From: Ramazzottius varieornatus
Taxonomy: Eukaryota > Animalia > Tardigrada
Direction of reading: 5' to 3'
DNA: 64,000 nt
Assembly (NCBI GenBank): GCA_001949185.1
Contig: BDGG01000010.1
Coordinates: forward strand, 28,394-92,393
Shown here: positions 1-64,000 of the stretch, in pieces
How positions within the stretch are numbered: position 1 is the first letter of the stretch
How the letters are laid out: each line of letters starts with the position of its first letter
Made by a program: the position numbers and the translations under genes
The notes under the pieces: model-generated
What the model was told of the DNA's origin: nothing
Database searches by the model: none
The model's input: only the letters and a program-made list of their open reading frames with translations

Positions 1-312
1 GTTCTCTGCGCTCAATGTCGTCTGGTCGGCGCCGCACTACGAATTTATTTGGGCTTCTTTATGCGGCTGTTTCTGGTCTTATCGATAGCTAGTATATTTA
101 TGTAAATACACTGATATATTTGGAATAGTACAACGCCGCCTATTCATAATGGGGAACAGGCAATAAAACGAAGAGCTAACGAAAGACTTTGGCGCTAGGA
201 ATTTTTGGTGAGAGAAACGGTCGAGGATCGAACAAACTGACGATAAGAGGCCGACAGAAACGTTCCCCGTGTATATCAGAATTCTGTCACAAGTCGTAGC
301 TGTGTCAGTTAT

Positions 313-1217
313 CTAGACCAGAGCCATGGCTTCCAACAGTTCAGTGTAGACAGGAGATTTTTGATCTTTCAATTCTAACCAGGCCTCGCTTTTCATGACA
401 TCCTGGCGTCGGCTGACTATGTATCTTTCTGCGTCCGAACGAAGCGTTTCGTCCTTCACCTCCACAGCCAACAGGTAAATCTCCACCGCATTACTTGGAA
501 GTTTTCGGTTTTTCATCAGGAAGTATGACATATCCATTATATCCTGGACCTGCAAAACAAAAGCAGTTGAGGAAAAATGCAATCAAAGCTCTACGTGACA
601 AAAAGCTAAGCTGATCTAGATTCAAAGTGTGGGTCTTTAGACCGGAACTCTGGCCAGCGTGACATTACGCTCGGTTAATTGCCATGATACAGCAGTCTTT
701 TCCCATATTTTCGTTTGGTACGGGGTTGGGTGCAAACAGCACGGCTTGATTGACCTGGACGATCAAATCGAAACTTCCCTTAAGAGTTCGTACGTACCTG
801 GAAATGATGGGCAAGACTGTAGATATCCGTGCAAAAATGGTGGAACGCGGTGCGACGGTCCTTGATGATGTCACACGACCCAGTGTAAAGTGCGTAGAAG
901 AAGTTCTTCAGAGCGACGAATGGGAATTGTCGCACGAACTGCGCCACTTCCAAAGGAGCGCCATCGACCAACTCGACTTCCGGTGTCTTCCAGGCTTCCG
1001 ACATTACGGGACTGCGTGCAACCAGAGGTAACTTGTGGAGCTTGAAAGGAACACCATCAGAGGAGTGAAGTGTAACGTCAGAAAAGTCCTTCGAACACCA
1101 CAAGCTGTTCCACATCAGTCCGGCGTTCTTTTGGCATCGCTGACGCCCGCGCTCCACGTCCGAATCTCCTCCGTCGCACATCTTGCTCGTTCCCGGTGAT
1201 ATGGATCCTCTTGGCAT
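313..1217 (-). CDS. BTB/POZ (SPOP-like BTB-BACK) domain protein, 2 exons (1217-798, 549-313)
   Basis: BTB motifs FSDVTLHSSDG..FKLHKLPLVARSPVM and FFYALYTG. A phase-0 GT-AG intron at 550-797 joins a BACK-like tail. The start Met could be 1217 or 1181. Confidence 0.85.
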
Positions 1218-1841
1218 GCTGCCTTTCTTTACACTGCAATATACTAACATCACAATCGCCACTAAATAGTACACTACACACGAGGGAATCCCAAGCCATC
1301 CACTCCAAGGAGGAAAGAAAAAAATCTGCGGAAAACAGCGAAAAGATGATGACTTCCGGTGCGTAATTATCAGATCAACTAGCGCGTAGTGTCATTGCTG
1401 TGCATGGACTGTGGCCAATCAGAGCAAACCGCCAAGATCGCTAGCTGACGAAAACACAGAAAGCATCGAAGAGTTGAGTTAGCACCCAAAGACAAAGTTC
1501 ATTTATTATTGCTTGCAAGTAAAAGACCGGAATGTCAGAGAAAAGTACAAGATAGAGACTGTGCTAAGTTTGTAAAAGCGAAATGCTACACGGTAGAGTG
1601 ACACGACACTCGTACTGGTTCTTGAAAATTGCCAAATGCATGAAACTGATTGATGAGTAGGGCAAAAAAGCGACAAACAACCCCTTGAAACGAGCTGCGA
1701 GCGCGAAAAACTAGGGAGTGGAGGGAGTGAAGCCACTTTCTGACGCTCGTGGCTGTGCACTCGTGTTGGGGTTTCGCGCTATCGAGTGCAGTATCTGATC
1801 GCAAGCCTGACTTGAGTTTGAAGGTCGGCCTGAGTATAGAC

Positions 1842-1877
1842 TATAAATAGCAATTCACCACCCAATTAAACTCAGTT
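1842..1877 (+). promoter_or_regulatory. TATA box plus initiator core promoter of the peptidase gene
   Basis: TATAAATA at 1842-1849 and TCAGTT (arthropod-type Inr) at 1872-1877, about 30 nt apart. Followed by a 5'UTR intron at 1970-2075 (GTAAGT...TTTTTCAG|ATG). Confidence 0.7.
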
Positions 1878-2075
1878 GTCTTCTGTCCCGCTTCCAGAAT
1901 GTTATACGTGTTGCGATAGCTGTCAGAAACCTGTAAAATTCATATGATCTAATCTGTACTAAATCCGAGGTAAGTCAAAGCTTTGCTCCGCTCAGTGATG
2001 GGTGTGATTGACCTTTTCGGGAAAAGAAACTGTGATGATTTGCGGCTCTAATATTAGTGCCTCGTTTTTTTTCAG

Positions 2076-2471
2076 ATGTCTCGACTAACTCATGCTGAAG
2101 CTCTCAAGCGAGTTAACGCCGCCGGAATTAGTGTTTCGTCGTCTGGAAAGTGCAGTGACCGAGGGAACCCAAAGTGCACCTCACTGGACACGATCCTGGC
2201 CAAGACCATCGATGAGATCATCGCGTTCAAACAAAAGTCTGGAAAGGTGGTGACCATCACAGGAGGGACCGAGAAAGGCCACACAGACGGCACAAAGAGT
2301 CACTACAACGGTTACAAGCTAGACATCGCCATGGACCCGGGAGTTACGGACTATATTACCAAGAACTTTACCTACCTGGGGACAACGAACGGCGGAAAGT
2401 GGAAACAGTACAAAGATGGGACCAACATCTGGACCAACGAAGGAAGCCACTGGGATATTGTCATCGCTTGA
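2076..2471 (+). CDS. Microbial-type LAS/M15-like (Hedgehog/DD-peptidase fold) zinc peptidase; HGT candidate
   Basis: 131-aa ORF with SHxxGxxxD (SHYNGYKLD) and ExxH (EGSHWD) Zn-ligand motifs and ITGGTExGH. I recall this pattern from actinobacterial and fungal proteins. Confidence 0.8.
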   Translation: MSRLTHAEALKRVNAAGISVSSSGKCSDRGNPKCTSLDTILAKTIDEIIAFKQKSGKVVTITGGTEKGHTDGTKSHYNGYKLDIAMDPGVTDYITKNFTYLGTTNGGKWKQYKDGTNIWTNEGSHWDIVIA

Positions 2472-2687
2472 AGACCTCAGAAATTCGATAGCCAAACATT
2501 TCTTCACCATTCTGTTTTGCAGCGAACTTTAAGAGCGCGGCGGAAATCATCAAACTGTTTTCCTTCAACGATTTCGCACACTTGGGAAGAACTTGGGAAG
2601 GAGTAAAACCGTGCTCCGTCGACCATAAATGAACACAGTAACAGTTTGTTTTTCGGTGTTGATAAACATGTAGGGAAGGTTCGTTGT

Positions 2688-2737
2688 NNNNNNNNNNNNN
2701 NNNNNNNNNNNNNNNNNNNNNNNNNNNNNNNNNNNNN
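2688..2737. other. Assembly gap (50 N)
   Basis: Run of N. Confidence 1.
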
Positions 2738-2779
2738 GGATGGTGAAAATGTTTCACCGCACCACACCGAAGCTTCCCT

Positions 2780-3290
2780 ATAAATATGGTCCACCAGAAA
2801 AAAAATCGAGAAAGCCTGCAATATAAATAAGGCAGATAATTATAAGTGGTTCCTCTGACGGTTGAGCGTTCAGCGGAACAAAAACGGACGCGGTTATGTC
2901 GAAGACTTGCAAGTTCCCGTACGGAGGAAGTGTGGTCAGCTCCGTATCCGCGTCAGCGGTGATAGCGGTATATGCTATAGGGAATCACGTAGTTGACATC
3001 CGCGAGAAACACCAGACAACGGACATGACCAGGAGCTACATTATCACGTTCTCGAGGTCCTCTGCTCGCTTGCAAACGTTCGACCGGCGGATGAGAAGAG
3101 CCAGCAGCCCAAAGACGATACCCGGTGGTCCGAACATCAGGAACAGATAAAAGTAGGTTACGGCACTCACGTTGCGAAAATCATCATCCTGAAGGTACAG
3201 ATGGTGGACACGCCCGGCATTCACCAGCATGAGGATGACGGCCATGAAGAACCAGCGCTTTGGAGTCTTGTTGCTGGGCCATGGACGAAT
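2780..3290 (-). pseudogene. Degenerate multi-pass membrane protein fragment
   Basis: Hydrophobic segments (WFFMAVILMLV, YFYLFLMFGPPGIVFGLLALLI, LLVMSVVWCF) continue across in-frame stops. No family recognised. Confidence 0.3.
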
Positions 3291-4350
3291 GGGTTACGAA
3301 GCGGGATGCAACAGAAAAGCACGTTCGTTCTCCGAGCGAAGGTTGGCCTGTCTTTTCCATGAGCTTAGTGGCTGCCAGTGAGTCGCAGTCTTAACTCGTA
3401 CGCAATTCTGGCGCGCGAGCTGCGAAGAAAGCTCAAAACTCAAAACTCGAAATTGTGCTGCAAAGTCGAATACACTGAAAGATCCTGTGAGACAAGGTGC
3501 GAAATGAAGGACCAAGTAGTGCGATTATGGGCAGCGGTGGACTGGCTCATGAGCTTGACGGTGCTCACCAGATCTTGGAATTATGTACGGATCCGGTGGT
3601 AATTTGTACGCATATGGGCCGCGCACTGGGGTATTAAATGATCGGAAGTTCGGCTCTGAGATTGTATTCCGTTGAAGTACAGCAACGCGTAGACAAGCCA
3701 TGAAAATCAGCTCGGCTAGAGCGTAGGAGTACTGGAGTAGAGGTAATTGAGTGATGGTTGCTGACTTCGGAGAACGGTGCACAGTAGAGAAAAAAGTCCG
3801 GATCGCCGGCGCCGCATGTGCTTCCTCGGCATTTCAAGAACAGCGGCCTTGCACCTGAGAACATCACGACTATGGCTAGCTACCTCGGATTTTGGCGATC
3901 TAACCTTATATCCAACTTGGCGTCCGCCGTCAACGGACATGACTTATTCAGTGTTTCTGAAATTTTTTTACGGTGCCTCAGTTATCTCAGACACTGCACG
4001 CTTGTATTTGTAAGAAAGAAACATGCATGGAGTTTCCGCTCGGCTCGCCTCTTCTTCCTGATGGATACTGAGCGGGAATCAGGCTGACAGCACAACTCAA
4101 CAATCAAGCGTAGCGACGAAATTGATTGTCAAAACGATCGTCCTTCAGGAAGCTTCCAAGTTCACGAGCTTTGAGCGTCGATATGTTGTCAAGGAACATC
4201 AGCCTGGTCCCGTGAGAATTTGCCCTTTTCCCTTCAGTTGCAAACTTGGCAGTTGCAAACCGGTCATATTCCTGGCACTCCCTTTAGCTTTTGAGAAACC
4301 CTAATACCGCGTTTCTTTTATACTCCTTACTCCTACTCCTCTCATCGACC

Positions 4351-4686
4351 ATGCAGATCAAGAGTGTCCTGCTGTTGGCCGTCGTGGCCCTGTCCTGCGT
4401 CTTGGCCCTCGTGTCGGCCGGTCCGAAGCACCATACTCAACGGCCCAAGCGATCGTACAACTACTACGGTGATGACGATGGCTACGACATGGCCCGCATG
4501 CGTTACAACTACGGAGACGATGTGGACAGCCTCCCCATGGCCCGCCACCGACACGGCCATGGCCACGGAGATGACACCGACATGGCCGCCCAACACTACG
4601 GATACAACCGATACGGATACGGCGACGACGAGGACATGAAGAAACAGGCCGCCGAGATGGACCGTCAACACAAGAAGGGGGGATAG
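4351..4686 (+). CDS. Secreted Tyr/His/Asp-rich repeat precursor (111 aa)
   Basis: Signal peptide MQIKSVLLLAVVALSCVLALVSA, furin-type RPKR site and four (Y/H)GDD..M repeats. Codons end mostly in C/G. AATAAA at 4943-4948. Confidence 0.85.
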   Translation: MQIKSVLLLAVVALSCVLALVSAGPKHHTQRPKRSYNYYGDDDGYDMARMRYNYGDDVDSLPMARHRHGHGHGDDTDMAAQHYGYNRYGYGDDEDMKKQAAEMDRQHKKGG

Positions 4687-5113
4687 ATGCCACCGCAACT
4701 TCCGGCCTAGCGACCCTGAGGAGCTCTACTGTCACCTAGGGCTACCAAAGACTTACCTTGTTGTGTTACCTTGTTGTATTTGTTACCTTGGAGATCTTCT
4801 CAGCTCTCGGTTTCATAAACGGCTCTCTCTCGCAAAGCTTGTTAGTCCTTGGTTGCTTGGTTCTTCGAAGGCTTAGTTCTGACGTGAAAACACTGTTGTG
4901 GGATCGAACAACTGGAAGATCCAGGAAAACGTAATTGAATTCAATAAAGTAAAAAAAATATTACTACGGTGTGGTCTGTCGAATGTTGACGACGGAAGAC
5001 CAAGGATAGATTAAACTTGAAAACTCAACAAGGTCCTCGCGGGAGAATCCGACGAAAACAATAAATATTCCAGACTAGTCCCAGATGATGTCAAGGTCTT
5101 CCTCTTGATTACC

Positions 5114-8100
5114 TTACAAACTTTCCAGCCTGGCTCTTTCGGCAGCTATGGCTTTAGTCACCATACTGTCCATCTTGTAGAACTCGGCCTTCTGCGTTCG
5201 GTCAGTCCTCATCAGGGTGATAAAGTTTAGAACGCGCAAGTTCTCCGCCTCGAAGTCGGGCGGAATCTATGGAAATTTTCAACGTTACTGATTTTAAATT
5301 GAACTGTCGATACGTTGCCAGAGAGATTTTGAAGTATCGTCGTACCTTTGGGCTGCAGGAAATCATCTGACCGCCGCTTTGTGCGAATGTCTGAGCGGCA
5401 TTGATCATCAGCTGGAACACTTGCCTTTCATGACTCGCATCCATACCCTACGAGGAAGAAAAGGGTGGAATTTAAAAGAAATCTCTAGCTGACTTCAGTG
5501 GATGTGCATTGCCAAGGCAAGCAAACTTGAGAAGATCGTTTCCCCCAAGTGGCGCATGATCTCAGCCAACAACAGGACAGCGAGCGCCACTTGGAAAAAC
5601 GATCTTATGGAGTTTGTTTCCCCAAGTGGCGCGCACTTTCAGCCAATAACAGACTAATAATTCCCATTACTTGCCTGGTTGATCTCGTCAACTATCCTGA
5701 AAGGCGCATCCGACCTCCTTTGAAGAGCCAAGAGGAAGACGGCTGTGGCGACCACCCTTTGGCCGCCACTTTGTTGATTGGGACGAAGCTCTTCCTCCTC
5801 ATCGCCTTCCCGGAACTTTACCTGTAAAAAGAAAGAACAATGAGGCTTTGTTCATTGCGCGGTCAGAAAGGGCAACGGACCTTCAGTTTCAGGCCGTATT
5901 GGTCGTACTCAAGCGGGTCCTGAGGTTGCACCAGCTGGACGCTGCCGCTGTAGTCCATTTCGTTCAGCATGTTACTGAAAGACTTGTTGATGACGTCAAT
6001 GTCATTCTGCAGCTTGGACAGCCACTGGGTCCGGAGGGCGGTCTGTGAGAGTTGCAAAACTCTTAGCTTGAATTCGAGGTTCTGTTTGTCTCGAACAAAC
6101 TCCTCTTGTTTCTTGTTCTGCTCAAGCGTTTGAGACTGAACATCACTCGAGTTCACTTTGTCGGTAGCCGAGGCCATGATGGTTGTGTGGAGGGTCCGAA
6201 GCTCTTTGGAGAGCGCGGCGGGCGTCCTCAAGGAACCGAGCTGCTGGAAGATCTGGAAAACAACGATGAGTGTTCTTTTGTAATTATCTGACTCAGAGGA
6301 ATTTTGACTGAGAAGTGTCAGACGTCGGCAGTAAACGTCGGCCAAATCGGCTTCCCACGTGGCGCACGGTCTCAAACACCTGCAGCGTGGACATGCGCCA
6401 CTTGAGAACACAACCTGGGAAAAATCATATTCGGACGTCTCATATTGAGAAATAATTAAAATGATTGTTAATTTCACAAAGTACACGCAGTTTGCCTAAT
6501 TATCGGTCGGGACAAAATTACCGGCCACCGGCCCAGATCGGCACTGCATCGATTGATTGGTTTTATTGCTCAACTTGAGCTGGCAACTGCCGTTTTCGGT
6601 CGGTGGCCGGTAGTTTTTGACCCGGCCGATAACTAGACAAGCTGCGTGATACTGTGACCATTTTCAAAAGAAAGTACTCGTTTGTAAGAAAGCCAAACTA
6701 CAAGTACAAAGTGTTTAAATACAAAATATACGTTGCCTACGTTTCTGACGTCTCCAGAGCTGCGCTCTCGATCGCAGAAGAGTTCCTTGGTCAGCGTTCG
6801 AGCTTCCTGCTTTCTTCCGTTCAGGTCTGCTTCGAGCTCGTTCGATTGGTCTATCAACTTGTCCACAACGGACTTAGTTTCAATCTTCTTTAGGCCATAC
6901 TTCATGAGGCGAGCGTGGGACCTTGAAGTGTGGAGGAGAAGACCCGTCTTCTTCACCACTTCACCGATAACATCTTGTAGTGCCTTAGTTGTTTCCTGCA
7001 GAGGAAAGTAGCAGATCACTGCTAGTTACTAACTTCATGCGCGACCATCACAAAACCTCTCAAAGGTACCTGTAGTTTTGCAAGAGGAGTATGAGCACCG
7101 TTTTCACTGGCACACAGCAACTTCAGCCGCAATCGATTTTTCTCTCGAATTTCTCTAGCCATTTCTTGCAAACGGACCAGCGAAGGCTTCAAGTCCACAT
7201 GCGACATGTTATGAATTCTGAAAAGGGAACGAAAAGCGTCAGCTTTAAGTGAGCAAAAGTAAAGATAGGACGTGGGGATTCGAACCAGCTCGTTTACTCC
7301 AGTGACGCACGTTATAGCTATGAATAGCTGGACACGTGCGCCACTTGAGAAAGCGATCTGGTTCAATTCATCTGCATACTTTCAAATAAAAATGTAAATC
7401 CGACGATCATAACAGAAAAATACTATGAAAATAAACGTGCCAAATAAAATTCAGTTCGATTCCATGACTGAGGCGCTCACTTGGTCTGCAAGGTGGCTAT
7501 ATTTCGTGTGACCTCTTCGAGTTCCTCGAGGTCGCTGCTGATCTTTTGGCTATCGTCCTCCAGAACCGCAATTTCATCGTACAAATCTGCGATCTTAGTT
7601 TCGAGCTCCCTCAGGTAGTCTTTGTACTTGTTCCTTTCGGCTTCCTTGTCATCAAACTGCGTGTTCATTTCTTGAAGCCTTTCGTTCTGTGTGGCAACGT
7701 CAGCGGTCTCATACTTCAGTAAATGAGCCTCCTTCAACGGCTGCTCGTGGATCCTTACTTCATCACTATTCACTTTGACGACCTCGTACTACAAAAATAC
7801 CAAATGAATTCCTATGATCTGAATAACTTTTATCGCCTCAATTTGAAGGCAAAAAAAGCAACAGAAAACGAACATTTCGGTTGGAGGTACAGAAACATTC
7901 AAAGTTATTTTTACCAGGTTTTGGTCAGTGCAGAACACCAGTCGGTCTTTCTCAGCACTGGCGGTCTTCCAGTAATCGATGACGATGGGTACTGAGCTAG
8001 TTTTGGGTGGTTTTTTGGTGAAGAGAATGGCCTGCGAGGTGAAGGCTTGCTGCAAGTACTGCTTCACCAAAGGTGGCGCGTCGTACATCTTGTCCAGCAC

Positions 8101-10919
8101 GGTGGAGAAGCCATACCGGCGATAATTCCTACAAGACAAACCTCGTCAGTAGTTGGGAGCTCGACACACAAAGTCGACCAACACTTTCCCAGGTGGCGTA
8201 CGCCCTCAGCCAAAGTCAATAACTACGTGCGTCACTTGAAAAAACAATCTCGTCGACTTTGTCTGCCGCGCTCACATTTCTCACCAGAATCCAGAGTAAG
8301 TTCTTGCATTGCGGAAGTGGCTCTACAGTTCATCGAAAATGGGTCTCAGTATCTAATCTGGTGAACTTACGCCAAGGTATCGTCGTCTAAAGGTGGCATG
8401 TCGATCCGGCTGCGCATGAACGCGATGGAGATCTTGCGTCCTTCTCGGACATTAAATCTCTGCATCATCGCGTTGCACGTCTCTGGAGAGTCCACCAGGA
8501 AAGACCGAAGAGTCTTGTAGCCAAAGATGGTCTCCATCGCCTTGATCGACGTGGCATCGTTGTACTTATCTTTCGGCCGAATCTGAAAAACCAAACCAGT
8601 TAACAAACGAATTCGGCATGAACACTCAACAAGATTATGTCCGAAGTGGCGCACGGTATCAGTGAGTTTGGACTTGGACAAACTCGACAAGATCGTATAA
8701 CTCAGTGGTACAAGCCTCCAGCGAGGTTACGGACAGCGTCTGCCACTTTGGATAACAACCCCTCAACTTCATTGGCCAAGCTCCCAAATATAAGTTTCAT
8801 ATTTGGTACTCCACAATGATATTTTCAAAGTTAGGGACAAATTAGGGCTTCGCTTACATGGAGAAACAAAGGACCATACACGTGGCCCTCAAAGGTTTCC
8901 GTTGCCGTACTAATTGCCTCCCACACTTTGAACACATCCTCACTCAAATGCCCGTCCCCACGTAGGTCTTCCAGTCTCCTTCTGCGATGGTGATTCGTGC
9001 CGGGAATCTTCCTCAACTCCCGTGCGATGCCTACAGCAACAACAAGAAACGATTGCGTTGAAATCAGAATGGAAAATTCTTTCGGAGACTTCACCTTTGC
9101 AAGCGTCCTCCATTTTCTTCAGTTCTTTTTTAGCTGTATCCCGTTCTTCTTCCTTCGACTCCAAGCTCGCCTTCAACTCTGCCATTTCTCTGTCTTTCTC
9201 ACTCTTTCTCTGCGTCAGGGACTCCTTCGATGCCCTCTGCGTCAGCGTGGCATTTTCTCGAGAGAGTTCTTCCCTCACTTCGGTCAATTCCTGTTCGGGG
9301 CTGTCACTCAGCGTCAGGTCCGATAGCTCGTTCATTTGACGCTGCAGCACCTCCACCGCTCCTTGCATATCACCACTTATCCTGGACTGTTGCTCCAGGT
9401 ACTCTAGAGCGGTTCGAACATTTCCGGAAGGCGGGAACTCAGGTGGCTTCTCTCGTAAAGATTTGGGGATTGTCTTGAAAGCCAGATAGCACGAGTCCGT
9501 CGCCGCTTTCCACCCTTGGAAGTTCTGTTGTTCTCTAGCCAAGTCCTGCTGCAGCGCTACCTTCTCGCTCTCTGAAGCATGAATACTCTACAAAAGAAAG
9601 AAACCTCAACGACGCGTTTGAGAGCTCGACAAACAGAACCCACAAGATCAATTATCAAGTAGCGCACACTTCCAGCTAACAAATATAGGAACGTGCGCCA
9701 TCGAGAAAGAGGATCTTATCTAGCTTTCCAACTGGCGCACGCTTCCTGCCTATATTACCGAAAACATACGCCACTTGGAGAAAACAGTCCCCGCTTATGT
9801 TGAGGTGAACCTAAAGCTTACCTGGATAAGAAGTTTCAGCCGGACAGCCATCATCTTCTCAAACCTCTCGCTTCTTTCGCGTAGCTTCTTGGCTGCTTTT
9901 TCGGTTTCACTCTGCTTTAGAATCTGCGGTTCGTTAGCGTCTCTCATTTCTCTAAGCTTGTTGTCGGTGTCGATCCACGATTTCCGTCGTTCGACGAGCT
10001 CGTTGTGCATCTCCCACACTTCTTTTGCCAGCTACAAAAAACACTCTAGGCTGCAAAGCCTCGGCGAAGCGAAGGAGGAGGAGCAGGTACCGATTGTTCG
10101 GCGCATTTGAGCAATTCGAAAGGTTTGAGATCGAAAAGATCGGCAATGCGATCTTGCAACAGGAACAAAGACAGGTTTTCCGGCACAATCCGAAATTCCT
10201 CTTTCAGTCGAGCACGGTACTCATGGAACTTTTTTGGTTTTCCGTTGATGAAAAACTCATTGTTTGGAGTTCTTTCATTCTTGGATTGCCTGTAGATGGT
10301 TCGTGCGAAACGAGTTTGTCCTTTAGGATGATCCGGATTATGTCTGGAAGAAAGGACCACTTAATCGGCGTTTCTATGTGCATGTCGCCTGAAACAGCGG
10401 TGCGCAAGCACGTTGACACAACCTACACCGCGCGCTATTACGCACAAAGCAAACGTACGCAACATGCAGACATGGACTTACGTACAAAGTCAGTTCGATT
10501 TCTGCTCGGTCGATTCCCGCGCCTCGTTTGACCAAGTCCCCATATACATTTCCCCGTCTCAAGAACTTGGCGCGTGATCCACAACACAACGCAATTGCGT
10601 TGACGATGGAGCTTTTCCCAAAGCCATTTGGTCCGGAGATGATATTGATGGATGGCTCAAAATAGAAATAGAGTGGAGCTGGAGCTTTCCGGCTACTTGG
10701 ACCAGGCTGTGTCTCGCCAAAAGTTCTGGAAAACAATTCGTAGTCGTGGGTCAGTCATTTACACACGAAGAAGTAGACTCACAGAAAGTTTCTGATGGCA
10801 AGCCGTTTGATAGCGCCTTTCTTGAATACAGGGGAGGAATGTATGAACAATTTGATGTCTCCTTTAGTGTCCACATCGTCGTCCGCTTCCATGGGCAGTG
10901 TGCCGTTCCCCTCCTCCAT
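5114..10919 (-). CDS. SMC5: Structural maintenance of chromosomes protein 5, about 15 exons
   Basis: N-terminal GAIKRLAIRNFLTF, Walker A GPNGFGKS, NLSLFLLQDR, coiled coils, hinge (HVYGP; YGF..LDKMYDAP), signature QSGGQR and Walker B/D-loop FRIVDEINQGMD. Stop at 5114-5116. Confidence 0.9.
5532..9788. repeat. ~80-bp hairpin repeat (AAGTGGCGCA...TGCGCCACTT) in six SMC5 introns
   Basis: Copies at about 5532-5636, 6345-6412, 7289-7359, 8183-8250, 8631-8757 and 9644-9788, all intronic. Confidence 0.85.
6496..6636. mobile_element. Palindromic MITE-like element in an SMC5 intron
   Basis: ~40-bp imperfect terminal inverted repeats CTAATTATCGGTCGGGACAAAATTACCGGCCACCG / CGGTGGCCGGTAGTTTTTGACCCGGCCGATAACTAG. 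Confidence 0.6.
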
Positions 10920-11106
10920 TCTCCCAGCTTCTCAAACGCTTCTCCCTGTCCAGACGACCAATGCGGCAACACAGGTCACATACCAGAAGCTAACTCAGTG
11001 CATGTTCTGGGAACGACAGCAGTCATGAGCTGCCAAAAGGGGCCTCCACTTGCACACGGCCTGCCAAAACCGCAAGCCGTCGAAAACGACGTTTGGTTAG
11101 TCATTA

Positions 11107-11375
11107 TAGAGATTAAGTTGCCACTCCCGTTCACTTTGCAACTGTAGCTACGGCCTTGCTCCGCCCCTTTCGTGACGTGTAACTACATTTTGCTTTCCGG
11201 AGCTCCCCTTATTTTCGAAAAATAGCGTAATCGGAGTTACGGTTGGCTAGCATTGGGAAGCATGGTGGCTGCCCAACTATTCAAAGTTCTGATCAGCTGC
11301 TGCGCTTATGAGTGACGTTGCAACTTAACTTAGCTACAGTGGAACTTTCATCTGGCGGTGGCAACTTAATGTCTA
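11107..11375 (+). mobile_element. ~270-bp MITE, copy 1, just upstream of SMC5
   Basis: TIRs TAGAGATTAAGTTGCCAC / GTGGCAACTTAATGTCTA. A highly similar reverse-complement copy lies at about 61094-61362. Confidence 0.85.
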
Positions 11376-13621
11376 CATTATCGAACAGTTGGTAACGTGT
11401 GCGTGGTGTAGACTTCCACACACAGACACCAGGTTCAAACTATGTCACTCGCGCTTTTTGCAGCCCAGCGGTTGCTTCTGTTTGGCGAGACGGTTTTCTT
11501 TTGTTGCTCGGAATCCTTGATTGAATGAAGAGCTCATCTTTGAGTTTTGCTAGTAGGTTACATCACATTACGCACTGTAAATCATCAACGTATGACGTAC
11601 ACCATATCGGTCCTATCTATTTGTTAGCGGAACGTAATCAATTAATCGCCCAATCACTGTGTTTGACGTTCCGGCAAGGACCCCTTTCGCAGTTTATGTA
11701 TGAACGAGAGCGTTAAACTTGGAAAAAATCGAAAAGAAAGGATCAAGACTTAGTACGTAAATTCGCGGGGCGGAACCCCGACGGGTACTGTTGCCGCCGA
11801 GGGAGGCTAAAAGGGAAGAAAACGGGAACTGGGATGATGGCAGCGCGTATCCCAAGTTCCCAACCATTGGATTACTCCCTGTGACTCGGAATGCTATAGC
11901 CTTATCTCCTTCTTTTGTGACCTACTTTCGCTTCTCCTCAGTCACATTCCATTCACAAGCTTATCACCACTAATGCTGTACTGTGCCCTTCACTGGGCAA
12001 AGTTCAGCAGAAGGGTTCAAGCACAGACTTACGAACAAGACCAGCTCCGTAACGACAGCTCGTGCCCAAAAGTCCCATATTAGACCACCTGAAGTGGTTT
12101 GACATGGGATAACATGGGGTATCAAGTCGCATGCAATGTTGTATTAGTAAGCTCTGCGAGCATCACGTAATAGCCTCACACTGTATCGGCGGCAGCAACA
12201 CTGATGAGCTGCTGTACTTTGTGTTGTCGGAGAGTGGGACACACGTTCAAGCGCTTGATTGATTGCGCTCGGCGAATATCGAGGCGGAGCGAATATTCGT
12301 CTATGTCATCGACCATGCCATCAAAACGGAAGAAAACTATAGCGTCAATAGAATCAGAGTTCTTCTCCCGTAAAAAGTCATTCCACAACTTGATTCCCCA
12401 CTGTTCTCGTATCTGTTGGTGTGTGTTCTCCACAGTCTACGACGAGTCCTGATTCAACTCGCATTTTGGCACGCCGTTGTTTTCAGCACGTAAAGTACTG
12501 CAGGTGCAGCTCTACAGTTAACGTAAACTCTAAGTTTGCCAAAACAAATCTTTTGTCAAATCAATGGATACCGTAACCTTGGAACCCAACCAATCGCAAC
12601 AACTACCTCTATGGTTTCGCCGAACAGGAACCGGTCTGTTCTACCGCGAATTCGTCCGTACAGTCCCACACAAAGTGAGTGACGTTAGAGACTTCGTTTT
12701 TGTCGCCGAATAAAGTTCAGTCCGTGCTTCGGCCAAAAGTTATTAAATTATACCCAACGGACTCCGAATCGCCAACTCATCAGAGAAAGCTCGAGCTCCA
12801 GACAGCACGATCCTTTACTCAGGATGATTCCCCGATTTTTTCTGATTTCGTAGTTTTTTCGACGAATTTTTCCATGTTTTTGATGAGTCATGAGTCGTGA
12901 TTTCGGATTTGATCAATCAATTCTGTACTAATCATTAGAAGATGTTGGCGTATTGATTAATACGGAAGTGATAACCTTTTTGATAGTACAACTTGACAGC
13001 ACTGCACGGTCAACATTCAACAGGGTATAATAATGCACTATGCCTGTACGTACAACAGATGAATAATGGTAGACCACTTTCGGTGCCAAGAAATTTCTTT
13101 GATCTTCCCCCACAAGCTCAGGCTTGCCATAGTTTGCCCCAATTTAAGGGCTCTAGAATGCCTTAACAGCTTTCTAAGATGACTCAAGTGGTCTATGATT
13201 CATTCTAAGGCTCTGCTGGAAGGCCGGCCTTTTGGGCGGAGCTCTCGCAATATGATCTTCGTCGCAGACTCGATTTCTTTGCGGCTCGCTCCGCTTGACT
13301 TCTTCTCGATCCTTTCCCGACTGGTTTATTTGCAGGTCTTGCTCAAGAGCTCACAGCAACAGGATCATTCTCGGCGATTGCTCTTCAACTTACATCTTAA
13401 TCTTAACATGGATAGGGTAACGTGTCTATCTTTTCCATCGACAAGGTCTGTGCAGCGGCTGGTCATTATTTCCGAGCTTCCTCTGGCGTGTCCTAACTGC
13501 TTTCTGATGCCACCTTTTCAGAATCTAGACTACATTTCATCTCCTCAAACTGTCAAGCAAGTCAGCAGCCGACGAACGAAAAAGATTCCCCATCTCAGCG
13601 CGGACAGGAGACTATTTTGCC

Positions 13622-15613
13622 ATGTGGCGTCCCCCTGTACCCCCGTATCAGGGCTTCCCTCCGGGTTACTACCATCAAGCTCCTCCGCCCCCAGCCAACA
13701 ATGTGGACCTCGCATCCGCCGCCGAACAGTGGGCTATGATGCAAGCCGTAAACCAGCAGGCTCAGAATGAACAGCAGTACGCATACCCTCCTCAGCCGCA
13801 ATTCCAACAACAGCAACACCAATTCGCTCCACCATCTTCGTACCCGCAGTCAGTCCAGCAACCTCCATGGCCTCCTCACGCTTCACAAGGCTTACTTCCA
13901 CCTCCTTCCATGCCTCAGTACCAGCAGCATCCTCCTCAAGATCCTTACGCTGATCCGTTGGAACGTCGGACCACTGGTCTTCTCGGGCATGCGCCACAAC
14001 CAACTGAATTCGACCATCACGGGCCCGGGGTACAACCTGGGCCACCACATGGGTTTCAGGCACAGCCTGCTTATGCCCCGCCTGTAGCCCCACAAGCGCA
14101 TCAGGCCCCGCCCGGACAGTTCCAAGCGCAGTTTGCTCCGCCTGGACTGCCATCTGGTGTTCATCCACATTTTCAGCAGCCGTACGAAGCTCCAACGGCA
14201 CTTCCTCCCCGTCCACCTCTTCCAGGTACCATACTGACATTTTTTTCCACAGGAAGAAACTTTAGAAGACCTTAATGATGTCTTTTAGTGGATCCGAGTC
14301 TGACTAGTGGGAATAGCTTTCAGCCGTATGCTGCTTCTGATAGCAGCGCTTACCATGATGCTTCTGCTGGTTACCCCTACCAGTACGATTACTCCAACAT
14401 GGCATACCATCCGGGTTTCGACTTCGAAAGCGTCGCACAGTCACATAACGCAGAAGCTATTAAGAAGCTTCCACCCTGGCTTCGCGAAGGACTTGAGAAG
14501 CTCGAGCGCGAGAAGCAGAAGGAGCGCGAGAAGCAACGCTTCGTGCAAGAGTACGAAGCCAAGATCAAGGAAGAGTCCACCACATTAGGGGAAAAGTCAG
14601 GCAAGACCTCGAAGTTCGACAGCTCACCCAGTCGTAGTCGTTCAAACAGCCCCGTGGTCATGAAAGTAGAGTCGGAAGAAGAGTCAGAGGAGGAAGAGGA
14701 GACGTGGAGTGACGAGATACGACGCTTGACGTTGATTCAAGCGACAAAAGACATTGTGACTTCCGTCTTGATGAATGCTACTACTAGAGTTTTGGAAAAG
14801 ACCTGTACAGCAGAGATCGAAGCTCGTAAGACAGAACTGAACAAGAGTTCGATCAGTTCGGGGAAGACTGGTGGTTTAGCTGCCTTTCTCAACTTCACCG
14901 GAAGTGATTCGGAGGAAGATGGTGAGGATGATCAGCCTCCTCCGCCACCCAAAGGTGCCATCAAAGGAGCTTCCACGGCTCAGAAGTCTATCGATACCCC
15001 TGCGTATGGTGGAATAAAGCTGAGTGTAGAGAGCTCGCCTTCTCCTTCACCAGAACCTGAGAAGAAAGAAGTGAAGTCAACTCGGTGGGAAGGAAGCAGC
15101 GAACGACCATTGAATGTCAAGAGAAACGAAAGTGAACAGAGCAACAGTAAAGCCCGTGGCGAAAACGGATCCACTTTCGGTTCGCAAGGGGGCCGGGTCA
15201 GTAACTCGACGTCACAACGGCGAGAATCGAAGAGAAGCAGTTCGTCTTCCTCGTCGAACTCAAGCTCTGGCAGAAACAAGACATCAAGGAGAAACAGGAG
15301 TCCTGAGCCTATACCGGAGAAGAAGCGGGTGTCGAGGTGGAACAGAAGTCCCGAGGAAGGTCGAAGAAAAGATGAAGACAGGAAGGAAAGCTCAAGACGC
15401 GAAGAGAAGCGTCCACAGCGCGAACGAAGTCGCGAACGCTCGATGGATCGTAGGGATGAAAGACCGTCGTTGAAGAGATCTGACTCGACGAGGTCGGGGA
15501 AATCTACAGTCAGCTCGTCATCCAAGACGTCAAGGAGGGAGGAACGAAGGAGAAGTGACTCGCGGTCGGATGAAGACGTGTCCAGACGGAAGCGCAGTCA
15601 AAGGTATTCTTGA
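13622..15613 (+). CDS. PNISR: Arginine/serine-rich protein PNISR (SFRS18), 2 coding exons (13622-14225, 14289-15613)
   Basis: P/Q-rich N-terminus with VDLASAAEQW, the motif LPPWLREGLEKLEREKQK and an RS-rich C-terminus. A 63-nt phase-1 intron joins the two ORFs in frame. Confidence 0.88.
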
Positions 15614-15931
15614 TCGATGCGTGCAGGCTTCTGTCATTTTGTACTACCATCAACGAAGGTAAACAACATTCATTTATCTCAAAATGTATTCACTGTAACT
15701 ATACTAGAGAAAATATGAAGTGCGGAGAGTCAACCGAGGAATCAGAATAAGAATTAACAGACCGCCAAATTTGAGGCTTTGTTCAATCAATCAATCGACG
15801 ATATCAAAATACAGTTGAACAGAAAGAACCGACGGAACGTTTTTGGTTCGACGCCGTCGTCGACGTCATAGCAGAAACTGACCATTAAGTTGACTGTTGA
15901 CTGATGCCGGAAGTAACCGTTGTTTCGCTTT

Positions 15932-16108
15932 TCAGCCTCCGGTTGCTGCCTTCTTGTTGGCCATCTTGGCTGCCGTTGCAGCGGGTTTTGGAATCTTCAC
16001 TCCGAACCATTCGTTCATGAGTCCTAGCCAGCCGTCTTTCTTGTACTTTCGGTACCCGATGTAGGTGATGAAGCCGAGAGCTCCAAGAAGTGCCAGCGAA
16101 GTCAGCAT
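15932..16108 (-). CDS. Small single-pass membrane protein (58 aa), hypothetical
   Basis: MLTSLALLGALGFITYIGY followed by basic RKYKK, an amphipathic segment and an Ala/Lys-rich tail. The start is uncertain. Confidence 0.5.
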   Translation of the reverse strand: MLTSLALLGALGFITYIGYRKYKKDGWLGLMNEWFGVKIPKPAATAAKMANKKAATGG

Positions 16109-16669
16109 CGCGTTGATCGAACTTCCAAAAGTGTTGTTTTTCCTCTTCCAAACTAATCTTATCCACTGCTCTGTTGTTGTTTCGTGTTTCCTCAAATTGC
16201 CTTCAGATGCTGTATCAGATTTGGTTCAAGTGTTGACACGATAACAAGACGGTACTTGCTATTTTTCAAGTGAGCATGACTGTGAGAGAAAACTCATCGA
16301 CGCTCTTGAGATTCCTCATCACGACTCTTCGTGTGGGCACTTTGTCTCCTGGCAAAGTGACGGAAGTTCAAGGTTGCTGCCTCAATGACAAACATTGACA
16401 ACAAAGTGTCTCATGTTTATATTATTCCACGATGCGCTCTGATAGAGGTCATACCCTCAGAGCGGCAAATAAATTGCGAAAAAAGTACAAACTAAATTTA
16501 TCAAAGCAACAATAGCAGCAGTATTGTGATCGAAGACCCAATATTGACAAATTGAATCCACCCAAGAGAGATGCCAGTGTCTAAATTGGTTCATAAAATC
16601 ACCGTCGCGGTAAGGTCTAGGTCGTAAAAAATTCCCATAAATTTCAAGATTGTCATTCTTCCCGATGCG

Positions 16670-19600
16670 TTACGCTGAGATATCACTGTAGAAGCCTTCT
16701 TCGACTGAAGAAGCTCGAACTTTCGTCACTTCCGGTTGCGACGATGTCGAACCGTTACAGCTCAGTGGAAAATCACCCCGATCTTCCTTCGTTTCTCCAT
16801 TTGTGTCTCCACCGTCGAAGAGACCTTTCAGTCGGAGGAAGTTTTTTCGGTGTCGCTGGTAAGCTTCCGACCACGGGTCTTGAGCGTTTTTGTTTTCATC
16901 TGGCGAAGGAACCACAGATTCATGAGCAGTCTTTGGCAAGTCTTCCATTTCCATCATGCTGAACCTTTTCTTCTGGTATCGTGGAACTATTTTTGGAGTT
17001 AACTTGATTTTGCTTGATATTATCGGAATGTCGGAAGGGTCTTCGAGCACGGAAGATCTGCGATTTGAACGAGGAAAAATCGATGAGGAAGTAGGGACAG
17101 GTTTTACAGGCTGCGGCACTGTGGTTGATTTAGTGAGCGGAGGTTCGTTCGTGAGCTTGATGTGACTTGATTGGTCGATAGAACTAGAGCGGAGCAGTTG
17201 ACCAACGTCCATACTGCGTGCTCGAACCTTGCGCAGCTCTTTCTGCGCATTCACGGCGGAAGTTGACTGATTCGCGCGGCGCAGTTCGACCGTGCTTTGT
17301 GGTTGTGAAACACGGCGAACTTTGACCGTAGGCTCTACGAGTTGCGCATTTTGTATGCTGGTGCGTGATGGAGAGGTCTTTTTTTGGCCGGTAGAGTTCT
17401 TTGTTGTTGAAGAATGTGTCGGAGGCTTATGCGCAATTTCGGAGGGAGTTGTGGCTGTGTTGGCGCCAGTGGGGCATTGGGCACTGCAATAAAAGAACCG
17501 GAGTTGATATATTCCATACAAGACTCCGAAAGAACGGTGGGACCAGGTCGAAGACAGACTTGGGTTTGATGAAAGTTTTACGGCACACTCACCGGTTGAA
17601 CACGACCTGCAAAGGCGTCAAATCGATCTTTGCTTTGCGAGTTACGGCTGTTGTCGAACCCTGTTGTGTGGTCGTTGTCGAGGTGCTGAGCGCGGGTGGA
17701 ATACGAGGCGCCTCATTACAGCAGCCTCTTCGTCGACACGGATCGTGTTTTTCTGCAACGACAAGCAATCAATACAAACTGCAATACAACCTCGAATGTG
17801 GAAAACTCGTAGACAGTAGGCGAAAGTCGTCCAATATTGGAGAAGCACCGAATAGGGACGTTAGTGATATACAGTAACCGTAGCATGGTTCAGAATAAAA
17901 ATTAAGTTTCGATCTTCGTCGGATTTGCTTTTGGGAACTTTTTTTTCAAAACACATCTTTCTCACATTCCCGTCAGACACAGTAGTTTCTCATAGCGCAG
18001 CCGTTCACCAGTCCGGGAAACTGATCAGACAATCATGTATGCAAACTGTTTCGCTGCGACGCTGACTGCGAGACAGGTACACTAAAAAGACGTTTCGAAG
18101 TGTCAAGTAAACAAAAAGCGCATGCGTACCCAGAAAATGGTCTAGCGTGTCCCAGCCTCCACCGACGCGTACCATAACATGATTTCGTAAAATCTGGAAA
18201 CAACATACGGTATGGTCTCATGGCTAAAAAGTTTCGAGAGCACAGTTTTGAAGAGAGGATCAGGCCTTACGCGGACGTAAATTTGCAAGTGGGATGTTCC
18301 GACGCGATATTTCCCAGGAGCGATTTTAATGAGCGGGAAGGGCGACTGGCACTGGCAGACCTTGACATGCTCCTTCACCTGTGAAATTATACCGGAACAT
18401 GATTAGACTTCTGCGGTAGTCTATAATTATCAAGTTGACCGACGGTCTTCCTGCTTATTGTACCACACGATTTACGACACGCCTTGTTTGACCATAACGA
18501 TGGTCATAAACGAAAACAAACATTAGTTTTTATTTTTAGTTACGGTTAAAGTTGACGCTTGTTACGGCGTCGGGGGGTGATTTGGTGTTTTATGAAGGCC
18601 GGTTAGGTGAGATAATGTTGGCGCTGATGGGTTGTCGGCTTTATTGCTTGGTAAATAGTGGCGTTATCATATTGCACTACTGGCCTGCACAAATTGATTC
18701 TGCGATATCAACGACGTCTCCTCACGTTCTAAACTGTGCTATACGGGCCACGGCGGATATTGAAACGGCGAACCACCTCCTCGACCTAACCTTTGCCCTC
18801 GAGCTCCAAACTTAACATTAAGACCGAGCAGGTTTCCCCCCGTTGTGTCAAATGAGCTGATTTTCCTGCAACACAGTAGACTACGGCTACCAAATTCCAC
18901 AAACGACACGAATGCTGAAATTCTACCTGAATATGGAGAAAAGAGCTGAGATCGAGGTACATAAAGTGAAAACAAACTTAATGTGAAAACTGTGGGAACT
19001 AATCTTCAGTTATGTCAGATAAATCTGTCGAGGTTATTGATTTTTCATCAGATTATCTCCGCCCAAAAAGAATATCGTGGTTTATGCGATGTGAAATCTG
19101 CCTTCTTGAGAAAGAAATATGCCGACGAAATAAAAATAGACCAAAAGTCATAATCCATCTTGTTTATTTGACGTTCGTCAGTGGCAATGGCGCGTAAAGG
19201 TGTTCGACGTTAGGTGAAGGCCTCAATGTTGTGCCGGACGTTTTCAAGCAGCTGACGAGACTTAATCAAAATCAACGTCAGCAGCAACCGTCCATCTGAC
19301 ACTTTTCAGGCGGTAATCAAAAGCAAACAATAGCTGCTCGTCTGTAACACAGACGAAAATAAAAACAGCAGACGTTAACGGTATTATCGACGCCGTATCT
19401 CAGGACGGAAGTACTCGCCGATGGGCGGTCAAAAACTCAATAGGATTACATCAAAATCAGCAGTCACGCAGGCAATTAATCCCTCGGCTACCATAATCCC
19501 CTCGCTTACACTGACTTGCGGACTGACGCTCGCTATCTACTAAACCTAAAACAACCATCTCATACACGAAGAAAATCAGAAAGTGAAGAACCCATTGGGA

Positions 19601-21022
19601 ATTTAGATTTTCATTATTTTGTCGGTCGCTTCTGTGTCACTATCATAGTTTAGTCGTGGAAAATGGTCTCGGTTTCCACTTCTCTGCCGCACCTCTTTCG
19701 TGAGAACGTTCGTTCCACAATATGAAACGGATTGTTGAGTAGAGCAAAATTTCCGTTAGACCAAACTATATTTTGTAAATTCTTTAGAGCAAGTAAACTA
19801 CTCAAAGCGAGGAACAGAAGACCCCGAAGGTTCTCCGTTGGTGATTTGTGCTCGTTTGAGTCGGGAGAATCCTAACTGCAGTACTGACATAACCCACAAA
19901 CTGGCTCGAGCTCGTTCTGTGGGTTTGTTGTTTTAGTTCCTCCACATTCCTTTTACTAGTACGATCCCGTCAAACGTCATTCAGGACTACGAGTTCCCAA
20001 TAACTAGATTAGACTCTTCCACAGTCGAAATCTGGGTACTCACCACTTGATCGACATTTTTCAGGGATGCCATTGCATGTTGGGGAGAGCCGGCAGAGTG
20101 GGCCCCGGAGGAGGCCGAGTCCGTTGACATGCTGCAGCTGGCCACCTCGTCTCCTTCTCCGTCAACGTCGACGGCGCTGTCACAGCTCCCGCTCCTGCCG
20201 CTATCTGGACTTGCGCTGGCTCTCCAACCCAATCTGTCAGCACAGCCACTACTCGCCAGGCGTAGCTCATCCTCATCGATCTCACGCTCAAACTGAATCA
20301 AAGTCGGCACTACTAGACCCAGTTTGGCCGCCATCCTCCCGAGCTCCATCATGCACAGCAAAACGTTCCTGCTGACAAAAACCGTTGTTACAAGTATAAA
20401 TTCGGCGTTTCGGAAACAACCAAATTGCAACCAATTGCAATTCAAATCAGATTTTGACCGAATTGCAATTTGGTCAAAATCTGATTTGCAGTTTTGGAAA
20501 GAAAGTCATAGAAAAAGGTGGCATATGAAGTTTGTTCTCTTCCGAAATGAAGAACATCACTTAATATACAAAATTCAATTCTCGAACTTTAAAAACATTT
20601 TTCGGGGCTTTTCAAGGATGCACGTACTTTTCATTTTTGCGTAGGACGAGATCATCGGTTTCGAACAGCAGGCATTCGCGCATCTTCATCGACCTGCACC
20701 ACTTCAAGCAGTTGCAGATGTTATCCCTTGCTTGAAAAGTTCTCGGCTGGACATTGTGTCGGCATACAATAGGCACTCTCGTGGACGAGGAAGGAGCGAG
20801 AAGGTCAGGATAGCGCGTAGAGGCCGACGTCTCCCGCAGACGAGCAATTAAGTCATTGATTAGCTTGCCTAACAGCACTCCATTCTCCAAATACTCAAAG
20901 AATGAGTCGGCGGCGATGCCGCAATCGGGATAAAGGGTGGCGATCCATTCAGCCAAGTCTTCTCGCACGGCTACAAGGTACTCTTCCGTGCTGGAATAGG
21001 GCCGGAATGAACGGTCGGCCAT
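16670..21022 (-). CDS. GAS2-like actin-microtubule crosslinker (CH and GAR domains), multi-exon
   Basis: CH domain ([34 protein letters not shown]|[11 protein letters not shown]), GAR domain ([27 protein letters not shown]|EKHDPCR) and an S/T/P-rich tail. Confidence 0.9.
20443..20488. repeat. Perfect 17-bp inverted repeat in a GAS2-like intron
   Basis: CAAATCAGATTTTGACC-12 nt-GGTCAAAATCTGATTTG, next to AATTGCAA repeats. Confidence 0.8.
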
Positions 21023-22632
21023 TGCAACTACAGCTTCCGCTTCCGTTGGTCGAAGTGACGACTTACGTACTTGACCTACAGTTAGAATTAACCTCATAAT
21101 GATACCCGATATGGTGGTAAACAAGAGTAATTATCTTCGTCAGAGATATCTTTCAAAGAAACGCGTCGAGCAGAAAATGCGAAACTTTGTTGCTCGAGTG
21201 ACGGATATCTAAAAGTGAGTTCGACACATTCGGGCTCTTGATCTCTAATTTTGAAGTTATATCAAGAAACCTTGTAGCAAATCAGCGTGTAAGATGGGTG
21301 ATTTTTCTTCATTCTGTAGTATGAACTTTCGGATTCGGCCTGATTTCAGTCGGCAAGTGTATGAGTCGAGAAAGAGAAGTTCAGTTCTTTTCCGAAAACT
21401 GCGTTTGGTCGACTACGCGTTCAACGAGAAATCAGAATGCCTAGAATTAAGACTTACATTTCTGAGATTCCCACGAAGTTATGGAAAGGCGATAATCTGG
21501 AAAATATTGACTGCGCGCCGATCAGCCTAGAAATCACGACTGTAAATATGCATAATCAAAAAGAGGAGAGAAGCATTCCGTGTCTACTGGCATTCATGAA
21601 TAATTCCATCGTCTGAATATTGATAGACTATCCACAGAGGCGCACTCGCAGCTACAAGAGACAACAGGGTCGATGAACATTTCCCAGCAGATGATCTGTT
21701 ACATGTCAGCAAGTAACCAACTTTGAACCAGGACGGAAATTGGATCTCCCCTCGATGAATCCGCATCAGCACACGTTGGAGTTTATCTCTCAAGATATTC
21801 AGGACTTTCTGGTTGTCAACGATGCCTCGCGTCAACGCCAAACATGAGCCGGTGCAACGAGGCCCATAAAGCCTCGATAAAGTACCCAGTTGATGTGGCG
21901 CGGCTTTCTGTTCCCTGTGTGCTTGTCGAGAGTCAACTGTAAAATTGGCCGAACATCAAAGGAATCAATGGGCAGAGTATAAAGTTTGAAGAGTCAGCGG
22001 CAGACACACTTGATACTCGATAGATTGTGATCAGCCAGTACGACATACCGGATTTCAACTGAGCGGTTGACGACTATTATACAGTCAGCTGTAAAGATCT
22101 AACGAAACAGAAAAACGAGCGGCTATCGGTTCTGATTGGATAGGCATGTTTTAAGCCACACCCTCGCATTCACGACTCTATTGTTTCACAGTTTTTCCGA
22201 CCTTGGTCATTCTTGATTTTTTTTAATCAAATCAGATATTCGTATTAAAGGGTCTACGCTTCTAACGGCGGAGTTTGATTCAGGATCTTCAGTAAACTGA
22301 ATCGGTTTACGGAATGTGTCCTATGGACTACTGCAGTGGAAACTGTGCTGCTGAAAGTCTGATCAGCTCCAGCTCGGATGATCCGTACACGTACTGCAGA
22401 CGACAAGACAGAGCAAAGAGTCAATCAAAAGCGGATTACACATATCCGCCACGGATATCCGCGCCATGCTGCAAATCATGTGGAAATATCAGCAGGCAGC
22501 CGCACTCTGATACATCAGCCGGAAACATTATAGCCCTAAATGGAAAAGTTAATGATTTCGGCCCCAGACACTATCATTACGCAAAATCTCCAGACGATAA
22601 TTGCGCCTTGCTAAGCAAATCCAGCAAATATA

Positions 22633-24308
22633 TTATTCTGGAATATTTTTTCCTTTGGAGTTCTCGTTGATGACACCACATTTCTTCAAGCAAAGAATCT
22701 GTCCTTCTCCACCAAACGCAGCGAACGCAGTAGCCTGAAATACGTAACAAAGCGATCAAAAGGTAAACCATCGGAGACCCCCTCCGAGTTTCTCACAGCG
22801 TCTTTCTCAGCGTTTTCCTTGTCGACCATACTTTTCCTCACGCTTCTTCGAAAGGTAAGTTTCCCGGGCCTCCAGTTGTAGTTGGGTATACCGCGAACAT
22901 CTAAAGTGGCGACATCTACACGCTTGTCCACGGGCAGCTGTTCGGTGTTAGGAGCACTTGCACCAGTGCTGTGAGGTCCCACAGAACTCCGCTTCTTTTT
23001 AGTACTTCCGCCCAACCGCTGTCCCCCGCTTTCAAATGCCTGTCAAATACGCGCAGTTTTCGCGTACAAGTGAATAGCATTGCAGTAGTTCCTTGACGGC
23101 TGTGGTGAATTCGAATAGGATTCAACTTACCGTAAAGCTCGGCGCACCGGGAACTTCTTTCGGGTCGATCAAAATGGGCTAAAGAATGAACAAAAAGTGT
23201 ACAGTGGATCTTAAAACTATTTGTGTATCTGTTTCTGAAAACGGGGGCAGTTCGATTCACTTCGTCTTCAACGTTGTTTTGTTTGACGACCTGTTCGGGT
23301 TCCTTGTAATCGACCGGTGCAGCAAAGTCAACCTGCATGTCGCACTCAATCACGGAAACTGCTGTAACCGGCTTTGTTTCCAGCACCGAAATTTCGTAAG
23401 TCTACTGCAAAATAATCAGCGTCAGGACGTGTTCTGATAAACATGAATAGCGGGTACGCTGAGCGAAGTACTGTATATGTACCCACCTTTGAGTTATACT
23501 CTACGCCAATGATGTCGCCAGTGGTCAGACAAGCATACCCTCGCAGTCCTCTTTCCAACCTGTGGTCGAGAAGGGAGAAATGTTGACCAAAACGCGATCG
23601 ACCACAAGATCGGTGAACTCGAGGACATACACTGCACGATGGTCCGTAAACTCGAGGAATTCTGAGGTGACCGGCTGAAACTTAGCATAACTCGCTATTG
23701 GCAAGGATATATTCTGAATGGTCAACACTTCACCATCTTTAATCTGCATGTTTTTCATCATCTGAAATCGAGAAAAAAGCTGAACTCAGCAAAGGATTTT
23801 GATGACGGAGCGGGAATTCGTACCCATGTGGGAAGGTAAGCGTTGCCTTCCTCGGCGATAAACTCAAGCACGCCGCAATGGGATCCTTTCCTGGTGATCT
23901 TGTTGGTCAGTTTGAAGAGCATGGGATACTCAACGTCCATCCGGTTCAGCGCCTCGAGCGCGGAGGGTGGGAGGATGATCTTGCCACCGACCTCAATATC
24001 TTGAACACTGGTCCGGGTAGTCAGCGCAGGTGCACCGAAGCACTTGTAGTCGCGCCGAACGACTGCGCGCGTGGTGCTTGGTCCCAAGGCGTTTGCGCCG
24101 AACGGAAAATCCAAGAAGGAAAACTGGAAAAATATGATCGACATTTGATGCTAATCGGGAGCGCTAGGCTTTACTCCGAATAGGGGTGTGTGCAAGTCCT
24201 TGATTAATACGGAGTACAGAGCTTACACTTATAGCTCCTGTGCGTAAGGTGCTTCACCTAAGTTAAAGTGCCAGAAGGCTGGTCAAAGTCTGATACCCGA
24301 GTTACCAT
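22633..24308 (-). CDS. UFD1: Ubiquitin recognition factor in ER-associated degradation 1
   Basis: [55 protein letters not shown] and two SHP-like boxes ([16 protein letters not shown]). The first coding exon appears to be ATG only (24308-24306, then GTAAC). Confidence 0.93.
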
Positions 24309-24845
24309 TTCTTCGTCTTTCACGTCTCGTGAGTAATACAGGTCGGCCCGGCCGTATTGTTTCGTCAGGCGGTAATAAATAGCAAGCGAGGTTTGAAGCT
24401 AAGTTGATGCGATGGCTTGAGCTTATTCACTACAGAGCACCTGGTTCTTCCGTAAGAGCAACCAGGCCCCGGGTGGAGAGACTGCATCTGAGCCATGACA
24501 ACTAAGCGATGTTTCATCTACGGACAACTTTCGCCTTCTTCGGCAAGCAGCTGTTACTCTTTTGTGAAATCTGGGACGGCCATAGTTTTTGCTGCACTTT
24601 GCGTCAACTTGGACATTCCAGAAAGTCGAGATCAGCTCGTGATCAATCCCGCCACCAGGCCAGATTACCTGATACGCTCTCTGATCCCCGGTATGTACGA
24701 TCCACCGGACAGTCGTACACGTGAATCAATCCCGGGTAGTGAGAACGCGGCAAACCGGCTAATCGACGATGAGCTGTCAATCAGTCGAAAGGGGTGCAGA
24801 ATCAGGTCATCAGTGGCACGCTAGCATGACCGTGTGTGGTATATA

Positions 24846-26132
24846 CTGTAATGCTTCTTAAACTTCGCGAATCACGTGGTCATACGCGTAAATTTTGCCC
24901 GTTGGGTACTAGTATCACGCAGTCTAGCCAATCAACAATCCATCATATACCACACTATCGATGGAAAATTTAGCCCGGCAGATTAGTTATCTTCCACAGA
25001 AGTAAAGCTGCATTCAAGAGTGCAGTTAAGTTCTACATCATTCTCGTCAGCCAACATGTAGAATGGTTCAGGCAAACGTAGATTCGATCCACTGGATATC
25101 CAAGCTCGACTGCCACCATTCCAAAGCTGCGACGACGAAAAATGCAAATAATTTTCGACCGGAAGTGCTATTACAATAGAAAACTGAAACCTTCGCACCT
25201 GCTTGTACCAAAAACCACGATGTTTCCGGGAACGTCCCGCTTTTCCAGAGTGCTCTCTGATAGCTTGCCCGTGTTCTTATTACCCTTCAATACGACCACA
25301 GCCGAAAATTCATATCCGTCTGATGCGATGGCCAGACTCACGGTGAAGTTTTCTTTCGGTGCATTTGGATCAATCACGGTCACTTCTTTCACTCCTTTCG
25401 CTTAGAGTGTTTTCTTGTGAGAATTCGAAAGCTTCACGGACGTTTCGTCAAAGTTGATCAGCGTGCAAGGCGGAGTATCGTTCAGGGTCACGATCTCCTA
25501 CATGTGCAGGAGATCTCTGCACTATCTGGTGTCGTTTCTGATACTTGTAAAGCGATCCTCTCGAGGCTTTGAAGTCTGTTATACCCATTTTTTTGGCAAC
25601 CTGTGGCGCAATCCGCTGGATATCCGACTCCTGAACTCTCTTCCCTAGTTTCCGAGCGTCTTCAAATCTCCTGTAGATTTATCCATCCATGTCCAAGGAC
25701 CGCGGCGTCTTCCCACCTTTGATCCTTGCTGGCAGATGTCTGAAAGAAGAAACGCTATTAAAGATAACTGTTGAGCCAGAGAATAAAACACACTTACAGC
25801 CATCCTCGAAGGGTGGACTCTGGGATCCTGTGCTCCTCTGCAAACTTGTACAGTGGCCTTCCAGAGTTCTTGAACGACTCCACAGCACGCTTCGCTTCTC
25901 CCTCTCCATATCCCTTCCGCTTTCTGATTCTCCCCAACGAATCCATAACAGCAAAATTCACCAAAGAGTTACGAGAATCATGAATGTAGACAGAATCTAT
26001 GAATTCGATAGTATCATGGTAAGGAAGAGACAATCAAACAACCAACCCAGTTCAAAATCTCATATGACTTTACTTGCGGATAATTTTCATGCGTACGATG
26101 ACGTGCTTCGCGAAGTTCAAGAAGCATTACAG
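24846..26132 (-). mobile_element. Degenerate pogo-type DNA transposon
   Basis: TA|CTGTAATGCTTCTT...AAGAAGCATTACAG|TA termini. HTH fragment (RIPESTLRGW) and DDE_1 fragment (KENFTVSLAIASDG), with stops and frameshifts. Confidence 0.8.
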
Positions 26133-26134
26133 TA

Positions 26135-26446
26135 CGAGGTAAACGACATAATTCGGGCATAGGGGTTTTTCACTCGTAATCCGGACATATTTTTTCTCAG
26201 CTCCTGCTGCGCTTAATGAACCGCTTCTTGTTTTCTGAGGTAGACTGATCCCTCTCCTCGAGATTTCAATAGGTTCGAGATCGGGAAAGCGTTGTAGATC
26301 ACGGGAATTTGGCCTGGGATAGAGATGGGTCTGTCCAATGTTAAAAAGCCTAATGTTGTGTCAACACACGTACGATGAGGGATGAATCAAGCGTTGAAGG
26401 TAATGTTCAAAACTTTCGCGTTTCCCGAATTATGTCGTTTACCTCG
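26135..26446. mobile_element. Tc1/mariner-type MITE (312 bp)
   Basis: TA|CGAGGTAAACGACATAATTCGGG...CCCGAATTATGTCGTTTACCTCG|TA, a perfect 23-bp TIR. A related end lies at about 29552-29615. Confidence 0.8.
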
Positions 26447-27472
26447 TACCGCGTACGTTCGACTGATTGACAGCTGATCGTCGACTAGCCGGTTTGCCGC
26501 GTTCTCACTACCCGGGACTGATTCACGCGTACGACTGACCAGTGGATCGTACATACCGTGTATCACAGATCCTATCAGCTGACAGTGGGCAATAAACTGT
26601 GCGTTTTTCGAACCTATATTGCTTGGGTGTATAGTGACTTACAGGGTGATCACGCCAAGTGACTACCACCTCCTAATATTCATGGCGCTCTCGACTGCGT
26701 GTACGTCGGTCCTCAGAACTGTTTTTCGGTAGATCAGGTTGGCACACTGTCTTTGGCTGATTGAGTCCCAACATGGAGACCTTGATTGGTTTCCGGTAAA
26801 CAATTACCGCTTTTCGAAAATTTCAAATTTTCCTACTAGACTTTTTCCAGTACAACAGTGCCTCTTCGATTCTGTTCTAATTTGAGTCATTGCCTTCTGG
26901 AATGTTTTGTTTTCGCTGAGAACGGAACAGGTTTACGTGTCTTCTTGTGCGATCGCCAGTTACGGTTTACCACAGGACGGCTGTTGACGCCGAACAGTCT
27001 GTGCTGTCGTTTCTTCTGACGTTAAGACAGCCTCTTCCGGACGGAACCTGGATACTCCGCTTCATTAAGCTCGAAAGGGAGAGATCATTGAGTACTTCTA
27101 ACCCCCTAACCCTTTCCGTAATTAAAACCGTCCCCTCAAAGCAATGTCAAATCAAATCGGGAGGACCTACGCAGGTTAATGGGTGAATGTTTTGGATACT
27201 GATCAAGCCTTCTCGGTGGGCGAGCTCACGAGAGTAGTGAGTGACAGTACAGTAGCGCAATAAAAGGATCTGTAAGCAAACAGGGTGCGCGACTCGACCG
27301 GGGGACGCATGAGTGGTACGGGCTGTATGAGTCACGGCTCAGTTTAGTGACTCAAAGTGTGCACGGGCAGGTCATTGGCTGCACTTACGCCCAGCGCGTG
27401 CACAACTCCTATTTTAAATGCGGCGACTTTTCATGGTGACGTCCTCTTGCTCGCGTCACACCTGTAATCCAG

Positions 27473-28079
27473 ATGAACAGAACCACTACTGTGTCACATT
27501 TTCCGGCAGGTCCGGATATTCTTCGCGGTACGGTTTACTTTTCTCAAGCATTCTTGGTGCTGTTTGGAATTATACCTCCGTTAGTGGCATTTGCCAATAA
27601 CCGTGATCTGCGGAGTCCTTTCAACCTTTACATCATTAGCGTACTCATAGCTGAGCTGTTTGCCTGCCTCAATATGGTCATGATGGCTTCGCAAACTCTC
27701 TGGATCACTGTCCGACAGCACAAGCTGACTTGTCAAGCCGAGTTAACCGTTTCGTATGCGGCAATAACCCTGTACCTGGTATCCCACTTGATGATCAGTG
27801 TCAACCGGATGTGGGCAACATTCCTTCCAGTTCATTATCGAACTCATCACACTAGGAAGACAGCATTCCTTGTTTGCTGTGCTGCGATTATTTCCGTCCT
27901 GATTTTGGTTGTTCCTTACACAATACGCAATACGCCATACACCGTACCTAGAAACGCCTTTGCGGTTTTGCTCAATAGTCGTCGGCTCACAACCAATCTA
28001 TCAATATGTTGTATTCGGGACGCATGTTACCGCTTTGTTCCTGATCCTGCTGACATATCCACCTCTGTTAGTCAAGTAA
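27473..28079 (+). pseudogene. Class A (rhodopsin-like) GPCR pseudogene, TM1-TM5 only
   Basis: LRSPFNLYI (TM2), a conserved Cys before TM3 and ISVNRMWA (DRY equivalent). Frameshift near 27950; the TM5 frame (YQYVVFGTHVTALFLILLTYP) stops soon after. No TM6-7 found. Confidence 0.7.
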
Positions 28080-29618
28080 CTTCATCGATATCGGATAAAG
28101 TACAGGGTAATTCAGAATCACTGGACGGGCTTTGAAGTGCTGCAGAAAAATTAACACTAATCCAGCTGGCTCCCAGTTTCGTGAAGCATACTTTAGTACA
28201 AACTTCAAAAACTCAAAATCATTGTGGTGAATTTCGCTGTAGGCTACATGAGCCTCAAAAAATTTAGTGGAAGAAATGTGAACAACCCGGAAATCGGTAG
28301 TACTTTCGAGACAGCAAAGTGTGCACACTTGAAATATTTCTTCTGGAACATGAGCATACTTAAACTTTTTTTCGCTAATGCTATCTAGATCGAAACTTCA
28401 TTGAGTAAAGGAATAAAAACAGATCCTGTTGTGATATCCTAGACTGGTGCGATCTGCCACAGTCAATCTAGCGATTGCAGCAGAATTTTCCTGTTCATTC
28501 CCACGTTTTGATTTTTATGCAGACTATAGAGGGTAAACTTTATTTTCATTGAAAGCCTGTGTAAGAGTTTATGTAAAAAATGTATCACTATGGGCACCCC
28601 TGTTTTTGAAATCAGTCTGTCCTTCGGAATTTTTTGGCCAGATTTACGCCGCGTTACAACCGAATATACTGTAGTATCTTGACCACAGCTCTGTAGTAAT
28701 CTTGACCATCCCATCGTAGTAACTTTGTGGCAGCATTGTACTACTTTGCCCGACTATGTCTGACAGTGAGGTTGTTGATGATAAAGCCAGTGACGAAAAA
28801 CTTTTGCCAGAGAATTGGACCGAGTGCAATTGAAACCGAAACGGACTCGGCGTGCGACCAAGGCCGTGGCCGAAGACCGAAAAACGGGTGGACGATAGAG
28901 AAACCTCAACTGATTATGACAGTAGATGAAGCTGTCGCAATTCGAGTTAGGCTAATAGCATGCACGCCAATAGACCCATTGTGGGATGGTGCGCTTGATT
29001 AAAACATGGTTTCTGTCCCTCAATAAAACTCGGGGTGTCGATAGCTGTTTGCCGGATCAGGGGTTTACTGATTAATCAATTAAGTAGGGGTGCCTTTAGC
29101 AAAACAGAAATTAAATAGGGGTGCGATAGGGGTGTCTACAGCCAAACAGGGTTTTCAGGGGTGCCCGTAGCCATTTCCAAGAATGATTCCGTATTCCATA
29201 TTTCGGCAAAATATGAAACTATGAAAGGTGTTCAATCGGCTGACATTGAACTAACCATCAGATCATCTCCACTTTTGGGTAATAGATGAAGAACGACATC
29301 CCGAGCCACGTACATCCAATCCAACACTTTTGGGTCAGGAATAATGCAATACTGACCCAAACTAATAAGGCCACAAGGCTAAAAACCATTTGACGCTTGT
29401 GGCGACCGACTGATCGAATGTCTTATTAAAGCAGAAGGTGAGCTTTTTTGACATACGTTCTAAACATCGGCCGAACTGAGAGCGACACGAAGTCCGGCTT
29501 CGTGTCGCTCTCAAATTGCCTAACTCACAGACCACTGTCGGGAGCAAAGAGTACGAGGTGAACGACATACTTTAGGCATAGCGGTTTTTCCACCAATAAT
29601 TCGGCCATATTTTACTTA

Positions 29619-31260
29619 TCCTACCCCTATACTATTATAACCCGAAAAAGGCTTCTGACGAGGTCGTGGATCGTTTGAGAAGGAATGTTTGAGCAGAAAT
29701 CGAAACACCATATCCTCGACACGCTCGTCCTTCGAGGCCTGACGTCGCTTATGAGTTATTCGTCAAACTGCACTCATAACCACACTCTTTGTAGAAATAT
29801 CTTAGGACGAAGTCAACGATCCGAAAAAACTTATGGAAAGACCCGCCGAAAGACACGATCGAACAGTTACTCGAGTTCCTTATGCACTCGATTAACGGAG
29901 ACCGTTTCATCGAGAATCCAGCAGCGATCGCATTAGTGAGTTCGGCCGGTTCGGCTCCACCCACGTGCTTGGTTTCGATTGGCTGGTTCTGACGCTAATT
30001 CAGCTTCTTGCGCTTAACGGGTAGCATATCAACCTCTGGAATTCCAGTTCATTCCAGACTACTTTTTTCTCGAACCTCAGCTCGCCGGGCTCTGTCCAAG
30101 GCCTAACAAAAACTCACGATCCGAATTCGATTAGAATCTCGAGTCTGGTCACTGCTGGTACGGTTTGAATTTCCAATCAAACATAGTAAAGCATGGTCCA
30201 CACTCTGAAATTTCATTCGAAGATTTCCGGATAATCTCGAATCAAGGGTAGGGTGATAAAAAAAAGTGACATTGATCTGTTCTTTAGTACGATGGTGACG
30301 AGGGTCAGTCCACTGATCTGTTCCCGGCATCTTTACTTCCATTTCGAGACCGCCATTGATTATTTTTTCTGAGGTTATTAATTTTTGGGCAAACGCTCCT
30401 GGAATGAAAAACAGGAAAGGAATTCCAGGTACTGCAATAGTTCTTTGAATTCTACTTTTTCAATCTTTCCTGGTGTATAATTTAAGTTCAAAGTTCTCTT
30501 TTCGGTCTGCACCTGCGTGTCTGTTGCAAACTCAAAAATTCGCATTCCACAATCGTATTATTATTGAAGTCGAAAACCGCTTTCACAGTGCGCGATGGTG
30601 TTGAGTTGGCCGTTCTTCGCAAAGGTAACCAGTACAGAATTTGTCCCTAAAAATGGTAAGAGTTTTCACGGAAACTTAGGTACATTATATTAGGCGTTCT
30701 CTGAGAGCCGACAGCATCCCTGTCTTCGACGAAATATCTCTTGTGTTTTTCTTGATTTAAAGCAAGCTGCAAGCGAGCCGAAGGCGAAGCGAACAGCTTG
30801 TAATTGCTACTGATATATGCATCCATTGGGATTTTGTTAGAATTTCCAGAGTGTTACAGCTGTGGCATACGATGATATAAATGATGATCGCGAATCCACA
30901 GGAAAGAGATCAGGATCGACATGATTTTCGTAAACCCCGTCGTTCAGGTTTAACTGTAGCGTTGGCTATTCTTTTTGTTTGCCATGAGCTGTTTCTTCCA
31001 CTGCAGCTGTGTTTCGGCAGTTCTTTAGCAGTTCGGCTTCAAATACTGCGACCGTAACTGCAGCTTTGTTGTTCAGAGCTTTAACTGCTTCCATGACTGC
31101 TTAAACTTCAAGAGGCATTATGTGTCCTACGCCTATACTATTATAACGCGAAAACAAACTGTTGACGTGGTCGTGGACCGTTTTGAGAAGGAATTCTTGG
31201 ACGAAAATCGCAACACGATGTCTCCGAACTGCTCGGATGGGACCAGATAATTATTTTTTT
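29619..31260 (+). mobile_element. Two related Helitron-like non-autonomous 5' ends
   Basis: TCCTAC(C/G)CCTATACTATTATAAC plus about 100 bp of similar sequence at 29619 and 31125. A GC hairpin-like GCGAGCCGAAGGCGAAGC followed by CTTG near 30772-30800 may be a 3' end. Confidence 0.45.
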
Positions 31261-32243
31261 GGACGAAATCCCAAACGTACTTGCCGGTGTAGCAATTTAC
31301 GTTTCCTTACTTTTGATTAATCTCGCTTGCAACATTGGCAACTAAGGGCCAGGCAAGGGTTATTCGAGACTAGCAGCTACAAATTCGCATTAGACCACCT
31401 GTGCAAGGTTCATGAAAACGCTGACATTCGGGGATTCTTTCTGGATAAACTAAAATCAATGGCCTGCCTGGCGAACGATAATCCGTTTGTCGGCTGGTAA
31501 TACTTTGGTGCTACAGTATCCGGGTTTCCGAGAAAGTGAGACAGGGAAGAAGGACGGGGCTCTGGGACTGGCTTTTCATCTTTTTCAGTTGAAATTTCGT
31601 GTGGTTTCGTTCTAGGGAAAAAGTTTTGGATTGCAGATATGAAGTTATTCTGTCTATCACCAAGGCGCACGTGAGCATCTCTCTTCCTGTTATTATAGCC
31701 CGGAAAAAGCTTCTGAAGAGTTCCCGGACCATGACAGAGGGGCTTCTCAACGAAGATCGCAGTACCATGTAGGCAGCACTTTCGAATCATGCCACTTCAT
31801 GTTTCTCCGAAGAGATATAGAACGTGCTCTTTCGTTTCCGTGCTTCTGAGTGGGCTGATTAAAACTGACTCATAACGCTGGAATCGAAATGCAAGCAAAC
31901 CGCCTGAGGTCAGTCAAAGGTTATTTATTTCGAACTACGGCACCATTAAACTTTTGAAAGACCGCCTGCCTTCGAAAAAATCACTATCTAAACGATTAAT
32001 GAAGAGCAAAAACCATTCGTCATGATCAGCTAATAAGAAAAGCGGAACTCCACGCCTGTCGTACGTTGCCATCCACGGCGAATCAGACGTGCACCCTAAT
32101 CTAGAACTGATTCATACGATATCAAGCGCTGTTTCCGCGATATCACAAGCTTCAGTCGAGAATAGGGGAATTGCAAAGCTAGCAGCAGAATTTAGAAAAC
32201 GAGCGTTAATAGATTTCCTTATATATATTTTTGGAAAAGCGTT

Positions 32244-32339
32244 CGCAGTCACGTGACAGGCCCATGAAATAATGCCCGGGTGATCATGATTTGGTCAGCA
32301 ACCTCCGGATCTACTTTACGGGTCTGTCATGTGACTGCG
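32244..32339. repeat. Short inverted repeat or MITE remnant
   Basis: 28-bp arms CGCAGTCACGTGACAGGCCCATGAAATA / TACTTTACGGGTCTGTCATGTGACTGCG. Confidence 0.6.
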
Positions 32340-34063
32340 CAAAACGTTGGAGGAAATACAGTACGCTCTCCTACGGTGTCAGTCAGCTGAAGTACTGCTC
32401 AAGGAAATTATTCACCTGCTCAAATCGACTGACTATTGATTTTCCCTTCGTTTTGTGAGTCACAAAAGAATTCACTATCTTTATAAGTTCAAACATTTTT
32501 CAATGGATTCGTTTCGAGCAGCGGTTTGTTCCGTGGATTTCTTCGCATGCCCTGCGATTCCCCTGATGTGGTAAAACTGGTTCGGGTGCTGGTCATGAAT
32601 CTTGAAGTCCCACATCTCGATTAAACGCCTGTTTTAGGGTTGGCACAGTGAAAGGCGAGCAAACTGATAACTCGGCCGGCGAGTACTAGCTTCTCGTTTT
32701 CACTAGCACAAATACTCGTTCTCACTCGTTCAGAGGCGACACTTGCGGTTACTCGTTTCAGAAATCCGTACTACAGGCCGGTCAAGCCAACTTGGTACCA
32801 CACACAACATCAACATCACACAATATCAACTCGATCATTATCCAACTTCGAAACTGTTTTCCTTGATTTAAAATCCTATTTAGCCTCTCAAGAGAAATTA
32901 CTGGCCGGAAAGTTGTTCAGAACAAGTTGGAATCGACACAAAACTAGAGAAGGTGGGAGGAGAAGAAACACAACTTTTGCAGTTTTCGAGACTGTTTTTC
33001 AGTATCTGACTACGCTCCTGCAGTTTGGTGTTCAACATAATTGAAACGAAGTCTGAGCTACAATGAATGGGGTCGCAAACGTTAGTCCGCCGTTCGGAGC
33101 CATAGCTCGAATTTTCGCCGTAAAACCGTTTTCCCGGCAAAATGGACACATTTACCAGCTTTAATTCCTTTCCCGAGCTATTTCGATATCCTCATAGCCT
33201 TCTTTGATTTTTATAAACCGCTTAGAAAGTTTTAGACTTATCTAGATCAGATTGGGGGTTGCTACCCAAAAACAGGATCCTGCAGAGTGCATTTCAGTCG
33301 CGGCGACATGTCTTCCAGATCGGAAATCATATCAGTCGATTGTTCAAAGCTGTTTCTTGCTGTAGTGTAGCGAATCATAGCTCAGTCGACAGAGCTTAAA
33401 AAGTTGTACGGGCAGTGTGATCAAGGAGCGGAAAAAGAGCAATCTGAATTTTTTGACGTCGAAGTTCGAGGTGGTAGCAAGTTGGCTTAAACGGGCTGTA
33501 GATTGGACCGGATAAACGCCGAGTCAGAACTCGATGGATTCAACTACATACTGAAGTGTTGGCATATGCGAAGTGATTCATTGGCGCAGCAAGATTCTCG
33601 AAAACCCAGTTGAGACATGATTATTTTTTAGTGTTAAGTGAGTTTCTACCGTGTGGAATTAAGCGATATGCAAATCGCATTGCAGATTCTAGCCCAGATG
33701 ATTCCAGACATAGTGTAACTCCTGCCGAAGACATATCCATACATGGCTCACCGGTCTCGCTGGAACTCGTCGACTATTTTTAATAAATTTATTGTAATTC
33801 ATGAACTTGTATTCCTCAATACGAACTTGAATCTCTTTTCCTACATATTTTGTCACAGGTGTAGGAAAAAGTTTCTCTGCTTCCGTCAAGTTCTTAGGTC
33901 ATAGTTTAATCAACACACCCAACCATGGTACTTGCAACTCCGCGAACTTAAAAAGCGAGCCGCAGAAGAGCCTTTCTCTTGTATTGTTTAGCGAGAACAA
34001 TCTGCAAAATCTTAGTTTTCAGACTCTCCGGTCAAAGCTTCCCTCAGTCAGGCAATTACTAAT

Positions 34064-34795
34064 TTGACTGTACTTGTTGCCGGAGGAGTTTATGGCAACC
34101 CCATGCTGTCTATCGATCAGTCCGGAATAGTACAGGGCATTGTGCAGTATGATCTGTTCCGGTCGTTGAACGAAGTGGACTTAGCTAGATCACTTTTGTC
34201 TTTGAAAATCAACAAGTTTCAGAATGCTCCTCGAAGTTACTCGTACTGGTTGCGCGACTGGTATCTGCCTGTTTACTCTGACCATGGTCAAGCCGCTGTT
34301 CTTCAGCGGGTTTTTACTCTTTTAGCGGAGCACTTCCCCACCATAACCGACAGGAGCGGCATGCGGAGGTATTCGCGCAACATGACAAATCTGGCGGAAC
34401 TGGTGCACTTCTGGAGCGGTGCGGCGATCGCTAGTCTACGGACTGTTGCAGGGAATGCTTTCGGCTGGTCAAAAACGGACGAAAAGGAACTGCTGCAAGC
34501 ACAAAACGACTTTCCAGATATTCATTATGCAGACGACGAAAACTATTTGATGACGCAGGCCACTGTCTCGTTGGATCTCGTGGAATTTGCAACGCCGACA
34601 CACAGTTCGACGCAATTTACGCAAGCGAATTTCACTCTTCTACAGAGTATCTTGATTCCCCTTGTTATCGTCGCTACTGTTGGGACACTACTTGTTTTTA
34701 ATGTGCAAGAAGAAAGCGGAGCCAGGCAAAGGTTTTGGGCGCGAACCAGAAGGCGCCGAACAAGTACATTTCATCAGTACCGCTGTCGCACTTGA
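34064..34795 (+). CDS. Hypothetical protein or exon with a C-terminal TM helix
   Basis: 243-codon open frame with protein-like composition and hydrophobic ILIPLVIVATVGTLLVF. No family recognised; may be a pseudogene remnant. Confidence 0.4.
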   Translation: MTVLVAGGVYGNPMLSIDQSGIVQGIVQYDLFRSLNEVDLARSLLSLKINKFQNAPRSYSYWLRDWYLPVYSDHGQAAVLQRVFTLLAEHFPTITDRSGMRRYSRNMTNLAELVHFWSGAAIASLRTVAGNAFGWSKTDEKELLQAQNDFPDIHYADDENYLMTQATVSLDLVEFATPTHSSTQFTQANFTLLQSILIPLVIVATVGTLLVFNVQEESGARQRFWARTRRRRTSTFHQYRCRT

Positions 34796-34884
34796 ACCCC
34801 GACATTATCAAGCTCCTCGATGACGGACACTCTCTTTCTACTTCCGATGTCACATATGACACCACTGGTCCCGATCTTGCGTCT

Positions 34885-35120
34885 GATTTTTTTCCCAAGT
34901 GGCGCACATTTCCAGTGTTATAGGCTAGGAACGTGCCCTACTGGAGAACAGCGATCTATCGAGTTTGGTTGTTTTCCTCAGTGGCGCATGTTTACATTGT
35001 TATTACCAGCAAAAGTGCGTCACGTGGAAAACGATCTTGCACGAGGTGATAGTCGGCCTACGTGGCGCACGATCTTACTGTAAGTATCCGACAGCGTGCG
35101 CCACTTCGAAAAACGATCTT
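34885..35120. repeat. Tandem trimer of the ~80-bp GTGGCGCA hairpin repeat
   Basis: GTGGCGCA at about 34899, 34981 and 35062, each followed by a TGCGCCACTT-like arm and AAAACGATCT. Confidence 0.8.
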
Positions 35121-35347
35121 GCCAAGTTTGTTTGCCGGGTTCCCATCAGGACAAAGAGAAAAAAAGACATATCCGAGCTTCCAGATTTGGCTTTCGGATG
35201 GTACATGTAAACGGATTATACAGCTAAACAACAAAATTCTCACTACATCGGTGTGGATCCCGTTGTTGCCTAGTTCTTCTTGGACCTCGACTTCATAGCA
35301 GAAACTTTAGGTTTGAGTTTTGGCAGGAGAGTCGTCTTGGCTTTTGA

Positions 35348-37962
35348 TTATGAAGCAGACGCGGAAGGTTTCTTTATGGGAACTGTAGCGGTCGGAGCTC
35401 GTGCCTTGTCTCGTTTTGCTCTGGCCTTCGGAAGGTGTCCTTCAGGAACGTCCGCCGTAGAATTGATGTTCGGCGGTGGTGCAGAGACGTCGCTTGCTAT
35501 CTCCGCAGCCACCTGCTTAGCCGTCTTTCTCTGTCGCTTTGGTGTGGCTTTACAAGGGTATCCTTGGTTAGTGGGGCTTTCATCTTCGCTGTCTGTCGCG
35601 CTCTCCTCTACCACCTCGATGTTTCGCTTCCCGTTTCTCAAGCCTTTGACTTTCTCTCTGTTCTTTTCTATCGCGGCTTTCTTTGCACTGATGTGAGTGC
35701 TCTCTGTGAGGATTCTTCCATTGGAAACATCGAGACGGGAATCTTTCTCCCGCCGTTTCTCCTGAGGAGCACTGCGCAGCAAATTCTTATGAAATTCCAA
35801 AGCTACCACGGAGCCTACCGATTCCTCCGTCATGATTCTTTGATTTCCAAGAGGCAGCTGGTTGTCTTATCTTCAGTCAGGCCAATCTTTTCGCGAGGAA
35901 TCTTTGCGATGTCTGCAAAATGCTCGTCACTTCCAACTTCCGCCTCTTCCACGATTTCCAAGTGAGGATTCACTGTGCCCCTGAGCAGCCTGGTGTTGAA
36001 CGGAAAAGTTTCAGTTCTCCGAAATCCTTCTTTCAACAGTCCATCTTAAAAGAAAAGCATTCAGTAGGATAACATCCGCATAACAAGTATATTTAAAATC
36101 TGTGCAAACAAACGCGACAAGATTGTTTATCCGAGAAGCGTACGCTTTCCGCCAACAACAGAGGTGGCTCGAGATATTAAAACGGTCCGCAGTCTGAGCC
36201 CTTTTTCTACGGCGTTCCTTGTCAGGTCCGTGCTCGGCAGAACCTTGACTGATAACCCATGAAACTTCGTAGAAAAAGGGCAAGGTTGCGGACCTTTTCA
36301 ACACGTCCAGTCGCTCCTGACCAGCAACAGCGACAACGTCAGTTGACGATCTGACGGATTTTTCCGCCTAGTTTTACTGCTGGATTTCCTGTCTGCTGAC
36401 GCTTCATCGCAGATAGCCAGATAACCTTGGCAAGTAAGTTCTTACCTAAGTTGAACGAGTACGGTGGACAGTCTGGTCTCCACAGTTTGACGATGTGAGC
36501 AGGGAAGTTGGTGCGAGAAACCTAGAAATCCAGAAGAAAAGTTTTGTCAAACTCACCAATGTTTACAAGATCGGCGACTCATAAACACGGGTGTCACTCA
36601 CATCGATGGTGGTGTCAAGCCTGGAATCGCGAAGATAACTGTGCCACTTCTGCTTTACTCCGCCGAACACCTCCTTATCTAACGGCTGTAAGAAAGCTGT
36701 CTGGCCAGATAGAAGAACGACCACCCTGATTTCCTTTTCATGCTCCATACAGGCCACGAGAAAGGGGATACAGCTCAGATGGGAAGAATGTCCGTCGCAA
36801 AACAATACGTTCTGCAATACGAGAAAACTCGCAAGGTTAACCTTGGTGCCATTCAAGTGGAGACAGGTGGAAGGTTCATAGAGTAAAAGTATCATCGCCA
36901 AAACGGGTGCGCGTACAAGGCTTACCTTGGGACACGTGATGGACGAAAGAAATTCTTTCTCCAGGAATTCGGTCAGAACGTCAGTATCCATCACTCCCGA
37001 AGAACTAGTGCCAATGTAGCACGCATCGCGGGTGTCTCGGAAGTGCGACTCAATATGCATCTTCCCTTTGTACAGAATCAACGGACGTAGCATCTTTCCA
37101 GCTGCGTTCCCCATAGCTAAGAGTGAAATGTTCTCTCGGTCGCTCTCCGAGCCTTTTACGTGACCACTGCTTCGTTCACGCCTCTCTCCGCGTATATCCT
37201 GTCGTACAGTTCCGCCAACCGAAATCCCGACTCATCTAGGTTCCAGATTCCGCTAGGATTGTCAAGAAATCCTTCGTCGCTTAAATTCTGAAGAAGCGAG
37301 ATCCATTCTTGGCAGCGGGCCGCTGTCCATTCCCGAGACTTTTTGAAGCTCAGCGCGCTCAGTATCCGCAAAGAAACTTCACGGTTTCTCCGAAGAAACT
37401 TCCGGTGCCATTGATTGGTGAACTTAGCCCAGTCCATGCTTAGAAGAAAGTAACACCGCTAACTAGGTTATCCTTGGTGCATTACCAACCGGAAGTTGGC
37501 TGTCAGACAATTCCTTTTTAGCATATGGCTGATGCTACCCGAAGGTTATCCTTCGTGCGATCAACATTTAAGTAACATCAGACTCACCTTTCGCAATGGC
37601 GATGGCTTGACGATCTTGATCAAAGAACGTTTACCGAGAGGAACACCGATCTTGGAGCAGCGGACGAGGATTTCTCTAATTTCCGCCTCTTCTTCAAGTG
37701 TGAAGGTGTTGGGACGGCCGACCTTCTTTTGATGCTTTCCGTTGAATTTGTTGCCCAGGGTCTTGTGAGGTATATCGTAAATCGCGGCCGCCATCCTGAT
37801 GGACATTCCATCGTTAACAGCAGCCAAAGCAAGCTCCATTTCCGGATGAGATTTCATAAATCGCCGTTTTGGACGTTTAATCGTGGATGTCAAGTGAGCA
37901 GGAGCGGGAGGTGGGCCTTCGGGAGTCACAGAAGTCTCTGAAGAACAGCGTGCGGCCATCAT
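35348..37962 (-). mobile_element. Intron-containing pogo/Fot-like transposase (psq HTH, CENP-B HTH, DDE_1), frameshifted
   Basis: GMSIRMAAAIYDIPHKTL, GRPNTFTLEEE, WNLDESGF, FCDGHSSH and QPLD motifs. Frameshift near 37170. TIRs not found. Confidence 0.85.
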
Positions 37963-39370
37963 GAAGACAAGGTAAACCTTGGAGTCAACGGATTAAGGAG
38001 GATGACAGCCTTCCAGCAAAGAATAAGTCACCTGAATACTGCGTGAACAATGCGTTTCGCTCGAAAGTGGGTAAAGTTTTAACTGTTCCGATTTCGGAAT
38101 GAAATCAGGTCGGATGCTGCAATTCGTCACATCTGCACGATTTCTACTTGGTACGGCACATGCGTGCTTTACTGGATCAGCTGATCCTGGACTGCAGCGA
38201 GGCTTGCTGCGCCTTCTGAAGAAAGTAAAATCCCCAATATCGAACAGACTTCCCGAACGACTTCCTCCCTGGAATTTCTCACGTCATGATTTTTTAACTA
38301 TTCCCACTTTTAACTGAATAGGAATAAAGCTAAGTGTTCATAGGAACTTTCGAATTAGTTTGGGATCTTGGTAGCGGAACGTTAGTGAGAGAACGACGGT
38401 GAAAACAGTTGTCACAAGTACGGCAAACGGGTAAAGTTGGGTTTCTCTCCTCGTACAGGAGGAGTTAGCATGTGTGACCCAGTGAGGAAATGTTTGACCC
38501 AAAAGTCTCAGACGGCGTGACACGTATCAAGTATGCATTACGTTGACAGAAACACTTTTTATGTAAGATAGACAACACTGTAATTCAAACACGCGGTTCT
38601 ACCGTCACCGCGTCCTTTCCTGAGGAAAAATATCAAGAATTTTGGAGTAGAAGAACCATGATAACTCAAGCAACAGCTGATAAAAACTTGAATGTTACGA
38701 GAAAGTTTTGATGAAGTTGTGAAGGCTCGTTGTGACTCCCGGTGTATCCCAAATGACTGTCCCAAATGAATGTATCAAATGTCGCTTGGTTCCTACAGTA
38801 CAGCATATGCAGGTCATCGCTGTCGCCCATGATAAGACCGAACAGCCAGCCTCAGGCAACCTGTTGAACTTCCTCGTACGAATGAAGATGTCTGCATCTT
38901 CCACTGTACCACAACCTAGTTTGTGTTTGCATGTCATGCCCTTCCAGCCGTCACAACACCCGAGTGATCATATTTTGTTCGATAATATGGAAGTTCTCAA
39001 GCACAGGCTCTTCTGACTCGTCACTTCTGTAATTCAAGCTTCCATAGTATTCTTCCACCACCTTAAACACATGCATCGGTCCTTCCCTAACACCGGGCCC
39101 GGATAAATTTTACAGTGCCTTTCGGCACGCTCTTACGGGGTACTTCGGGGTTTCCCTCTGTGTGTACGGTATTTTTCCTTGGTCGAACACTCGTGTGCTT
39201 CACTACGCTAATTGACAAACAAATAATCTCGAAATAGTCCACCAGAATGAATACGTCGAAGACTGTGCATTAACGCCACAGGTTGAACAATCAGATAGAG
39301 CTTGTCGAAAAACAACCGGTTCTCAAGACGTCACTTCCGTCACTTGGACTATTTCCGTCGTTTACCGGTT

Positions 39371-39407
39371 TCTCCCCTTCTCCTTCTCCTTCTCCTTCTC
39401 CTTCTCT
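39371..39407. repeat. (CCTTCT)n microsatellite
   Basis: About 5-6 tandem hexamers. Confidence 0.85.
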
Positions 39408-40738
39408 ACTGGCCGTCTGATTTCGAAGTTCTTGATCGTCACTAGTCTGAGAACCGGATATCCCTTAACTCGCAGACTTGTAGGAAGGTGAAAGGAAGAA
39501 ACCGCCAGAAAAAGGAAGTTGTCCATGTTTTTTACAGCACTTCCGTCTGCGAACTATGAAATAACCACTAGACCAAAGTATCTACTAGAACTACTGGCTC
39601 TGTAAGCTGGAACGTCTTTGCTTCCACCATGGAGGCTGGTGGAAGCGTTCGCCGTTATCTAAAGTCTTGATATCTTTTCGGAAATTAGAAAGGCCGCCTC
39701 GGTGTAGACCCACTTATCGGACTGACCGGATTTTGAGCTGCCTGATTGCGCCTGCTCTTTCCATATGGGACCAGCGATCAAACCCACCAACGCGTGGCTC
39801 TCGACAATTACGAACCTAACTAACACTAGGGATCATTAGTTTAATTAAGATGTCTAATACATGTTTAAAAATTGAAGATTAGTAATTCGCTTCGCGATTC
39901 ACGAAACGAAGGGGGGCTTCGTTCGTGAATGCCGAAGGATACTCTCGGCCGATTTGAAACTTTCCCGAATTGCCTTCCCTATTACTCTGGCTGGCAATAA
40001 GCACTGGGAAGCATAGTTCGCGCCCGGGTGGCGTAGGACCTCCATTCCGGACAATCGAAATTCATTTTGGCCAGCACTTTTTTAACTTGATGGGCTAATT
40101 ACTACCAAGCACATTATCATGGCCAGCCTCGATTCTTCGCTCCATCTTTTTCCTCAAACTCGGTCGCGTCGTGCAACTTCTCAAAGCTGCCAGCGAATGC
40201 TTTTATAAAATTCGATTTCGGAAATTGATTAGTCCTCGTTTATTCGATTTTTCTGTGTATTGTGCAACCTCTCTATTAATTCATGATTTAGGGTTCACGT
40301 TTGACGGTACCCACTGTTTACGTATCATTCGTGCGCTATCGGTAACTCTATCGTTTCGATCACTAACCTCACATGCCATTCGAAACTGTGCCTCCCACAT
40401 TAAATTGATTTTGCCACTGGAGTTCCATATCCAGTCTACAACGCCGCGTCCAGCGTTAAAAGTTCTCGCGGGCGTGGTGGAACAAAATTAGAATTGGAAT
40501 TCGAATCAGTTTAATCTGCCCATCGATAGATTCCACATTCCCCGTCTGACAGGTCTGATATCCCTCGCAGTTAGAAACGGAAGTTGCACGAGATACGGCT
40601 TGGCCCAGGTTGGTACGGAGCTACGTATTTACCTTGCCTTTTTAATGGCACGAGCTGCCGTCAAGTTTGATTGGTCGGTGGGTAGGAATGACAAGTCATA
40701 GGTGGCTCACTTCTGGAAGCCTTTCCATCAGTAGAAGC

Positions 40739-43700
40739 CAGGGATGTTAATTAACCAACCGACGACGGATACATCCGGATATATCCGGTTAAGAGACGGA
40801 TTGGATAAGCATATTAACCATCCGCTTATTAGCCGGATAAAGCTCTTAACCAACCGGATAGAATCCGGATAACGTCCGTATCCAACCAGATTTTACCCGG
40901 TTAATGAGCTTCGAATCAATCAGAAAATCAAAGCAACAGGCTGTAGGTTACGAGCTGTAGTCTGGCTGCCGACGGGTCTTGGGCTGACTGGCTCAAAACT
41001 CGTTTTGTTACGCAATCTCCTAATTAGCAGCCGCACCGGAAGTCAGCGTTAAATACTGTATCTGTTCCTACTGCACCGTTACAGTATGTCGGCTTCCTCC
41101 ACTTCTTGCTTGCCAACATTTCTGATGGTATTCTTTAGCTTCCTTTGCCTTATTGTTTGACGTGCTATAGTCTATAGGGTATTGGAACTGGACTCTGCAG
41201 TATGGCCACTCGTAAACGCTCCTGGAATCGGCAACAAAGCGACGAAGAGGACGATGGCCACCACGACGCTCTTCACGATGAAGTTGCCGATTTCGAGGCA
41301 GAACTTCTAGGCCCCACTACACCTCTAAGCACTGTTGAAAGTTTCCCGGAGGAACTCACTGCAGCGGACACTGTACAACTACCAACCGGAACGAAGAAGA
41401 AGGGTAAGGCGACACATTCAGACATGAACGATCACTTCACGAAGTCGGTTGGTAAAGACGGAAAAACCACAGCCAAATGTAACTACTGCAGCAGCGTCTA
41501 CAAGAACGTGCAAGGAACTTCTAACTTGCACTACCATATGAAGAAAGAGCATCTTTCGAAACTGCAGAAAGCTTCCAAAGACAAGCCACTTCATCCAGCG
41601 TTTCAAGCAAAGCAGAAAGACCAGCCACAGGTCATGTCAAAGAAAGAAACTACTCGTCACACGAACAACCTTACGGAGTGTATCGTCTGTACTGCAAAGC
41701 CTATCAGTACCGTTGATGAACCACGATTTGTCGAACTCATTAGTGGTCTGAATGCTAGCTACAAGGTAAAATCTCATAATTATTACCAGATCTATGTTCG
41801 GACGATAATTAGAATCTGTTTTATCGTACTTCTGTAAACGGTGTAAGCATTTTAACAGGTGCCCTGTCGACAAACCATCCGGAGGCTTATCGTCGACGGC
41901 TACAAAGTGAAGAAAGTCCAGATCATTGAACAACTATCTGCGGTAACGAATCTTTCCTCACTGACTACAGACATGTGGAAAGCAAGTGCCAGAAAGCAGT
42001 CATATCTTGTCATCACCTTGCACTGGATAGATAACGAATGGAAGTTGAGAAATTTTATTCGTAACTTTCGATATATCCCTCATAAGCACTCAGGTGAGAA
42101 CATGAAAGGCGCAGTTATGGTAAATCTCAAAGAGTTCAAAGTTGCGCACAGGATTTTTAAAGTGACTACAGATGGAGCGTCAAACACGATAAAGGTCTTC
42201 GACTTATTGCTGGCTGATATGGAAACTGAAAGGGGTAGCTTTTCGAGAACCGCGCAGTTCTCACCCGAAGGCAAAAGTTTAGAAGCGATAAAGAAAATAT
42301 GAGTTAGTGTGTATTTTCACAAATGCAAATATCTCGAAGTCGCCCTTGCGGCAATATATGTTCTGCTAGGGTCAATATTCACTACGGTAAATAACTCGCT
42401 GACTATATTATTCTTTCCAGTTAACTCGTTCTGGAATTGGTGTGCAGCGCACATTGTGAATAAAATGGCGGAGGTAGCAATCGGCAAGAAGGTTGATAAA
42501 GTTTCGAAAATTCGCGCATGTGTGGTTTACTTACGTCGACCCACCATTCGCGAAAGTTTCTTGGCTTCTATCCAGTCTGCGACTCAGGTTGCCGTTGGAT
42601 GTAGCCACACGGTGGAACAGCTTATTGCATATGGTGGAATCAGCTTATGCACGTCACCATGAAATTCCCGACTACTTGTCCACCCAGAAAGGAGCCATCA
42701 AGGATGACGTACCCTCTGCGGAGGAATGGATCGAGATGGAAGACCTCATTGAACTTCCGAAGCCTCTGGAAGCTGTTTCTTTTGATTGCTCGGCTTTTAA
42801 GTCTTCAACTACCACCTGGCCTTGGCCGAGCTGGAGTTTTTGCGGTCTCACCTGAAAGCTTTTAACGAAGACTACGCTAAGGTTTATATGCATTTTTTAT
42901 TGTCAGTAAATGTTTCGGTACTAACTCTGGAGGGTCAGTATTTCGTCAAAAGCTGTATGTTTGGTTAACTTCAGGCACACTGGATCTGCGAATTGTAATG
43001 ATGAGCATTACAAGCTGACGGCTCGTGTAATGTAAAATGTAATGTAAAACAGTGTAATTACAAAAAGTGTAATTACATGTTACACTTGTTCACATTTTAC
43101 AACCCCGAAAGAACGGAACCTGTAAACCAAGTGTAAACTATCAAATGACCCCTCCAAGTTAGCTAAATCAAAGCCGCTACAGATGTGGAAAGAAATGTAA
43201 TCTCTCGTATACAGTAAACCTATTAACACTATCTTCAATCTTCACTGGTTCAAACAACTACTTGACAACAAATAAATCTGCTAAGGTGAAAAACTTTCCG
43301 GTCAGAGACACGTCATCTTCGAGCTCCTCACTGCTTGGCATGTCATTGTCGTCTTGACCGAACAAATCATCAAGGATTGCCATTTGACTTTCCAGCTCCA
43401 TTAGATCGGTTTCACCGCCACCTGGAAAAGTAATATTCTAAAGTACCGATGTCAAAATAGTAATGTCGAAGTAAATTGAAAATCATATCATAATGTAAGT
43501 GAATTGTTTACCTTGATCAAGTTTCACTGGTACTGTCTCTTCGTCCACTGTTACAACAACAACAGGCTCATCTGAAACATTTCCGGTCATCTTTGCTTTC
43601 TTCTCGTCCTTTATTCTCTTACGTTTTCTTGAGAGCTCCTCATCTTCACGACAGAATTTCATTTTCAGCGTGCACATCATTCGAACACAGTGAATAGAAT

Positions 43701-45078
43701 CCCTATGTCGACCACATAGAAGTCCACTTACGTTTTGTGTCTTGCTGTTCATCGGTCTCCTCGTCGCTCTCCTCGCTTTCAGACATCGTGTATGCAAACA
43801 GAGGTTCGTAGTCAAGCTCAAAGTACGCTAGTGTCAGATTAGATTGAACGGAGTAAGAATGATAAGGCCGAAAGCAGCTGCGTATATTTCGTACTGCGGC
43901 AGTGTAAACCAGACTGTCATCATGTCCACTGATGTAAAGCTTCTCTCAGATCGACAATCACTCAATCAATGGTTTCCCTCAACCCGTGTTCAATTAACAC
44001 GGCTTTTAATCAGTTAATGGCGATTTGAACGGATATTTCGGTTTTATACTCGCGTGTAATTCCAAGTGTAATTACACTTTTACAGTTGTATTTTACACTA
44101 CAACTTTCCGAAGATTGTAATGTAATGTAAAAGTGTAAATGTAATGTAAAATGTAATGTAATGTAAAGTGTAATGCTCATCATTAGCGAATTGGCTAAAG
44201 ACATGTCAGCCAAACTGGAGGACTGCCTTAAATTATCCTGGAAAAAACCTGGCGACCGAATACAAGTTCCTATGATAGCCAGGCTGCTCGATCCGAGCAT
44301 CAAAGACGCCTGGCTTCCTACAGTGGAAAGTCGAACCGCAGCCAGCACCACGCTGAAACATATAGTGCAACTATACAAGAATGTTCCAAGGTAGTAAATC
44401 TTTTAGTATGCTCATATCCAAACTGGTACCAGAATTATATCCATAGCAGTCTAAGCCTATGAATTCTTTGGGCTATAGTGAAAGAAGAGGTTCCGAAAGT
44501 ACTTCGCAGTCAGCCGTCTCAGCGCCTAAAGAGCTGCTCTGTATTCGCGAAAGAATGATCGCACAAGTTACTTCGGGGGCGGATACTCAACTGAACGAGG
44601 TGGATCAGTACTTTTTGGACCCGAAGGAATCAGCCAGAAGAGATGTTTTAGACTTCTGGAGTATCAGTGAAACGCGATATCCTACTTTGCACCGCATTAC
44701 AAAAGACGTCCTGGCTGTACAGGCTTCGTCCGTGCCTGTAGAAAGTGCCTTTTCTGGTAGCGATCGATACATAACCGTCCTCCGAAATCAACTTGAGCCT
44801 GAAGCCATTCAAGCCATGTTATGCTTGAATTCTTGGACTGATGCCTTCGAAGCCATGGTTGCGATGATGATTGACGATGATGAGTAAACAGAACGAAGGT
44901 TCGGAGGCTTCGACTCACAGCTAACAACTGACGAGAATCTTTAACCGGAATTTTAACCGGATAACATCCGGATAATCCGGATAAAAGTTGTAACCAGAGA
45001 GCTGGATAAAGATAAGTCTTCTAACCAACCACACTGTATCCAACCGTTTCACCGTTTAACCAACCATTAACATTCCCA
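40739..45078 (+). mobile_element. hAT (Ac-like, BED finger) transposon, inactivated
   Basis: TIR CAGGGATGTTAAT / ATTAACATTCCCA, 8-bp TSD GTAGAAGC/GTAGAAGT and subterminal CCGGATA/TTAACC repeats. Transposase at 41202-44887 has a BED finger, TTDMW, TDGASN, CAAH, TRWNS and hATC (SSVPVESAFS). Frameshift near 42570 plus a nested insertion. Confidence 0.92.
42996..44185 (-). mobile_element. Non-autonomous hAT-type element nested in the hAT transposase exon
   Basis: Perfect 17-bp TIR TAATGATGAGCATTACA / TGTAATGCTCATCATTA, perfect 8-bp TSD GCGAATTG and TGTAA subterminal repeats. Confidence 0.92.
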
Positions 45079-45091
45079 GTAGAAGTTCAGC

Positions 45092-48000
45092 TGTCGCGCA
45101 CCGTAGCTCCTCCCTCGTCGCGGTTATTGGTGGATCAAGTGTTCGCCCCTCTCGTTCCACCAGTCAGAAAGTCGTGGGTGAAGTTTGACCCGGTGGCTCA
45201 AAGTCAAACTGAGCGCAAAATACTTGGTTCCGTAAGTGGTAATAAGGATGAGAACTCTATCAGGAAAGAAGTGTTTCCGCTTTCCCAAATATCGATCACC
45301 GTAAGTTGCAAGATAATCGGCTCGGAGGGGACACCAAGTCAAAAGAGGTTTCCTTTCGATAATCAGAGGCGCTTACCTTCTGAGCGATGTTACGCCCTCA
45401 ACGACTGATCAAGCTATATACAGGTCAATTCAAGACTAATATACAATGTAGAAAACCGACATGAAAAGCCCAAGACTGATATTAACACTGCCACAGAATC
45501 GATTTAGGTCACAGCTAGCGAAAAATTACAACTTTTTTCCCTAAAAGCAAACGCCAGCATCGCTGGCAAACATGGGTTCCCAGGATTGGATTTAATTTGT
45601 GCCGAAGAGGTAAGCTGGATATACGTCATCATTTTTTCAACCAATGGGAAGAAAAAAATGGATTCTTCCGGGTGTCTTGATGCAGGTCGATAGTACATGG
45701 TTCCTGAGGTGCAGGAAATAAGAATCGAGCCGATCTGACAGTTGACTAGACTTTAACGACCGGCCAAATTTTGTCAACTGGTGAAGCGTGAAATCCGTTA
45801 TACTATACTGTACTCTCGCGATACACATGGACATACTCAAGGCTGTACTAGTGGAAAGTAACCTCAAGTAAAAAAGTACCGTTTGAATGACGCACTTGAT
45901 TGCTTGAAACGATATCTTGACTTTCCCATGTTCAGCCACCTGTTAGGGACCATTTTCGACTTCGAAAAACTGGGTTCTTGAGAAGTTTTGCCTCTGTGCT
46001 ACTGTACGTAATATTACACTATGGGAAGATTCAAGACTCGAGCTGTGTACAGAGTATTGGAGGCTCAGAGAAATCTGCGAGCTCAGGCGGAAAGTGGAAT
46101 GTCGCTGCGAGCTTATGCAGACGCGGTGAAGATACCGCGTTCAACGATATCTCTGTGGAGGTAGGACAAAGCTTGAAGCTGTTTGCGTCTTTAACCGTTC
46201 ATGTTCTAAATATATATCGTTTCAGAAAAAAATTACCTGAAGGCACTTTTAAAGGACGACGTAAGCCGATGTACGAGCCAACAGAGAAAAGGGTCTATAA
46301 CGAAGTGATCAACAGTAGAAATATTGAACTTCCGGTGCGCGATAGCGACGTTCGATCTTGGGCATCACAGTTCGCCAAGGCATTGAATATCCACGGATTC
46401 AAAGCGTCTTGTGGTTGGATATCGAAGCTAAAGAAGAAGTATTGTTTGATTTATCGAGCAATAACTAAGGTCGGACGAAAAACCACGAAGACTCCCACAC
46501 ACGAAGTAAGCGGGAGTCTTCGTGTGCGAGAGTCAAACTCCCTCGCTGGTTTTACCGTTTCCTGTAGATCTGTTGAGGCTTATTCTGTCTTTTGTTTGCT
46601 CGAATAGCTTGCCGAACATGTTTTCATGGAGCGAGTGGAAGAAATCGTCACTCTGGAGAAAACCCATCCAAGCCGTATAATCAACTTTGACCAGACTAGT
46701 GTCCTCTTGCAAAACACGTACGGAAAGACTTCATTACTTGTTGGAGTCAAACAAGTCCATGTCGTTCAGCCACCCAGTGAGAAGGAACGATTTACGGTAG
46801 GCCTCGCTGTGACGGGAGACGGACAAAAATTTCCAGCTGCGATAGTTTTCGCAGGTGGAGTGAAGACTTGTCAGCTCTCGCGTAACATTCTAGCGAAGTT
46901 AGTGATTCCTGACAACTTCAACGTCTTTTCTATCCGAACTGCTTGGTGGAACTCTAAGATCGACCAAGACTGGATCGAGCAGTCTTTCGAACAGGACCAA
47001 CCTGAACCGTTATTTCTACTTCGGGATCATTTTCCCGGTCATTTGAAGTTCGAAAGCGCAGAATTGTTGGACGAGAGGAATGTCGATCAGGTTTTCGTAC
47101 CGAAAGGGATGACGGGTACCTACCAACCGCTCGACGTTGGCATAAACGCACTCTTCAAAGCCAACCTTAAACGAGCGTATCATGAGTGGCGGAAAGAGCG
47201 TACGGAAGTCACGGCCAAAGGACACTTGCGGAAGCTGACTCGGCAAGACTTTGTTAGCAAAGCTTGGGAAGCAATCAGACCGGAAACGATTGAGAATGCG
47301 TTCGTAGGAGCTCAAATTCTTTCTGAACCGACGTATATGCTTTCGAACAAGGAAGTTTTGGTTGAAAACGACAAACAGCTTCTGCAGTTTAGCTTTAGTT
47401 CGGTTGAAGAAGACAGTAATGCTGAACTAGCGGAAGATTCCTCTTTGGAGTACAGCTTTTCGAATGATTATTGATTGAGTAAAACCGAAAAAGTTCGCCC
47501 CCGCCAGGTGTAGTTTGCCAGCGTACAAGGGTATATGTCCATGTGTATCGCGAGAGTACAGTATGTTCACGGTGCTCTCTCGCGCACTCGTAACGTAATC
47601 TCGAGAATGTAGGTAGTCGTTACTGAAGGAAAGAGTAAAGCCGCTTGAAGTGAACAAAGCCACACTGAACGCATGGTCAGCTTTGTTCCGGCATGGCAAC
47701 ACCTAAACCACTCTCTTTCTTGCACGTAGCTGCGGAAGTGAACTAGCCGGAAGCTGTAAGCGAAAGCAAGATGCAAGTTTAGAAGATTCTGGCAGGTTTA
47801 CTCGGAATTTCACGATGTTTGTATTTAGTCCTGGTTTGCCCGCAATGTCATACCGAGAATTCGAATAACAACTTCTTGTTTTGGAAATTATGTTTTAATT
47901 GACTTGTGAATTTTAATGTGTCTGGATATTAGAGGGACGAAGAATAGTCGTATGTTATCGTCAGACATAATATGGAAATCCGAAACGATAGAATTCTGTA

Positions 48001-49108
48001 GAGATTTGTTAAGAGCTGTTTCCATAATGAAAGCGTGCTTATCAGTGAAAGCATTGCATCGGACTTCTGAAAGTGCTTGCCAATAGCAAACGGACGCGAA
48101 TTTGATTGCGTAACTCACGCATCTTGGACAGCAAAATTTGCGTTCGTTTGGCACTAATACCATTACTTTTTTAGTAATGAGTACCTATGCAGTATTTGCT
48201 TTGTTCTGTGAAACCGAACTTGTCATGCTGAAGCGTTCAGCTCGATCTATTGCGTCGGTATTGCGCATTACCGCTTGTCTCGTAACGGGTAACATAAAGA
48301 TGCGCAGTGCTGTTGTCGATAAGTTTAATTATTTACACGAAAACAAATCTTATAATACCATGATCATGATTATAAGCACAGAAGGCTCCACTGAGACACT
48401 ATATCGTTTGGGGGTAGTCGACCGGTCATCAGAGTGTAGTTAAATGTCGGATCGGCTCGATTCTTTTTTCCTGCACCTCAGGAACCATGTACTATCGACC
48501 TGCATCAAGACACCCGGAAGAATCCATTTTTTTCTTCCCATTGGTTGAAAAAATGATGACGTATATCCAGCTTACCTCTTCGGCACAAATTAAATCCAAT
48601 CCTGGGAACCCATGTTTGCCAGCGATGCTGGCGTTTGCTTTTAGGGAAAAAAGTTGTAATTTTTCGCTAGCTGTGACCGAAATCCTTGCGACCTAAATCG
48701 ATTCTGTGGCAGTGTTAATATCAGTCTTGGGCTTTTCATGTCGGTTTTCTACATTGTATATTAGTCTTGAATTGACCTGTATATAGCTTGATCAGTCGTT
48801 GAGGGCGTAACATCGCTCAGAAGGTAAGCGCCTCTGATTATCGAAAGGAAACCTCTTTTGACTTGGTGTCCCCTCCGAGCCGATTATCTTGCAACTTACG
48901 GTGATCGATATTTGGGAAAGCGGAAACACTTCTTTCCTGATAGAGTTCTCATCCTTATTACCACTTACGGAACCAAGTATTTTGCGCTCAGTTTGACTTT
49001 GAGCCACCGGGTCAAACTTCACCCACGACTTTCTGACTGGTGGAACGAGAGGGGCGAACACTTGATCCACCAATAACCGCGACGAGGGAGGAGCTACGGT
49101 GCGCGACA
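45092..49108. repeat. ~650-bp near-identical inverted repeat pair (45092-~45760 and ~48425-49108)
   Basis: The arms give identical mirror ORFs in the ORF track. They differ by one 15-nt indel and a diverged inner ~50 bp. Confidence 0.95.
45808..47561 (+). mobile_element. pogo DD35D transposon with an apparently intact 3-exon transposase (46021-46160, 46226-46505, 46608-47474)
   Basis: TA|CTGTACTCTCGCGATACACATGGACATA...TATGTCCATGTGTATCGCGAGAGTACAG|TA. CENP-B HTH (FKASCGW) and catalytic NFDQT / LRD-x35-D (QPLDV). Splicing gives about 428 aa with no stop. Confidence 0.9.
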
Positions 49109-49480
49109 CGACCCGCGCAACTTCCATTTTCTCGAACCGATTTTTTCCCCAGTCAACCAGCACCGACAAACAAAATCTGACCAAGCCATTTGAAGAACAA
49201 TGTGTTTCTGCATCTGTGGATGTTATTTGCAGTGGAATTCACACTTTCGAAACATAGACTGATTCTTAAAACGATAGAGGCAACAACGACCATCACCTGA
49301 AATTTTAATTTTCAAGAATGTCTCGTTTATCTGACCAGTGGCCTAGTCATACCGCCGCATAGGTAAATGTTTTGGTGTGGCAGAGCAAAACACTACCCCG
49401 CTGATTTGACGAAAATAAAGCCTAGAGTAGGCCTTTAAAGTCATTTTCGGGTCAATTTTGACCCTGTGGTTCCGTAAGTG
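48962..49480. mobile_element. piggyBac-like MITE
   Basis: 14-bp TIR CACTTACGGAACCA / TGGTTCCGTAAGTG flanked by TTAC and TTAA, with subterminal GGGTCAA..(G)ACCC palindromes. Confidence 0.7.
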
Positions 49481-51937
49481 TTAACGCTAGGAACATCCTC
49501 GGGTCGCGACGGTTGGTGCCTGGTATATCTGCTTTCTAGGTTGTCGCTTCCTACAAATCATCCGGATGTGACAATGTTTTTCACCATGTTCGTGTTTCCA
49601 GCTTGCACAGCAGGACCCAGATCATACCTTTATTGTACCTAAAATTAGCTGCAGCGCGTGCAGCTACTGTGGAGCTCGATTCCATCTTTTGAACTCCGGT
49701 CTTATCCATTTTGAAGTGCTTCCTGCATCGTCATTATGGAGGAGTTTCGGATAAACGTGTCTGATTATGAAACTCCTAGCGCTGTGGTCCATATCGGGAT
49801 TATCACACTTGGGTTGCTTTACGCCGCGGAAATGGGGAGTCTCTACTATATTACTCCAGCTTACAACAGTGCTTTGGACGACATCAAACAGACGTACCCT
49901 AGGCTTAGAGTCTCGCAACATTTTGTAGCAGATCCCGCCTTCAGACTGTGCGGTGACCTCATGCCGGACAGCGATAACTTGCTCGCCCGGTTCTACTACG
50001 GCAGAGAACCAAAATGGCGTAGAGCAAACTTCGCCGTATTCTTGTCAAACGAAGCAGGTACGTGATCATCCTCTTGTATGCGAAACCTGCTTTGAAGGGC
50101 CCGCTCAGCCTTATCGACCTAATCGACTTTATCGCACTGCTAAATCATTGTGTAGACTTCGACGGCCATGGTAGCGCATACCTAGCCACTGGACTCGGGA
50201 AACTTGCGCTTAGGTAACGTAGCCAGAAAACTGGGTTTGAGCCATGTAGTCCCCAAATATGTCCACTGTGATACTGTGAATATTCGCTGCGTCCGCGCAG
50301 TACGTACACGTACGTGACGATGCACCCCCGTAGGGAGTTGCGCAGTCCGTGAAACCGCACCGAGGCTGTACTTCACTTGTACGATGACGTACTCCGCGGA
50401 CGCAGCGAATATCTACAGTACATGTGCATGGCTGTCCTGTCCCTGCAGTACCTCTACAACGACGGATCTAGCGAACAAAGCAAAGTGGCCCACGAGGATC
50501 GACGCGGGACCGGTTAACGCAGGCACAGTTGTGATGTATTCACGTGTGCTGTTGGGGATCCTGCAATATTTCAACTGGACGTCCATTGTCATAATCTGCG
50601 AAGCTGTCCGTAACCCGGCATTTTGTCAAGCTGCTGAAGTCGTAAAGAGAGTAATCAACCGGTTCTCAAACATCGTCGTTACCGTGGTCTCCGTCGATGG
50701 ATTTTCACCCGACACAAACTTCACCTCGTTGTTACTGGATGCCAGCAAACGGGCCCAAAGTACATGCGCCTGCTCTAACTGTGGACATGGACAAAACTGT
50801 GGGCCACGGAGCGAAATTGCCACGGGCCAGTTGAAACTGACCAATCAGTTAAATCAATCGAAGCATCGCCCTTTTCGCTCCGCCGCCCACATGTCCACAG
50901 TTAGGGCAGGCGCGCATACAAGACTCGATTTTTTAGACCGCTATAGACGCTCTCGATGTTGACTCCCCAATGTTTGCAGTTTATCATCAAATGCTGTTCG
51001 GACAAACACTGAGGAAAATAATGGTGGGTCTCATAGATAACACAATAAGAAACTATCGCTGCTACCGAAGACCCACTGTCTAGCGCTCCCTGTGCTAAAG
51101 GTATGTGCAAATTTCTCGACAGCTAACAGCAAGAGTTCTCAATATGACTCGTGGAGAGCATGTAAGGAGCTTCGCACCTTTATCATTGCCTTCATCGTAC
51201 TGGAGGAGAACGTAGCTGAATAATGTATCTGGCTCCTAGGTGTTCCTGGTGTACCGAGGTATGCGCAACCCGATTCTTGGAAGCTACGATTGGAAGTATG
51301 GCGATGCATACGACAATGTACGCCCCAATAATCTCCAGAAGGGAAAGATTTCAAACTGGCCGTATGTATACTGAACATTTCGACCTCCGTTGTAGGATGC
51401 AGAAGAAGCTTTCGGCTCGCTTTTCATTCTGGAAAGCAACAAAAGCGGGGAGTTTCCACCTGCGGGTTCCGATTTGTACTTGCTCAAAAAAAATGGCGGC
51501 TGGCATCCCTTGCTGAATACAATTTGACATACTCCCGGTTCACTGAGGTAAGAGTGGTGTATGAGATCTACTATCACCTGGCAGAGTTTGTATTTGAATC
51601 AGCTGATATCTCCAAATTTCGCAGAATTCTCACCCGGGTACGGCATATTCCATGCTCATGATGGTGGCGGAAGTATGGTCAAGTCGAAAAATTGTGTCTC
51701 AATCTTGGCGTTGTTCGCACCGATATTTTTATTCCCAGATCATCAACGAGTTCTGCAGCAAACCTATGCACTTGAGTGCGTGTCCGGATAATGGCCAATG
51801 TCTGGCGAAAACGTTTTACAGCCGAACTTTCGTATTGCGAACCGGGAACTACACGTTCGATCAGTATGGGTTTTTGAACGTTCCAAACTATCAACTAGAA
51901 CAATACCGCGACACCGAGTTAATTGTACGCATCCAGT

Positions 51938-52728
51938 CAGTGTTGTTCCGATTATTGTAATTCGTAATTGAAAATGGCCCAATTTGACGGTTTCGGAATT
52001 CCGATACAACAACTCATTACAAATTCTGGGCTGATTATTTTGATATTAATCGAAATTGAATCGGAATTCCAGGAACTCGATGATATTCTAAGGCATAATG
52101 GAAATCCAAGATATGTTGGTAATCCGAATAATAATCACGGAAAAGCACGCAAAGTGCACGTAGATATCCCGACTTTCCGCCTTGTGAAGCACCGTCAATG
52201 CTTGATGGAGGGACTGATAGTGCGCTGGTGCATGCCACACAGCCGTGCAAGATTAGAATGCGTGCTGCTGCTTTGCGAAGGAGCTGCTGTTCGTCCTTGT
52301 ACGCGCGACCAGCACCCGGGGGGCCTTGCCATGGTTCTGTTTCTCAACTGGGATTCAAGTTCACGCTTATGCGACTTACGGCGGCTCCTTCATAAAGCAC
52401 AACAGTCCGTACTGACGGCAGCCATCGGTACTGGATACCTCGAGAACGACGTATTCTTAGGCAAAATAGCTGAGGGTCATTCTAGACGCTTACCCATTCT
52501 ACGTGTGGTACCGAACAGAAATGCCAGTTTTACGGAGACTGAATTCACAAAACACTATTGCAGTAATTCGGATAATTACAATTGTTGTCGGAAGTCCTAT
52601 TTGAATTAATCGTAATTGGTAATTCAGCCAGAACGAGGCACCTGCAATTTGCAATTGCTGCTGCGTCAGGGATTCCGATTAATCGTAATTGTAATTCAAC
52701 TTGAAAATGTCATATCGGAACAAGACTG
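51938..52728. mobile_element. hAT-type non-autonomous element in an intron
   Basis: CAGTGTTGTTCCGA / TCGGAACAAGACTG termini, degenerate 8-bp TSD (CATCCAGT/AATTCAGT) and GTAATT subterminal repeats. Confidence 0.65.
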
Positions 52729-52917
52729 AATTCAGTTCTCACGACCGGAACGAATCCATTAAATTGAAAATATGACCCATTCTTCTATTCCCTAGATAAA
52801 TGGTGATTATTACCGCGCCAGTTTTAAGGATTTCCGAGTCAGAGCCGGTTTCATGGCCTGGTGGAGCTACATGGCCGGTGCCCGGCATCCCGAAGTGCGG
52901 CTTCGACGGACTGAGCT

Positions 52918-53590
52918 CAGTGATGTTCTAATATAGTAATATTATATTAAAGTAGATGATAGTAGATGTTTTGAGCATCTACTATATTTAGTAATATTTA
53001 GTAAACAGAATTGGGCACCGCATTTCAATATTTATATTTTAGTAGCTTGAAACCGGAAGTGCCATATTTTATTATTATTAAGTTGTCCATCATCCATAGT
53101 AAAATAAACTTTAATACGGGTTAACGCTACCGCTGATTCGAAAAACTGGTTGATTTGCTGAGTTCTAATGCGCGTGCGTTGGTTTCTCGATGTGCGACCA
53201 CGCCTTATAAAGTGCGCCACACCATAATGATGCCTCTACAGCAGTACAGTAAGGCTACTGCAGAATAGATACCCTTGAACATCGTGCACCTGCATACAGT
53301 CTGACACTTCAATCGGCCATGTTACAGTGTGCAGGTGTAGGGTGCAGGCTGTACTACAGTATTTTTGCTGATCTGATGGTTGTGATTCTGAATCTTTAGA
53401 TCTTCCGTCGAGCTCTCCGATATTAATATTTATTTTAATAACAAACCCCCGAAAGTTCTACTATAGTAATATTTTATTAAATCAGGTAGACGTTTTACTA
53501 TAGTGGTGGTCACTTATTAGAACTTTGATGGACGGCGGATATTTGTCTTTATTATATTAGATCTCATTAACCCATATTAGAACATCACTA
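52918..53590. mobile_element. hAT-type MITE inserted into the juxtamembrane exon
   Basis: TIR CAGTGATGTTCTAATAT / ATATTAGAACATCACTA. It separates PKCGFDGL from TICPPTEF and the TM segment. Confidence 0.75.
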
Positions 53591-54769
53591 TCTGAAATAC
53601 TATCTGTCCACCCACAGAATTCTCGTGGAGGACTGGCTGGGCTGCAGGGAGTTCCGTCGTACTCATCACGCTTGCTGGTATCACCTGTGTCTTTTGGAAG
53701 CTAAGGTCAGGCCTTGGACAACTTGCAGGTACCATTGTAACTGTATGTGCGCAATAACCTATCTGTACTTCTGCAGACAACGTGATGGAAGCGATGCGAC
53801 GTGGTGGGTCCTCAAGCCTCTCTATATCACCTGATCTTTGTGGTTTGAACTGCCGAACTCTGTAGGTTGATCTCTTGAATATTAAATAGACAGCGCAGAA
53901 CCGCAACAAAACACACTAGTGCAGGATTATCGAAAAGAGATACACTGGTTTGAAGTCTCATTAGACTGCTCTGCCTCTTTTTTTATTGGAAAAATAGCAG
54001 CGGTCCGTCGCGCAGTTTACGCCTGAGGAAACTCTGTGGCGAAGGAGGAAAATTTTCATTTCCCTGTGACCACCGGAAGTAGCAGCAGAACACCATCATG
54101 AGGCTGAAACAAGATAAGCTTGTTTCGTAGCCGACAGACCACTGGGCCATCAGATAAGCGCGCGGTTTGTCCGTACTTCGCATTCTCCAGTTGTGTCATG
54201 TCGCGGATCTCCAGGCTCTAGAGGCTCTAGGATTCTGTCGGGTTGCCAGTGAAGGTACGAACGTGTCAACGTAAAGCTGAGCTTGGGCATGGGGCCGTAG
54301 GCCAAAAAGATGCACAATTTTGCCAAGCTTTTCGGACTTTCAATTACAGCTCACCTTCTCGGCTTAGCTACTTCGTACACGTATTTTTCATTGCACCATC
54401 GACATCAACGATGTACAGGTTCTTCATGATGTCTGCGAAGCAGTCGCTGACTTATTGAGCCAGTTGAGGAGACCGGAGGGCTTCATTCCAGGTTTCGAAC
54501 AAAATGAAAACGGAGGACAGCTCAGCTGCTTCGTATCTCAGTTTCCCGAGCGGCAGTCGAGCTTCGAATTCCTCACCATCGGGTAAATATGGGGTAACTT
54601 ACCTGTGGGGAGCTGCAACCGAACTTCGGCGAAAGTATTGACTCGGTTTCTGCCTAACTCTGGACCGCATTCCAGCTCTGTAAGACGACACTCGCGAGAA
54701 ACCTGTCCGAAGTTAAGCCATCATGCAGATCGATATAATTCTAACTGAGGTTGTGCTTTATCAAGCGCT

Positions 54770-55158
54770 CAGTCTGAGGGTATTTACCTCTAACCCTCCC
54801 AGGAAAGTCGGGAATAAAATTTAATTTCGTGCAACATCGAAAAAACAGTTCCATTCTACTCAACTCGACACACTCTTCCGAATGAGCCATACATGTTCAG
54901 GGACGAAAATGCTCCTGAAGCGAAATATCGCACATCACGTGACCAAAACATGCAAATTCAAGACGTCATTGAAAACATGTACATGGCTCCTAGGTAACTT
55001 TTTACGGCTAATCCGATGCCCATACTTCCAAGCCAGTCAGAGCATCCGATCACGTGACAATAACATGATTCAGTTTTACGATTCAGTTCTTCTCGTTTCT
55101 ACCTCGCGCATCATGGTTAGGCTCTTCTAGAGGGTTAGAGGTCAGATACCCCAGCCTG
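54770..55158. mobile_element. MITE-like element
   Basis: Imperfect TIRs CAGTCTGAGGGTATTTACCTCTAACCCTC / GAGGGTTAGAGGTCAGATACCCCAGCCTG. No clear TSD. Confidence 0.5.
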
Positions 55159-56879
55159 CTGTGATAGCTCTTTAGTTCCGCTCGTCGAGCAAGGGAACGT
55201 TCTCAGTAGCGCGCCAGGGACCGAAAATTGCGGTAGCCGGAGCATATGGCCACGGAAGTCCAGAAGAAATTCCGATGGCCCGAAAGGTCTCCCCTCAGGG
55301 GCTCAAGGGTGACCATTCTGAACCTTCCAAAAACCCAGGGGAAAACTCGTTTCCACGGTGGGGACCTTCACTAGTCACCGCTCTTTCATAGGGGGCAGAT
55401 CATTCCGCGTTTTCATATGAGAAACGACAAGTTCCGATAAGACGCGTAAAACCTTTTAAAAGAACTAACACGAGAAAGTCAGATCTAGACAAGACAGCCA
55501 TGGAAGACCACTAAGTCTCCCTTCTGGCGGAAAACCGAGCGAGCTATATGGCGTCCAGCAGACCATCCTCGCTGGCGTCCGAGACTTTGGCCTTTTTTGG
55601 GCGAAGGGGTGTGGACTGGCGGGCCTTCCTTCGCCAGTACAGGGCCAAGGCGAGCAGCCGTAAACTAACGAGGTATGCCACAAGCATGCCCCACAAGTAA
55701 GGGTCGTCCATCAGTCCCTTTGGTGGGGCGGTCGTCGTGGTGGACATCGCTGTGGATGGGTGGGAGCAGACGTGGTGGAAGTGGTCTCGGTAGTCGTGCC
55801 GACGTCCGTCGTCCAGTTTCGATACTGCCTAGCAAGCTTGATGTAATTCACTGCAAAGTAAAAAGTATAAGGACGGCGGACGTCGGCACGGCTACCGACG
55901 GAACACCAAACACCACTTCATCACACAGCGATGTCCACCACAAAACGACCACTCACCGCGACGTTCGTAGGACTCAGCCAGTGGGCCATAGCTTCGGCGA
56001 GGGACCCTGTAGTCCATCCTAGTGGGAAGGGAAAGGTAAAGAAGGGAAGAGGAAGTGTCGAGGAAGAGAAATGCGGCGGGAGGCTGCAGGAATCACGGTT
56101 TGGATTAGGTTCGGATAAATTTTGAACAGTGCGCATTGCATTGTGGTGCGCATGCGCACTTTCATGTGCGATGCACACTGCGAAAATTTAATCGAATTTG
56201 GTCTCAAATGATGGCTCTGGGAGGCTCCTTTCGCAGAAAAATACCGCACGAGGTGGACGGGATGCAGCGATGGTTTTACGGTATGAAGATATTCAATCCG
56301 ACTTCAGCGTTCACCGCCTGATTGCTCGTTGGTTTATACGATATGGTTTACTAACTGATCTATCTACAGACTCGATGAGGCTGGCCCTAGTACTAATAGA
56401 CGTTAAGACAGATCATAATTCCGAAATCACAATTGTCGTTGTGTTACAGATTGAGAATAACGTAACTACAATCGTCCAGTTCACACCAGAAAATCGATGA
56501 AATATGTTCTTTGGGAGGGAGCTAGGTCGACGCAACGTTGAACAGTTTATTTGACGTACTAAGGTAGACACCATATATCCTTCAGACCTAATACCGGTAG
56601 TGACCGCCCACTTTTCGTTTTGACGTCATCGCGGTGCTGGTGACGTCACCGTTGAAAATTTTGCTTTTTCAACGCAAATCTATGCAGAACGCGAATCGCC
56701 ACTTTTTTCGAAAAGATAAAAGGATCGCTTTTGGAATAACTTTGTAATGTGTTCAGAGAAGGATATACCATTTATTACTGTCCTTAGAAGGATGACTCTT
56801 GATAAAATTCGGAAAACTGCAGAAGTGCCTTTTGTATTTATATAGGAAGCACATGAGTCTCAGAGTGGTGTTAATGTGA

Positions 56880-57603
56880 TCAGTTAACAGATGGCGGCGG
56901 ACAGGTAAAATTGACCGCTACCACAAACCAGTGTTCTCCTCGTTCATTTGATGTTGCTGTGTTCAAAACAAAATACAATGTTCGACTGGTTCCAACAAGA
57001 AGACATGCCTGTTTGAACAGGGCACCGTTCACGAAATCGAAGTAACTCTTGAAATAAAAGTTCGCATTTATGGCAGACTCCGTCATCATCAGTCGAAGTC
57101 TGAGCAGATCCCTGACTTCGGAGGTCCACAGCCATGTGTTGTTTGTCTCTTTTATGTTACCAAGTTTCTTGGTTTGACTGGTTCGCGCGGTGCTTGTAGC
57201 TCTTTCCAGTTCGGACTGCGTCAACTGGAGTCTCCATGCAGTGTACAGCTGTGCCGCCACGTCAACCGCGATACAGCCGCATGAACAAAAATTTGGCGGC
57301 GTTCGCTGCAGCTGCCTTCTTACTGTGACGCCAGTTCGTTCCATCCAGTCAGCGAGCAGCCCAACGTTGGGACTCCCTCCCCAAAAGTCGACAATCACAG
57401 CTTCGGCGCTCATAGCTGGCTGCTGTGGAGGAACTGACAGTACTGGTTGAATAGAGGGACACCGTTCCTCCAAATTGCCGATCTTGAATCTCAGTGTTCC
57501 TCTGACTGGTAGTTCCTGTGGGACATATACTGCTTTATCCTCAGTCGGCTCCTCCTCGTCGTCGTCTTGCTCCGGTTCTTGGTCGTCTCGAGCTGGCTGC
57601 TGA
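56880..57603 (-). CDS. Open terminal exon encoding a putative cysteine protease domain, downstream of a hAT transposase
   Basis: About 240 uninterrupted codons after a CTAAC...TAG acceptor, with motifs VDFWG, QLQ-x8-CG and FVLNT-x6-GEHW. Confidence 0.6.
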
Positions 57604-57839
57604 CTAATAGGTTAGATAATAATTATACTGTATCCCGTTCGAAATCTGTTCACGCGCAGTTTTTCAGAGTTTGAATTTCGCTCTCAAAGTTTGCCTCGTT
57701 TCACAGATTAGAGAGCCACCGGTAATATAAACTGCTGACTAAGCTCTTGTTCTCGAAATTAGATTATATTGTGTGATGTTCAAGACTGCGTGGTGCGGTT
57801 CAAAGTCTGTCAACACCAACGAGATACAAATAATTATTA

Positions 57840-59781
57840 ACTACCTGTTGTCTCAACAGGTGGATAAAGGACGTAGTACCACGGTCAGTGCGGCACCTAC
57901 GTCCTTTTCAGCATGCTCGGAAGGACGCAGAATCAACGTTGAGGCAGTATCGCCGGTTTCGGTCTTTCTGGCGAGCAAATCCTCAGGTGAGGGTGATCGA
58001 GATGGATATTCTATGCTACCTGTAAACGAAGTAGTCACTGAAGTCTTCCCTGATGGACATCATTTCGAATGAATGGACCAGCGCTGGATACAGTTCCACG
58101 AAGGTCTCGCTGGAAGACGCCATCTCGGTCCAACGCGTCCAAGAGGGGTTTTCGAGCTTCGTTTTCCGAATACCGCGACTTTCTGCCTCTTGCTTTCTGC
58201 CTCTTTGCGGCAATGTTGGTTGTGCTGTCCATCATAAGGACCCACCTTTCGGCTGCACGGATTCTCCTTCCAATTTCCTCTTCCACTTTACGCTTTATGA
58301 TATCGGTGATCTCGTTCTGCATCTCCGATGTACAGTACCCGAGACCATCTTCGTTAGCCGAGCATAAATGCTGCTCTAACGCTATGTCGTTGCTGTGGAC
58401 GGTATGGTACATCAACGCATTGAAGTTACCCTGCCTCCAGTGCGTAGAACGATAAGTCAAATTCTCTACCCAAGGGATGCGGTTGTCGTTTTGTCCACGT
58501 AAAGGTAGACCGCGGCGTCCCAGGAGTAGAACTATTCGAGGCATACTTGTGACACCTCCAATGTGTATGCGTCTGTTGTCAGCAGCTTGATTATGACAAC
58601 CAGAAACTTGCTGCTGTAAGACGTTCGTTTTTTGTCCTGACAGGGTGCTGCAAAACAGAAATATAATTTGGAACTTAATTTTCGACCAAAACAGACCACC
58701 AGATAGAGTCAATGTATTTCTCCAGCGCAGTACCTGAGTTGCATGTTTGCGTCCACCATTGCGACTTTGTGTTCTCCACTTTCCTCATGACTAGGTAAGG
58801 TCTTAGACGCCTTCACAACTCCAAGACGCTGAGTTATTGCGTCCCGATTACCGACCGACTTTCTCAAGGAGGATTACGGTGTACATGGGGTGCGGTAAGC
58901 TCCATTATCGACATATGACCAGCCTAAGAACGGGTGGGCTTCGAGCCTACTAGCTTGAAAATATCTCGCGTGTACTTTCTCCGAACCCAAGACAGCAGGA
59001 TATCGGTAGTTAGCAGGCGGTCTTGGATACTCTCGTATAAGATAACGAAGTTCCTCGAACGTTATTCGGCTAACATCACGACGAACATAACTGCCGTTGT
59101 CGAATATCAGTTGGCCAGCATCGGGCAAATGCACCGGGACGGCAGGCACGACGGCTACTGCGGTTTGTAAGGCAGAAGAGGTCGATGGCTCCTGGTCATC
59201 AGCAAAGTATCTTGTTGGCTGGCATGCCTGCAGGAATTTTTCGGCGTCCGCATCCGTGTCAGTCTCACTCCGCGGAGCTGTGTTGACCTCTGTCAAAGAA
59301 AACCTAATGGAAATTTACGTACAACAGCTAGACGTGAAATAATTACGAAAATATTCTTACTGGACAGATGAAGCTTGTTAAACGTTGGCGGTAGTTGTGG
59401 TCTGTCCGGAGGTTCATTATTTCCACCGGTCTGAGACACCGGCTTCTGCGGACAGAAAGAGCTCATCAAGCTATGTTTCTTGTTCAAAGATGCGCCGCTA
59501 CCGCTGCCTCCCGCATCATCGGGCCGTTTAGCGGAGTTTGGAGCGTTGTAGCAGCCTTCCGGAAGTGATCGCGAGCTCGACCATGCAGCAGACGAAGAAC
59601 ATGTTTCCTCTTCGATCACTCGGACATTCTTCTCTCCCGGCGTCGGGAGGCCATATTCGGAAGTGTTATCCTCCAACCACGTCTGATCGTTACTTCTCCA
59701 CGTCATTTCTTGAAACGGCGACGAGGAACTGACACCGGGAGCCTCACAGGGACCGCAGGAAAAACGGTCATATTTCACCAT
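57840..59781 (-). mobile_element. Degenerate hAT transposase of the ZMYM1/DUF4371 (TTF zinc finger) type
   Basis: RYF..SRLEAHPFLGWS..DNGAY..PC, GRRGLPLRG, GNFNAL, YCTSEMQNEI, MMDSTT and TRW motifs, with stops, frameshifts and internal deletions. Confidence 0.8.
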
Positions 59782-60470
59782 TTTTTCGATTCACCCCGGT
59801 AAAGTGGCGGACGGCTACAGTACAAATTTCAGCGATACCGCGCCACTTTTAGAATTTACGAACAAAAATCCGAAATATTCCCCTGGCTTGCCCCCAGACC
59901 CCCCCCCTCTTTGGCTACCGATAGGGTACAAAAATCCCGGTAGCCATTTTTACTGGTTAGAGCACAGAATCGCGGGAGCCACGGCTAACGGAAACACTGT
60001 GTGGCGCGTCTGTGAACGTGCTCATATAATTCAACCAGTGGACGTACGAGGTAAAGGATGTAAACTTAGCCACCCCATTCGGGTTTGTAAAGTTAGCCAC
60101 GGCTGCAGCGTCTGTCGCTTGATTGACTATTCGATTGTCAGTCTTGGCTTTTTAACATGAGTTTTAGCGTTCTTTTAATTGCGGATCTCTTGGATTCTCT
60201 GACTCCTCGCGTTGACTGTACCTAATACTATTCGCCAGCTCATTACTTTATCTATCGATTTATTCTTGAAAGTTTGGGATTGAGTAGTAGAGAACAGGCG
60301 AACTTAGACGGCTAACTGTACAAACCCGGTATGGGGCGGCCAACTTTACGACCTTTCCCTCGTAGGGCTTTTCGGGTTCTCGATTGCTCCAACCGAAAAT
60401 GACATCCGGTAGTCCACGGACCGAAACACGTAAAAGATCGTCGTAAAGCAGCATCAGAGCATTACTTACG

Positions 60471-61660
60471 ATGGACTTGCAGACCGGAAGAGCCGCTTGC
60501 AAGACGGCAGCGCAGTGGGTCTGGAAGAAGCTGTGGAAGAGTCGCGATCACGCCGACTTCGCTTTCTTCGCCAGTGACGGAAGTGAGATCAAAGTCCATA
60601 AGCTGCTGCTGGTCACTTATTCTCCTGTCATGAAGGCTATTTTTCACCCATTGGCAGTTGAAACACACAAGCTGACGAGAACGAAAAGCCGGAAGTCGCG
60701 GAAGACAAAGGAGAAACGGCGACGGTGGACGACGTCCTCGCAGCCTTCCGCCGCTTCTCCCGCAGTGAAGTGTCCTCTTTCCTGGAACTGATGTACACCG
60801 GAGAGTCTTCTGGGGTCGATGGCTACATCACAGCCATCTACCATCTGTCCAAACTTCTCAAGGTAGGGGAAAGAAAACTAGAACATCTGACGCAGAACTT
60901 GTTGCATGCCTGCAGCGAGTAGATTGTTGGTTAGGAGAGAATTCTAGCGCAATGCAGTCTTGTGTCTTTGTTGTGGAAAATCAATCAATATTTAACATGG
61001 AGCAATCACTGCTTGTCACTACTGTGGTTGTTCATCAATCAGGAACCAAGGCACATGCTGAGACGTCAGTACTAACGAGTTTTTCTGGTGATACAGACAT
61101 TAAGTTGCCACCGCCAGACGAAAGTCCCACTGTAGCTAAGATGAGTTGCAACGTCACTCATAAGCGCAGCAGCTGATCAGAACTTTGAATAGTTGGGCAG
61201 CCACCATGCTTCCCAATGCTAGCCAACCGAATTTCCGATTTCGCCATTTTTCGAAAATGAGGGGAGCTCCGGAAAGCAAAATGTAGTTACACGTCACGAA
61301 AGGGGCGGAGCAAGGCCGTAGCTACAGTTGCAAAGTGAACGGGAGTGGCAACTTAATCTCTATAATGATTGGCCGTTAGGCTGTCATATTGGTCTGAATC
61401 GACTTCTTTTTCCTTGTTTGCAGGTGGCCGACGTCTTGGAGCTGATTCAGTTCTGTCTGCGTCACCGTCTGCAGTTGTTCAATGGTCTGGATGCCTTAGT
61501 CCTGGCCACCGAAGTGAAAGACGATTCTCTTCAGTGGGGTGTCGAGAAGTACTTGGTCGAGCGACGCTGAAGAGTAATGGGTTCCAGTAAGTGGGCAGCC
61601 TTTAAAGAACAGCTCCCTGATATCTACGTGAGTCTCCTGGAGAAGATGGCTTGCGCTTGA
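60471..61660 (+). pseudogene. BTB/POZ pseudogene, paralog of 313-1217
   Basis: ADFAFFASDG.EIKVHKLLL..YSPVM and FLELMYTG, with the same phase-0 intron position (60863-61423). Frameshift near 60650 and premature TGA at 61568-61570. Confidence 0.8.
61094..61362 (-). mobile_element. ~270-bp MITE, copy 2, in the BTB pseudogene intron
   Basis: Reverse complement of 11107-11375 with few differences. Confidence 0.85.
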
Positions 61661-62452
61661 AAGAGCGACGAGGTTCTGCTCCGTTAGAAGTTTTGATGAA
61701 GTGTATCTGCTTTGGTTGTTGTTTCCTCCTCTTTTATGGTTCATTTCGATTACCTCTGTACTTTCCCCTTACCTTACTGCGGTACTGTAGTGCAGTATTT
61801 TGGATCGGTGTTTTTACTTTGGGTTCTCGTTTGCTAACCATACGCATGGCTGCTTTGTAGCTGTCATGTCCTTGTCGGACGGTCTCATCGGGAAACGGTT
61901 CTGTAGTTTCCTGTTGAACTCAGATTTATATGAGATTTTATTGGTTATCTGGTCAGAAACCCATGGCACCACCAAAATACGTGCTGATCGTCCCAAAAGT
62001 CGAAGAAAATTCGTGGAAAATACAGTGGTTCGAAAAACAAGTTCGAGACGAACTTTGTAAGACATCGTCGCAGGCCCATCAGTAAAGGGGATTGATACGC
62101 GGCACGTTCTCTGCAGGGCAAGGGGTAAAAAGTCGAAGCGAACTAAAATCAGTGTCCAGTGTCCGCTCAAGTTCTCATCAGCTCGGCATGCAGCAGCACA
62201 GGAAAAGAAACTAAAAACGTATGTTCGCTCAACGGAGCTCAACGCTCAACCAATATAATGATACAGAATTCTAATTTTGGAATCCTTCAATCACAATCAG
62301 GGGGGGGGGGGTGTATTTCTGATGGTTGCGCCACGTTGTCGAGGTACGAAAAAATTTTAGTTGAGAGGTGATCCTTTGGTTGGTTTGTTAGGTTACATTG
62401 AAATTCGTAAAATTGTACCCAGAGACCACATCTCTGATTGGGTATGCAGTTA

Positions 62453-62761
62453 CTAGACGACCATGTCAGGGTACCCCAGGATATTGGCTCGTATAAGGCC
62501 AACCAGCTGGTTGAGGTCCGAGCGGCTGAGGCGGAAGTTGGCGCCGGAAGTCAGCGTGACGTCCACTGGGTTTTTCATCATGTTGGCGTTGAGCGAGTCC
62601 GCCATCGATGGTGCTTCTCCCGAGCGTTTTCCTGGTGTCCACCCTTTGCTGAACTGAAACTGCTGGGCGCTGGTCAGCTCGTGAGAAAGAATCAGCAAAC
62701 CCAGAACGCACATTGGCATCACCAGCCGCCATGCATTTGGAAGAGCCATCGGAAAAACCAT
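62453..62761 (-). CDS. Corazonin-like (GnRH/AKH/CRZ superfamily) neuropeptide precursor
   Basis: Signal peptide ending TSA, followed immediately by QQFQFSKGWTP-GKR. Predicted product is pQQFQFSKGWTP-amide. Confidence 0.9.
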   Translation of the reverse strand: MVFPMALPNAWRLVMPMCVLGLLILSHELTSAQQFQFSKGWTPGKRSGEAPSMADSLNANMMKNPVDVTLTSGANFRLSRSDLNQLVGLIRANILGYPDMVV

Positions 62762-63525
62762 GGTGAAAACCTCGTGAAAACTCAGACCCTAAAACTAAAA
62801 ACCAAAGCTATGTCTCGGGATCGGCTAAGGTCACAGCAAGCTCACGATGTTACAGATGGGCAATTTCAGGTACGAAAGGAATATTACTTGATGGATCTGT
62901 ATTGTGAGGATTCGGTTATTTTATACTGTTTGGTTGGAGTATCCTGTTCAACGTGAACGTCAGGCGGAGACCTGCGTGTGAAACTATGATTAGTTTTCTG
63001 GAGGCAAGGTGGTCCTGTGAGACCAATTACTCTGCGTCCACGAGAAATTAACCGCAAGTAATTTGCAGGAGATTATGGCCTCTTCGCCGACAACCCAGTC
63101 TTGTCCGTAGAAAACCGATGAGGATCATTTTTCACGCTGTTACGAGTTTCACTCGGTCAGAATAATGCGTGCCGACAATCATTCCGATGCGCTAGTCCAC
63201 TGAGAATTTCGCGCGTCTCATACCACCACATTTGGACATCACAAAACCTAGCCACGTAACCACGCTATCAATAGCACCCACTAATGTTCATGACCACAAC
63301 GACCTCCCTTCCCAGAAAACAAAATTACTCCGCAGTAAATTAACTGACCAATTATTTGCTGCGAAAGCAGAACGTAAGCTGAACCCCATGATTGTGAAAA
63401 TATTTCAAAAATGGCAAATAAGGCTAGGAAAAACGTCGAAGAAAGCGAACTACTCCAAAGAAAGCCAAAAGTTCCATCAGAGATACTCATAACAAAATAA
63501 TTTGAGAGCGAGAGATACTCAACCG

Positions 63526-63828
63526 TTACTTCCTCGCTCCTCGAACACGTCCTCGAGTGGTAGCTCGTGCTCGTGGCGTCGCTGTTCCACGAGCCGTGCT
63601 GTTGCTTCGTACGGTACTGGGCGTCTTGGTTTGGGACGAGCTGGCCGAAGAAGGTATTTCGATCTCGGGCGAGGACGCATAGCTGGCTCGGGTGGTCGCT
63701 GCAGCGCCTCGAGCTGCTCCTCTGGCTCCACGAGCACGCCCACCTCGAGCTCTGGTAGTAGCCACACCGCGACCACGTCCGTTGGCGGTACCGTTAGCTG
63801 GTGGCATCTCTTCGTCTGACTCATCAAT
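63526..63828 (-). CDS. RG-rich (GAR-like) low-complexity exon of a gene extending past the window
   Basis: Acceptor TTTTTGCAG followed by IDESDEE..GRGRG..RGGRARGARG. Identity not established. Confidence 0.6.
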   Translation of the reverse strand: MDESDEEMPPANGTANGRGRGVATTRARGGRARGARGAARGAAATTRASYASSPEIEIPSSASSSQTKTPSTVRSNSTARGTATPRARATTRGRVRGARK

Positions 63829-63902
63829 CTGCAAAAAGACGAAATGGAAATGGAAATGCAAAACGAAAGAAAGATATGAAAGCTCGGCCACAAAACTCCA
63901 TC

Positions 63903-63973
63903 AAGACGTTTTGTTGAGTGGCGCACGCTTTCATTACAATTTGCTGATAGCGCGCGCCACTTCAACAAACCTT
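63903..63973. repeat. Intronic copy of the GTGGCGCA hairpin repeat
   Basis: TTTGTTGAGTGGCGC...GCGCCACTTCAACAAA. Confidence 0.75.
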
Positions 63974-64000
63974 CCGGTCGAATTTGTCCGCCGAACTCTC

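What the first reader, a model, noticed from the sequence alone, without database searches (positions are those of the whole stretch)
1842..2471. Domesticated microbial-type Zn peptidase (candidate horizontally acquired peptidoglycan hydrolase)
Seen: the intronless 131-aa CDS has HxxGxxxD and ExxH motifs. It sits behind a TATA box, a correctly spaced TCAGTT initiator and a 106-nt spliceosomal 5'UTR intron ending right at the ATG, contiguous with an animal BTB gene. Established: these motifs are the Zn ligands of LAS/M15 (VanX/VanY-type) cell-wall peptidases. From memory, the ITGGTExGH...SH.NGYK.D...EG.HWD pattern occurs in actinobacteria and fungi rather than typical animals. Inference: an HGT-derived antibacterial or bacteria-digesting enzyme. 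It has no signal peptide, so it may be cytosolic or secreted non-classically.
Basis: partly seen in the sequence, partly recalled or inferred. Interest (0 to 1): 0.8.

Follow-up and report, generated by a model that had tools for sequence, protein, structure and literature searches.

The report
Tardigrade Peti gene, Hedgehog-fold zinc peptidase
This spliced tardigrade gene is the 79%-identical counterpart of RvPeti, a zinc enzyme recently crystallised from another tardigrade; its predicted Hedgehog-like fold and the cell-wall enzymes beside its bacterial relatives suggest that it likely cuts bacterial cell-wall peptides and was probably taken from microbes.

The parts
1842..1849 (+). TATA box
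   Evidence: sequence; first T lies 32 nt before the mapped 5' end
1872..1877 (+). Initiator TCAGTT; transcript 5' end at the A, 1874
   Evidence: template-switch adaptor loose end at 1874 in runs X11 and X14
1874..1969 (+). Non-coding exon 1 (96 nt) with two uORFs (6 codons from 1899, 2 codons from 1944)
1970..2075 (+). 106-nt GT-AG spliceosomal intron in the 5'UTR, ending at the start codon
   Evidence: joint 1969/2076 in contigs of X5, X6, X7, X11, X14; unspliced in X1, X2, X4
2076..2471 (+). CDS, 131 aa, Peti/ATPM5 ortholog; metal ligands H76, D83, D127 by identity with RvPeti; second shell H69, K81, E122, H125; no signal peptide
   Evidence: preprint 10.64898/2026.10.27.762089; model pLDDT 94
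2472..2682 (+). 3'UTR, as far as RNA-guess contigs reach before the N gap at 2688-2737
   Evidence: spliced contigs end at 2657-2682; poly(A) site not mapped
313..1250 (-). Divergent neighbour: BTB(-BACK-like) gene with a spliced intron at about 550-797
   Evidence: PF00651 E 6.5e-7, PF07707 E 0.0066 below cut-off; joint in X5, X11, X14

Best explanation
This is an expressed, spliced tardigrade gene for a signal-less Peti-family zinc hydrolase with a predicted Hedgehog/DD-peptidase fold, probably of microbial origin, that likely cleaves a bond in the peptidoglycan stem peptide or its fragments. Shown here: gene structure, splicing, 5' end, orthology, conserved site. Shown for the ortholog (preprint): Zn binds at H76/D83/D127 and weak casein cleavage needs those residues. 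Inferred by analogy with LAS enzymes: Zn polarises the scissile carbonyl, E122 (Shh E177-like, positioned by H125, Shh H181-like) activates water, and H69/K81 steady the intermediate or the substrate's carboxylate. Inferred: lacking a signal peptide and one of the family's two Cys pairs, it works in the cytosol on imported wall fragments or intracellular bacteria, or leaves the cell by a non-classical route.
Confidence: 0.5

Rival explanations
1. It is a repurposed intracellular Zn peptidase acting on the tardigrade's own proteins or peptides (for example during stress), whatever the bacterial relatives do.
For: Zn- and HDD-dependent casein cleavage by the ortholog; reported high expression in active and dried animals (preprint). 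No signal peptide. Loss of a Cys pair and of the R-x-D loop.
Against: The casein activity was more than ten times below trypsin and barely depended on E122/H125/H69. Family context points to cell walls.
Confidence: 0.3
2. It is a metal-dependent binding protein or small-molecule hydrolase rather than a protease, like Hedgehog's own zinc site.
For: The best structural match is Hedgehog. The purified ortholog held a light metal modelled as Mg, bound tartrate with Mn, and had trace esterase activity.
Against: All eight site residues are near-invariant across 404 sequences, and ligand mutants lose casein activity.
Confidence: 0.15
3. On origin only: the gene was not transferred into tardigrades but inherited from an early animal or eukaryote that had it, and was lost in most lineages.
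For: Homologs in Bradysia, Macrostomum, Liolophura, Owenia and in four fungal genera, and in Folsomia according to the preprint. AU p 0.143 and 0.118. The tardigrades' sister differs among the three trees.
Against: Constrained trees are 26 and 29 log-likelihood units worse. Animal homologs (37-51%) are no closer than bacterial ones. The tardigrade proteins share a signal-less start and K57/G89 with an unnamed sequence, P0232, their sister at 93/89 in one tree, and not with other animals.
Confidence: 0.25
4. The gene is bacterial contamination or a chimeric join in the assembly.
For: No independent contig bridges the gene and the BTB neighbour across the branch at 1604, depth differs about threefold, and an N gap follows at 2688.
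Against: A spliceosomal intron is removed in five studies and the 5' end maps to a TATA/Inr promoter. A 79% ortholog lies on a 1.85-Mb R. varieornatus contig.
Confidence: 0.02

Closest known systems
RvPeti / ATPM5 / RvY_14254 of Ramazzottius varieornatus (bioRxiv 10.64898/2026.10.27.762089)
   Same: 79% identical, same length, no gaps; H69, H76, K81, D83, E122, H125 and D127 all kept; no signal peptide.
   Different: Another tardigrade species (not determined here). The activity of this copy is untested. The preprint's main text has no occurrence of M15, LAS, VanX, hedgehog or intron.
Hedgehog N-terminal signalling domain (Shh/Ihh/Dhh; LAS group)
   Different: 13-18% identity; the third ligand is Asp (H-x-D) rather than His (H-x-H); Glu-to-His spacing is 3 rather than 4; no Hint domain or signal peptide.
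M15 and M74 peptidoglycan peptidases (Streptomyces albus G DD-peptidase 1lbu, VanX, VanY/LdcB, Ply500, MepA)
   Different: His-His-Asp ligands replaced by His-Asp-Asp; no Pfam M15 match; peptidoglycan activity not shown.
M23 peptidases (pseudoalterin, LytM), the preprint's comparison
   Same: LAS-type zinc site in an open groove (preprint).
   Different: The preprint itself says the topology differs. The first motif is H-x6-D here, against H-x3-D in M23 (recalled). I recognised no M23 entry among the rows shown, which is inconclusive.
Laterally acquired peptidoglycan hydrolases of eukaryotes (Trichomonas NlpC/P60, PMC6299479; a lysozyme family across domains, PMC4241558)
   Same: Bacterial cell-wall enzyme families found patchily in eukaryotes.
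   Different: Other folds; those have demonstrated antibacterial activity, and the Trichomonas enzymes are secreted (passages), whereas this protein has no signal peptide.

Membership tests
Peti family (RvPeti) | His-Asp-Asp metal site H76/D83/D127 with H69, K81, E122, H125 | tested here: met
   all seven kept at identical positions
Peti family (RvPeti) | Compact single domain, three helices and a seven-stranded sheet | tested here: met
   model pLDDT 94 with three helices and six strands of 3 or more residues listed; the crystal structure was not available for superposition
Peti family (RvPeti) | Zn-dependent proteolysis | not testable with these tools
   shown only for the ortholog, and weakly (preprint)
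Hedgehog/DD-peptidase fold (LAS group) | Sheet-and-helix topology shared by ShhN, MepA, DD-peptidase, VanX | tested here: met
Hedgehog/DD-peptidase fold (LAS group) | H-x6-D first zinc motif (PMC6027127) | tested here: met
   H76 and D83; aligns to the Shh motif; both are ligands in RvPeti
Hedgehog/DD-peptidase family, strict sense | H-x-H second motif supplying a His ligand (PMC6027127) | tested here: not met
   H125-W-D127; Asp in 403 of 404 cores; D127 is the ligand
M15B/M15D (VanY/VanX type) | ExxH histidine is the third zinc ligand (recalled) | tested here: not met
   by the ortholog's structure H125 is second-shell and H125A keeps about two-thirds of the activity
M15 peptidases (Pfam) | Match to an M15/VanY Pfam model | tested here: not met
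   none for the protein at E up to 1 or for 63 family members at E up to 0.5
Peptidoglycan hydrolase | Cleaves peptidoglycan or stem peptides | not testable with these tools
   context supports it; muramyl dipeptide was negative for the ortholog
Horizontally acquired gene | Integrated in the host genome and expressed with host signals | tested here: met
   spliced intron, mapped 5' end, ortholog in a second tardigrade
Horizontally acquired gene | Nested within a microbial clade, vertical descent rejected | tested here: inconclusive
   donor unstable among trees; AU p 0.143 and 0.118

The most novel reading that the evidence does not exclude
The Peti family is an unrecognised His-Asp-Asp branch of the Hedgehog/DD-peptidase superfamily, closer in shape to Hedgehog than to any solved bacterial peptidase. 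It cuts peptidoglycan and has been captured repeatedly by fungi and by at least five animal lineages. Tardigrades alone keep a signal-less form that works inside the cell as an antibacterial or wall-fragment-clearing enzyme.
Probability: 0.25. Interest if true: 0.72.

Novelty: new member of a known kind. Interest (0 to 1): 0.4.

Why it matters
The gene itself is an ortholog of a protein already characterised. The added value is that the preprint left the substrate open and called the fold novel. Placing the family in the Hedgehog/DD-peptidase fold and beside cell-wall hydrolases names a short list of untested substrates (D-Ala-D-Ala, D-Ala-mDAP cross-links, mDAP-D-Ala, sacculi). If one is cleaved, this is a new 14-kDa peptidoglycan hydrolase family with an unusual His-Asp-Asp zinc site, a likely further case of eukaryotes borrowing antibacterial enzymes, and an enzymatically active structural relative of Hedgehog.

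Tried and rejected
No whole genome is held for the window, so copy number and synteny were not tested; the window holds one copy. Single-sequence PDB search gave only chance pectate-lyase hits. Pfam, NCBIfam and PHROGs gave no family for the protein. Foldseek gave no match at E 0.001 in PDB or BFVD. I recognised no M23 protein among the rows shown, which does not exclude it. hhalign against four near-identical M15_3 domains found nothing. An endolysin role was not supported: no match in the phage collection, and 1 of 26 viral stretches was a distant relative next to non-lysis-looking genes. Plasmids: 39 records; all 20 rows shown were hypothetical or unannotated. A search of longer proteins gave 2 hits. 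Metagenome contigs gave no close relative (3 loci at 35-44%). No listed run is on record as RNA; RNA status is the tool's guess, backed only by the spliced joints and adaptor. The branch sequence at 1604 does not recur in the window. The AU test on the 108-row tree did not finish and was redone on 56 and 36 rows. The Hashimoto 2016 gene table is cut at 8,991 rows and did not show RvY_14254. 12 of 27 Yoshida 2017 supplements were searched without a hit. The HGT compendium supplement could not be read. Earlier findings of the scan: none. An alternative N-terminal signal peptide from exon 1 was rejected. Descent from an animal hedgehog gene was rejected: 13-18% identity to Hedgehog against 45-56% to bacterial members.

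Full report
Observation. The window carries a TATA box at 1842, TCAGTT at 1872-1877, a 106-nt GT-AG intron at 1970-2075 and a 131-codon intronless CDS at 2076-2471. I laid 8 of the 24 listed runs. All five guessed to be RNA, from five studies, hold a contig that joins 1969 to 2076; two DNA-guess runs and one run of unknown kind are unspliced. Two runs show a template-switch adaptor at 1874, the A of the initiator, 32 nt after the TATA box. The TATA-plus-Inr pattern occurs once in the window against 0.14 expected (the pattern was written after seeing the site). The spliced leader has only two tiny uORFs and no in-frame ATG, so the lack of a signal peptide is real. The divergent BTB gene is genuine and spliced, but the gene's DNA contig meets it only by a 30-nt overlap at a branch at 1604, with about threefold lower depth, so their physical join rests on the window's assembly.

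Identity. [quoted passage not shown] The window is therefore most likely from another tardigrade; I did not determine the species. Searches for RvY14254, ATPM5 and RvPeti returned one relevant paper: bioRxiv 10.64898/2026.10.27.762089. I read its outline and parts 1-4 of 6 of the text; figures and supplements, including its tree, were not visible and may bear on the origin question. It reports a 1.35 A structure, a metal site formed by H76, D83 and D127, Zn and Mn binding, and weak Zn-dependent casein cleavage lost in ligand mutants. About two-thirds of the activity was left in H69A, E122A and H125A, and there was no activity on elastin, collagen, Gly3 or muramyl dipeptide. It calls the gene an HGT candidate that is highly expressed in active and dried animals, and cites Tanaka 2015 for lack of mitochondrial targeting; passages of that paper (PMC4326354) say only two of six candidates went to mitochondria.

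Family and context. There are 2,035 representatives at E 0.001. Site residues are nearly invariant in 404 full-length cores out of 421 hits. Most bacterial members show a signal-peptide-like N-terminus by eye. Of 150 homologs scanned, 5 carry PG_binding_1, 3 a pilin domain, and one each SH3_3, WXG100, C39, PAN and B-lectin; 137 have no Pfam hit at E 1e-4. Among the 80 best bacterial loci (of 595 confirmed), 13 contain a PG_binding_1 domain, fused to the Peti domain in 4; all 13 were confirmed by Pfam. Five of these genomes hold 37 such genes in 34.6 Mb, which gives about 0.7 expected in 80 loci of 8.4 kb. At least 9 loci have a neighbouring amidase, M15, MepA-like or lytic transglycosylase gene; nearest neighbours were scanned for 39 of the 80 loci, and all 80 only for PG-binding and M15 domains. 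Ten of the 13 are Streptomyces, so the number of independent events is nearer five or six, including Deinococcus (one of its two PG-binding genes lies directly upstream) and Ktedonobacterales (fusion). Most loci show no conserved neighbour.

Origin. Named eukaryotic homologs are Bradysia, Macrostomum, Liolophura, Owenia, Ceratobasidium, Coprinopsis, Podila and Verticillium; 20 representatives were looked up by choice and most of the rest are unnamed. Three trees (108, 56 and 36 rows, 130-131 columns; the smaller sets chosen by me for label or diversity) always give a strong tardigrade clade but a different sister each time: P0193/P0217 (89), P0232 (93/89) and Thermosporothrix (92/6). Animals are scattered, yet AU tests reject neither one animal clade (p 0.143) nor one eukaryote clade (p 0.118). 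The tardigrade proteins differ from the other animal copies in lacking a signal peptide and the C57/C89 pair, and share that state, with K57/G89, with the unnamed P0232. Transfer from a microbe is the likeliest reading (about 0.75) but is not demonstrated. Absence from model animals was not tested, since only the top 120-150 hits are listed.

Mechanism and rivals. Most likely (0.5) the enzyme cleaves a peptidoglycan stem-peptide bond by a LAS-type zinc mechanism, inside the cell or after non-classical release. Against this stand the negative muramyl dipeptide assay, the mild E122A effect on casein (which may only mean casein is a poor reporter), and the tardigrade-specific loss of the R-x-D loop. 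Rivals are a repurposed host-protein peptidase (0.3) and a binding or small-molecule role like Hedgehog's site (0.15). Contamination is very unlikely (0.02). Precedents for borrowed wall hydrolases are PMC6299479 (passages) and PMC4241558 (search listing with the start of the abstract). A search for tardigrade, horizontal gene transfer and peptidoglycan listed 15 of 19 papers, and by title and abstract start only the preprint concerned this gene.

Verdict. A real, expressed gene and an ortholog of a characterised protein: a new member of a known kind. Interest 0.4, carried by the fold reassignment and the gene-context evidence, which turn the preprint's open substrate question into a specific test.

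Noticed in passing
window 1604: Contigs of seven runs leave the window's sequence at 1604 for another sequence not found in the window; DNA depth is 72-76 to the left and 19-31 to the right. The BTB side may be multi-copy, or there is a structural variant beside the gene.
   Followed up: partly
window 4351-4686 +: Intronless 111-aa ORF with a signal-peptide-like start and repeated Tyr-Gly-Asp-Asp-x-Asp-Met-Ala units, His-Gly runs and basic sites; no Pfam match above cut-off. It could be a secreted structural protein or a peptide precursor.
   Followed up: no
window 1899 and 1944 +: Two tiny upstream ORFs (6 and 2 codons) in the 96-nt leader exon could damp translation.
   Followed up: no
L064:436-4387 +: Streptomyces cluster of three tandem genes, Amidase_2, MepA-like (M74) and Peti, each fused to PG_binding_1 repeats; a good place to test the family's substrate.
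   Followed up: partly
P0181, P0122 (unnamed): Peti domain at the C-terminus behind a WXG100 domain (Pfam hit in P0181; a similar N-terminus in P0122), the layout of type VII-secreted antibacterial effectors (recalled).
   Followed up: no
L082:3539-4366 +; P0165, P0228, P0234: Peti domain behind a pilin-like N-terminus (Pfam T4SS_pilin in the three proteins; similar by eye in L082), suggesting a surface-displayed form in host-attached bacteria (inference).
   Followed up: no
P0174, P0196 (Owenia), P0159 (Liolophura), P0130, P0184, P0199, P0229: Secreted eukaryote-type members carry N-terminal Cys-rich repeats ending in G-L-C-x-G...R-C-C; no Pfam match in the two scanned at E 0.01. Possibly a wall-binding module.
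   Followed up: no
L081:4443-5297 and 7740-10061: A large AT-rich phage contig encodes distant relatives with the H-x2-G-Y-K-x-D motif but a His-x-Asp end inside long proteins next to the terminase.
   Followed up: no
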